The translations under genes were made by a program, and so were the position numbers. The notes under the pieces were generated by a model. The model had not been told where the DNA came from and did not search any database. It was given only the letters and a program-made list of their open reading frames with translations. From the NCBI GenBank assembly GCA_965153455.1, contig OZ234494.1, positions 10,478,001 through 10,542,000 on the forward strand: DNA of 64,000 nt. Direction: 5' to 3'. Source of the stretch: Sphagnum compactum (taxonomy: Eukaryota). Positions 1-64,000 of this stretch are shown in pieces; the first letter of the stretch is position 1; the number at the start of each line of letters is the position of its first letter.

Positions 1-1803
1 GTTAACTTGATATCCTTCAAGATCCCTTGTTTTTAATACCTTTGTACATTTTTTGAACATGTGGTGTGTTTCATAAATAAAGTTTTAGAGGGTCTTCATG
101 AATATGCAAAGTTTACATAATCATATCTACACTTCAGGCAAGTAGAAGGGGCAGCTGATTCAGCCCTCTGGGGAGCTATTGGGAAGCAGGAATCATGAAA
201 TGCACTGCTGGACACCCTTACAGGCCTGCCTTGCGCAGGGGGGGCTGTTTCACAAAATGGAACGCCTGGCCACAAGGTCATTTCAATTATGATCTGGTGT
301 GAGCGTGTTGCAGAAGTTTGATGACCATTCTGTGTTTCAGATCCTAGGTGCTAGATTGTAAACATGAAAACCAGAGTTATTTATTCATCTAGGTTCTGAA
401 CCTTAGATACTCACTGTTGTCTATTGCTTGTGTTTTTCATCTCTCAGTAGAATTACTTGACTGAATCATAGTTGATCACACCCTGGAATAAAACTGAATA
501 GTATTGAACGTGATGAAATGTACTCTCATAAAAAGAGACTACATGTTCCTTGGATTAACAGCCACACCAGTTTCCCAGTAAAAGGAAATATGGGTTTACA
601 GAGCATTTGATCAGGGCGTATATATTGTCAATTGCCAAGACATTTTAACTTGCTAAATGGGTAGAAACAAATCATATCAGAGCTTTTTCAAAGTAGATAT
701 ACAGTATCTGGTAATTTTTATTTCATTTTCGAAATTAAATTCAGCAATATAAATGGTAATTTATGTAAACTTTGATTTTAAATCACAGTGAAATACATTT
801 ATTCAACAATGATCATTGATAAGAAGAATATCAGATGTTGAAGAGCGAGAGTCTTCCTTCATGTTCCTTCTTGAACATGGGCAACAATTGAACATGTGCA
901 ATGAAGTGAACATTACTGGATCCTTTGATGCAAAAGGCACACAACTTTGGGCATGGCTGTTACATTTTGTGCCCAACTTGAAAGTATTGTTCTAATTTTC
1001 AATTGTATTCAAATTTTCTGATGAAATTCTACATATGCTTGAAATGAAAAGTGATTTTACAACGTACAATCCATTTCTTTAGGGTCAGTTCCTCACATTT
1101 GAAGGCTTGAGGTCAAACACTAATGATGCTTCGTAAAGTTGCACAATGCATGAAAGTTTAGAAAATCGTCACATTTTCTTATAGAAGGCATCTGAGGAAG
1201 TTGCCCAAAATGTGGAAATTTAAAGTGCATGCAAAAGTTGCACAATGGATGAAAATCTTGAAAACTTTGCCTTTCACCTATTCAAACATGATATTCTAAG
1301 AAGTTGTATAATAGATAAAGATACAGGAAATTGCCTTCATTTCCCCAAGGAATGCATATATCCATTTGGCAGGTCCTTCCAATATTTTTAGAGCAATACA
1401 GCACAAAGATATAATGGTGGGTGACACTGGATTGTCAAGAAAGTGAAGTAGTAGAGCCCATTGTGCAGGCGCTTGCTTCTACAGAATGCAATGCTGGGGA
1501 GCACCGTATAATCAAGAATAGCACAGTAGGAGCCACAATATGGTTGGTTGCATAAGCTTTGAGGCCAAAGATGGCACAGGACTTAAATCCATGTCATGAC
1601 AAGACTGTCCCCATGTCCCTCTAGATGCCAGTACACATCCCATCATCCTAAAATGCAAGTGCAAACCAGCTGTTGATTTACAGAGATGAGGTTGAAAGAG
1701 CAGAGAGTGAAAGGAGCAGAAGATATGATCCATGACATGTGTGAGAGGAGAAAAGAGAAATGCACAATCGAAGATTTAGGCACCTTCTGATTTGTGGTAG
1801 AAG

Positions 1804-2482
1804 ACATTGGGCAACCCAAAGGAAAACTCATCATCTTTCAGATCCTCTGTTCCAATCTTTGCATGTCGAGGGGGCAGGATTTACAGACCTTGCAGACAAG
1901 ACTTGAGGTCAAGACTTGCTTGCAGAAGAATATTGTAGCAAAGATTGTTCCTGGATAACTAAGGAAAAACCCTGTAACAATATCAAATTCATTAGCACAC
2001 ATTCACAAAGACATTTGATCAGAAGCTCAAAAATCTGTTTGCAATCGGTAACATCAAAACATACATTTGATGAGATGGCCAATGTGACCAGAATCAAAAT
2101 GCAGATGTGGAGAATATACAGATTCAGGCACACTTTGATTCACTGTAGATCAACATTGGCAACCCAAAGGAAAAACAATTTTCAGATCCTCCAATGTTCC
2201 TATCTTTGCATGCAAAGGGGACAGGACTTACACACCTTGCAGAGGAGACTTGAGGTCAGAAGACCTTGCTTGCAGAAAAGATTGTAGCAAAGGCTTTTCC
2301 TGGAGACCCAAGGAAAAAGGCTGTCACAACTCACAACAGCAAAAAACCATTAGCACACATTTCTGAAGCCATTTGATCAGAATCTCAAAAACCTGTTTGC
2401 TATCGGGCAACATCAAAAACATACATTTGATGGGATGGCCAATGTGACCAGAATCAAAATGTAGATGTGGAGTATTTTACAG
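1804..2482. repeat. Diverged tandem duplication of a ~320-350 bp unit (1804-2120 and 2153-2482)
   Basis: Both copies start ACATTGG(G)CAACCCAAAGGAAAA and end CATACATTTGATG.GATGGCCAATGTGACCAGAATCAAAATG.AGATGTGGAG, with colinear internal blocks. Confidence 0.9.
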
Positions 2483-2888
2483 TATTAACAACTATGCAAC
2501 TCTGCATAGCACCCAAGGTAATCCTCACAAACTATGTATGTAGCTATGGTGCAACAAACTACGGCTGAACAACAGGACAATCATCTATCAGTCTTCCCAG
2601 CACAAAGTTGAAAGCCGAGAATGAAACAAACCCGGGCGGCAATCTACAGATCGCCTTGTACAGATGCCGAGGAGAAGAAGAAGTCCGGCAGAGCTAAGAA
2701 TGAGCTACAGCAGCAGCTCTCGTTCTTCGCCGGGGGAACAGGAAAAGACCTGGCTTATCTAAATAACCAGGCTGGAGTTTTAGTGCTCGGCGCTCTGTGT
2801 AGCGGCACCGTTTGCCTACAGTGCCATCACAGATCTAAACCGACCTGTGATGTTTAGTCTTCAGCGGTCCATGCGGCATGTACTGCCT

Positions 2889-3911
2889 TCAGAAAGGCAC
2901 AAGCTCCTCAACAAAAGGTGTGACATTATAGGCATAAGAGGAATCTAAGAGGAATTCGAAACTGTCTACTGCAGGCGTCATCCATTCGTCTCCCAAGGCA
3001 ATGTCGCTGAATCCGGAGTAACCATCAAATCCTTCTTCCAAGGACCAGGTTACTGCTGCTGCTGCGGCGTTGTGCGCATTTTCCAGCGTGTCGACGAACG
3101 CAGGAACTTCTCCATGAGCTACAGGAGTCATAGAACGATTCTCATCATTCAGGACTGTTTTTTCCTTTCCAACGTCGTCAGATCTTCTGGCTTTGTCAGC
3201 ACCGGCGCTTGAAGCAGCGCACTCCACTCTCTCATTGCAGTCCACCACACGAAAGCACATGTTGAGCGGAAGAGCATTGCCTCCATGGTTCAGCATCGGA
3301 AGAATGTCAAATCTCTCGCATACAGCGAAATCGCCACCCGTTAAGTTACTGCTGCTGGAGCACCCGACAGATACAGCAGCGGCAGCAGCGCTAGAGAATC
3401 CGGGCATATTCCAGAAATCGTCGCCCCAGCTCGCAAACGATGTTGTACGAGGCGGCGCCTCCTCTTCACCAGTGCAAGGTATGCTGGAAACAACGGCATG
3501 ATCCTCGGACTCAGATAAGCCTAATTCCTCTTCCAGGTTTCTTAGAACTCGAGCCGCATTCTTTTTGCTCACAGCGCTATCTGAAGAACCGACCAGTTCC
3601 TCTCCGATCAAAGACTTTTCCAAGTCTCTCACAACAGAAATGCTCTCGACGTTAGATCCGTCTTCTTCGCTGCCAGTGACAGCAGACAAACACTCGTCGC
3701 TGCAGGTGCTCCCATCTCTCGGCTGCACGGAAACCCCAAGAACAGAAGAAAAATGCGACTCGGAGCGATCACTGGAACGCTGCCGCTTACTGACTGGAGC
3801 TTCAGCCTCATCCACTTCGCCAACAGCATCATCATCGCCAAAGACCACCAGCACATCATCATTCCTCACCCGTTTCGCTTCACTTTCCTCAACGTAAGAC
3901 AGCAGCGCCAT
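2889..3911 (-). CDS. Intronless ~340-aa acidic/Ser-rich hypothetical protein
   Basis: Long GC-richer ORF with first ATG at 3911 (MALLSYVEESEAKRVRNDD). The motifs EAKRVR.DD, SVVRDLE and LEEELGL recall the uncharacterised plant AT1G13360-like family (from memory, unverified). Confidence 0.75.
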   Translation of the reverse strand: MALLSYVEESEAKRVRNDDVLVVFGDDDAVGEVDEAEAPVSKRQRSSDRSESHFSSVLGVSVQPRDGSTCSDECLSAVTGSEEDGSNVESISVVRDLEKSLIGEELVGSSDSAVSKKNAARVLRNLEEELGLSESEDHAVVSSIPCTGEEEAPPRTTSFASWGDDFWNMPGFSSAAAAAVSVGCSSSSNLTGGDFAVCERFDILPMLNHGGNALPLNMCFRVVDCNERVECAASSAGADKARRSDDVGKEKTVLNDENRSMTPVAHGEVPAFVDTLENAHNAAAAAVTWSLEEGFDGYSGFSDIALGDEWMTPAVDSFEFLLDSSYAYNVTPFVEELVPF

Positions 3912-4678
3912 AACGAAAGTATAACGTGAGTGCCACACAGAGAACGCAAACTACTGTCCTCCTCCGAGACCACTTAAAATTGAAGCAAACATGCAAGAGA
4001 ATGACAGCAGAGAGAGACACAAGAGAAGCCGAGGCGGAGCTTTCTTTATAATATTATACAACAAGAAAAGAGCACGACAGCACCACAGAGGACTGACGAC
4101 TCAAGTACATCCGTCACAGGTAGAAAGGATCGGCATTATAGCGGACGCAAAGACAGCCGACGTCAAGAAAATCATTACAGGAAAAAAGAAAACACGCACA
4201 CAACAACACCAAGAAAACGCTAAGAAAGAAAACAAATTCCAATCTCTGAAGATTTTTTTTCTTTTTGGAAAAAGTACAAAAAAAAAACGGAGCTCCGGAA
4301 GCAGTAACAGCAGAAAGAGAAAATTTGAAAAAGCGAGATGCTGCCGCAGTCTGTTGTGGAAGTCGGTGAGGAAATGGAGAAGCGGAGTAAGAGCTGAGTC
4401 GCTGACGCACTTCACAGCGACGGCGGCGGCAGCGAGCGAGCGAGAGAGAGCGGCTGGCGGGAAAAGAGGGGCATGGAATTGGCAACAAAATTAGTAACTT
4501 AAATCTGGCGAGAAAAAAGTGATTTTTTTTTTGGTGGCGAATTATCGCCATTTAACTAATTTTGCTATTTTTGGGCTTTAATTTCGTCAAGTTTTGGATT
4601 TAAAAATTTGGAAAAAAGAAAAAGAAAACACTGCACCCATCGTGTTTACTGCATAAAGTAAAGCTAACTGGGAACCCA

Positions 4679-4832
4679 GGGGTGATGGCTCAAAGGTATA
4701 TAGCCCCATTCTGGGACCCAGTGAGGCCTTTAAAAGAAAAGGTTCTGGGTTCAAACCCACTGTTGTGCAGGAGACAGCCCTGTCGACCCTGCCGCTCAGC
4801 TTGACTTGGGGATTGCCTACGGCTTGTCAGCC
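4679..4832 (+). mobile_element. tRNA-derived SINE-like element, copy 1
   Basis: Pol III A-box-like TGGCTCAAAGG (4686-4696) and B-box GGTTCAAACCC (4748-4758). The body downstream of the B-box aligns with an inverted copy at 13963-14060. Confidence 0.6.
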
Positions 4833-4973
4833 AGGTCTGCTATTGTGTTATGTAAAGCAAACCCTACACATATGTAGAAGAGGAGTGTTCTTACTCCCCT
4901 CCGTAATGAACTTTTTAAATTTCATCTTTGTAAATCAAAGAACCTGCTGCCCCACACAAAACTTCATGGTTCA

Positions 4974-5088
4974 AAATTTGAGGATCTTACACAACCGTAA
5001 GGTACCCTTTACTTATGCTTCTGTACCCTTATGCTTGTGTAAGATCCATGAAGGGGTACCTTACGCTTTTGTAAGATCTCTGAATTTG
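4974..5088. repeat. Imperfect foldback (~37-bp arms), MITE-like
   Basis: AAATTTGAGGATCTTACACAACCGTAAGGTACCCTTT pairs with AAGGGGTACCTTACGCTTTTGTAAGATCTCTGAATTT. Confidence 0.6.
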
Positions 5089-6094
5089 TAAGTTCATTCC
5101 ATTGGGGAAGGAATTCCTATCCTGAATTGGACTATCGGCCTCAGCCAGGCCCTTAAATCCAAGAAGAGCCTCAAAGCGATTCCTTACCCTATACTTAAGA
5201 GTGAGAGGGATCTTACATTACGAACTTTCCCTTCATTGAAAACTATAAAAAGAGACTAAACATTCAAAATGATCTTCTTTTTGTTTGGAAACGGCAAAAA
5301 AGAGACTGCAAAATAAAGTACGCTTTTTGTTTTCTGTTTTTTCATGGAGAGGAAACTAGTTCAAAGAGATGACTGCGATCACAGCTAGCTACTTGCAAAA
5401 ACATAATGGAAAGTTGCTATGATCACGATGTTTGTGATCACAGCAAGCCTAATGGACACATGCCCTAAGTGCAAGTTGAATTGCTACAAGTCACATGTGG
5501 AAAACTAGGGACCCATGGTGGAGATCCTTCTGGTAAGAAGTCAATGGTGGCAATGGGGGTGGTGCATTTAGAATGTGGGCGAGGGGAGAAGGAAGTTGAA
5601 AGGTGATGAACCCATTGCTACAGCGGGACTCAAAATGGAAGATGTTGTCATGCAGGGAGTTGAGGGAAAAAGCAGCTTGGTAGAAATTTTCCATCCAATG
5701 TAGGTGGCCCATGCTCTAAAATCCACAAGTATGGAATACTACCATAGAAAGAAGGTGGGACATCTCAAGTCTCATCAATCCACCACTGTTGCAATACTCC
5801 AACTGACCACCAAACCCCTCATTTAAACCTAATTATGTGGAGAGAAGGTACTCCACAATTCAGTTTCATGCAACGGGCTGTTGAACAATCTTCTTCTTCA
5901 CTTGCTAAAAGGGTGCTGTATTTGTACCTCCTACCAGTTGCATGTACTAAGAAGCTCATGTGATTGGATATGATGGAGTTAACTATTATACATGGGACTT
6001 GATGGGACCTATTGCACGATCCAGGACTTTGAACTTGAATTTACATCTCCAAAGATGGCTGGCTAGTGTAGCCCTTGTGCTGAGTCCTGACCAG

Positions 6095-6312
6095 ACCTTT
6101 CTGAATTGGTGAAATGTTGGCAAAACAAAAAATTAATAACGTGGAAATGAAATGATTTGGAAGGTTTTCAATTGCCAGAAGTGAGGAAAAAACAGTTTTA
6201 AAATGCCAGATTTTTATAATTTGGTTTTCAGTGTGTAGCCAAAAATTATAGAAGGATGGTTGAAGTTTTGTACTCCATATCTGGTTTATAACCAGATTTG
6301 GCTAAATCTTCC
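6095..6312 (+). repeat. Dispersed non-autonomous repeat family (copies also ~25450-25780, 61215-61435 inverted, partial 63300-63550)
   Basis: Shared blocks GGTTTTCAGTGTGTAGCCA..ATAGAAGGATG and TTTGGCTAAATCTTC, seen in both orientations. Confidence 0.7.
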
Positions 6313-7495
6313 TGAGACTTTGGCTACAAACAAAAATTCCTAAAAATCGTTGGTGCTGAAAGTAAGGTAGCACTTAGCACCTAGACCAGCTATGCTTGCT
6401 ACAAAATAGAGTAACTATGGCAGGTACACAAGATGGTACTTACTACTATGAATGCAAATGTGTACACATTTGTGTATACGACTAGGTCAGCTGCAGCATA
6501 TGAAAGCCTTAAATGCAACTTATATGCTGATTGACAAGTTTTATACTGATATTGGGTGGTCCTTAGAATGAGGGACAGATACCTTTTGGTTATCAACCTG
6601 GGTATTACTCACTTACTCACTGGTTCTCAAAATTTTCAAACAACTGGATTTGATATATTAATCATAGTTCTAAGAAAATAAGAGAGTCAAATCTTTGTAG
6701 AACATGAAATGATCTAAGTAAACATGGTTCCCATTCAAAGAACGATGGTTTCTGATGGATGGTGCATTGGTGGGTTCTCAGCCACATAATCCCTTCAAAG
6801 GACAATGGACAGCTCGGCCTGGCACAGTGCCTCTGTAGTTATCTACACTTCTGACTGAAGAAAGCTTCACTTTCACTTGGCTACTGGTGTGCAGATTCTT
6901 TTGATGGATTGTGTGAACAATTATTATTGCTTCAGTGATGTCAACAAGGAATTCTGGAATCATGATCAGAGTGCTTTCACCAGATGCATTTAATCTTAGT
7001 GTTTTAAGTTACATACTTGGGGGAATACTTTGTTTGTGAGAGGAGAAAGGGGCATGTTAAACACCCCTTATGAACTTTGCGGGTGTTAGTTAGGGGGCAA
7101 TGTCTTCCACAATTGCACAATTCATGGTCTGCAAAAAAAATGTATTCTCTGCAAATTCATGTATTCATATCATGCAAAAAAATGCATTCTCTTGTTTCTG
7201 AAATGGATTTTCTCTTCCATTTGTGCCCCCCAGCCAAACAAAACCAAAAGTAAATAAAAATCTTACAGGTTGCAATTGTTCACTAGTTCCAAGTTTCAAC
7301 CCACAAGCATTCAAGAGACAAGCCAAGTACCTACCTGTAGTCTAATTTTATCAGTTTCTAAACTATTTGACATACTGTAGCCTAGGGTCAGTTTCCACAT
7401 TGACAAAATGATTTGTTTTTTCCAAGAAATGAATTCTTTTTTAGTTTTGAAGTATTATTATTTCCATCATTTACTATAATACTGTGATATGAGTA

Positions 7496-7521
7496 CCGTA
7501 GTGCTCACCCTAAACCCCGCA
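7496..7521 (+). repeat. Left TIR CCGTAGTGCTCACCCTAAACCCCGCA
   Basis: Exact reverse complement of 10794-10819. Confidence 0.97.
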
Positions 7522-7709
7522 CATAAATAATTGCTCATCGAGGGTGCGGGGATAGGAAAATAGTCTCTAGAGGGTGCGGGAAGGGCTTCTGCGGGGAAAT
7601 AAATAATAGGGTCTGAGCCACTGCGGGGAAGTTGGTGCGGGGTTCAAAAATAAAGGGCTTGGCGCGGAAATCAATGAGTCCGCGGAGGGCCTTAGCACAG
7701 CAAAGTAAG

Positions 7710-10578
7710 ATGGCACTCTTCAAGTTCGGATTCAAGAAGGGCATCAGCGAGATCGAGGCAGAGGAGCAGCGGCAGAGACAAGCGGAGAAGGCCAGAGAGA
7801 AGGATCTTGCAGATAAGGAGGCTGCAGCCCAAGCAGCAGCAGATGCACCACCTAAGAGGAAGCCTGGGAGGCCACCACTGGTTCACAAAGCAAAGCTGAA
7901 AGGCAAGCAGGCGACGGGACGCAAGCTCACGAGGTAGGCATGTCTTGGTGTGTAGCTGATCACTTGCTGGCAAGGATTAACTTCTTGCTTCCTATCTGCT
8001 GACAAGATCTAAGCTGGCTTCCAGAACAGAGTAGCTTCTTGCTTCCTATCTGCTGATAAGATTAAAACAAGCTTCCAGAGAAGAGCCACACTAATAAGGG
8101 CTTGTGTCTGCAGGAAACTAGCCTCAAAGAGCAACAAGAAGAAGAACTGGTGGAAGCCCTTCCTCATTGAGAGGATCCTGGCAGCCGTCCATGCCAAGAA
8201 CGGAGTGCGGCCTGTTGTGAAAGCACTGAAAGAGGGGCCCCTCAGAACGCTGTTTGAGGGGCTGGATGAGAGCACTGTGAGGGGGTGGTTCAAGAAGAGG
8301 GAAAGCCCAACTGGTCCATTCATCTTCACCAAAGAGGCCCAGGACAAGCTCAAAGCTGGCTTTTCTTCCCGTGGTGGCCGAAATCAGATGACCCTTTTCG
8401 TAGAGGTGAGCTGAAAGTCTGGCTTGCATTCGTTGACGTATGCACGCTTCCAGAGACACTTCCAATGGTTGTAATATGGTGAAATTAAATATTTTGGCTG
8501 TTGCAGGCACCGGACGTCGAGAAGGAGATTTACGAAGCTCTCTGTGCCCAGAGGATAGCTGGGAATGCAATCAACAGCGTCACCGCACAACACATCATGA
8601 TCGGCATCCTGGAGGCCCGCCGCCCTGACTTGTTGAAGAAGAACGGTGGGCGCTATGGGCCAAGCAGGCCAACTGTCCGCAGGTTCCTCAGGAAGAAGAT
8701 GGGATGGACATTCAGGTACAGGCACAATTTCTTGTGAGCTTGGGCTGCTTATTGTTTACAGCTCTGCCACTACATGTGCTCTTTATCCAAGCAGAACTTT
8801 GGGCGCCTACAGCCATTTCTTTGAAAGCGCCCGCTGCTGTGCAAGCGACCTAAGTACAGTTGAATTCTGCGCAGGCGTGCGACAGGCGCAGCACAGAAGT
8901 TGCCAAAGGACTATGAGCGTCTGGTGGACGAGATGAACCTGCGCATGGCATGGTGCTGCTACCTATATAAGATTCCGCCTGAGCTCGTCTTCAGCATGGA
9001 CGAAACGTTTGTGTGGTACACACCCATGGGGATGGCAACCACATACGATATCAGGAACACGAAACAGGTGTGCAGCTCTAATCTTTTGGGAAGCCTCACC
9101 GTGCTTGCCTGCCATGAAGATGAAATGGGTCAAATTGTGCAAGTTAATGCGCTAATGAACTCTTGCGATGGAGACAAGCAACCTTTGAATGCAGGTGCAA
9201 GTCACCGGCAAGGAGGACAAGCGTGGCCTCACAGCCTGCGTCACAACAACGCTCGCAGGGATTGTGCTGGCGCTGCAGCTGATCTACAGCGGCCAGAGGG
9301 AGAAGAGCCTGCCTAGGAAGGAGGCGCGCAGCGAGGCTGAGGCAGCTGGCTTCGTCTTCAGCTTGACCAAGAACCACTGGTGCACGCTCGAGTCCATGCA
9401 GGAGTGGATCGAGAAGGTGAATATCCTAAATAGCTTTGTTATACCTCCGCAGGCTGTAACATTGACTGGGGATGCAGTAATTCTGGACGATACCTGGTAC
9501 AAACATTTTTTTCAAAATCATCGTCACTCATAGCATTTGGTTCTTTGCAGCTGACCTACCCAGCCTATGTGCGCGTCTGCGAGGAGCGCACTGACCTGCT
9601 GCCTCCCCGCGAGCAGCCGCCGCTGCTGCAGCTGGATGTCTACAGCGTCCACCGCGGCGCCCCATTCAGGGACTGGCTGAAGCTGAACCACTCGTACATG
9701 CACATCGTGTTTGTGCCGGGAGGGACTACCTCGGTTGCTCAAGTAGCCATTCTTGACAGGGATAGCATTTTTCCTCTAATTGACTGCATTGGTCCTCTGA
9801 TTTTGCACTAACATTTAATGCTCTGTGAGATTGCTTTGCGTTGCTGTGGTCAAGCCATTGAAATCAAATCCTTGCCTGAGCAGCATTACTTTTTCCTCTC
9901 CCCATGATGCAGTTTAAAGAAGAAACTCATTTGTGAGTTGACAAAGCATTCATTCTTGCGCAGGTGGCAGATACTGTCCTCAACAAGCCGTTCAAGAACG
10001 CTGTACGCCAGCGGTTCTGCGACTGGTCAGCAAGCCTCGTGGCAGAGCAGGTCAAGTCGGGCATCGCGCCCAAGGACTGCAAGCTGGACCTCTCCGTCGG
10101 CCGCCTGAGGGACGAGGGCATCCACTGGATCTACGCTGGCTGGGAGCGCATCAAGGGAATGCAGCGCAGCGTGCTGGATGGCTACGCCAAGGCGAGCACT
10201 TTGCAGATCTTTGAGGAGGGGACGCGGCACCGGGCCGCAGCCGCATGCGCGTAGCTGGGCTTGTAGACAGAACTGCCGCGAGCGTCAACAGCAGAACTGA
10301 CACATGCAAACGAGGTGCCTGCCGAGGATGAGGAGGAAGCAGATGACGACAACGACAGCGATGCAGAGTCAGAGTTGAGCAGTGGGTTGTCAGATGCAGA
10401 GTGGGACTCGGACTTTGAGCTGCCTGCTGACAAATTGTCCATGTGCTTGAGGAGCATCCGCAAGAGAACAGCTGCAGTGAGCGTAGACCCTGCTGATGAG
10501 GCAGCAGCATCTGGCGCATCAGATGAGGATGGCGAATCAGCAGAGGATTCTGACAGTGCAGAGGCAGACGAGGAGTAG
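7710..10578 (+). pseudogene. DD37D pogo-like transposase. Exons 7710-7933, 8114-8405, 8507-8715, 8875-9067, 9195-9416, 9551-9742, 9964-10578. In-frame TAGs at 10252 and 10264.
   Basis: GT-AG splicing gives a continuous frame: AT-hook KRKPGRPP, HTH region (LDESTVRGW; PSRPTVRRFL..GWTFRRAT), then MDET, GKEDKR, NHWCT, LQLDVYSVH and FVPGGTTSVAQVADTVLNKPFK. It runs 540 aa to the first stop, or 648 aa including the acidic tail. Confidence 0.9.
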
Positions 10579-10793
10579 GGCAGCTCAGCTTGTGGAGCGC
10601 TCGCTTAGCAATAGCTAGGGAGTGCTGCAAAGGGTTCCTCAGGACCTTTGGGAAAGATTTGGGAAAATAGAAGTGTGCAATGGAACCGTGTTCGGCCAGC
10701 CCAACGATATAGAGGGGGACACTGACTGTAACTCTTAATCTGGCCTGCGGGGACTGCCTGCGGGAGGGAAAAAATAATTCCATTTTCTGGGGC

Positions 10794-10819
10794 TGCGGGG
10801 TTTAGGGTGAGCACTACGG
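10794..10819 (-). repeat. Right TIR TGCGGGGTTTAGGGTGAGCACTACGG
   Basis: Exact reverse complement of the left TIR, followed by TA. Confidence 0.97.
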
Positions 10820-10848
10820 TAATGAAATTATTCAGAGTAATATAAGCT

Positions 10849-11535
10849 TTGAATATCACTTATTTACATCAACATTATGAAAACATCAATCATGATCATA
10901 ACCTTCAAATGTCTTATATCTTATGTTTTATAGAAACAAGAATACACCATGCATAAATAGACGTGCACAAATTATAAATTCATCAAAATATTCATATATT
11001 TCAATCCATGATGGTCATAGGTTAATGATGATGTATGACATACACATGCACTTAGATTCCTTTAATACAATAACTAGTGATGGTTCATAATATATAACAT
11101 TAACTTTTAATATTAATACACGAAATAATACGCGAAATAAAAAACATATTGTGTGTATAGGCTCATTCATATTCAATTTTTACATTCTTAAACAATCTTC
11201 AAATTATAATTCTATAATCTCCTGAACATTGTCCAATCATCATTATGGGAGATTTGAATGTTGACATTCTAAAAGACAATAACCAACAAAAAAAAAACAA
11301 GAATTATTATATTTCATAGATAAATTCCAATTAAAATCACAATTTAGTGAAAACATCACAAAAGCTGGATCTCAATTAGACCATATATCGACAAATGTCC
11401 TTGGAAATGAATGCAAAACTAGTGTAACAAAAGCATGTTGGTCAAATTTTCATGAACCGATTTATATTACATTCAAATTACCAAACACACTTTCAATGTA
11501 TAAAGAAAAACCATTAATGTCTCCATTTATTTAAA
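10849..11535 (+). pseudogene. Decayed AP-endonuclease (EEP fold) domain, Helentron-type
   Basis: Broken-frame translation: LNITYLHQHYENI, ILCFIETR, IIMGDLNVDIL, GSQLDHISTN, WSNFHEPIY. These are the ordered APE motifs, with stops and frameshifts. Confidence 0.8.
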
Positions 11536-13962
11536 GTGTAACATTTGTGAAAATATGCATGTAAATGTTGCATTTTCCACCTAATTAATTACTCCCAAAA
11601 TGTTGGCACCTTGTGGGTTGAATTTGCATTTTTACATTTTTTCATCAACCATGTGCGAAAAAAAATCATAAATATCAATAACAAGACAAAAAAAAATTTG
11701 AATGATTTTTTATCCACATGTACACTCATCAAACATCATAACAAAACACCTTTCATGAAAAACCTAAAACCCAAATGCGACAAAAACAAATATGAAAATT
11801 GTCAAATTCTCAAACTTCAAAATGAAAAAGACTAAAAATAAAAATCTTTCTATGTAAATTATATCCATTCAATATTGATGTTTGTTTCAAACATTGCAAT
11901 ACCTCGTGCACATTGCTAAAAAAATTTACATTTTGAAAAACTTGGATTTTTTAAACAATATAATTATTTTCAACTTTATATTCATTTGCATGGTTAAAGA
12001 AAATAAAATCAAATTATGATTTCAATTTTTAAATATCCACAATGAATTCTAAGATGGTTAGAAAACTTTAATTTTTAGTACAAATGCGAACCTTTTTTTA
12101 ATAATCTTTCATAAAGCCAACAAACTTTCATCCAATATAACTTGAGTTCATAGTAGAACATTAAATGTAATACATTATTTTCAAAATAGAGCCTCTCGTG
12201 GTAGAGCCGCTTGTTTTCGCTCTTTCTACCCCTCTTGTCCTCCCACACACATACTCTCCTTCTCTCCTCTTCTCTATCATGCTACCACACACTCCCCTCT
12301 TCACTCTTTCTACCCTGATTATTCTCCCATAATCGCCCTCTCCTTTTTTCTACCCTTTTCTTTTTCTATCTTGCTACCACAAGCACCTTCCCTTTCTATG
12401 TCTTTCTGCCCTACTTATCTTCACACACACACTCTCTCCCTCGTTCTATCCCTTTCCCCTTTTTTTCATGCTGCCACACACACCTCTTTCAGAGACACAA
12501 AAAGGACGGAAACAAAAAAGAAAAAGAAAACTTACTTGGAGTGAATGAAGAAGCTACTGCCAAAAGAAAATTGAGAAGGCATTTGGAAGACAGGCATTGG
12601 AAGGCATTGCTCCTTGGATTGCTCGGAAAAAAGAAGAAGAAAAAAAAAACACTTGAAGGTGTTGCCACTAGAAGAAGAGAAAGAAGAAAAAAGAGAAAGA
12701 AAGTGTGCTGCTGCTAGATGAAGAGAAAACAGTGAGAAGAAGAGGGAAACAAAAACAACTTTGTTGTTGGGATAGCTATGGATGCTATTGCGTAGCTACA
12801 TGTTTAGTTTTTTTCAAATTGAGGTGTAGGGTCGAGCAGGGAAAGAGAAAAAAAAAGAAAAACCTAGTCTGGGTTCATCCCAAAACGACCTGAACGGCCC
12901 CATCCACCAACTGGTGCGATGGTGGGTGCTGGGTCACAGCGGCCGTCCTTTGGTGAAGTTGAAATTCTTAACTATTTGATGAGTTCAGTGAAGCTGAGTA
13001 ATTCAACCTAGATTGGCAACCCAACAACACCATTTGTAAAAACTGGATGGCTGAATGAGGATCTTCTTCTGGCCTCTGTAACAGATCTTTTGAGAATATG
13101 TATTGGATTTCAGCTTTCTAGGACAGCTCAAACTGAACAAGCCATTTACTCACCTTGTGCAAATGCAATGGCTGTGCCCCATGTGGCGAGTTCAAATAGC
13201 AACAATTAAAAATGCAAAATATTTCAAATGAATTGATAGTTCACGCTAACACCTGGTGAACATTCCTTCAAATGTGGAACTAAATGCAGACTGGCGAAAT
13301 AGAACAGCCTTTTTAAAAAAAACTGGCGAAAAGTAGCCGAAAAGCGAAAAAAAAAAAAAAACTCTGTGAAATTGCCTTTTAAAAAATAAGGTGTAAAATG
13401 ACAAATGTTGTCACATTGCATCCATCTGTCGCACATTTATAGCCTGTGAATATAGATAAAACAGCTGTGATTTCATCCATTTTTCATCCTTACCTGTCCA
13501 TTTGTCTCTTCATTTATTTTGTGTCCGTCGTTATGCTACAAACATCTAGATCATTAAAAGCAATGACCTATCCCCACTACTAGGGACATTGGTAGTCCTT
13601 GCCTAGTAGGGAGACCTTTAAGTTGAGACCTTTAAAAGTGACGACCTATCCCAATTCTTAATGAAATTTATTTGTTGCGTGTAGCTGAATCCCAATGCAG
13701 TGGTGCTTATTTAAATTGTGCATAGCCAAAGACCTTATGCTTTTGCACTTGTAACAAAACTACCTTGGTCATAGCCACCTGTTGGAATTTCTAAATTTCC
13801 TAAAAAAGAAAAAAAGGGCTAGAGTAAAAACCATCCATCACCAAAAATATGAACGGTTAATTGAAACAGTGCACCATCATCAATTGAATCCCCATTAAAC
13901 TCATGTGAATCTTCCTGAGTTGCTATTTTTCTTCTTTTGAAGCACAACAGCGAAAACCCCAT

Positions 13963-14060
13963 GTGACAAGCTGTTGGCAAACCCTCAATGCATGCTCATT
14001 GGCAGAAGGCCGACAGGAGTTTCACCTGCACGCCACTGGGTTTGAACCCAGGACCTTATC
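13963..14060 (-). mobile_element. tRNA-derived SINE-like element, copy 2 (B-box and body)
   Basis: Reverse complement AAGGTCCTGGGTTCAAACCCAGTGGCGTGCAGGTGAAACTCCTGTCGGCC...TTGCCAACAGCTTGTCA aligns to 4738-4829. Confidence 0.65.
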
Positions 14061-14414
14061 ACAAACACAGAGCTCCTAGGTTTTAGTGAAACTAGGAGCT
14101 GTTGTTATTTATGGTCGACTGTGTGTTTCTTTTGCTCTCTGTTTTGTTTCTTATTTTTTGTCATCTATTTTTTAATTTTCTTTTAAGATTATTTTACTGT
14201 ATTTCCCTTTTTTGTTTCATGTTTAAATGTTTACAAAAAATTTCTAATCGTTAAAGTGTTTTTCAGTTTTTAGTTTTTTTCTAGTTTTTTCCCTTTTAAA
14301 AAATATATTTGTTCTGTTTGGATGGATGACGGGAGGGACAACGGGACGGATGGACAACGGGACGGATTCAGGGGAAGCTTCATTTAATATCCCGACGTCC
14401 TTTACTATATGTAA
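14061..14414 (-). mobile_element. Possible non-autonomous Helitron-like element
   Basis: Subterminal hairpin AGCTCCTAG..CTAGGAGCT (14071-14100) at one end. GGACGGA/GGACAACG microrepeats and TTTACTATATGTAA at the other. Confidence 0.4.
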
Positions 14415-15368
14415 TTCCTCCTTCAGTAGCAGTGCTCCATCAGGTTCCTGAATTGGCAAACAAGCCTACCGTTATGAGTTGTAGATTTCACAGCATAATG
14501 CACAAGAGAAGGAGCAATTTGAAGATGCATGTACACTTCCATTGGCCCAAAAATATAACAATGTGTGCCTCTGAAAATAGACCCAAAAGAAAGAGAAAAT
14601 AAACTCCCAAAACAAGAGGAAATCGCATATACATTCCTCTTTTCATCTACAAAGGATGAAGTTCATTCATTGTCATCCACATTTCATGATGGCCTATTTT
14701 AGCCACATGTGGCCTTGGTTTTAAGATCTTCTCTTTGACCATGTTGGATCATATGAAAGGCCATCTTTTGAGGACCCGAGATGCTACATCCACCATTTGG
14801 AGTTGGAGCCTACTAACAATAACCCTATATCACAATTCTTTATAATTTCATAACTAATTTTTTTTTAAAAATAATTTTCAACTTGGGTTCAGTTTTAATC
14901 CTTTTTTTATTTAAATATGTAAAGATTTTTATTTTTTATTTATTTATTCAATACTGAGAGAGCCTGATTTAGTCTAAGCATGGGATATTTGTACTATTTA
15001 GAAATAATTTAAATGGATTTTGGGATTTTAACCATGGTACTAACGTGAGTTAGCGTTCACCCAAGGCCCACCTAAGGTACCACTTACTACACAAATTAAG
15101 CGTAAATAAAAAAAATTTAAAAAAAAGAGAGAGAAAAAAGTACGTTTCTTTGTGTATGGATTTTCTGCTATGTAATCATGAAGAGTCAGTTTGTGTATGG
15201 AATCTCCTGGTTCAGATTATGAACCTTGCTTGCCATCAAGGATAATATTATTCTTCCCTACCCTAGTCAGATTACGAGCCAGAATGGTCTGAGTTGGCAG
15301 GTTATTATCCAATCTTTTCTCATATCTGGTGCGCTTGCCCGGAAGCAGTCTGAGTTAGCAGTCGGAGT

Positions 15369-15786
15369 ATGCAGATTACAAATTGTAATGGTGCAGAGGA
15401 TTTATGCAGATTACAAACTGTAATGGTGCAGAGAATTCAATCCAAATTACGAGTATAATAGTGCAGAGAATGTCTGCAGCTTTACAATTGTAAACGACTC
15501 AAAGAATTTATGCAGATTACGAGTGTAATAGTGTGGAGAATTTATGCAGAATACGAGTGTAAATGGTGCAGAGAATTTATGCAGATTACGAGTGTAATAA
15601 TGCGGAGAATTTATGCAGATTACAAGAGTAAATGGGCAGTGAATTTAATCCAAATTTACGATTATAATAGTGCAGAGAGTATATGCAGATTACAAGTGAA
15701 AATGCTAAAGAGAATGTAATCCAAATTACGAGTGTAATAGTGCAGAGAATTTATGCAGATTACACATGGAATGGTGCACAGAGTTT
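15369..15786. repeat. Minisatellite, ~12 units of 34-36 bp (consensus ATGCAGATTACGAGTGTAATAGTGCAGAGAATTT)
   Basis: Units counted directly. A variant AATCCAAATT(T)AC head occurs in units 3, 9 and 11. Confidence 0.92.
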
Positions 15787-15796
15787 GCTCGAGGAA

Positions 15797-15803
15797 TATA
15801 AAA
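15797..15803 (+). promoter_or_regulatory. Putative TATA box of the monooxygenase locus
   Basis: TATAAAA 230 bp upstream of ATG 16027, followed by a pyrimidine-rich leader. Confidence 0.45.
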
Positions 15804-16026
15804 AGGAGGAGAACGAGAGGAAGAAAGAACCCACACGTTCTCTGGTGAAGTTCACAACGGTCGGTGTCGGGAACGAGCTTGTTATCTTCCCGTCTGGCTG
15901 CGCTTGCTTGCTTCTTGCTTTGCTTGTGCATTGCTGCAATCCCTCCTCTTCGTCGCTTGCAAATCTCAAATTGGTATCAGAAGAATCCTCTCTCTCTTTC
16001 TCTCGTGGATTCGGGTGTGTACAGTC

Positions 16027-19000
16027 ATGCCGGAGCATCATGCCGCTGTGGATACAGCAGCGGTTGAATTAGAGACAATGAAAAGACCACCCTTGGTGGA
16101 CAGAGCATTGATAGTGGGCGGAGGTTTAGGAGGCCTCGCTGCAGCCATTCAGCTGCGAAAATTTGGAATCGATGCACAGGTGAGACAGACAGACAGAGAG
16201 CTCATTTAGTAGCGTGTCTTGCTTGGATTGCAGTCAATTGGAACACAAAGTGCGAATTCTCTTGATATTTTTGAGCAATCTGTAGGGCTCTCTGTTAGGC
16301 TTTGCACAATCCATTGGTGGGAGGATGGTGGTCATATCCAGGAGGTTCCATGCAGATGATGATGATGATGATGATGCTGCTGCTCTAAAGGAAATCGTAA
16401 TGGAGTTTTGGAATACATAACATTTGCGGAGAAGATGTGAGAAAGTTTATTTTGTGGAGACCTGATTTTCGAAGTCTGCATATTAGCTTGTAGGATGGGC
16501 GGATGGGCGGATGGGCGGATGGGCGGGAGGGTAAGTAAGCCATGATCTGGGAGTTTTGAGGTGGTGGGCATGGTGGTGTGGCAGGTGTATGAGCAGAATT
16601 TGAGAATATCAGGGGGTGAAGGCACATTGATAACTGTGTTCCCGAATGGTTGTCAAGTACTACACAAGGCTGACCCAGAGATAGTGACCAAGGTAGAGTT
16701 TTTCTCTAAGATTAAACAAAGGGACTTTTTGGTGTTGGCTAAACCTTAAACCCTAAACCCTAAACACCCTTCATTCAATGTTTCCATCTGTTGAATTATT
16801 GTTTTGACCACTGACAATTACAAATCTCAAGTGTGGGTCAGTGATGATTTGGCCTCCCCAAAAACCATGCAGTTACGGGAAGCAGGAATTGTTGACTAGC
16901 ATGCATGGGTTGTGAACCCCAAGAGTGGAGAGCAAGTAGGCTCATGGGAGCTAATGGAACGCATGGAGAAGACATGGGCAACCAGCAGTTGCTATTCTTT
17001 GGAAGAATGTACTTAACATTTTGTCTGAAGCTTTGCCTGATGATTGCAAGCACATGGGTTATAAGTGTTTGGATGTTTCGCAGGTAAAAAGATCTTTCCT
17101 ATCTTTTTTTTTTCCTTTTTCTTTTCCAGGACACATCAGATGCCCGACATTTGTATTCTGTCTCCACATATACAATTCCCATCATTTGTTTCTTGTTTGG
17201 CACATACTCCTGCTGCCCGCAAGTGTATTTTTCCTTTTGTCTCCCCTGAAGATGTTTGACTGCTTTGATCCCATTACAAGTCTGACCTTGTTTGAACTTT
17301 CAAATTGTGGGTTGAAAGCGTGCACTCACTCCTAACTGAAGGTTTGGTGGTTTTGTAAGTGCACAGGATGAGGAAGGGGCAACTGTACAGTTTCAAAAGG
17401 GTGATGAATTAATTAGTGTCAAGGTAAAAATGTGGTCACGTTGAAGAAGAAGGGTCCCCTTTCAATTGTAGTTCTTCTACAGACAATTTTCTTTTAATCT
17501 AAGAGACTATTCTATGTTGTCCAGATTTAGAAGGACTCTAACTGTGGATCAAGTTCACAGATGCCATTCTTGGCAAAGCAATTTTACCGTGTTTATCATT
17601 TGGGTTTTTCTCCTCGTGTGATTAGAATGATTGGAAATCACAGTTGATGTTACTCTGTGGGAGCAGGCCCCTTTGGTCATTGGAGCTGATGGCATCCATT
17701 CTGTAGTTCGCTCCAAGCTTTTTGGGTCAATTCCACCACGTGACAATGGGCGCACAATGTGGCGTGCTTTGATTGATGAAGATCTCTGCAGTGACCTGGT
17801 GCCCCCTATTTCCCACTTCAGAATATTTGCTGTCACAAGTATTCTCCTGAGTTTGAATCAAAATGTAGAATTTTTGGGTGGATACCAAGTGGGCTATTCC
17901 CATGTTCTTGTCTATGTTCCTACAGTTCAGGATTCCAGTCTTATGGGAGGTTGAATCTACAATTTCCTGTCTGTTTTGTATCTCTCTCATTGTTTGATTT
18001 CCCAGCAGGATGGGGTTCTGATGGTTAGTGATCACTCAGGGAAACACCATCTCAAACTCAATGTAAAATACTTGTCAGAATATACACAGAAAGGTGAGAT
18101 AAAAGAGATTTGTTTGTGCAGGGCTTAAATGTAGGTTCTATGACTGCACTAGGAAATGGGCGAACCATGTTCATCGTCAATGGTTCTGGTGGGAAGCTTT
18201 ACTGGGCATACAGCTTGACAGATGAATCCACAGATGGTCGCTCTAAAGTGCGGTCTAAGGACCCTGCAGAGGTCAAAGCAAGGTTGAGGCAGGAGTTTGA
18301 AGGCTGGGATCTTGCTCTTAAAATTCTTGAGGTCAAGCCTCAAGCTTGCTTGCTGTGTCATTCCTAAGCTTCCATCACCTTAATGAATTTATCCCTTCCT
18401 CATAACTCTCCCTTTCCACTGGCCATCTTTTGGCAACCAGGTTCTAAGCTCTCAAGCCATTACGGACCTGAGCTGTGGATTATGATTGCAGGCTACAGAT
18501 GCAGAGTTGATATTGGAGAGAAGGGTGCTTGATCTCCCTGTACTGGAAGGATGGGCTTGTGGACGGGTAGCCCTCCTTGGAGGTACAACTATGAACAACC
18601 TCAGTTCTTCCTAACATCAGTGTTCATTAGACATCAATGTTGTTCATGAGAGTCCCTTTGGTCTGTTAAAATGCATCAAGTTCTGCCAATGATTCATAAT
18701 CCTGGACATAATTGTCATGAATGCTTCTTTGTTTCTGTTTGCCAGAAATGTTTTGTGGTAGCAATTGAGGTCAGGAGAGGGCAAGATAGAAAATTATGAA
18801 ACACATCAGAATGTTATTCTGTCAGCAGCTAATCAGGCATGATTATGGATGTTTCCAAATATTCCACGTATCTGAAGGCAGCTAGTTGAAGCAATACCTG
18901 ATCTGTCAATGTTGGGATTGCCAGGATTTTGAAATCTCTGTTGAAGTTGACTATATGTGCAGATGCGGCTCATGCTGTGACACCAGCATTGGGACAGGGT

Positions 19001-19576
19001 GCCAATCTGGCCTTTGAGGATGGCTTAGAACTTGCCCTGCAACTGTCATCAGCTTATAATTTAAGGTTCTCTTTCATTACCCATTTGCTTGTTTTTTCTA
19101 TGGCAAAGGCAACTAGCCTTATGATGTCAGAATGTGGTATTGTTCTGTAACTACTTCTGATTCAGAGATCTCATAGCCATCAAAACAAGGACAGGAGTGA
19201 TGTAGAGAAAGGCAGGGAAGCGATAATAATGTCTCCATTTGATATTCAGAGATCCAGCTGACCATAGAGAACAGGAATTGGAATTCTTTTGGGATACCAT
19301 CACGTTGTATTTGTACCATTTGTGTTTATCATGTTGTGTTGCTTTGCTCAAGAATCTGTGGCACATTTGTTGGCTTAGGTTGTGAATTGCTGGTGCTGAT
19401 TTTTTTTTTCCTTCATCAGGAGTGCACTAGAAGCTTATGAGAAACAGCGGATACCCCGGGCACAACTAATATCCGAGAGAACACAAGCAATGGGGATTCC
19501 AACTCTGCCAAGTTTTTATGACTGGCTCTATACTGCAATTCCCTCAAGCTCTCTCAAGCAAGTACTTCATGTGTGA
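16027..19576 (+). pseudogene. FAD-dependent monooxygenase (salicylate-hydroxylase/ZEP-like, FAD_binding_3), disrupted. Exons 16027-16179, 16585-16692, 16873-17083, 17367-17423, 17667-17798, 18122-18331, 18492-18582, 18963-19065, 19420-19576.
   Basis: Motifs IVGGGLGGL, VIGADGIHSVVR and RVALLGDAAHAVTPALGQGANLAFEDG. Exon 3 has TAG at 16897-16899 and a frameshift near 16975. Confidence 0.88.
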
Positions 19577-20712
19577 GCTTAAGTGTGTTTCTATTTCTAT
19601 TAAGATATACATGGGCAGATTGGCAAAACAATTCCGACCATATGGGTCATCTAAGATTTGCCAATTTTCCAACTGCTCTGTGCAAGGCTGTCAACTGTTA
19701 GCCATCATGTTTGTTCCAATCAAAAGCCATGGAGGTGGTTTTGACCAGCATTAATTAATGTATTTGGATGTTGCACCAGTGAGGAGATATTATCGGTACC
19801 GGACTGGCTGGCCACAAGCACAATCTGTAAGGAGTAAATCCTCCTACAAGTGTAGAGTATAATTTTGAACTTCTTGTGACACTCAAGTCAATTGGGGTTA
19901 AGTATTGGAAGGTTGTTATTGGATTCAGTTCTTAGACTAGTCATGCTAGTTGTTTATTGTGTACAATCTCTGGGTTTTTGTGACGCTCTCGTAAACTTCA
20001 ACATGTATTTTTCACATGATGGTCTCAGGAACATGACTGTGTGAAACTCCCAATTGTTACGATCATTTTGAATCAAAATTTCAAAGGTCTTGGAGTGCAT
20101 GGAAAGGTGCCTTCTGTATGACATGAGGAATTGCTTAAATTTAGTCACCTAAATGTTGTGCTTGGGATTGCTTGTAGTGGCCTGCATGTTATGCTTGGAT
20201 CATGAGAGGAGCTTCCATTTGGACTAGTAATATGGCTGTATGAGATTGAGAGTGTTTATGCAGTTTTTTTTCTGCCCCCTCTCCATTTTGTGATGTAGCC
20301 AAAGTGATGATTGTCCAAAGAAGATTTGGTGAAATGTAAACAGGATACAAAGTAAACATTTAAGCATCCTGTAAGTTCAAACTACTTCATTGCTTTTCCT
20401 ACAGACCAATTTTATTGTTTTTCCTATCCTTCTACCTGTAGGACACTCTCACCATGCACCTGTCTTCAATTTGCCCACTTGTCAATGGTTGCATACCAAG
20501 TGCCAGTCATAAGTCATAACCTTGAAGCTTGGAAAAAGAAAAAGCAACACGTGCAACCTGACTTGTGTAATTCACAGATGTCAATCTTTAGCCATTCATA
20601 TTCATGTTTTGCATAATCATGTTTTGCATAATTGACAGGCTACATTTGACAGGCTTAATTTTGGTAACTTGGTAACTCAGATGCTACATCTGACTGGTAC
20701 ATCAGATTGAAT

Positions 20713-20759
20713 AGAAGTACCATCTGATAAAAGTAACTTGGACATCAGATGGTACTTCT
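20713..20759. repeat. Perfect 16-bp stem hairpin downstream of the RSH stop codon
   Basis: AGAAGTACCATCTGAT - 15-nt loop - ATCAGATGGTACTTCT. Confidence 0.85.
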
Positions 20760-20995
20760 TGCTTCGGAAGCATACAAGATTTTGTATATACAAATGGCTT
20801 TACACTGCATAGCAGGCCGCTTTTTTCAATTGATGAGTACACATGTTTGTTTGTTTTGACACAATGCTTTACAACCTATTCAAATGCAAAGAATCGAGCT
20901 ACCTAAGTCCCTGAAAAATTATGTACAGAAGTGTGATCATAACAGAGAGGGTTTAGATTATGCAACTAAACTTGTCCTTCTATTCTCTATCCAGC

Positions 20996-23900
20996 TTATG
21001 TGAGGCCAGCAACACTAGGACTCCTCTCCAATGGTGTGCTTCTTCTCGTTTCCCCACTACAGTCTCCTCCATCGAGATACAAACGCTTCAGTTGCTCCCT
21101 TTGGAATTCCAGGGCAATTTTTCCACAGGGCTGTTCTTCACCACTAGTGGTGTGTACTCTTGGTTGGGAGGTGACAGTGGTTACAACAACCATTGTGATC
21201 TCCACCAAGTCACCCATCCTCAGCTTCTGTTGAAAAGTATCGACAAATTGATGGTTCACTTTAACCCTTGCTTCTTTTCGACTTGGTCGTCTTGATGAAA
21301 CTGCTAGAGACTCAATATCTGACTTCCTGGTTGACATGAGATCAGCAACAGTTGAACCTGGAGGCAGTTCCTGTACAACCATCTGTAGACAAACCAGTTC
21401 CAAGTGTTGGAGGAGATGCGTTAAGAGACTGTGCCTTGTAAAGACATTGCAAGTAAGGTTCCGAATCCATCAATTTCAACTAGCGCAAAACACGGGAACA
21501 TAAAACAATTGTCAATAAAGGTCAAGGTGTGTTTGACTTACATTTTCATTTTCAACCTTGATGACTAGGAGTGGTTCAGTCCCACTGAGTTGAGGTCCGC
21601 AGCACATTGAAGCATAAGGGCAATCACTTGTGTGCACAGGAAAGGGACATGGTGGTTTCAAATCTGCTCTTAAGGGAGATAACCGCAACTTGGTGTCCAG
21701 GATCTCACTATGCCAGGTCAACACCCATCTAGCCCACTCAACCCGTGCAAGGATGAATGATGAGTGAATGCTATCATCCTCTTTATATCTCCAATGAGCA
21801 GCCAATCCAAACTCTGCCTGGTGATGCATTGCCACTGTTCTTATTTGGACCTCCAAGGGATATCCATCATCTCCCCACACAACTGTGTGTAGTGACTGAT
21901 ACCTGCATGGATTGTCGCATGGATCAATGATACTACAAGAAACTAGTCTACCGCAAAACTTTGGGCCAAAAATTGCACAACTGGAGCAAGCTCACCAATT
22001 CCATGGAGTTTAGGATGACTTACCCATTAGGCTTTGGCATAACTATGTAATCCTTGGATTGTCCTGGAATATGCAGCCAAAGTTCATGTACAATGCGTAA
22101 AGCATCATAACAACTTTTCTCATCGACAACAATAAGGCGCAGCCCTCGGACATCCAAAATTTCCTCAACAGTCCGTCCCTTCCTGCAAGCACAAAGCATG
22201 GGGCAGATTATGAGACTCAATTGTTCTCCTGCAGGAAGACACCCTCGCAGAGGATTTTCGCCTCAAGAACAAAAGTGAGGATCTACGAAGCTTCTGTTCT
22301 CTGACTACACAAAGGACAGCAGCATACATACCTCATCATTTTCTTGTAGATGCTGTACAGATTCTTGGGTCGTCCACTGAGGTCTGTAAATTGAACACCT
22401 TGTGATTGCAGAGCTTCGTATAGTTGATGAATTGAAGACATAACTATTCCCTCCCGGCAGCAACCAGACAGTCTTGTTGCTAACTCCTTATACTCTTCAG
22501 GCTTCAGATGCTTAAAGCAGAGATCTTCCAGTTCTGCTTTCCAGCTCCAAATACCTAACCGGTTAGCCAAAGGTGCAAAGATTTCAAGGGTCTCGTTAGC
22601 AATCTGGAGTTGTTTACGAAATGACAGAGCCCCCAGAGTCCTCATGTTGTGCAGGCGATCAGCAAGCTTGATAAGCACTACACGAACGTCAACCATCGAC
22701 AGAATCATGTTTCGTAATCGGTCTGCTTCCATTGGGTCACGAACTGTTTGATTGTCTCGGGCAAGTTGACTGAATTCACTTAATCTTGAAACCTGGAGAT
22801 AGAGTATCCATGCCATCATTAGTCCACGAAGGAGGTGCCGAAAGGACTCAAGAGATTCTTACACGAGTAGTTCAATCCAGTCAAACTGTACCCGTACATC
22901 AACCTCTCTACACCTAACCAAAGAATCACACTGTATTGGTTGAGCACTGAGACAGTACCCAGATGGTCTACAGGCTTTACAAATCAACACAAAAGCCTGC
23001 AAGGTTGCAACAACATACCCCAAGGACAATGTCTGCTATTTCATCTCCCATTGCACCCCGCAATAGCTGTTGACTCAAATTGGAATCATCAATGGCATCA
23101 TGTAATAACCCTGCAGCTACCACTGTACTAGTTGCCCCGGTTGCCGCCAAAATCAAGGCAGTTTCCACACAATGTGTAAGATATAGATCTCCATTCCGGC
23201 GAAACTGCACATCCAATTTGCACAAACCCTAATAAGACATTGCAAGACAGACAGATTGTAGACAACTGCAAAATGACAAAATCCTTAGATAACAATGCTC
23301 CTGATACCTCTAGAAAGAGGAAGAGGACAATTTCAGGCACTATGACACAAGGATCATCATATGTCACAGCACTGAACTTCAAGATGAGCTAAAGATAACC
23401 AGGGAACAAAAAACACAGTTCAGACTCTGTGAAGGATATCCCTCAAGAAACACACACCATGCAGACTAAGGAGTGGAGTGAAGCAGGCTGCAAAAGAGAC
23501 AATAAGATGACTGAAAGAAGCTGACAATCAAGCCAAGAAATGCAGACAGAGATTCCTCTGATAGCTCAGTGCCCAAAGCAGATAAATGCAGGCATGTTGT
23601 GAGAGAGTGGGTGCATACTTACTTGTCCCTTATGTGCATCGTCAGCTAGCCTGAAGGCCTTTACAACAGTTGGATCACAGAAGACCTTGTGCTTTGCCTG
23701 TGCACTTTCCAACAGCTTGATTGCAGATGAAGGCACCGGGGTATCAACTTCCTCTAGGGCATGAGGGGCCGAGGGAGGAGCTAGGGATGCTAATCCATTA
23801 GATTCCTCAAGTAATCGCAAAAGCTTCTCTCTGGCTTCAAGGACAGCTGGCGTCTCTCTTTGAAAATTGCTTGTGTTGTTTGCATCCCCTCCTCCTGCAG

Positions 23901-24738
23901 GAAATGGATTCACGGGAAGAGCAAGAGTGTCGAGAGGAGAGTCTCCAAGGGAAGAAGAAATGCTAGGAGCAAACCCTTGCACATGTAGAGGCAAATCTGA
24001 AGAAGAAGAAGAAGAAGAAGTACTATGAAGTGCTGTGTCAGAAGAAGCAGCAGCAATAAGAGAACCACCACGTATCCGAGACTGATGCTCATGAGAAGGA
24101 AAACCACCACCACCACCTCCCCCGTTCCTAACCTCGAAGCCAACACTTCTTGCGAAAGGCAGAGAGGATTTCCTGCGCGAGACGCGCTCCATGTGGTGGT
24201 GCGGATCCAACGGCGGCAAACCACTAGTGCCTACACTGTCCCTACTAGCACCACCACCACCAAGAGAGTGCGCGGGAGAGGAGCCATGGCGAGAAACTGT
24301 AGGGCTTTGCAACACAGAAACGGGGCTAACACGCTCTCCAGATCTCAGCGAAGAGGACACAGGAATACTCACCGCTCCAGTGCGAGTCTCTCCAGTCTCC
24401 CGTAACACACTCTGGTGGCCGGCTACATCAGTTCGCATGGTTCCAGAAGTACTACAAGAGTGGCCGGAGCATTCAAGCGCATCGCTATGTGACCAAGAAG
24501 AAGAAGAAGAAGAATGGTGTACAGCAGTAGCAACAGGTCTGGAATTAGCGTTGTTTGAAAACAGACTGGAAAGCCCTCCTTGAACTGATTTTGATGAGTG
24601 CGGATGTCGTGTATGCAAATCAACGTCCGTGGCCGTAGCTACTGTCTTCGTAGTACTAGTGCTTGTAGCATTTGGAGTGCTGCACCATGTTGCGGGTGGA
24701 GAACTCGAGTACATAGCCATGGATCCTGCTCCCAACAT
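20996..24738 (-). CDS. RSH: Plastid RelA/SpoT homologue ((p)ppGpp synthetase/hydrolase, RSH2/RSH3 type). Exons 24738(or 24720)-23623, 23204-23019, 22792-22332, 22182-22024, 21902-21542, 21382-20996.
   Basis: HD domain ([23 protein letters not shown]), synthetase motifs [33 protein letters not shown] and AAHWRYKE, and a C-terminal TGS-like region. Canonical, phase-consistent introns. Confidence 0.95.
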
Positions 24739-25942
24739 AAAGAAAAACGAACACAAACCCAATTCGCAAGATAGGTACTCACAAATTCCCAGTTGTTTTG
24801 CAAGTGCGCACCAGCACCCCTACGCCTTAACAAAACAAACAAAACAGCTTTCCCTAACCTCTACCTTATTTCACAGAGAGATCAACCCACCTAGCCACCC
24901 ACCCAAGTCTTGCAAAAACGGGAAAAAAAAAGGGAACCAAGATTCTCAAAAACTAAACTTGCGAGTAATAACTATGACCTAATAATCACTAGCTGTCGCT
25001 CTCACTCTTTGCTGCACTTTCTCTTCCCCGATCACATCATCCACCTGCAAAGTCGGCAAGTCGGCTCCACACTCATCTTCACATACCCAACTCCGCCGCT
25101 CTCCTCAAACGAAAAAAACAAAACCCAACCCAGTTAAAAAAGAAATCCACAGAGTGGAAACTGTGCATGAAATCCAGAGGTGGTGCAGTGGAGCCGACGA
25201 TTGCAAAGTGAATACGATTGCGCGTTTTTCCTTTCTTCCTTTTGTTTTCCTTCGCAGTTCCCTTCGAAATAAGATCGTTTTTTTCTTCTTTTTGTTTTGT
25301 TACGTAGTTTGGCGCGGGGGGGGAGTGGAGGTAGGCTACGTTGCTTGTTGCGCACTTGTCTTCCTTCCGTCGCTGCCTTGCCTTGCCTTGCCTTGCCTTG
25401 CAAGTTCCACGCCTCTAAGTAAGTACCAAACAGCCTTCCTGTCTTCGCTGTCTATGTATAGCCAAAAAGCCATATTGAAATTTTTTTAAATACTAAAATC
25501 AAGTTCTCTTTTTACATTTTCAATAGCCAAATTCTAACCAATTTTTTTCAAAAAAAATCGCCATATTTTTACACATTCTTTTTAAGTATGTAGCCAACCA
25601 TATAGAAGGATGTTTAAGGAATTCTTCTTTCATATTTTGGCTTGTAGTAGCCAAAAATATAGAAGGATGTTTTAAGGAATTCCTTTTTCATATTTGGCTT
25701 GTAGTAGCCAAATCCGGCTAAATCTTCGGTGGGTCATTGCCACTTTGGCTCATTAGACAAAATTGCCAAAAACAACACTGGTACCACCGAATGGACACAT
25801 ACGACACCTGCAGGGCAGGGCAGGGCAGGGCAGCAGGAGGCGGCTGGAACTCGGGCAGACCGTGTTTGTTTTTTTCGGGCTTTTGTCGTCGTCGTCGTTG
25901 GATCACCTCTCACGGTGGCAGTTGACACTGGCGTTGTCGTGT

Positions 25943-26172
25943 CACGTGTTTGACGACTGCCGTGGCACCCGGGGTCGTGCCAAGTTACCACCTGCACACA
26001 TAAACAGCGTGGGAAGAAGCCACAGCAGCGGGGCAGACTGACTACTTACGTGGTAGGTAAAGCACCCGGGCTGTGGGCTTTACCCGAATAAGGGCCCACG
26101 CAAGGAATAAGGGCCCACGCAAAGGAATAAGGGCTAGAATAAAGGCCCACACAAAGAATAAGGGCCCTCGCA
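25943..26172. promoter_or_regulatory. Candidate RSH upstream elements: G-box/ABRE-like sites plus a tandem GGGCCCAC array
   Basis: CACGTG at 25943 and TACGTGG at 26047. GAATAAGGGCCCACGCAA-type units are repeated 4-5 times over 26086-26172. Confidence 0.45.
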
Positions 26173-26850
26173 GTGAATTTTTTTTTTTGCAATCTTCTGA
26201 TTTTGCATCATTGGCTAGCCAAAGAAATCTACCAAACTAAAATCAGAATCCAAATATGGTGAAATTTTTTAAAGAAAATAAATATCCTGAAACTTTTCCC
26301 TTTTTTTTCCCCCAGAAAAAAATTAAGAAATTTTGATGGAATATTCCCTTTTTTTTTCTTTCACATTTTGGAAAAATTTCGCCAAAAAAAGAACATGGGA
26401 CCAATTTGACTTGACGAATAATGGTTTGAAATAAGGGCTATGGGTTTTACCTAAACAACTCTCTTTTTTTATATTTCCTGGCTTCTTTCTTGTTTAGTAG
26501 AAAAGAAATATTTCCATGGGAATATGGGAACATATAAAATTGAGGGGAGCTTCCTTGACATAACCCCTTAGGGTTCTTCTGCGGGGGGAGGTCCCTCAAA
26601 ATACATAGTTCCGAGTCACCTATTTTCTTACCTATCTACCTATAAATAGGACCTACTTTGTACAAATGGGTTACCAAGGTGAAACCAGAATATTAACTCA
26701 GGTTGATGTTCATCCACAACAGAGTCATAATGGACATCCATCCAGTGGAAGGTGAGCTGGTGGGTGCAGGTTCACTTTAGCCCATAACAAAACGTGGGGG
26801 TGGGGGAGGAGAGCTGAGTGGAGAAACTTTCCATTCGCACCATCATAGTC

Positions 26851-27064
26851 CCTTGGCAACTTTGACACATGTCGGTCGAATAATTATTTATTATTTTATT
26901 TATGTTCAAAATATATTGAATCTTGAATAATTATTAAAATTTCAAACTAATATTGAAAATTTGTGATCATTTTTCAATGTTTTCCATTTCAAGAATCTTT
27001 TTGATTATTTGAAAAATTGAAAAAACTTCTGAAAATAATATAATTAGTGTGGAAGCTGCCAAGG
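26851..27064. mobile_element. TA-flanked ~200-bp MITE, copy 1
   Basis: TIR CCTTGGCAACTTTGACAC / GTGTGGAAGCTGCCAAGG followed by TA. The interior is shared with the other three copies. Confidence 0.65.
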
Positions 27065-29551
27065 TAGAAGTATAATTTGTTGAATTGGTTCAATGTACGC
27101 AGCAGCGACTTGACCACTAGTAGTCCTCGTGGCAGTCTTTGCGACAACTGCGCACACATGCTGTGTCCCATGGGCACAGCTGGGAAAAGAAAGTTTTAAA
27201 AATTCGGAAAGAAAACCCCCCAACAAAATGGACGTTGTTGGTGTTGGTTTTTTTGCATGTTTTTCCCCTTTTCTTTTCTTTTCTTTTTTGTTTGGGGAAA
27301 GTAATTGAAAATCTATGGTAACTAACGTGTAAGGATATACTGTATGAAGAGATCTTGGGTTCACGTGAATTTTCGTGGGCGAATTTGTAGGCCCCTCCAC
27401 CTGCTTATGGAATAAGGTGATGAATTGACAAGTTTACAACAAGTAGCTACTTCATCATCTTCACCTAATGGCGGTGGCCTTTATGTCTTAGGTCTTCTTT
27501 GTTACCATTGATCATCATTTCGTAACTTTGGGTTATATTTGTATAGGTTTTTTCTTTCCTTATTTTTTTGTTGATTGTTGGCTTTTTGTTTTTTTTTCCT
27601 CCTTTGGGTTGTGTCTGCTGGTGCTCTCATTTGCCTTTTACTTTTGATGGATGGGTTCCATCCTTGATTTTTATATACAGGGTTTTTCTTCTTTATGACA
27701 AGCCCAAACTAGTATTAGGAGAACCCAGTTGTCTAGGTTAAAACTTAGAACAATCCTGTTAGCAAAAACCAAACAAAATCAAGACCGCTTTTTGAAACTG
27801 GGTTGGAACAGAATTCTATTTTACAGTTCTTCATTATAAGAGCCAAAACCACTCTAGTTTACTTTTTAGAATTACAATAGTTTTTTTTAATAATCACATT
27901 CATTTTAGTCATTCTTGTTTGTGTCCCACATTTTTAAAAAATAATCATCCATTTTGATAAGAAACACCATTTTTTCCTCACTATCACGCTTGTTAATAAC
28001 ACAAAACATTTGCAAAGCTTTTTTAATAAATGTAATTATAATGAGAAAAATCTAAAACAAATATTAAAATTTTATACATTGTAGTTTCCTTTGATAATGT
28101 TAGTGTTATTTTGTGTTCAAATTATGCAAACTCACAACAATAAATCCAATTGAAGAGAAAAGAAAGAAATAACAACTGTCTATTGCAAACAAACAAAAGA
28201 TATATAAGCTTGCTAAAATAAATATATATATAATTAAAAATAAATACTTGACAAAACACACAAAAAGTTCAAATTCAATCTAGATTATCACATTAATACA
28301 AGCAAAAATCACAACCTTCTTCAAGTCTAATATTGCATAGTAAAGCTTAGAATAACCCATGTAAAAAAATTAACAATTGACTAGCATTGTACAACGAATA
28401 AAAAGTGACCACCTATCATCAACAACATGCCTAAAACACTTGCAAAGTTGATATCGGTTCTTTGAGTAGCTCCAACAATGGCATTGTACATTGGAAATCT
28501 GGATGAAGCTCGGCCAAAATATGGTGCTTTTTGTGGCCAGTATTTGGGTTTGGCTTGTAAAATGGTCACATTTTTTCAAGTTGAAAGACTCATGAAACAT
28601 CAAAAGAATTGTTGTTCATTCATCAGTTGTAGTGATTGGCCATACATAGTTGTTACATTTAAGCATTGTCTGACCTTATATCATCACGTTTTTCACAAGT
28701 GTGGGCGGGGATGGAAAAACAAGTAATGCAATTTCTTCTTTCAATGTGATAAAATGATGACCGTCACTTGAGCTGCTTTAAGGCCAGATTATTTTGATTC
28801 GGCTTCTGATTCTATTTTTTAGAAAATTAAAATCGAAAGTCTAGAGACCTGATAACCAGCTTGAGAATCAAAAATCAAAATTGATCAAAGAAAAGAACCA
28901 AACAACACTATTTCAAACCACTATTATTGGTAGGTCCAGGGTATTGGGCAAGTCCAGGTTAGGGTTTGAGGTATCAAGGCCTGAGGTTCAAGTTTGATGA
29001 CAACATGATGTTCACTAGGCATGGTTATTATGTGTTCTTAGGGTTCATAACAACTCTGGCTATCAAAACAAATTGAAGATATCAATGGTCTGATGTATGA
29101 ACCGTGCTTTTGATGAAAAAATAAAAGTAAATGAAATTTCACCTTTGTAACAACCTGTTTTTTCATGGTTTTCTTTACGTGTTTTGGAATAATGGAAATT
29201 GACGATTCTTTTATTCTAATTATTTGCAAAAAGCCGGAACAACAGGTGATTCCCCAATTACAAAACATAATAATAATAATAATAATTTTGGTTATTAATA
29301 AAATCAAATACTTACCCAACATTGGTTCAAAGTTCAGACCACCAGTGGCAACAAATAAATAGAAAATATTCAATGAAATTCCAAAGAAATGAACCCACAA
29401 CTCAGAGTCACACTCTGGTGAACATTTGTCAAAGTGGGACCAAATGAAAACTACTTAAATATTACCTTCCATAGTCCCCCACAAGAGTTAAACAATATAA
29501 CATTTTTTTTAGGGTTTTTGGATTTGGGACATACATACTGTATAGGTAGTG

Positions 29552-29747
29552 CCTTGACAGCTTCGACACTAATTAAATTATTTGTAAGAATGTTGAAAAT
29601 TTTCCCCAAAAAAATTTTTTTTCAAAAATTTTTTTGTGAAGGAAAATAAAATAATCTATAAAAAATTCTAGAATTTTTTTTCAACAAAAAATGGAATATT
29701 CAAATTTAATTAATTAGTCAACAAACATGTGTATGAAGCTGCCTGTG
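29552..29747. mobile_element. Same MITE family, copy 2 (opposite orientation to copy 1)
   Basis: CCTTGACAGCTTCGACACTAATTA ... AACATGTGTATGAAGCTGCCTGTG, then TA. Confidence 0.55.
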
Positions 29748-32700
29748 TATATACACTACCATGTTTGTTTACAAATTTGTTGTTGACTTTTTGTTTTGGT
29801 TGACTGTGATGCCTCTTCTGACCTTTGGTAGATTATATAAAGAGTGTATTTTCTTTTATATATTTATTTATTTATTTATTTCTTACATCATTCCTTCCTT
29901 TGTTTTTCTGCTATCTTTCTTGTAGCAAAACGCACAAGGACGGGGAGGCATGGGATGCATGACTTTCTTTCCACCCCAAACAAATAGGTGCATTTCTTTC
30001 AGCTGCCTATAATTTCCATCATCCATGTTGTTCTGTCAGAAGATTGTCCTATGAACATTTTGGTGGATGTATATTCTGGTTAAATGGATGAATGTCACAT
30101 GTTCCCCAAAGTTCTCAATGCTTTCCCCGACATTTTTCCAATAGCACCTCACTTTGTCCCATATGCTTTGCCCAAAGTTGTCCTCTTGGAACCTATATAA
30201 TGTGAGCCAATACTGGTACTTCAATGTTTCTATGTTTGGAGTGAATACTTTTCTATATGGGGGAGGCTCCCAAAGATTCAGAATTTTTTTTTTGGTAATG
30301 GAACAATCAAGGAAGGTCATGGCCAAAAAAAAATGGAAATTCTGAACTTGGAAGGCACTCCCCAACTAATTGATAATGAATCTCTCTATACTCTATGGCA
30401 CTCTAAAATGGAAATTGTGAATAATTTTGAATAAGGCCCCCCACACTCACAACCATTTGGACTTTTTTGGATTGTTCATGTTCCTATACCTAGGCCTCAA
30501 ATTATTCAACAATTGCATATGTTGAATTAATTTCCAACTCCTTTTCTCTCTTTTGACATGGCAATTGTTTCAACGAGCTTTCAAGCTAGAAGAGTGTGGA
30601 AGTTTTGACTTGGGGTTATTGTTGCAATGTGCATGCAACCAAAACAATTCGGTTGCTTTAACTAGAGAGGATATGGTCTCCCCTATTATTGTCCATTTAG
30701 ATTTTATGAAAAATCAATGTTTTAGGTTCGAGTGCTTCTCTGGGGGTTATGCTTAGCTACTTTCTTCTCATTCAAGCATCAGGTACAATTTGAAGTTCAC
30801 AGTTTGCATCATGTTCTAGTGGGGTGGATGGATCTTGGGCTTCACACTAGTTTTGAATAGGAATGGTTCTATTACTGCCCCAATGGGATTTTAGTGTATA
30901 ATGCATTCAAAGGATGGCACTCATTTCTACACCAGACCCTTCTGGTGTACTATGAAAATGTTGGACCTTTGGCTTTCATTAAGATTAGATATTTCATTAC
31001 ATTTTATGTTCATCCCACTTATGTCAAAGATAACTTCTGCATGTGGGATGTTCACCTCCTTTTTTTTTTAAAAGTAAGCTAAAACTCAAATGTAAACCAT
31101 AAGTTTATAACAACTTGTAAGTCTACAATAACTTGTGTTATCTTATGTGTGATCCTAAGGTTGAGCCAAGAGTGCATTGCAAGGGCATTGCAAATTTGTG
31201 TTTCACTCATCTTTATTCTCTCATTGTTCCACTGTCAATTTCCAAGAAAAAGCACGCCCAACTAAACCCACCCAACAATGACGTGTCTCACGTGGGTAAA
31301 AGAACTCTTAGAGTGACATTCCCCCGATTGAGGCGATAAAGATTTCAAGCTTAAAATCTTAGATCATTGCATCTTTGCCTTTGCAATACAAAGAAGTTTT
31401 GTAAAACCTTAGTTAGTGCATCCACCAAGTTTTTAATCACTCAAAATGAACAAAAACTGAAACCAACTATCATTCATCCTCTTCTTACGTTTGCATTTTC
31501 TGTGTTGCTCTTTTATTTCTGATGCTGAAAGGACATTTGTAACCTTCCAATTTGCACATCCAATGACACCAAAATCACTCGATTTGCTTTAAGGAACGAG
31601 GAAAATATTGAAAAGTGTTCAATGATAAATAAATGTTCGGTGATGGGAGGTTTTACCCTATGTCAATTAAGAGGAGACATTAAAATGACAATTGAAAAAG
31701 GCCGGAAATAAGTGAATGTAGCTTACAACTTGTATGGTGCCATGTCAGGTATTTATTGCTAAATATTTGAATTTTATTTTATTTAGTCTTTTTTGTTCTT
31801 TGAACCCAGTTTTATGTGAATAAGGTTTTAATCTTTCCATGTGAATGTTTTACGTGTGCAACTTTTTTAATTTTGACACTGATTGTCAATTTTGTAATAC
31901 ATGACAAACAGCCTCCAAACAAAGATCTTTTGTCTCATAAGGTGCTTAGTGCTAACCTCGCTAAACTCTTTTCTCTTAAGCCTCACATCACCCCCAAATG
32001 TGAAAGGTCCATGCATTTGGGTCATGTTTGGTTGGCTGATTAAAAGTATTTCCATTTAATCAAAACTTAGCCTGGAGATGGCCCGCCTAAGGTATGAAGT
32101 TCCCAAACTCCAACGACACGGTATTAACCGCCACTCACCTCTTAACAAGTAAGCATATACCACAAGGTGAACATGACAAGAAGTTTTGCTCTTGCAAGAT
32201 TATGAATCATTCATTCCACCCATAGGGAATGCTTCTTGACTCCTTGGGAATTGGGGAATCTTGGAGAAGTTCCCCCATTAGCCCAAAGTCCCCAATTAGC
32301 CCACGTGTATGAGAACAACCAGATGGGATAAGAGCTAAGTTAAAGGATTGCTTTTTAAATGGGTAGTTTACAAGTACCACATGTAGCCATTTTCACGCAT
32401 AAACATCCAAATTTAGGTGGTGGAGTATGTCATGCTGGAGTTGCTATCCCTTACACATGCCACTACCCCAACTTGTGCTTATCCATCCACACAAGACCCA
32501 GTTTGAAACAGCATGCAATGCTTGTAAGTAATGCCTGGTTGGTTTTCAAAGATTGATTTCTTCCTTTCATTGATATAACTAACTACCAAACAGCAAGATC
32601 CAAAATCTTGACAACACCATTTCTCCAAAGTCCAATAGAGTGTGCCCCATTTGCCAATTTCAGGCTCCAGAGTGAACCAGTAGGCACCAAAAGCACATAC

Positions 32701-33565
32701 TGAGGGATGGATGAGAAATGGACAGTGGGTTTAAGACAGGAAACAATTTTCCATTGAATTCCAGTTCCCTAGATAACCACAGTGGTTAGCTTTACTACTA
32801 ACAACTCTTCAGCCCTTCCTTAGGTACTAGCCATCTTCATGCATCTACTTACCTGGTAGCCACCTAATTTCTTACATACCTGACTTTTTCCTTAAACATA
32901 CCTGACCTGGCATCACCTATTGCACATTTAACCGGTAATTCGCTGAAGACAACTAAGACAACAATTCAGACCACCAAATCCAGCATTTTCATTGGCCTTA
33001 ACATTTTTTCTGCACACCTACACACAAGCCTATTCAACACCCACTGTATATTAGTACACTAATACATAACCTTGTCTGTATCAGACAGGTTTAACAAACT
33101 AACTAACTTCCTTAATAGAGAGATGCCATCAATGAACATCTAATAACAAGTGGTTATGACTTTGAAGAATGCTACACTGTACAAAAAGATGATGCACTTC
33201 TTGAAACACTGACTCTGGCATCAGTCAAACTGAAACACCCAACATCACAGAGTTGAGCTCAGATTTAGATAGTGCCCAACAGGAGCATTACTATCACCGC
33301 CTTAATGGTACTTTCCTTCCATCCACAGGCTCACAATCAATTTGATTTCTCAACTTCCATTTAGAATTCTCTGCCATTTCAGATATTAACCTTGAGCCTC
33401 TTGAATAGGCAATCACAGCTCATGTATCTCCAAACCTGTAGTCTGAAGATCAGGGGATTTTTGGAAGGTCAAGGCATCTGTATCTACCCCACAATTGACC
33501 CACTAAAGCCATCTGAAATGTCTCCCATGAAAAACAATGGAAGCTAAGGATGTAGGTCATTGTAG

Positions 33566-36500
33566 CTAATTATCAGCTACTTTTAGCAGTTCAATGTCAA
33601 ATAGAAGAGTTTTGTCAATCAAGCCTTGGTTGCGCAACACAAAGTCAAGAGCACGCTGTCCCTGATCCATCACAAAGAACCAATCATCAATCACATTTCA
33701 TCTACATAGATCAAAAGCAAGCACTTATACATGACTTTGTGATGTTTCCAACAGGAAAACAGTCACTTGCAGCCCTGGCAGAAAGCAATATATATGAGAT
33801 TGCAGAGAAAATCCACAAATACCACTTCAAAGTGAACCACTGTGTCAGTTCCACCCAAACCAAACAAACATCACAAAAATGAGGGTCGTAATCTTGAGTG
33901 TCACACAGTACCAGACCATCCCCTTCATCATGAATGGCAGTGACTAGCTGCCATTTCTCCTGACCAACCACCAGCTCCTCACAACAAGTGTCCATTACTA
34001 TATGATACTCTGCAAACAATCATACAAAAATCCACACCAGGGAGTTTCCGCAGCATTTCTGGATGGAACAGCATTACTGTGTCATGATGTTAGCTACCAT
34101 TCTTAAGAGACAGAACAGGCAGAAAGTAAGCCCATCAAATCAAAGGCCTGATTGTGGGGGGCCTACCAGGAGCATTTTGCCCCTCACCTCACCAAGGAAA
34201 AGAAAGTGTCAATTCTCATGTTTGAATCTTGCCCCTGGTCATGAGTCAAATCCAGAAGCTTTAAAGTCCTGATGGTAGGGGGGATGGCAGGAGTATACTG
34301 TGTTCTCATCCCACTAAACCCAAGAAAAAAGAAAACCTTCACTTGTACAGCAACAGTCTGACTACTTGTGCTACTGACTGAACCTATGGTATTCTTGCTC
34401 CAGTTTGAAGATCCACAGCATTGGAGTTCCAGTGCAAGAATTTTGCAATATGTAGAAAATAGACAACAAGAAAATACTGTCCAAGAGTACTAGGGCTGCC
34501 ATCAAGTCTTTTTGTTGGTTACAGATATACCTACCGAGAATGTAGTTGGTTGTGGACCCTTGCGGTTATAGTCATTATCAGGGTAACCAAGATCAGGAGG
34601 AACAATTATCCTGAATCAAAGTCACCAGCAAGCCCAAGTTGATTAAGTCTGTTCATCTTCCTCTCTTCTAACAAGTGACCACATATATCCTAGTTGATGT
34701 TACCATTTTATTCCCTGAACTAAGGGTTAAAGCTTGTGTTTTCAATACCAACAGAAGGCTGCAAAGTCATGAAGAGAAGGCATCAGCAAGTAAAAGATTG
34801 TCTTTGAAATTACCTGCGGATACCTCCAACTTGCATTGTTGCAACAGCCTCCTCAAAGGCAGGAATAACCTTCATCAGGTACAATGCAATCAGAGCATTC
34901 TAGCAGCAGGATTTATTCAATTTCAATATTCCACTCTCAGATGCAGCACAGCCACTCAAATTAAGCATCTCCAATCATGCAAGGAAGTATTTCTGAAGGG
35001 ATCAAACATTCTGTTGAAAAGAGATGGCTATTGTTTGTTGGCCTGCCTTTCAATTGCAATATCTTTAGTCTCAAACTTTCCCATGTGTTCTTCTAATCAA
35101 AGGACTGCTACAATTCTGAAGATGTACAAACAAATACCTCTTGACTTCCCAGCTTGAATCTGAAGTAACCCTTTTGATCACCCTGCACAACTTGGATAAT
35201 GATTGTCAGGTTGTAGAACACATCAACAAGGAATGAGAGAAAATTAAGAGTGAGGCTTTAGATGAGCACAATTTGAACCTTACGACCCTAGGCAGACCTG
35301 GCATTTTAGCTAACACCAAAGTGATTAAGCTTTTAGCTGCTAACAAGTGGTACCTCAAAGGAACCACCTTTTGCCTTGTTGCGGGCTTCAAAGATGCGGC
35401 CATAGTAGCCAATTGTGTAGCCATCCCAGTCTACCTGAACATCACAAACAGCAAGAAATTTAATGTTGTTCCACATGTTTTGATCAAGCCCCCTGGTATA
35501 CTTGACATGAATAAGAGATTGCACACATAAGACTGTGCTTGCCCTAGCCTTGTGGCCACAGACCCCTTAGGGGGAAAGAGGTAGAGCAATATTAAAACCA
35601 CTCTGGTTCCTCCAAGATATCAGATATCCTTTTTGCCCTTCTCGACAGATTTGACTGAACCAGAGCCCAACATGTCAATCTTACCACCACTGTACTGCCA
35701 ATCTTTGGAGCTGGCCCAGCACCTGGTCTAAGATCCTGCAAGAAAATGTAGCTGTCATTAACTTGGAGACAAGAGGAGCCAAACTGCCTGTCAAACATAC
35801 CACAAGCTATTTGCAAGTCCTCCAAGTCCATTGTTAAACACCGTATTGGCAAATTTGATTCCTGTATGTGAAAGGTTCACAACCATGGCAAAAGAGAATA
35901 ACTTGACTCACTCATTTCTACAATTGACCAGCTTGATGACCTTCTAAAAGCTTGCAAAGATGGGAACAAATCTGTAATTCAACTGAAGGTGATTAAAATC
36001 TGTGAATCCCCAATGCCATGACATCCATTCTGGTGTTAAGAGTTGCAGCTACTACATCTCTCAGCCACTCACCTTGTATTGCAGACCAGAATCTGTTTGC
36101 ACATAGTCAGTATATTGCATCTTAGTTTTCCCGTAGTCCTTCCCTCTCAAAGCAGGCACTGGGTCATGCAACCACACTTCATTTAGTGGGCAACGAATGA
36201 TATGTACACCATTCTCAAAAAATAACAAGGTTTAAGCCAAGAGGCTGGATGACTGGATTGTTCTGGTCACACCAAAGTCTTTAAAGGCCCATGTACTACA
36301 CAAATCAGACAGACAAGACAGGCAGAGAGGGATGAACTCTTCAGACATTGGTTACTGTAACCTTGTGGCCAGAAATCCAACCCAGTTCATTTGGCCCACA
36401 AGCCATTTCAAGGAGGAGTTGTGTCAAGTAGGGAATGTGACAAATGGAGTCAATACCTTCATGGACATCTCATTCCAGTCATTAAGCCGCTACAAAACTG

Positions 36501-37894
36501 TTCACACTTTCTAGATTTTTTCAAAGGAAACAGTCAAGCATAATTTAACCATAAACCATACTCCAGCAAAGTGAAATATTTAGGGTTCACCCTCACAGGT
36601 CAGATTAAAAAACTGCTCTGAGACTGTCCTTCCCTCTAGGCATCTTTGTAGTCTTGAAAATGTGGACATCTCACCCTTAAGTCTAGATTTTGGACTAATG
36701 CAAAGGCCAGGGAGGCCTATCACATTGTCGATCAATCTCCATATCACTCATGTCTTCACAAAATACATGTGACATAGTTTCAAGCCTAACCTTGTGTACC
36801 AACATGCTTAGGGTTTTTCCTCATCACCTTGGACAATTCAGTTGCAAATAATTCTTTTTTTTTTTCAGAACCGTTGTCCATGCTACATGTTCAGATACTG
36901 TAAGAACTTTAAGACATTGTGTGCCTGTTATCTTCTGCCACAACTTGGTTGTTAAAGAGTTCCCATTGCTATGGACCAAGCAACAATTTCAGGATATCTG
37001 CAGTTGGAGAGAGAGAGAGAGAGAGATTGGAAAAGAGAGACATACTGTCAGCAAATCCTGATGCCAGGGCCCTTTCACTGGCAAAGGCATTGGACAAGAG
37101 GTATGCACAGATGCTTGCCATGGGTACAGAGACCAGTTTCCTTCGTGATACTGAAACTCCACAACTTCCATCTGCAATACAATCTCCCCAAGAAAAATTT
37201 GCAACCCTCACATCAGAGACATATGAGACTCAGCTGTCTGTCATGTAGACTCAACAAAATTGGGAATGCCGTCATTGCCCTGATCCATCATCCATCATGG
37301 TCCAAAACTGAAGAAGCAAGTAAAAATTCAAAGCACCAAAATGATATGTCTGTGAGGAATCGAAATTGCAGACATTCATTTGAACCATCATCGGTCATCA
37401 AGAACCATCTCATACATACCTGAAGAAGGACGGGACAGTTTATCGCCTTCTTGCACAGTTCCCGCTGCGAATACTCTTACCCTGGAGGAGTGATGATTCC
37501 ACACCTACCGCAATCACAAATCCAATCAACAAAACTATCACAAAGTCATAAATACATACATACATACATAGCAGACAATCTAAACCCTCCCCGAATGTGT
37601 TGCGACAGTTGTTGGAGGACAACAAGCTTGCGGCAAAAACCGTTGAGGGAAGCAAACCGAAAAAACAAAACCAAAACCAAAACCAAAAGAATCTAACAGC
37701 ACCTAACACATTCCAGAAAAGGCAGGAAATCTCTCTCAATTACTTACCTGACGCTTCAATTTAAGCGAGGAATGTCCAGTAGCTACAGAAGGCACACCCG
37801 CCGAGGAACAAGAAGAAGCAGAGAGGCAAGAGTGGGAACTGAGTGATGCTGGAGAAGAAGCAGCCAAGGTACCACCACCAGCTGCTGCTGCCAT
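33566..37894 (-). CDS. FKBP19: Thylakoid-lumen peptidyl-prolyl isomerase FKBP19. Confident exons 37171-37046, 36158-36073, 35735-35685, 35434-35354, 35182-35138, 34869-34814, 34610-34535, 33661-33566. Transit-peptide exons between 37894 and ~37419 are partly uncertain.
   Basis: FADMPALRGKDYGKTKM..SGLQYKDLR, VVVDWDGYTIGYYGRIFEARNK.KGGSFEG, VIPAFEEAV and GQRALDFVLRNQGLIDKTLLFDIELLK. Twin-Arg SRRKL and ALA lumen-targeting signal. Confidence 0.93.
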
Positions 37895-38242
37895 AGCTAA
37901 AAAGCTCAAAAGAAGCTCAATTGGGGTTTTGGAGCAGCACAAAAGCACAATTCACAAGCGAAGCACTAATGTAGCAGCAGCAGCAAGAGAAGACTATTGA
38001 AGAAGAACAAGAAGAAGAGACAGAATCACAAACACACCATTGTTATGCCCAGATCCCCTGACAGCCTACTGGCTAGGACTCATCACTATCTGGCAAGAGG
38101 TTGTGGGTTGAAATCACCACTAAGTCCACCTTTGGTGTATGTCACTCGCCACCTATGTGTGAGACCACGCTATCCAAAGTGTTGAGAACTTTGGGAACTT
38201 TCGCAAGATTCAGGTTTTGAGAATCTGAGCTGCTTGGCAATA

Positions 38243-38429
38243 TTCACAGTGTGAGAACCTGAGCTGCTGCTGCTGATGCTTGTGGTAATTCACACCATGA
38301 GAACAACAATTAGCACCATTCACGCTATGAGAATTTGATCTACCTTGCAGGTATGTTTACTCTTTGTTTATTTACACTATCAGAGAACAACACTTTGCAA
38401 TGTTCACACTATGAGAACCCTGAGCTGCT
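38243..38429. repeat. Five degenerate TTCACACTATGAGAAC motifs upstream of FKBP19
   Basis: Copies near 38243, 38289, 38319, 38371 and 38403; some are followed by CTGAGCTGCT. Confidence 0.65.
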
Positions 38430-40352
38430 TCAGTGTACACACTCATAGGTTGTCTCCGATATTTAATTGCTTTGGAGCTCCTCTTTCCAAGTAGGGGAAA
38501 GTTTCAGTGGCCCTTTTCCCCATGAATTTTGTTGTTCGATGTGGTCCTTGATGGTTTAGACAATATTGTGGATTTTTGTGTGGCGCAATTTGTGGGTTTT
38601 ACTGATCTTGAGTTTTTATGACTCTAATTTCCTGAGTCCTTGAGTTTCTTTGGATGGCACACACTATGTGGATTTGTGATGTGTTTATAATTTCAAGTCA
38701 CATTTTGTAGCTTTGTGCAATCTTAGGTTTTTTGAAAATTTGGAAATCCACACATTGTGCTGGAATACAATCTGCCAACACTTGGCACCACAGTATTGTG
38801 TGCCAGTGCAAAAGAGTTCTACATGCAATCTGCACATGTCCAAAAAAATTGACTTGTTCACCCACAGACCTAATGCTTTTCCAAAATGGCAGAGAAAGCC
38901 TGAACAATTGAAGTACGGAACAATGAAAAATGGTTCAAGAAGTTGGCTAGCTGTGCACTCCCAAACACCCAAGTGAATCAGGAAATGACAAAACTGCTTG
39001 CCCGAACATTTGCAGTTAGTGTTTGTACTAAGCAATGCCCTCTAGGGGACCCTGAATTCCTGGTCAAGCTTGGTCTGACTGGGACCACATCAGCTGACAT
39101 AATATCAGTCTTGGGAGGTATTCTAACTCCACCATTCACCATTTTGGTTGCACCCCTGAATTCTTTGGGTGGGGAAGAATCTGCAAACTCATTACTCCCA
39201 CCCACATCGGTGAAAACAAAGCTCTGTTACCAACATAAGCATATTGTAGCAGACAATCAGACCAGGGTGCTAGCATTTGACTCTCACATGTTTACCCAGA
39301 CATAAAGTCACCTTTCACTGCTACCAAACTTGCAGAACAGCCATAGGTCAGCGCTTGTTGGTCCTGATAAGGTCCTGATAAGGGCAATTATTTCTAAGTG
39401 CCAAAAATTGGAAATGCAAGACTCACCAATAGAACAAAGAGATAGCATGCAAGAAAAATGTCACAGCATGCAGTTTTTAATTTCCTGAAAGTGGTCTTGG
39501 GATGGGAAACGAGCATGATCCCAATTAGAGGATACACCCACCTATCTTTGGAGTCGCTTAGGGCCTGATCAAGAAAGGAGCCATTTCATGCCATATCTCC
39601 ATCTAAACCCATCACTGTTTTCTTGAAGCTTTCTCTTTCCACATCCTATGTTGACATCTTTCACACTCCTTTCTGAGCAGGAATTAAGCCCTCTCAGTCA
39701 CACAAGCAAGAGTTGCTTGTGAGTCTACAGTAACTGGAGCAAAACCCCTCCATGTGAATGAAGGATCCCCTGCCATGATTCCATGATGCTCTGAGAAACA
39801 AAAACCACTCCTATAGTAGTAGGTGAGAGCACTCCAAGAAACTTGGCACTTAATGGCTTGTTTCTTGATCTGAGACTAAGGGACCCTTGAGAAAGGTAGG
39901 TGTACCCTTAACTGGGACTGTGTGGGGAAACCTCCCAAGGTAACAGCACAAACAAAGACCAAGGTGGTACCGAGGAAATAGGTTCTCAGTCTCAATCGAC
40001 CCACTAAGTATCAAACTTTCTGTTTTTTGCAAAATACAGGATTCATGTAATGCCCATAAGAGACATACATATAGCCAATTCACTGGCAATCCACTAACAA
40101 AATAATACTAAAACTAGCACTGGCCTCATTGGACACCTGTCAGACTTGATAACTCCACTCACATGAGGTACTTCACTCAGTATGTACAACAGTCACAGCA
40201 CTTGGTTATTCTACCCTCTACAGTCTCTTTTCACATGTTTGCAACAAGATATAATGTCCGACATTCTTGGACATGGGGCCATTTCCCTCTGGATTGTCTA
40301 CAAATTTTCAGATGCTCCTATTTTACAGGCTGATTGCCACAGATGACCAACT

Positions 40353-41763
40353 CTAGATTGACACCTGGAAGTGGTCAGGGGGGTGGGTGAACCAGGGTGC
40401 AGGTTGCCCTTGATGTCGGAGCATCTGTGATGTCAATGATTCAGGCAGCAAGCCTGAGCTGTCCTTCATCTCCTCTTCCACACTGGGAAGTTTTTCCCCT
40501 GCCTCTGGGAGCACAGGTGGTGCATCCACTGCATGGGGCAGCTTAGCAACTCTTGCAACCATCATTACATTGTCTATCAGCCCTGACACACCACCTGCAC
40601 TACATTAAACCAAGTTCAGTATGCAGCATTGCCTCCAAGAAAGGTTTTAGTTTCAGACACTTAAGTGAACCTCAGGAACAAATAAATCTTTGAAGAAAAC
40701 TTCAACAAAGATTTCACATTTTGATGAAATGCTTCAGGTTCAGACATGCATGTGAACCTCAGGAACCAATAGGATACTTTGCAAAGGAGTTGATCAACTC
40801 TACCAAGACCTTACAAAACTTCAAAACTAATCAGAAAATTCCAAAGGACAAGAAAGGCTGGTAATTTGCACATGTGCAATCTGTCAACACTAAGAACAAG
40901 ATGTCCTGAGACATCATGCAGACAGATCCTTGGATAGATCCCAGTATCCACCCCCCCCTCCAGAGGTCTACATGAGATGTTCTCATCAGTCTAACCTGAC
41001 TGCCGCACCAAGTTTTCAAGGCGCTCCAGAGGGCGGCATGCGGTTCCACGCTCATCACTGGATGCTATGTTACATTTCTCCTCATAATCCTCCTGCACTT
41101 GACAGGCGAACTCCAATTAATTCCAGATCAGAGGAATTCCATCGCACAATCTTTACAAGATACAGCAAATGAAGGCCCGGCTACAGCCACAAATGCTTTG
41201 TGATTAACAAATTGCTTCCAGCAGAGAACAAAAAAGCAAGAGGAGGAACAACCTTGATATTCTCGAACTCCGAAAGTGCCTCCCAACAACGATATCCTTC
41301 ATCACCTTCCAACACCATACACCGATCTGCATCCCGACAAACAAAGATTCAACCAAAACAACAAGACATGATACCAACGCCACGAAGCACACCTCTTGCA
41401 AACTTGCACAGTCCAGTCCTGCGTTCAAAAAGACAGAGAAGAAACCCTCCCGATTGTACATTTGAACTTGGAGTATATGTACATACCAGATAACGCCTGC
41501 TCGGCCTTTTCAAGAAGAGAACGCTCACGCATTAAGCGACTGATGCGACTCTGACTGAAAGGCTCCTTTTTCGGCAAATTGTTGTGATGTGCACCACCAC
41601 CTTCTGAAGGCTTCCCAGGAGACACAGCCGAACTAGACACTACTGCTACCCTGGAGGTCTTCTTGTTGCTCCCTACCATCACATGACTATGATTACTCGA
41701 CTGAACCCTTGGTGACATTATATGCAGCCAAAGAGGTGTAATAGGCGCCATTGCTATAACCAT
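40353..41763 (-). CDS. CBP1: CCG-binding protein 1 / MEE14-like protein. Exons 41763-41487, 41326-41253, 41092-40996, 40594-~40365; terminal exon uncertain.
   Basis: PKKEPFSQSRISR..LLEKAE, DRCMVLEGDEGYRCWEA, LVRQSGGVSGLI and LRHQGQPAPWFTHPPDH match the recalled Arabidopsis CBP1 blocks (EPFSRS, YCSTLEGD.SYSCW, GG.KSLI, AWFSHAPDH). Confidence 0.78.
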
Positions 41764-42649
41764 CTCTGTCTCTCAGAGTCTCTCTCTCTCTCTCTCTCTC
41801 TCTTCTGACTGTCTCTCTCGCACTACACTTCGCCAAGCACAACTAATTTACGTTCAAAAAAAAAACAAGATGTACACCAGAGACCAAAAAAAAATACAAC
41901 AAAGATTCGAAGAAAGAAAGAGACAAAGAAGAGCATCAGGCGCTGAAGAAAGGAAGCAGATCGGTCCGCGAGCAGATCGGTCCACAAGCGCGCGATGCGC
42001 GTTACGTAGTAGACCCCACACGTGAAACAAACAGACAAGAAGCTCAAACCCTAATTAGGCTTTCTTGTTGAAGGGCTCTACGATTTCGTCATCCAAGATT
42101 CATTCGTCGCTCAAGCAGACGTTATCAACAACCAACAGTGGACTCGTAGATGAGAAACAAACATTCATGAGAGGGGGAACTCTCGTCGCTCAGAACCATT
42201 CATTGAGAGTTGAGAGAATGTGGGCTACATTGTTGGTGAATGAAAAAGCCTGTAACTTATTCATCCATCAGTTGATGATGCACCCCAAGTATCTATCCCG
42301 CTTGCAAGAGGCGCAGATATTTTTTTCAACAGAATCCGTCCAAAACATTGGAAGAAGATACTTATTATTACTGACCAGATTTTTAAAATTGGAGAAAATT
42401 TGGCTCATTTGGATTTTTAAAAGGCAAAAAAAACAAAAGAACAAAAAACAAAAAACAAAAGATTAGGATGGCAACATGGCCTAATTTCAACTCTTATGGA
42501 TAGGTACTATCGGAGTAGCTTAGGAGGTTTGGCACTTTGATGTAATATATTAGAGTTATCGGTAAAGTCATGCCCTGTTGGGCCTGAGTTGCACCCCTCG
42601 TTTGATGCTTCATCCCCCCTCTTGGCCGTTGTCCTCTCAAAGTCATGAT

Positions 42650-42805
42650 TAAATAAAGGTATGAAATACTGAAACTCAGCATTAAATGAACAAGGTTCGA
42701 GAACAACCGGCTCGAGAACATTTATAACTACAGTACACATAGCAGCAGCAGTGGTGATTGGTTGAAGGCGTTCAGGAGAAGAAAGGACAGGGCAAACTCA
42801 GTTTA
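42650..42805 (+). repeat. Left arm of a diverged ~160-bp inverted repeat pair (partner 62140-62297)
   Basis: Blocks TATGAAATACTGAAACTCAGCATTAAATGAACAAGGTTCGA, TAACTACAGTA and GAAGGCGTTCAGGAGAAGAAAGGACAGG match the reverse complement of 62140-62297 in order. Confidence 0.8.
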
Positions 42806-44197
42806 GCTTAGCACCAAATTTGCTGCTAAATTGAGTTTCATACCCCGTTGAAGTCCAGTGTACCCTTTTTTTTTTTTTCCTGATTTTTGAAATCTCATCC
42901 CCTATGTGACCAAACAGGGGGTTCCGGTGCCGTCTTTTCCTGACTTTACGGATAACTTTATTTTTCTCCTAAGATTATGGCATTACTGTAGCCCACTCGG
43001 GTGGCTTCAGGCCATAATTAATGTCGATTAATTAATTAATTAATTAATTAACTTTGAGGATTCCATTTGGAAATTCAAAAATTGACAAGATTTCACATTT
43101 TCTTTCACAGTTTTTATTTTTTTCTATAAGAAAAGGTTTTTTTAATATTTCAGCATTTTTATAAAACCATATAATTTGTGCGTTTACCATTATTTCAGAC
43201 TGTAACTGGGTTCCGCACTGTTGATGGACAGCTTAAGTGTGTTTTCCACCATCAATTCCACATTACAATCTCAGTTCTTGGTAGGGTTTAGGGTTATGAA
43301 TGAAAGTGAACCAAAATGTTTCAGAAATATTGTTGATTTCATTGAAAAGAATGCAAACTTCTTTTTTTTTTCCTTTCTTTTGCATTGCATATTGCAACAA
43401 CTAAACTAACAGCTAAGATGCCTAAACTTTGCAATACATATTCACATCTACAACATAGTTCCTCAAAAAAAAATGGGCATTTGGGCATTTGACAAACTTA
43501 CAACTCTAACCCCACATGATACATCAAGAACTAAAAGCAAATGATATAATTGACTAGCATCAAAATTCAAACAAAATCACCAATATTACTAACTCAAAAA
43601 CTTCAAATTGAAAAATGCCACAAACATATTTACTAATTCCAGTATATGATAGAATTATAAACATTTCAAAAAAAGACATTGACTTGACACATGACAATTT
43701 CAATCCACCAAAAAAACCCATATTGCAACATCATTGACCAACAATAAAATTATAAGAAACAAAAAATCTAAAATACAAACGTTATTAATTAACCAACAAC
43801 CATCAACATGATAGATTCACAAACCCCATACTACAACACCACTACTAACCAACAACAAACACAATGTGATAGAATGATTAACAACAACAAATTCAATGTG
43901 ACAAAATGACCATCAACAACAAACATTGCACAATGTGACAAAATGACTAGTAACAACAAAGAATAAACATAAGTCAGCCCTAATTGAAAACCACACAAGG
44001 TCTATTTTTTTCATCATTGGAAAAGGCTAGAACCTACACTACTATTGACTACATTGCAATTCTATGTTAACAATTGCTAGTTCTTATATCTCATCATAAT
44101 CTTTTTCAAATTTTCCTTGATCAATTTTTTGTGTTCCTTGATTAGAATAACTTCACTTGACAAAAAAACTATGCATATTTCAAGGTTTATTTACAAC

Positions 44198-46140
44198 ACA
44201 TCCAATACGAGCATCATTAGGCCAATTTTTTACAACCAAAATAAGGCAATCCAAATTGTCAATCCCTAGCTTAGAACATTGAAAATTAGTGATGACTCCA
44301 ACAACATTAAAAATGCATTCAATCTTAATCTATGAGCCCACAATCCCAGACATTTAATGAGCCACATGCAAAATTGAAATGCATGTCCCCCCACCAAACC
44401 ACTTGGGGTTCTGAGTTTTGAATGGTTGCACACATAATCAACAAAACAACTGCAATTCATTTCTTAGAATAAATTTTTTTCGCATCATCATTTAACATAA
44501 TCTACTAAAAAAAAAAGACATCATTTTCAATTGTTGTTGTTTCAATGTGCTTTTGAAATAAGGTTTAAATAGAAATAAACTTGTAATAGAAATGGATAAA
44601 CCACCTTTATATTGTATTCTGCAACAATTTCCCACATAATCTTCAATAACCTTCATGTTTTTGAACCTAAGGTCAAACATTATGGCCAATATTTATGTGT
44701 TCTAGTTTAAATGAAAAACTCCAAAAATGTCAAGAATGGCCCAAATACATTGAGAATTGGTGACATCATCTTCAATTTAAATTCTTGAAATTTTGAATCA
44801 AAATCATCCCACATATAAAGCTAATACAAATCCTAAATTCTACCCACTTCAATTCTCATAATAATGCACAAGGTGAAAGTGGAAACTAACACATTTGACA
44901 ACAACCAAAAGCTTTGGCTTTGGTTCAAACACATTACTTCACCACTAGCAACAAAGTATCACAAATGGTTTGTACAACAACCAAATTTGACCAACTAACA
45001 CTATAATAACAAGTGCAATGCATGTTGTCGCCCATAACAAATATAAATTGCATTTTGAGACTTTAAAGTCTTTTGGAATAAGAGAGTATATGATGCAAAC
45101 ATTGTTTTGACAAAAGTTCTTAAAATTTAAATAGCAACCCAACAATAATGCAAGAATCCTTCCACTCTTGTCAACCCTTCCCAAAAAAAATTATCCATGT
45201 TATAGTCAAGATATGTAGTGATGTTTGCGCACCCTTCAAACTTACTTGTACAAATCTGGAACACACCTTCACATCATCAATATAACATATTGTATAGGTT
45301 TTGGCATGGAATGACCAAAATAAGAACCAACAAATGGCCATGGCAATTAAAATAGAGAGTAGGATACCACAAATGTCAAAGTAGAAATTAAGGTAATTAG
45401 TTTGACCTTTCGTCTTTCACATATGCAGTAACCTTATTAAGCAAACCAAATGAATTTTAAAACACTTTTAACATGAACTACCATGTTTGCATCAACAGCG
45501 TTGTGCACTTCAGAAATTCCCATATTGACATGAATGGGCTCCCACACATCGTACAACTAGAGGAAGCAAAGAAAAATCTCAACAAGGTGATTGTTTAGAT
45601 GTCTGTTACCTGCTGCATGGACTCACAAATTGTGTGATTGAAAAACCACCCTCTCACCACATAAACACAACAACTTCATCGGTCTTTGACTTGAAGGCTT
45701 GACAGCTCGGCAACTCTTGATTGTTTCCAAGAGCATAATTTCAATTCCCAATTGGGGTTATATTACTTGCTCATCACCTCAAGCTAAAAAGGAGGAGCAA
45801 AATTTCAATTCCCAATTCCAGTTATACATTACCTGCTCATCACCTCAAGCTAAAGGAGACATTGATGTTGTTGGACTTAACACCATGGCAAAAATGTCAT
45901 GCCTAGCATGGGATATCTAAAGATCAAATGAGGTAGTACAAATAACACATGAAACAAGAGAAGGAATGACATGTATTTCTCCCTTTTTTTGCTTACAACA
46001 CTTGGGAGCACTTCATTCACCAATTGGTGTTGAAAAGGAAATGTAATATGCCTACATTGTTTTAAAACCATGTGTTTTAACCAAGGATTTTCAATAAAAA
46101 AGGGACAATATCCATTTGCAATGTATAAAACCTATCTTCA
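44198..46140 (-). mobile_element. Highly decayed hAT transposase remnant with internal insertions
   Basis: ENPWLKHMVLKQC..FP..QLVNEVLP, MFDLRFK (the LDPRFK motif) and a dimerisation-domain segment GIVGS*IKIECIFNVVG..NLDCLILVVKNWPNDAR. Confidence 0.8.
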
Positions 46141-47260
46141 AGAAATGCAAGTTTATAGGATTTAATTTCTTGTAACATTTGTGAATGTTTTAAAAAATTG
46201 TGATTTTTTTGGCTACTTTTTTATGGTCTCTAACAATTTTGGTCATCTGCACCAATAACTCCCACTTTATATATTCTATTAAATGCAACTTTCAAACATG
46301 TTTTCTCAAAAAATTAATATTGTGGTCTTTGTTGTAGGTTGTTAAAGGTAAAAAATTATTCTATGTTGGTTAGACACCATGGATGTTAAGAAACAGGAGT
46401 ACCATCACTAAATGGTAATTACCGTTAGATGGCAAAATGATCTCAAGAGAATTATAGAGTGAAAATGTTTTCTAACAGTAGTACCATTAATGCAATGAAT
46501 TACCTTCATGGGATAGAATAATCAGAAGTTATTTTTGGGAAGAATTTTAATAAAAGTAATATTAGTTACTAAAAATAATATCATAGTCTAGTTCACTTAG
46601 AAGGGCATCATAATAACTATTTAATTACTAGTGGTAAATCTTATTTACCATCTTCTATTTATTAAGGGGTGAAGCAATCTAGGTTAATTAGTCCAAGTGG
46701 ATAAAGGATGGATGGATTATCCTTAATTAAAATTTGTGGAAAGAATTATGATAAAGAGATTTAGGAAGATAAAGAAGTCTAGGAGGATAAGGACTCAACC
46801 TTTATGTGGTGAACGTCCTTCTTGGGTTCCAGTTTATTTATTTCTTGGGAGGAGTGGAGGATTTCATTACAAGATTAAATGATTATATTCATTAGTTTTC
46901 ATGATTAATTGACATTAGGAAGATGCTTGTGTGTGACACTCTTGTGTGTGAGAGAAGAAAATAACATGGAAAAAACTTATATTTGTCCTTATGTAATGGA
47001 TAATGGTTGAAAGTTGTATGGATTCAATTGTATTTTCTTTTTTATGTTTTTTTTTCTACCTTGAGCTCCAGGGGAGAAAGGAGAGAAGTTTAACTTTAAT
47101 TTATATAGAACTTTGTATTAGTTCTTCATTTTTTTTAGAAGATTTGTATGCCATCCACTCTTTGTTTTAGTTTTTGGAGAAGGAAATACCTTATACCATA
47201 GGACGGTAGCTACCATTCAAAGGTAACAAATAAGGAAGTGGCCATTGGATTTAAAGTTTA

Positions 47261-47460
47261 CAAAGGATAAGGAACTGCTACAAATGGTAGGCATTAGTTT
47301 CAAAAGGTTTGTAGGTGCTATAAATGGTAAGTAGTAGTGACAGAGGGTTTGCAGGTGTTGCAAACGGTAGGTAGCGACTACAAAAGGTTTGTAGGTGTTG
47401 TAGACAATGAACAACAATTACAAAGGGTTTGTAGATGTTGTAGACAGTAAGCAACAACTA
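47261..47460. repeat. Degenerate tandem array, five 40-bp units
   Basis: CAAAAGGTTTGTAGGTGTTGTAGAC..-type units begin at 47261, 47301, 47341, 47381 and 47421. Confidence 0.75.
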
Positions 47461-48441
47461 TTGAACGCCTACAGATGGTTGTGGGTCTTCTTTCAAATTT
47501 ATAAATGATGATAGGTGCAAGACAATAACTATTACAAAACAGTAGCTACAACATGATGGTAGGCAGACAAAAAAGGGTTTTATTTCCATGTCTTTCCATT
47601 TTTCTTGTTATTTTTTTTAATCTAGTAGCCTTTTCCATGTTGGTAATTAGGTTGCTAGATCTTGTGGTTTTACATAGGTCACAGGTCCTTTCATATTCTT
47701 CCCATGGGCCAAATTGTTAGTTCATCAATAGTCACTGCAATAGAATGCATAACACACATCTCATAATTTATGGGTTATAAAAATCAATAAAGGCACCATC
47801 ATTCACAACAAATAAACTCCAATAATTAGCAAAATAATGAAAGGGTACCACATTTTTCAATTTGCCAACAATTTTGGAATGAGAACTCCCATGAACCATT
47901 TACCTCCATATTGGACAATTAACAACAACAACCAAATTGAATGAATTTTTTTTTTTAAAAACACAAATTGGAAATAACAAATGACAGTTTCAAACTCATG
48001 CTTCAAATCAAGACAATGATTGTTTTACAACAAGTTTTGGTATGTGAAACTTACCTTGAAAATCTTTGTTCCAAAATTGTGGCATTCGAAAACAACAAAG
48101 AAAAGATGGAAAATACACCTTCAAAGCCCTTGCTCAAAACTCAAAACCTCAAAACAATGTGGCATGTGACCAAATAGATGAAACAACAACAAGCAAAAAC
48201 TTTTGAACCCATTCAAAGGTTGCAATGAATAATCAAAGTTCACAAAGGTGAGAAACCAACAATCCAAAGCACATTGGATACAAAGAATTACATAAAGGTT
48301 TTCAAGACACAACTTGCAACTTCTAAATGCAACCAAAGTACCTCAAAGGTTGGTTGAAATATCAAAAGTTGTGGCAACTAGCAAGCCTAACAAGCTCCAA
48401 CTCTAAGTGGCAACCACCAACTCAAGCTTTTTGTTCTTAAT

Positions 48442-48885
48442 CTTCATCTAAAATTTGATGCAAGCAACAAACGACCTCTTGAGGACAAACAAATAAAAAT
48501 ATATATGCAAGCAACATGGATCAATTCAAGCACAACGAAAGAAAAGAAGAACTTGATTCAAACACAGCAAAAGAAAAAGTGAAAGCAAAACAAAGAAAGT
48601 TTGATGGATAAAATTCCAATGATGGTTCAACAAGAAAAAAAAAACCCTAAACCTTCATCTAGAATTTGTTGCCAGCAATAAACAACTTCAAAGACAAATG
48701 AAATAAAAACATATTTATAAGTGACATGGATCAATTCAACCACAACGAAGGAAAGGGGGAACTCAACCCAAGCATAACAAAGGAAAGGGATAATGCAAAA
48801 ATTAAAAAACAAAAAGAAGAAAGTTTGGCTGAAAAAACTCAACAGTGATGACAATGGTTCAATGAGAAGAAATAAACCCTAAACC
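48442..48885. repeat. Old tandem duplication of a ~210-230 bp unit
   Basis: Both units contain CTTCATCTA.AATTTG and ACATGGATCAATTCAA.CACAACGAA, and end in AAACCCTAAACC. Confidence 0.75.
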
Positions 48886-51592
48886 TAAAGATTATCCCAG
48901 CCTAAAATTTTACAAAAAGGGTTGAAACAAAGGCATGCATTTCAATTCTGTGAAACCAACAATTTTCAAGGTACGAATCTGACAACGAATTTTTTAAAAA
49001 TCATTCCTAAGTTTAGGATTTAAATCCAATTATCAACATGCAAATGTATTAGGGTTTGGTCCATTTTACCCATAACCTAAATCATTGGTTCTTACCCGCC
49101 CAATTGGATACTTGACTACATTGATATGTACTAAAAAAGGGGCCTAATTACAAGTTATAAGCCTTCATGACCTTCATTGGGTGAGGTAATAAGGGCTTAA
49201 CAAGCTATAGAATGACTCAATTTGTGCCCATGTCATGATTGTTTTGTGTTAGGTGAAGCCCCCATGTGGGGGCTTCTCAAAATAAAGGTCCCACAAAATG
49301 GTGTTAGTTGAATCAAACCCCACATTTGACAAAATTAAGAGCTTTTGAGTTATGACCTTTAATTCTACCATATTCATATTTATAGGCAAGGCTTAAAATT
49401 AGTAAATAAGTGATCTTGAATGGGAGAAATATTGTTGCGAGGTCAATGCTAAGGATGGTGGAATTTTTCTTATTATAAAAAATGGATAAATGTGTATGAT
49501 GATTCAAAAACAAAATATAGAATATATTTTTTGTTATTGTGTCACTACCTATTTGCAGTGAAAATGATTTTAAAGGAACTAAAAATGTAGCACCATGTCA
49601 TTGATTAGTGTTCACACAAAATAATTTTCAAAAGGTCTTGCCAAAAAATTATATATATATATATGAATTTTTTTTCATATTTGTTGAAATCGTTGAAAAT
49701 TGAATTTTTGATTAGTGAAAATTTGTTTATTGTCCTAACCATTGGGTTACTATTACAAATACACAATTCAAGGTGTACTTTATGTAATTATTCCCTTTTT
49801 TAATTCTAGGAAATTCAATTTGAAATTGTTTAACTTAATTTTTAAAATAAATAGATATTTGACCAAAAAATGCCAATTATCAATCATAAGTACGGTTTGT
49901 GAACACTAAAAGTGTCATTTAAAATTGCCTATGGTTGAAACTTAGGATCGTCATGCTTGTGACTTGCTTTGCAGTTTTTTCATTCTTGAATAGTGAAAGT
50001 AACATTCAATTGTTTGAAATGATCTATAATAAAAATTTAATGGAATTCAAAAAAAAGATTTTAAAGTTATCCATGTTATGAAAACCAATTCACCAATATG
50101 GTTTAAACAAAAAATCAACTTGTGCAATAATGGCAACCTAATGAAAGCCATTACAACTGCCTCATTTAAAAGCTAAGGTTTATTCATGATCAAACATCTA
50201 ATTTTGAAGTTTAGTTTTGATATTGGTAAAGCTATTAGGTTACAAAAGTTAGAAAAAACATTAGGTACATCTTCATGTGATCAAAACCTATATTTCAATC
50301 ATATTTGTGTGATATGACCTAAAAACATTTGTTCAAAAAATTTGTTAATAACAATATTTACATTAATGTGAACAAAAAATGATTTAATCAATGAAATATT
50401 GGTCAAGATTAAAGGTTTCAAAATAGGACTTGGACATAAAGGAGGACATGTAGGATGAATTAGATCAAATACCTCATGGCAAGAATTGGAAGTATAGAAG
50501 GGGGTGTATCACATGGTGGTGTTAGACAAATTATGTTGAAGGTTGTGTGGAGTGGGAACATTAAGGAATTAAAAAAAGGCCAAGTCACATGTTAATGTGA
50601 AACAAGTTTTAAAAGGAAAAGGCAAATGAATGACGAAACAGAGTCCCCAATAGAATATCATGTGTGGGTAGATGATTAGAAGTTGGGAGAAAAATAAGGT
50701 CAAGGATTTTTAATTGTCACAAACTTGGAGTAAAATGATGGAATGGGGGTGAGAAGACATGGTTCTTGGTTTGGCAAGTTGGGTAAAAAAACACTCAAAG
50801 GAGCCAAATAAGTCATAGATTTACTTATTTTTTCGCTTTTGAAAACCATGGCATAATGTGCTAAATGACCCAAATGAATGTTCAAATATTCAAATTTTAA
50901 TTCTATTTAATTAATTCTTTTCAATTATGATTTTAGTTAAAGAATTTTGAAAGTGAAAAATAGGTCCATTAGGAAAATTTTGCAAAGGATTTTATTATTT
51001 TTCATCGCATAAAAGCATTCCCGACAATAAAAAAAAATGATGATAAAAACTTATTAACCACATTAAAAATATATATATTTAGAATTTTAAAGCATTAGAA
51101 TTACAAGAATCTTTTATCATATGTAAATAAGGTATAATGTAAATGACATATTGAGTGAAGTTGTAGTTTACAATAAAAGAAAATGAACCCACAAACAATG
51201 AACATATTTTGGAATGATTTGAAACAATGATCATATTTTATTTTATTTTTTAAAAATCATAAAATTTGCACACTTTTAAATTTCATATTTACTCAAAATT
51301 ATTAACACACAACATGTGATATTTGGAGTAAATATAAACACATTTAATAATAAGTTGCAAAAAATCTTGAGGCCATTTTGTGTTTTGAGGTGTGTCATTT
51401 TAATGAAAAATTAATTTTGGGCAAAAATACACATAACCCTTAAATAAAATAATCCCATTAATTCGTGTAATTTGACATTGGGATGTAATAGTTTAAATGT
51501 GAAGGTTATTTTACAATGTTGAAATAGTAAAAATAAAAAAATCATGATTTCCCATTTCAACAAGTCCTACAAAACTTATACATATCATAATA

Positions 51593-51765
51593 CCTAGGAC
51601 AATTTGACACTAATTATATTGTTTCCAAAAATGTTGAAATTTTCCAAAAATAAAATTTGAAGGAAAATAAAATATCTATGGAATATTTGGGAATTTATCA
51701 TTTGTCAAAGTGGAATCATCAAAATTACTTAATTGTTCGACAAACATGTGTCAAAATGGCCATGG
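51593..51765. mobile_element. Same MITE family, copy 3
   Basis: TA|CCTAGGACAATTTGACACTAATTA ... CATGTGTCAAAATGGCCATGG|TA. Confidence 0.65.
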
Positions 51766-53694
51766 TACTACACTATATGTTTTTGAAATTTCATTTGCAC
51801 CATAGGATACTAAGGGTATTTTTGTTCCATTTAAGCCCCTTTTAGTTGGGAAATTAAAATGATTGAAGTTTAAGGAGTAAACTAACCCTTATGATGTTCA
51901 TAATAGGGCATACATAAAAATAATACAATCGGATTAATCTAACCCCATATCAAGTAGTTCAAACCTATAGTGAAAATTTTAGATGACCTGTTCTATGACA
52001 CTTAAATTATCTTAAACTTAGTTTTGGGTTGCTAACTAAAGTTGGGACATGACAAGGGAAATGAGCCAAAAGTGAGGCTAAGGCATCCCTTGGAACAAAT
52101 GCACTTTCACAAGGTGGGAAATCTAAAAGAAAAAATTCGAACGTTTCCATGAGGATTTGCAATTTGGGAGTTAGGAGTTTCGAAATATCTTGTTATATAC
52201 CCTTTGTAGTTGCATGCAACTTTGACATCCTTTTGTAGATATTAGGCCACTATGATCCAAACAAAATCAAGATTTGGCCCATAATGATTCTAAAACACAA
52301 AACTTACAAATTTGGGTCACCATTGGATGGAGGGCAACATACATGAATAAGATTGAAAAGGTGGTGGTCATTTACCTTTAGATAAACCCTTTCACATAGG
52401 TGGCATAAATAATGAATTGTTTGATATCTGATACAAACTTTCATCATGTAATATGAAAGTACCTTCAAGAAAAAAATACCTTCAAGACTAAAAGCTTACC
52501 CCCATCTTGTAACAATTTCCCCCTGCCTTTGATGAAGCCTTTATGCAATTTTCCCAAAACTTTATAACAATTTCATAATGACATTTTTTTCTTGAAGTTG
52601 TAGAATAATTATATGGAGGATAATGGTGATTTTTCCCAAAGTCCTAGGTGTAATGAAGCTTGTGAATTTGTGTTAGCCCATGGCTCAATTGTGCACCATT
52701 TTGGTTTTGAATTACAAAAACCACTTCCTTTTCTAAGTTTATGAAATTTGACATGATTATGAGCTCAACTTAATAAGAATTGAGTTCATTTTGTTGTCCC
52801 ACCTTATAAATTCATTCATAATGTGTACATTTAATTTAATATGTGATGCAATGCATATTGAATGCACCTAATTAAGAATGTTTTTGATAGAGCAAGTTTA
52901 ATTTGGGTTGTCACTTTGTAGTGGATGCAAGATGAAACATACAAATTCATTTTCATTTGAAAAATGTGTATTGCATGGTTGTGAACACTAATGTATACAA
53001 GATTGATGAATGAATTTGATTTTGTGTTCACCTTTATGTTGTCAAGGACATGAATTATTTGATTTCATTGAAATTACACCATTTTCTAATGCATGGTTTT
53101 CCCAACATATATAACCACAAAACAAATAGTTGATATTTGTTTAATTTTAAAGGTGTAATGCATCTTTTTTTTAAAAATGCAGTATTAGAACCATGCATTA
53201 GAAAAATGCCAATACATTTTGTTACTTTTATTACAAATTCCAATTTTCTTCCTTATAACCTTTAAACAGGATTGGTGTGAACTTTTTGAAATAATTTCCA
53301 ATCTTCAATTGAATTATAGTGGCAGTTAGATTATCCAATAAGATGGTTGTAATATTTAAAACCACACAAATAAGAATGCTTCCATTATGAATTTTATAGC
53401 TAATGTTTTTAAAGTACTTTCATTTTTCTAACATAACATGAGAAAACAAATGTTTTCAATTTCTATCAAAGTTTTTGAAAAATTATCTTTTTATATTAGT
53501 GGCTATCTAATACAACTTATCATAAAAAATTATTGATTTGGAAGAAAAATTCAAATCTAGCAAATTTGGGTCATTTTTTTCCATGAAAAATCCTTTGCAT
53601 ATGTCAAAATAATAGTTCTAAGGCCAAAAGTTGGCATAAACTTACTAATTAAAAAATGATTGTCTCAATCCCATTGTTTTGTAACATCATAGTA

Positions 53695-53870
53695 CCTTGG
53701 TATTGCAACACATGTTTATCAAATAATTGATTCATTTTGAGATTTTCATTCCCAAAATATAATATTTTTGAAATTTCAATATATTCCTTCATAAAATTTT
53801 TGTTATTTCAAAATTTTGAGAATTTCAACATTTCTAAATATATATATAATGAATGTCAAAGTTACCAACA
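53695..53870. mobile_element. Same MITE family, copy 4
   Basis: TA|CCTTGGTATTGCAACACATG ... ATGTCAAAGTTACCAACA|TA. Confidence 0.5.
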
Positions 53871-54199
53871 TAGTATATTAAGTTATTTTCCATGATATCA
53901 TTGCCAATTATATGTGGAAGAAGACATGGAGAAGGATGTGCTAAATGAAGGACTTAGACAAATGCAAATTGGCCACAATCCAAGCTTTCACCAATTTAGA
54001 CTCATCAATGCCATGTTGATAATATGGTTGAAATTTTAAATCATTGCCATGTTTACTTAAACTACATGTCTTCCTTTTCTTTCCTTAAAACTAATGATAA
54101 AACCATGATTCAAAATTTTTCAACCAAACATCATATTGAAATGTCTTTTCACATATTTCTATAATTTTATAACTTTGGGTGTGTCAGGGAGTTTGTAGG

Positions 54200-56300
54200 T
54201 GTGCTTAGGGCTTTCATCCCTTTTGCTTCAACTTCAACATCATCAAAGATGGTTTGGGTGTTGTAAGCCCTACATCCTTTGGATTTGGATTCCCCCTACT
54301 TGGACTTTTGAACAAATTTTGTACCAAACATAGATGTGAAACCTTCCATGGATTCTTTTAGGTTAGTTTTTTTGTGCATGTCCCATTTGTTAACAAATGG
54401 TTGGTCCAACATGGTCTTTGAACATTTTCAAGATTCTTTCAACCTTGAGGATTCAGCTAATGGTTTCATTCAACTTCATTAATTGAATTCCCATGCAGTC
54501 ATTGGCTACATCGCATAATCCATGGCTCGCATTATTGGTGTTGTTAAGATTCTGATTTTGGCCAAGCCTTTAGGTGGCATCCAACCAATTGTAGTGGGTG
54601 AGGCATTTTATCAACTGGTGAACATGGTTTTATATTTATATTTTTGCGATGTGTTTTCTTTTCATTTGTCACTGCATTAGTTCAGTGTGGTGGTTAGGGG
54701 TGGTTGTGAAATAATGGTCCATGGTATTTGAATCGCTTTATATGTCAGCCTTGATTGGGCGGTGCTTTAGGTGGACGTAGCAAATTCCTTCAACAAAATT
54801 TTGCATACGACCATCTTCTAAGAGATTTGAACAACATGAAAGCTAATTATTTCAACTTTTCCCCTTTGTTTGTTCCTTTTATGCTCTTCAGTTTCCTTTG
54901 TTCTTTAGTCATCACCTTCCCTCAGGAAATTTGTTTGTCATCCTTTCATTTATGGGCACATGTTAAAGTGACCCCCTTGTTGGGCTTCTTTTTGTGTTCA
55001 CTCATTTTTGTATTGTGTGTTATTCTTCAAACATTTTTCCCTCATGTATTTTCCCTTGGGTGATGACACCCACATTTTCAACCTTACCCATGTTATTCCC
55101 CTTGCCTTTAATCATTTTGTCTTCCAATTGGTTTCTATGGGGTTAGATGTTTATCCTCACAAGTGCTCGGTTGGGCCCCTTCTGGCCTGCCTCCTAAGTT
55201 CACCCTCCTAGTTAAATTTTATTGCCTTATCGACGATATTAATATCTTGGGTTTCTTTTTTGGTTTCGATTCCTTCTCTTCATCCTTTTTGTAAGAAGGT
55301 TTTAGATGAGGATGTTTGTCATGTTGATGTGCTCCAAAGGTTAGGGGATGTTTAAATGACATTTGGGATCTTCCTTTGGTGTTTTGCTTAAAAGCCTTCT
55401 TATCTACTCAATTGCTTCCCCCCCTCTTTCAGGTTTTTCAAAGCTAGTATGTCATTTTCAATTTGGTTTTGTTGGGAGTTTTTAAGAGGGTTTTGGGCCC
55501 ATGTTCTTTTAAGTGCCCTTAGGTTCCCTTAGTGTGCCAACAAATTTGTCTCCCCATTTTGACTAGAAGGTTAGGCTTCATTTATGCACAAGACAATATT
55601 CCAATGACTTGTCTAAGGAGTTAGGCTATAGTTGCCCCCATCGTTGCTTCTAGGTTTCTATTGGACTTTTGCCCATTATTATTAAAGGTGATAGGAACGA
55701 GCAATTCATGTTTTTCGTTGTGACAATGGTGGGGAGAAGATGACTTCCCATGATGTTATGTGGGATGTCTTTGCATCAATCACAAAGGATGAAAATTTTT
55801 AGGTTTTATGTGAGCAGACCCATGTTCTTTCATTGCCTACTTTTTAGTCTACGTGTCGATGGGTTGACATTGTGGTTTTGGTGGATGGCGTCCAAATGTT
55901 GGTTGAGAACATCATTGTTGACCCCACTTTAATAAATTTGGTTTTGTGGGCAGTTGTATTTCATGGGGTTGTCATTACAATTGTGGTTCAATCTAAGGAT
56001 GGCCTTATCGTGATCGATACTCAGTGGATCAGTTTCTCCCTCTAGCCATAAGGGTGTTTGGGTGTTTGCATTAACAAGTCAATGGTTTTTTTCATCAATG
56101 TGTCAACATGGCATGGGGTGCAAAAGGCTCTAGAGGCTTTCCTCTTTCGGTTCTATGTTCATTTTATAAGTAAAAGGTATTGGTGGCGTCGTAACGAACA
56201 TGGGCATCTTCTATTTCAAGGTGTGTTGTTATTGTAGGCGAGGTTCTTCTAGGTTAAATGTTATTCTAGGTGTTCTTCCCTTCTCCATATCTTATATGTT
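54200..56300 (+). mobile_element. Decayed CRE-like non-LTR retrotransposon (RT plus restriction-like endonuclease)
   Basis: GGIQPIVVGEAFYQLV (~54573), H*FSVVVRGGCE..VHG, VDVANSFN, LGDDTHI (~55060) and C-terminal DQFLPLAI.VFGCLH. These match CRE-clade GG.RPIAVGE, QFGVG..GGCE, D..NAFN, DD and RLE motifs. Many stops. Confidence 0.78.
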
Positions 56301-59300
56301 CCTTACAATTGGGGGGGTTTGAATACTTGATTTGTTGATGTTCCCCTTGTTGTTCACCCTTGTTGGTGGTTTCTTCTTTTTGCATAGATGCAAATCCATC
56401 CATCTTATACCAAGTCCATGTACCTTTTTCTCCCCCTTTTTAGGTGTTTTATTTCATTGATGATTAGTAAGTTTTCAACAATTTTATTATTTATGTTTTT
56501 GGATAAAGGCACAAAACACAACATGGTTTTCAATCTTTGTTGTAACTAATTTGATGATGAACAATGGTACTGAAAATTTCAACTATCAAAGTGCAATCAT
56601 AATCAAATGAGTTAATGGTGACAAAGGACTCAACCACAAATGTGCCTTTTTTGAACATTTTGATTTTTTCATAGAAAGGATTTTTTTTCAACATGTTCTT
56701 AAAAATATTTATTATTCTCCCAATAAATTAAATTACTTGTGGTAACTTTTTAAAAATAAATATGAATTTTCTAAAGGTGTGTAAATTATGCCAAATTTTA
56801 TGTTTTGTCTTGAAAAATGATCATAATTTCAAATCATGTTAAAATTTGATAATTACTTTAAACTTTAGTTTTGTGTATCACAAGCCATAACTTTAATCAT
56901 ATGTCATGCACATTATGACTCACTTAAATCTAGTAAATGATTTTTGAAATTTGAACATTTTGAAATTATATTTTGAATTTAAAAAAAATTCAAGTACCAC
57001 AATTTTTTAATTATGAGTGTTTTTCATATGTGGATGGTAGGTTATCATCATTTCAAACAAATTCCCATCAAAAAAAATATATTAAAAGGTCCTAGCCTAG
57101 TGTTTTATAAAATTGATTTTTGGTGTTAAAGCTTAAAAGTCATTAACTAAAATCAAAACTCAATTTATTAAATTAAATGATTTAAAAAAATCTTCAAGAC
57201 GAGTCATTTAAATCATTTAGCACAAATTTCTTTGATCAACCTGACATTAAAGTGACATTACATACATATATTTGAAAAAATTGATAGTTTTTCAATTGTT
57301 TGGCATGGTTTTTGGTTCGTTTGACTATGATCACACCCATCAAAATGCAGTTTGTTTAATATTGCCAGTCAATTTCAAAGGTTTTGCATGGAGAAATAAG
57401 ATACATAATACATGTATTGCTGTTTACGATTGAAGTTTGTGTTGCTTGTACTTTGTTTAAAATAACGCATGGTGCAACATTGCTAACATGTAGCTATGCA
57501 TATTTTTATTAAAAGGTGATCAACTATTGCTTTAATCATACAATATTTCATTTGAACAATGAACATTATATTTAGGAAGATGATTTCATGGCCAATGAGT
57601 GCAAAAATGTTAGATTGTTTGTCCATGTTAATATATTTTTTCGAACATTGATTCAATGAATTGTTCAATCTACTTGTTTCCTTTCTCAATTATTTCAACC
57701 ATGTCCTTCTTTGCTTGTGAAGAAATCCTTTTAATCCTTATATTTTTACCAAATGTGTTTTTGGTCACAAGAATCAACTTGGGCAATTTTTTTACAAAAT
57801 CATTATAAGTGTTATTCATGGGTTCATTCTTATATAATGTTATTTGGAAGTTATAGATAAAAGTTATAAAAGAATAATTGGTGCGCAATCAAAGATGTCT
57901 TGTAAGGAGGTGTAAGGGACATACGAAAACATATGTAAAAACATAAACATATATGTGATATTTGGAAATCTCTCAAAAGTTTTATACAACTTCTAAATAG
58001 ACATGTATGTGGTTATTCATAAAAGTATAAAGGCCCTAGGGAATACTTATCAATTTATTGTGTCTTTTTAACATGGTTCAAAAGAAAAAGACACCTAGGT
58101 TTCGTTATTAACCTTTGCAAAAGCTATTGCATTATTGTGGGCCCATATGAGGTATTTGTGCATTTTCCTATGAGGTAGTATATTCAAATGTTTTCAAACC
58201 TTTTTTTTTTCATTATTGTCAATTTCAAATCAAGGATGCAATCATCCCTTCTTATTTTGAAAACTTGTTTAATCAAAATTCATTTGATTGCTTTTGAATT
58301 CCTTGTTTAATTTTTATTCAAATTGTGTACTTGATAAGAGGTGTAGTTGTTACTTGTTACCTTTGATCTTGTCAATTATAATGATCTCATACTAAACTAC
58401 CTTAGAATGTTACTTGTAGGTATGGATGCATTGGTGTGAGTACAGGAGTGTTAAGTGTTATACCACCTAGTGTATAGTATGAATATTGATATCGATATAA
58501 TTGTTGGTAACTCTTTCATCGATATCTCATTTTGAATGTCACATATGATATCCACAGAAAGAAAGTAGGAAGGATTTACAAGGAAGACATGTCAATGGAC
58601 ACAAAAGTTGGCCATGAGGAAGGTGCAACCATAGCTGGAAAGTGTTCCCCTAGCTTCCAAAGAGAATGCACACATGCATCATAGCAAGAGGAGTGGTACG
58701 AGATGGACAACTTCCTGGTATCACGTATGAAGCCTACTAACCTCTGGTCAATTTTTTTTATTAAATAATATTTAAATCAGTGAAATGATTTTTTAATGAC
58801 AATATGGAGTTGAGGTGTTGAAAACCATCATAATTATCTCAGGCTACAATCTGAATATTTTCACTCCTTCTATGACAATATCATAGTAGATCATGAAAAA
58901 ATAATAAAATTCATTTTCTGAAAAATATTTTTAAATTAAAAAAAATTCTTTTTGTCCATGTGGAAAAGTTGTGGGTTACAAGTAAAGCCCTTAGAGGGGG
59001 GGGGGGGGGCGGGGGGGCTACCTCTTGTCCTAGGCCCCTTATTTTTAGAATGCCCTTGTCATAGGACTTTATTGTGCAAAGGTTTGGAAGATTAAGAATT
59101 GATATGTATGACATATGATAATATATATACAAGCATATGAAGAATTGGAAATGTAATTGTTAAATACATTACATTAAAATGTTATACTTCCAAGTCTCTC
59201 ATCATATTGAATATTGGCACAAATTTATCATTGATTGCCAAAAAAACTTCAATACTACACTAAGTGTGAATGCTTCATGCTTGTGTGGTAATTTGGGTGA

Positions 59301-59940
59301 AATAATCATGGGCCAATAAATTAAAAATTCATTTTTATTCAATGGTTCAAAAGTCAATACAACCTATATAAGGAAGGTAGTTTGTTTGTCATGTTGAGAT
59401 CTTCCAAATCACATTGCCTCTTACCACACTCTTGGTACCTTGGAAAGTCCTCAATGAGTAAGGATGCAACCTCTAGACTTATGGTGTAAGAGTTATTGAA
59501 TATTGAAGAATTTTTGTCGTTGAAAATTCAATGAAATCAAAACTAATTTTTTTAAAGGGAAAAATGGGGGCAAGCTCTTGTTATTTTTGGAAAGCCTTCC
59601 ATGAGTGGGTTTTCTTGAAGATGATTTTGTAATTTTTAGACCTAAGGTATTTTGGGAGGGAGGGAGGGGGGATGTTGAATTTTGAGCATTTTGGTGAGTG
59701 ATTTTTTAATTTAATTTAATTTTTTTCATGATTGGGTTCTATGGTCAAGGTGCTATTCACACTTGGAGTAGTTACATAGCCATGTTTGCACTTGGGCCAG
59801 TGTCTTGTTTGCACTCGGGCGAGTGGCGAAAGTCACACTTGTCTACATAATTTGACATGCCTTTATACACTTTAACATTCATAAAAGGCTAAACAATAGG
59901 CTAATGAGGGATATGTAATATGTACCATGTACCAATTTCG

Positions 59941-60200
59941 CCCTAAAAGTTGGCCATGGATTTTAGGGCACCCATGGATTTTGAAAAAAATTGGTGAAAT
60001 TTTGCACCCCCAAAAAAAAAAAAAAATTGGCCTAAAAGTTGGCCATGGATTTTAGGGCACCCATGGATTTGAGTCAAATTCAAAATTTCACCAAAATTTG
60101 AATTTCGCCAAATTTTTTGTTTTGGAATGAAAGATAGCCAACTCTTTTAGGGCACCCAACAACTTTTTTTTTTGGGTGCAAAATTTCGCCAAAATTTGAA
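59941..60200. repeat. Patchwork of a 40-bp direct repeat and an inverted local copy
   Basis: CCTAAAAGTTGGCCATGGATTTTAGGGCACCCATGGATTT at 59942 and 60031. Region 59984-60044 is approximately the reverse complement of 60137-60195. Confidence 0.8.
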
Positions 60201-62139
60201 TTTCTTTTTGGAGTTGTCGCCATTATAAAGGACTTTTTTGTTGGGAATTTTTTGGAAAAATAGTCCCAAAAAAAAAAAAAAAAGCTGGGGAGATTTTGGA
60301 TTGGGTTTGCTATATTTAGAAGGCTTGCTCTTGCAAGTCATCAAACAATTAACATAATTACAAATTTGTTTTTTACTATCTTACTTTTCCTATTGCCATT
60401 TAATGTTAAATCTTTCTTGGGATCCTAGCCAATGGCACAATATCAAAAAATTGAAAAAAAAATTTCTTGACATCCAGGTAAATAATAAATGATGTTAGTT
60501 TATTTAATTCCATCCCCCTCTTATTTGAGGTGTGATTGGATGCCATGGGGGTGGGAGGGTCCACCTCTTGTTTCAAGGGGGAATCTTCCACCCTCGTGTA
60601 TGAATTTGTGGGGGTGAGAGGGACCTACCCCCTATTTCATGGGAGAATCTTCCATCCTTGGTTTATGAATTTAAGGAAGACTAATAAAGGGTAGCAAGAG
60701 GAGATGCAAAGTGAGAAAAATACTTATTGGGATTTATGAGGGGAAAGCTAGAGTTGAATATTTACACATAAAAACATGCACAATTTTTATTTTTGTGTGT
60801 AGTTGTAAGTAGCCTTTCAATAGGCTTTTCAAAAAGCATAATGGTCATGAAGTTGAGGATTACATTTTTCAAAATACCTATTATTTTTTTTACTCTTTTT
60901 TTTCCCACAATACCCTACATGTATCTAATGGGTACCTACAAGGTATCATGGGAAGAAAAAATAAATAAATAAAAAAAATTAAGTGACAGGTCAAAAATAT
61001 TGTGTTGAAGAAATAAAATTAAAATATGTTAAACTTTTGTAATTGGAAACTAATAAAAAAATATTGAATATGTATAATTGAAAAGACAAGAAGAGGGAAT
61101 GAGGAATTTATTAATGAAAATATCAAGTTCCCATCAATGTTTTAAAAATTATTATGTAGGCTAAGTGGCAATGATCCATATGAAGATGTAAATGTTTTTT
61201 TATGATAAACCTCACGAAGATTTAGCCAAATATGGCTGTAACCCAAATATGAAGTACAAATCTTTAATCAACCTTTCTATATTTATGGCTACACACTGAA
61301 AACTAAATATAGAAATTTGACAATTTTTATTATGTTTCCCCTCACTAAACCCTAAAAAAATCATTTCATTTTTTTATTTTGAAATTTTTTAACTTCACTT
61401 TTTGGTGAAATTTTGCCAGTAAAAAAAGGCCGGTTAACATACATACATATATGGATTCCAAAATACATATCCCATACACACATACATACATACATATCCC
61501 ATCCTTTCTTGTTCTTTTTCTCTCTTCTTTGTTGTTCCCTTTCAGCATGGCTTGTTCATCTGCATTTTTTGTTTCACTTTCTTTTGGTTGTCTTTAACTC
61601 TCTTTGAGTTCATCTTTCTTGTACTTTCTCCTTTTGTTTTTCTTTCCTTGTCTTGCGCATCTTCAGAAGTTTCTTTTTTCTTTTTTCTTTTCCACTCTCC
61701 TTTGCTCTTGTTTTGGTCTACTATTTGGCTTTGACCACAGTCTTAGTAGAACCGTTCATTCCTTTGTTGATCAAAAGAAAAAGAAAAAAAAGAAATGAAA
61801 AAGAAAAAAAGCAGAAATAAAGGAAAAATGGAATTAAAACATAGAAATATGCATTATTCTAGTGCATTTTTATTCCATTAATTTTCACTACAATTTTTAC
61901 TTTTTCATTCTTGAGCACACTTTTTCATGCAAGGCAAGATGCCAGTTCACCCCGTGCAAGTGGGGGCCATTCACAAGTTGTGTGGTGGATGAGTGATAAT
62001 GGCACACAAGGGTATAAGTAGTCAGAGACGGGTATCAATACTGGTATCAAATACCAAACCAGTTGGGTATGACCTAAGTCTGGTACAAGTAAGTGGGAAC
62101 TACGAAATTCTTACAAAAACCAAATAAGTAAATGGGGAC

Positions 62140-62297
62140 CCAAACTCGTTTTATCCTGTCTTTCCTTTTTCCTGAGCGCCTCCAGTGCGGCTACATATAT
62201 TTTCGCTGCTCCTACCTGTAAAACAACTACTGTAGTTACTGTCGAACCTTGTGCATTAAATGCTGAGTTTTCAGTGTTTCATATACTGAGATTTAAT
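62140..62297 (-). repeat. Right arm of the diverged inverted repeat pair (partner 42650-42805)
   Basis: Contains CCTGTCTTTCCTTTTTCCTGAGCGCCTCC and TCGAACCTTGTGCATTAAATGCTGAGTTTTCAGTGTTTCATA, the reverse complement of the left arm. Confidence 0.8.
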
Positions 62298-63182
62298 AAA
62301 ATTTCCTTACTTTGCAGATGCCACTTGCCTAGATGTCTTTTTACCTTAGATAGTACAGCCTTGCTACCACAAACCCTCGACTTGTAGGTGTATATGATGA
62401 GGGCCCAGAAACAGGCCATTCTGGATAAATGCAGGCCTGGCATCATGTGATTAGAGTCAAGTGCATGATAAGAATTCGTAGAACAGCCCCCTTTGAGATC
62501 GATCTGGTAGAATTTTAAACGGCTGTGATATGATCCATTTGAGTCATGAGAGGAGCCATCTGCTGGTTCCACTTTTGGTATAGTCAGTTTCACACGTAAT
62601 GTGAAGTGACATTGAAGAACATGCTCGAGATGTGATTCACAAAAAAGTGGGGGAAACACCCAGTTACGTTCTGGAAAATGCCCCTTTAGTAGAACTGGTT
62701 ACCACCGAATGGAACAATGACCTGGTGGAACATACCAGACTGGCCACATTCCTCGGTGGAATATGGGTCCTACGACGACGTCGGTTCCATAGTAAATTCA
62801 AAACCCACTTGCTTGCTTGAGATTCTTTATCTCATGTATTCCAGGCATGCCCACCTAACTAACGGAACAACAACAGCTTACCTCTACCAGTCTTGCCACA
62901 TTCCGAGGTGGGATGCGTCTTACTAGGTCCCGTTCCATAGCACATTCCAAGCCCACTTGCTTGCACATATTCGAGACCCTGTGGCCATGGCTTCTAGGGC
63001 AAGTCCGCACCTACACTTCTTACCCGGGTTAAAAAGCCCCCAATATTTTGGGTTGTTTATGAAAAAAAAGTATAAATATTTTTTGTCCCAAGTGAAAATC
63101 AGAGTCTCTTTGAGTCCAAATTTAACTTTTATTGGGTTAAATATAGCCACTAATAAAAATTATATATATATATATAGTTGAC

Positions 63183-63266
63183 CCACTAAGAGGCCTCACT
63201 CAAGTGTCAGGATGAACCAGCACCCACATTTGGACCTTCACTTGTTTGAGTGAGGCCTCTTAGTGG
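63183..63266. repeat. 84-nt hairpin with a perfect 21-bp stem
   Basis: CCACTAAGAGGCCTCACTCAA (63183-63203) pairs with TTGAGTGAGGCCTCTTAGTGG (63246-63266). Confidence 0.9.
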
Positions 63267-63699
63267 CCATTTTGCTTTTTTTTTTAAATAATAAATCTCA
63301 GGCAACATGGTCAAGGGAACTTTTTGGAAAATTTTGCAAAAAAATTGCCACATTTCAAGGAAGAAAGTTATGAAATTGGTCAAGATTTTTGGAGGATTTG
63401 GGCAATTTTTTTCTAACTTTTGAAATCGCCATATCTAGCTAATAGTTTTAGTGGTTCACCAACATGTAATAAGATTCCTAGATTTGTTACTTCTCAAATT
63501 TGTCTTGGCTAAATCAGATTTGGCTAAATCCTGTGATGGCTGATTATCACTTTTGAAGAAAAATGAGAAAATTGATGAAAAAAACTGCTTCCTATCACTG
63601 GAAAATGACCTATTAATTACCCTAACAAGTTGGGTAAAAGTCCCTCAAATAGGTAAAAACAAAGATGAAAAAATCCTCAACGATAAAATCTCCCCAACG

Positions 63700-64000
63700 T
63701 ATTCGTACCGACGAGAAGGAAAACGTAGCTGTAGCGTATGAAAATGGTATGTACAATTCCGCGTACATACTCCGTAGATTCTCTTCGCAGACTTTCCTGC
63801 CCGGGCGCCCGGATTCGTCGTCGTCGTCGTCGCACCGCCGCTCCTCCTCCTCGTCCCCACTTCGGCGCTCCTCCTCCTCTCGCAGTCGTCGCCAGGCACT
63901 CCCCCCCTCGTCACCCAGTCATCGCCTGGTGTAGGCCGTTAGCAGCCGCGTTGAATTTCGGGGGCGGTACAGCAGCAGCAGCAGCACAAGAAGAAAAAAG
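63700..64000 (+). other. CpG-rich, probable 5' region of a gene continuing beyond the window
   Basis: Abrupt GC/CpG rise with TCG, TCC and AGC microrepeats, like the 5' ends of the other genes here. No recognisable domain. Confidence 0.45.

Follow-up and report, generated by a model that had tools for sequence, protein, structure and literature searches.

The transposon spanning positions 7496-10819 (3324 bp) of the window, by which we mean the whole stretch of 64,000 nucleotides analyzed, belongs, with a probability of roughly 0.9, to a multi-copy family of autonomous-type DNA transposons in the pogo superfamily (IS630-Tc1-mariner, DDE_1) that resides in a moss-like, AT-rich genome. By analogy with other members of the superfamily, the family would encode a 648-aa transposase from a seven-exon gene. 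The protein would combine an AT-hook-like motif at its N-terminus with two helix-turn-helix regions, a DD37D core, and an acidic tail; it would bind the 26-bp inverted ends and the subterminal TGCGGG(G/A) repeats, excise the element, and reinsert it at a TA dinucleotide, which is duplicated in the process. The window copy appears to have been inserted later than most of the sampled copies, and host silencing would have struck it after insertion, leaving C>T and G>A transitions.

Structure of the element

A preliminary description of this DNA had reported perfect terminal inverted repeats and an intact TA duplication, and both were found exactly as described (Table 1). The same structure recurs elsewhere: TA flanks both sides of three full-length metagenome copies, ends identical to those of the window copy or with up to three changes (0-3) are present in 22 other copies, and TA directly follows the right end in 23 of 23 right ends. 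Because the same ends and the TA recur in 22 other copies, a chance origin of the ends is excluded. The motif TGCGGGG is concentrated in the element ends, which hold seven of the nine matches in the window against a whole-window expectation of 1.9. On the model of Lemi1, the TGCGGG(G/A) subterminal repeats are putative transposase-binding repeats. In Arabidopsis, the protein of the pogo-like element Lemi1/Emigrant binds both the terminal inverted repeats and subterminal repeated motifs, a likeness drawn here by description only, from the part of that report available (PMC1636448).

Table 1 Features of the element in window coordinates
Feature	Position	Strand	Basis
Left TA target-site duplication	7494-7495		sequence read
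Left terminal inverted repeat (26 bp), perfectly matching the right repeat	7496-7521	+	sequence comparison
5′ subterminal cluster, four direct TGCGGGG motifs (7545, 7590, 7622, 7636)	7545-7642	+	motif count
Exon 1: start codon, coiled N-terminus, AT-hook-like KRKPGRP motif	7710-7933	+	gene model
Exon 2: first part of N-terminal DNA-binding region (putative)	8114-8405	+	collinear alignment with relatives; Pfam blank
Exon 3: second helix-turn-helix region (putative)	8507-8715	+	aligns to HTH_Tnp_Tc5 stretch of P0113; Pfam blank
Exon 4: first catalytic Asp, SMDET, residue 284	8875-9067	+	gene model and alignment
Exon 5: middle of DDE_1 core; G/C-ending codons 63/74	9195-9416	+	Pfam DDE_1 E = 0.11 (below cut-off), alignment
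Exon 6: second catalytic Asp, QLDVY, residue 409	9551-9742	+	gene model and alignment
Exon 7 to first premature stop: third catalytic Asp, QVADT, residue 447 (DD37D)	9964-10251	+	gene model and alignment
Two premature TAG stops (10252-10254, 10264-10266)	10252-10266	+	comparison with 18 relatives
Acidic C-terminal tail remnant, cut off from the frame; family stop codon 10576-10578	10267-10578	+	family majority sequence
80-bp deletion point, private to the window copy; two further TGCGGGA motifs lost	10729-10730		comparison with other copies
3′ subterminal TGCGGGG motifs at 10746 and (within the inverted repeat) 10794	10746-10800	+	motif count
Right terminal inverted repeat, 26 bp	10794-10819	-	sequence comparison
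Right TA target-site duplication	10820-10821		sequence read

The available text of a pogo superfamily survey (PMC7386202) describes elements with a TA duplication, short terminal inverted repeats, and a DDE_1-type D-D-D core, as in the window element, whose length falls within the published 1.2-5.2 kb and whose spacing of 37 between the second and third Asp lies within the published ranges of DD29-59D (for example, Lemi DD29-42D). It differs from the superfamily as described there in its seven-exon gene with six introns, in its moss-like host, and in an N-terminal DNA-binding family that Pfam does not detect on the window exons.

The predicted transposase

Splicing of the seven exons preserves the frame and gives a product of 540 aa, and the six introns are all short (101-221 nt) and of the form GT..GCAG, in agreement with the preliminary description. 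The GCAG ends and intron lengths of 100-220 nt had been taken there as algal marks; the general plant acceptor consensus is TGCAG|G, which speaks against that use of them.

The spliced protein matched 13 full-length relatives in local blastp searches (E values of 4e-51 to 8e-90), and exons 2-7 were collinear with the full-length relatives in the alignment. D284, D409, and D447, separated by spacings of 124 and 37, fall in Asp columns common to the relatives (alignment A2), and the 540-aa product is, as read from its sequence, a predicted pogo-superfamily (DDE_1) transposase with a DD37D triad, which upholds the earlier assignment to a pogo-like transposon and identifies it as of the DDE_1, TA-duplicating type. 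Pfam was run on the single exons of the element. On this basis, DDE_1 (PF03184) scored 12.5 bits on exon 5 (E = 0.11), below the curated cut-off of 22; all remaining exons were blank, and the exon-by-exon scan gave zero matches in exons 1-3 to any family, N-terminal DNA-binding families included. The DDE_1 cut-off was passed by eight of the ten relatives scanned. For the N-terminal region, exon 3 aligned to residues 160-218 of P0113, which Pfam calls HTH_Tnp_Tc5, and six relatives in alignment A2 carry G-P-G-R-P at the position matching the KRKPGRP motif of exon 1.

Damage in the window copy

The splicing to 540 aa proposed earlier was reproduced, but 540 aa is not the complete product; it is a truncation of the 648-aa family protein. 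Both premature stops are C>T changes that turn CAG into TAG, the first at a position that is Q in 17 of 18 relatives and R in the remaining one, the second at a position that is Q in all 18. As a result, a 108-aa acidic tail that the relatives keep is lost. The 80-bp subterminal segment missing at 10729/10730 is present in 22 of the 22 other copies that cover the place, and contigs of runs X2, X8, and X10 also contain extra letters there. Since the two stops remove the tail and the deletion removes two repeat motifs, the window copy is probably not autonomous; with its ends perfect, it might still be movable in trans.

Against the family majority, the window copy differs at 42 sites (1.26%), all of them transitions, 38 of which are C>T or G>A. 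This is the lowest value among 27 copies, the others ranging from 2.2 to 5.4%, distances that are approximate per copy because metagenome repeat assemblies may be mosaics. The earlier view of a young copy is upheld in that the copy is younger than the other sampled copies; the two stops and the deletion show that it is not intact.

Junctions and expression at the locus

The right junction was crossed without a difference by a contig from an independent run of organism A, and the left flank (6500-7401) was matched, also without a difference, by another independent contig of this organism. Contigs of organisms B and C (X8, X10) join GATATGAG-TA-ATGAAATT across the element, with joints at 7492>10819 and 7493>10821, as would be expected of the empty-site alleles that the preliminary description had suggested looking for. 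The shorter side of each joint measures only 21 letters, matched at 90% likeness, and high-copy repeats adjoin it (7372-7411 and from 10925 on); the joints may stem from paralogous sequence instead of true empty sites, and are a hint only. The repeats adjoining the element sit in AT-rich sequence.

No spliced transcript was seen in one RNA library (X16), which yielded no splice joints and left some bins uncovered; its contigs covered introns 2, 4, and 5 in full and introns 1, 3, and 6 in part, a result that is no firm guide to expression. Contig depth was several-fold higher over the element than over its flank, figures that are not copy numbers and were not used as evidence.

Copies, insertion sites, and decay of the family

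Copies with 93-97% DNA identity to the window copy were found at 26 metagenome loci, and 19 distinct TA insertion sites could be distinguished, that of the window included, with flanks of 25-42% GC. At the protein level, relatives of exon 7 formed 21 clusters at 85-96% identity. In the family majority, the coding sequence runs through 648 codons without a stop, and no intact copy was present among the four full-length copies, all four of which carry premature stops or frameshifts. The flanks of the window copy and those of the metagenome loci have only two matches in common, each about 115 bp long at 83% identity. DNA runs under four organism labels each contained more than half of the sampled words, and the runs of organisms A, B, and C, the three checked, all carry element contigs.

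The decay of these copies has a strong direction. C>T or G>A changes make up about 70-100% of the differences per copy and exceed 90% in 12 of the 27, and the C>T rate is 7.1% in CG, 9.4% in CHG, and 1.9% in CHH contexts, a CG and CHG bias that fits plant-type methylation, as expected. Where an insertion site is common to two copies, the element has diverged more than the flank (4.8% versus 1.9%, and 0.75% versus 0.16%). Between L009 and L014 the flanks are identical and the elements 1.8% apart, a case that illustrates the possible mosaics in repeat assemblies. The overall pN/pS against the family majority was 0.53. This ratio was dropped as a test of selection because C>T mostly strikes the GC-rich third positions and inflates the synonymous count.

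These observations bear on whether the element is truly part of the genome. The sharp shift in composition at its borders is what would be produced if algal DNA had been misjoined into a moss contig, as an assembly artefact or contaminant. Against this stand the exact inverted repeats and TA duplication, the 18 further insertion sites with AT-rich flanks on independent metagenome contigs, the independent-run contig that passes over the right junction, and decay in the CHG context, which is typical of a plant host; a misjoin is refuted for the family as a whole, and we regard it as hardly credible for this locus.

They also bear on the proposal of a recent invasion, in which the window copy would be a fresh, intact invader only just acquired from an alga living as an epiphyte or symbiont. 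Its perfect ends, its intact TA duplication, and its position as the least diverged of the 27 copies would fit such an arrival, as would the skipping joints in organisms B and C, were their 21-letter shorter sides and adjoining repeats to be trusted. The invader would, however, already have two premature stops and an 80-bp deletion, and the family to which it belongs occupies at least 19 distinct sites, with copies up to 5.4% from the majority and one insertion common to lineages whose flanks are 1.9% apart. More than half of the sampled words recur under each of the four organism labels, with element contigs in A, B, and C, and near-identical sequence was found only in AT-rich, moss-like contexts and none outside them. 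Such an arrival is therefore very improbable, and an epiphyte or symbiont as donor is pure conjecture. The family is established in its host and not newly arrived.

Composition against the host

The element stands out from its surroundings in composition. GC content is 0.535 in the element and 0.378 elsewhere in the window, and the CpG observed/expected ratio is 0.62 against 0.36, which bears out the earlier statement that many CpGs are retained. The coding sequence is likewise compositionally alien, as had been proposed, with a GC3 of 0.75 (0.735 for the family majority) compared to 0.39-0.49 in six reading frames of the host, including two with Pfam domains (HD_4 and RelA_SpoT). The codon count given earlier for exon 5 was confirmed (Table 1). 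The FKBP19 exon to which it had been compared was not recovered, as no FKBP match was returned by Pfam in nine upstream frames of at least 45 aa and a rough motif scan was also blank, and the other host frames replaced it as the comparison. This GC-rich make-up is that of the founder of the family, and decay of the host type at CG and CHG sites has yet to erase it.

Relatives and origin

The closest named relatives are DDE-1 proteins of the chlorophyte Haematococcus lacustris (KAJ9519827.1 = P0162, GFH32369.1 = P0076, and their paralogues), the best of which is 39.5% identical over 420 aa (E = 8e-90). The window protein has in common with them the motifs SMDETF, QLDVY.VHR, and VAQV.DT..N.PFK around all three catalytic Asp residues and the N-terminal G-P-G-R-P motif. 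In the alga these proteins are multi-copy, with nine at 71-99% identity. The differences are large: about 60% of the residues differ from those of the window protein, the C-terminal tails are unlike those of the window family, and G, A, R, and P make up a larger share of the Haematococcus proteins (GARP/FYMINK ratio of 1.9 versus 1.24). Relatives were sought among 99 representative hits and 49 profile hits (alignment A2), with organism names looked up for 20 of the 99. Donor-grade similarity was found neither among these hits nor among viral contigs, and a search with alignment A1 for a possible viral vector returned no relative among the viral contigs. A Haematococcus protein used as query returned its nine paralogues and nothing else. 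Prokaryote genome contigs, scanned with P0162 and with P0163 as a possible source of algal DNA for comparing introns and ends, gave no match.

A quick tree of 45 rows grouped the window protein with four Haematococcus lacustris proteins in one clade (SH-aLRT 100) and placed the single other bryophyte relative found, from the liverwort Riccia sorocarpa (25.9% identity), in the opposite half, in a sample with only two named taxa, long branches, and relatives all found via this element. Over exon 7, P0064 (46% over 92 aa) and P0161 (42%) outscored Haematococcus, and a C-terminal tree with 146 fragments gave no resolution around the window row. The Protein Atlas listed Basidiomycota, Oomycota, and Streptophyta clusters with scores of 0.90-0.93 and without alignment, which are loose leads and not evidence.

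In the available text of Gao et al. 2020 (PMC7386202), pogo in land plants is Lemi only, in 23 eudicot species, with Fot-like elements in one green alga, and no bryophyte pogo is reported, although the supplementary species tables of that survey could still list a bryophyte or Haematococcus. Taken together, the available portions of the two 2020 surveys (PMC7386202, PMC7325037) record land-plant pogo from eudicots (Lemi) and Selaginella only, and one of the two records no Tc1/mariner at all in Chlorophyta. No published account of such an element emerged from a literature search that covered pogo, mariner, and horizontal transposon transfer in Sphagnum or mosses.

That the family came at some point from an alga or another GC-rich source is plausible but unproven. 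In its more general form, the proposal is that the moss lineage acquired the founder from a GC-rich eukaryote, in all likelihood a green alga, at a time no further back than roughly tens of millions of years and before the sampled copies spread. The imbalance in GC3 between element and host argues for this, since C-to-T erosion should end it in time, as does the fully supported clade with the four Haematococcus proteins to which the Riccia relative does not belong. A tblastn search of the 187.5 kb of window and locus sequence, a small sample, brought up no family relics of greater age and decay, and neither 2020 survey, in its available portions, reports pogo in bryophytes. On the other side, the best algal match is only 39.5% over 420 aa and no hit is of donor grade, names were obtained for only a fifth of the representative hits (20/99), P0064 and P0161 beat Haematococcus over exon 7, and with two named taxa in the tree the grouping may be explained by ancient paralogy together with poor annotation of transposons in plant proteomes. 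We advance such an entry tentatively, at less than even odds.

The preliminary description had proposed horizontal transfer from a green alga as a candidate. Composition and the chlorophyte clade hint at a foreign origin; the donor and the recency are not supported, as an amino-acid identity of 39.5% fits ancient divergence and names no donor. A fuller scenario, in which a chlorophyte-type pogo lineage crossed into an ancestor of closely related mosses, retained its six introns and an algal style of codon usage, colonized dozens of TA sites, and is currently undergoing erasure by CG/CHG methylation, is unlikely as a whole.

The family could instead be an old resident, inherited by vertical descent since the green-plant common ancestor, its GC content kept by active, unmethylated master copies beyond the reach of C>T decay or by biased gene conversion. 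Very old divergence would account for the modest identity to the chlorophyte family, and the decay observed concerns silenced copies only. In several distant relatives, the reading frames start at the exon 7 boundary (residue 445), a hint that intron 6 occupied its position before this family arose, consistent with long residence. A GC3 of 0.75 would be hard to keep for long in a genome with genes at 0.39-0.49, however, and the lack of old relics in the 187.5 kb, which is weak evidence, and the different branch of the Riccia relative also count against vertical descent, which we consider rather unlikely.

Significance

As a well-preserved, multi-copy moss pogo family with its nearest named kin in a chlorophyte, the element extends the published map of the pogo superfamily. 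Its dozens of dated copies, with C>T at 7-9% in CG/CHG against 2% in CHH, form a natural series for the rate at which plant-type methylation erodes a GC-rich invader. Without a donor, this would be an ordinary decaying DNA transposon of interesting composition; the discovery of a close algal donor would turn it into a rare case of a transposon passing between green algae and land plants. Should a chlorophyte-type lineage indeed have crossed into the mosses, the family would document the transfer of a transposon from an alga to a land plant, caught mid-decay.

Structure and identity of the element

The element is bounded by perfect 26-bp terminal inverted repeats with TA on either side, and in-frame splicing of its seven exons yields 540 codons. 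All six introns, of 180, 101, 159, 127, 134, and 221 nt, run from GT to GCAG. GCAG acceptor ends and introns of 100–220 nt are normal in land plants too. The motif TGCGGGG occurs nine times in the window, where 1.9 matches are expected, and seven of the nine lie in the element ends; after Lemi1, these are putative transposase-binding repeats.

Features of the transposon and neighboring sequence, in window positions
Feature	Position	Strand
Transposon (3324 bp)	7496-10819	
Terminal inverted repeats	7496-7521 and 10794-10819	
Exon 1	7710-7933	
Exon 2	8114-8405	
Exon 3	8507-8715	
Exon 4	8875-9067	
Exon 5	9195-9416	
Exon 6	9551-9742	
Exon 7	9964-10254	
AT-hook-like motif (exon 1)	7851-7871	
First TAG	10252	
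Second TAG	10264	
Site of ~80-bp deletion	10729/10730	
Very high-copy repeats	7372-7411; 10925-11800	
353-aa open frame	2889-3950	minus
RelA/SpoT-homologue (RSH) gene	20996-24819	minus
RSH frame, HD_4	22286-22858	
RSH frame, RelA_SpoT	21515-21991	
RSH frame, Ser-rich N-terminal	23566-24819	

Pfam searches of single exons gave one match, to DDE_1 on exon 5, below threshold (E = 0.11). A profile of exon 7 plus the tail beyond it, run against 1.84 billion representatives, recovered 99 proteins at E ≤ 0.001, and when these hits were compared with the spliced protein by blastp, 13 full-length proteins aligned collinearly over long stretches, with 26–39.5% identity (E values from 4e-51 to 8e-90). 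Eight of ten relatives scanned passed the Pfam cut-off for DDE_1, and one of the ten also contained HTH_Tnp_Tc5. In an alignment of the window protein with full-length relatives (A2), exons 2 to 7 map successively along the relatives and three catalytic Asp columns are shared, corresponding in the window protein to D284, D409, and D447 (DD37D). Exon 1 encodes the AT-hook-like motif K-R-K-P-G-R-P, and G-P-G-R-P is found near the N-terminus in six relatives, including Haematococcus and Riccia proteins (A2 columns ~195–206); such a motif is conserved near the N-terminus in this branch of pogo transposases. The pogo superfamily as defined by Gao et al. 2020 (PMC7386202) was the reference for assignment. 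The DDE_1 relatives, the D-D-D triad, the terminal inverted repeats, and the TA duplication all agree with the pogo-like identity proposed in the preliminary description, indicating, with a probability of roughly 0.9, that the element is a real feature and a DNA transposon of this superfamily.

The locus in independent sequencing runs

An independent run of organism A (organisms are given by coded label) contained one contig matching the left flank (6500-7401) and another spanning the right junction (10793-10914), both with zero differences, which argues against the chimeric assembly that had been raised as a possible artifact. The single-copy left flank diverged from the window by ~1.5% in organism B and by 3–4.5% in C. 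Some contigs of B and C join GATATGAG-TA-ATGAAATT across the element, the join predicted for an empty-site allele; as their shorter side comprises only 21 letters and they lie next to high-copy repeats (7372-7411; from ~10925), they are a hint of an empty site. In one RNA library, contigs span introns 2, 4, and 5 fully and introns 1, 3, and 6 partly, and no splice joints were listed for that library.

Both sides of the element consist of very high-copy repeats, with summed contig depths in the thousands in DNA runs X8 and X10 as compared to ~40 for the single-copy flank, and loose contig ends are numerous at 7372-7378 and 7408-7411. The element may lie inside or beside another repeat family.

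A damaged copy of a multi-copy family

In eighteen relatives, exon 7 continues without interruption into an acidic tail of 108 aa. The first window TAG corresponds to Q in 17 of these and R in one, and the second to Q in all 18, indicating that each stop arose from a CAG codon by a C>T change; the product of 540 aa is a truncated form of a 648-aa family protein. The majority coding sequence of 27 aligned copies is open for 648 codons, and premature stops or frameshifts occur in each of the four full-length copies, among them the window copy. The window copy differs from this majority at 42 of 3324 sites (1.26%), and every difference is a transition, 38 being C>T or G>A. At the listed places with T or A in the window, element contigs from all three DNA runs have C or G, consistent with private C>T changes in the window copy. 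Extra sequence of ~80 bp, holding two more TGCGGGA motifs, was present at the deletion site in all 22 other copies covering it, and contigs of three DNA runs have additional letters there. With the other copies diverging from the majority by 2.2–5.4%, the window copy is among the youngest sampled, yet it is truncated by two premature stops and partly deleted.

A search with exon 7 found 21 protein clusters at 85–96% identity, all from metagenome or assembly sources, and a scan of metagenome contigs found 26 loci with 93–97% DNA identity to the window copy. All 23 right ends, including the window's, are followed by TA; they occupy 19 distinct sites with a flank GC of 25–42%, and three further complete copies have TA at both sides. 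Over half of the sampled words were found in DNA runs of four coded organism labels, and over half also in one run labelled moss metagenome. Across all copies, C>T changes affected 7.1% of CG, 9.4% of CHG, and 1.9% of CHH sites. This context bias is what would be expected if cytosines in CG and CHG had been methylated in the plant manner and then deaminated, a process known to leave such a signature.

Where an insertion site was recovered twice, divergence was faster in the element than in its flank: 4.8% (1120 nt) against 1.9% (210 nt) between loci L005 and L009, and 0.75% against 0.16% between L017 and L019. Between L009 and L014, flanks are identical (539 nt) and element parts differ by 1.8% (19/1071), reflecting either assembler mixing of paralogous copies or an element changing much faster than its flank.

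Relatives of the transposase

Of the 99 representative hits, 20 were looked up by organism name; three of these were from the chlorophyte Haematococcus lacustris and one from the liverwort Riccia sorocarpa; P0162 (737 aa, in the same cluster as one of the three) and six further proteins are also from Haematococcus. Among full-length matches P0162 ranked first, with 39.5% identity across 420 aa, and the Riccia protein was 25.9% identical to the window protein. In a quick tree built from 45 proteins by maximum likelihood, with long branches (path ~2.1 changes per column) and two named taxa, the window protein formed a clade with four Haematococcus proteins (SH-aLRT 100), and Riccia lay on a long branch in the other half. 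No relative was found in viral contigs. Over exon 7, P0064 (46%) and P0161 (42%) scored better than Haematococcus. The distant relatives P0064, P0072, P0092, P0144, and others (30–46% identity) are frame fragments starting at residue 445 or within a few residues of it, the start of exon 7, and in P0161, P0068, and P0075 the reading frame is continuous across this boundary; where intron 6 sits may predate this family, though the position is not universal.

P0163, a 104-aa fragment filed under an alphaproteobacterial Bosea sp. MAG, clusters at ≥90% with a Haematococcus transposase, most likely because algal DNA was binned into that MAG. The 1053-aa gene model P0083 (Haematococcus lacustris KAJ9528983.1), which has a protein kinase domain and ankyrin repeats, ends in a piece of this transposase family (residues 872-966); possible explanations are that an inserted transposon was annotated as part of a host gene, or that the two are fused. 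We found no literature description of such an element, and the text of two 2020 surveys reports no pogo elements from bryophytes and few if any from green algae (PMC7386202, PMC7325037).

Composition and origin

The element has a GC content of 0.535 versus 0.378 for the rest of the window, a CpG observed/expected ratio of 0.62 versus 0.36, and a coding-sequence GC3 of 0.75 versus 0.39–0.49 in six host frames, two of them from one RSH gene (Pfam HD_4, RelA_SpoT); in exon 5, 63 of 74 codons end in G/C. Re-measurement of introns, exon 5 codon endings, composition, and ends bore out the preliminary description, and the FKBP19 exon it had used for host comparison was not found in the upstream reading frames of the window. 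The RSH gene, which includes a long Ser-rich N-terminal frame, has frames with GC3 of 0.39–0.43. The 353-aa frame, without a Pfam match, is possibly a host gene of an unknown family. Its GC3 is only 0.49, but it lies within a 51% GC patch and shows that the window has GC-richer patches besides the transposon.

The GC3 imbalance, in a host where silenced copies erode from C to T, suggests that in evolutionary terms the founder's residence has been fairly short. Together with the grouping of the window protein with Haematococcus, and Riccia elsewhere, it points tentatively, at less than even odds, to a horizontal origin from a GC-rich donor, most likely an alga, against which stand the long branches, the two named taxa, the fragments outscoring Haematococcus over exon 7, and the poor annotation of transposon genes in plant proteomes. 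A specific alga-to-moss transfer is unlikely. The Haematococcus clade agrees in direction with the original proposal, but 39.5% identity is far below transfer-grade similarity. The compositional argument could be weaker if active copies have escaped methylation or if gene conversion has been biased, and old vertical residence of the family is only slightly less likely than a horizontal origin. The truly recent invasion originally proposed is very improbable, since flank divergence at a shared site places at least one insertion before a host split of about 2%, and the family is resident, multi-copy, and decaying, established in AT-rich, moss-like genomes.
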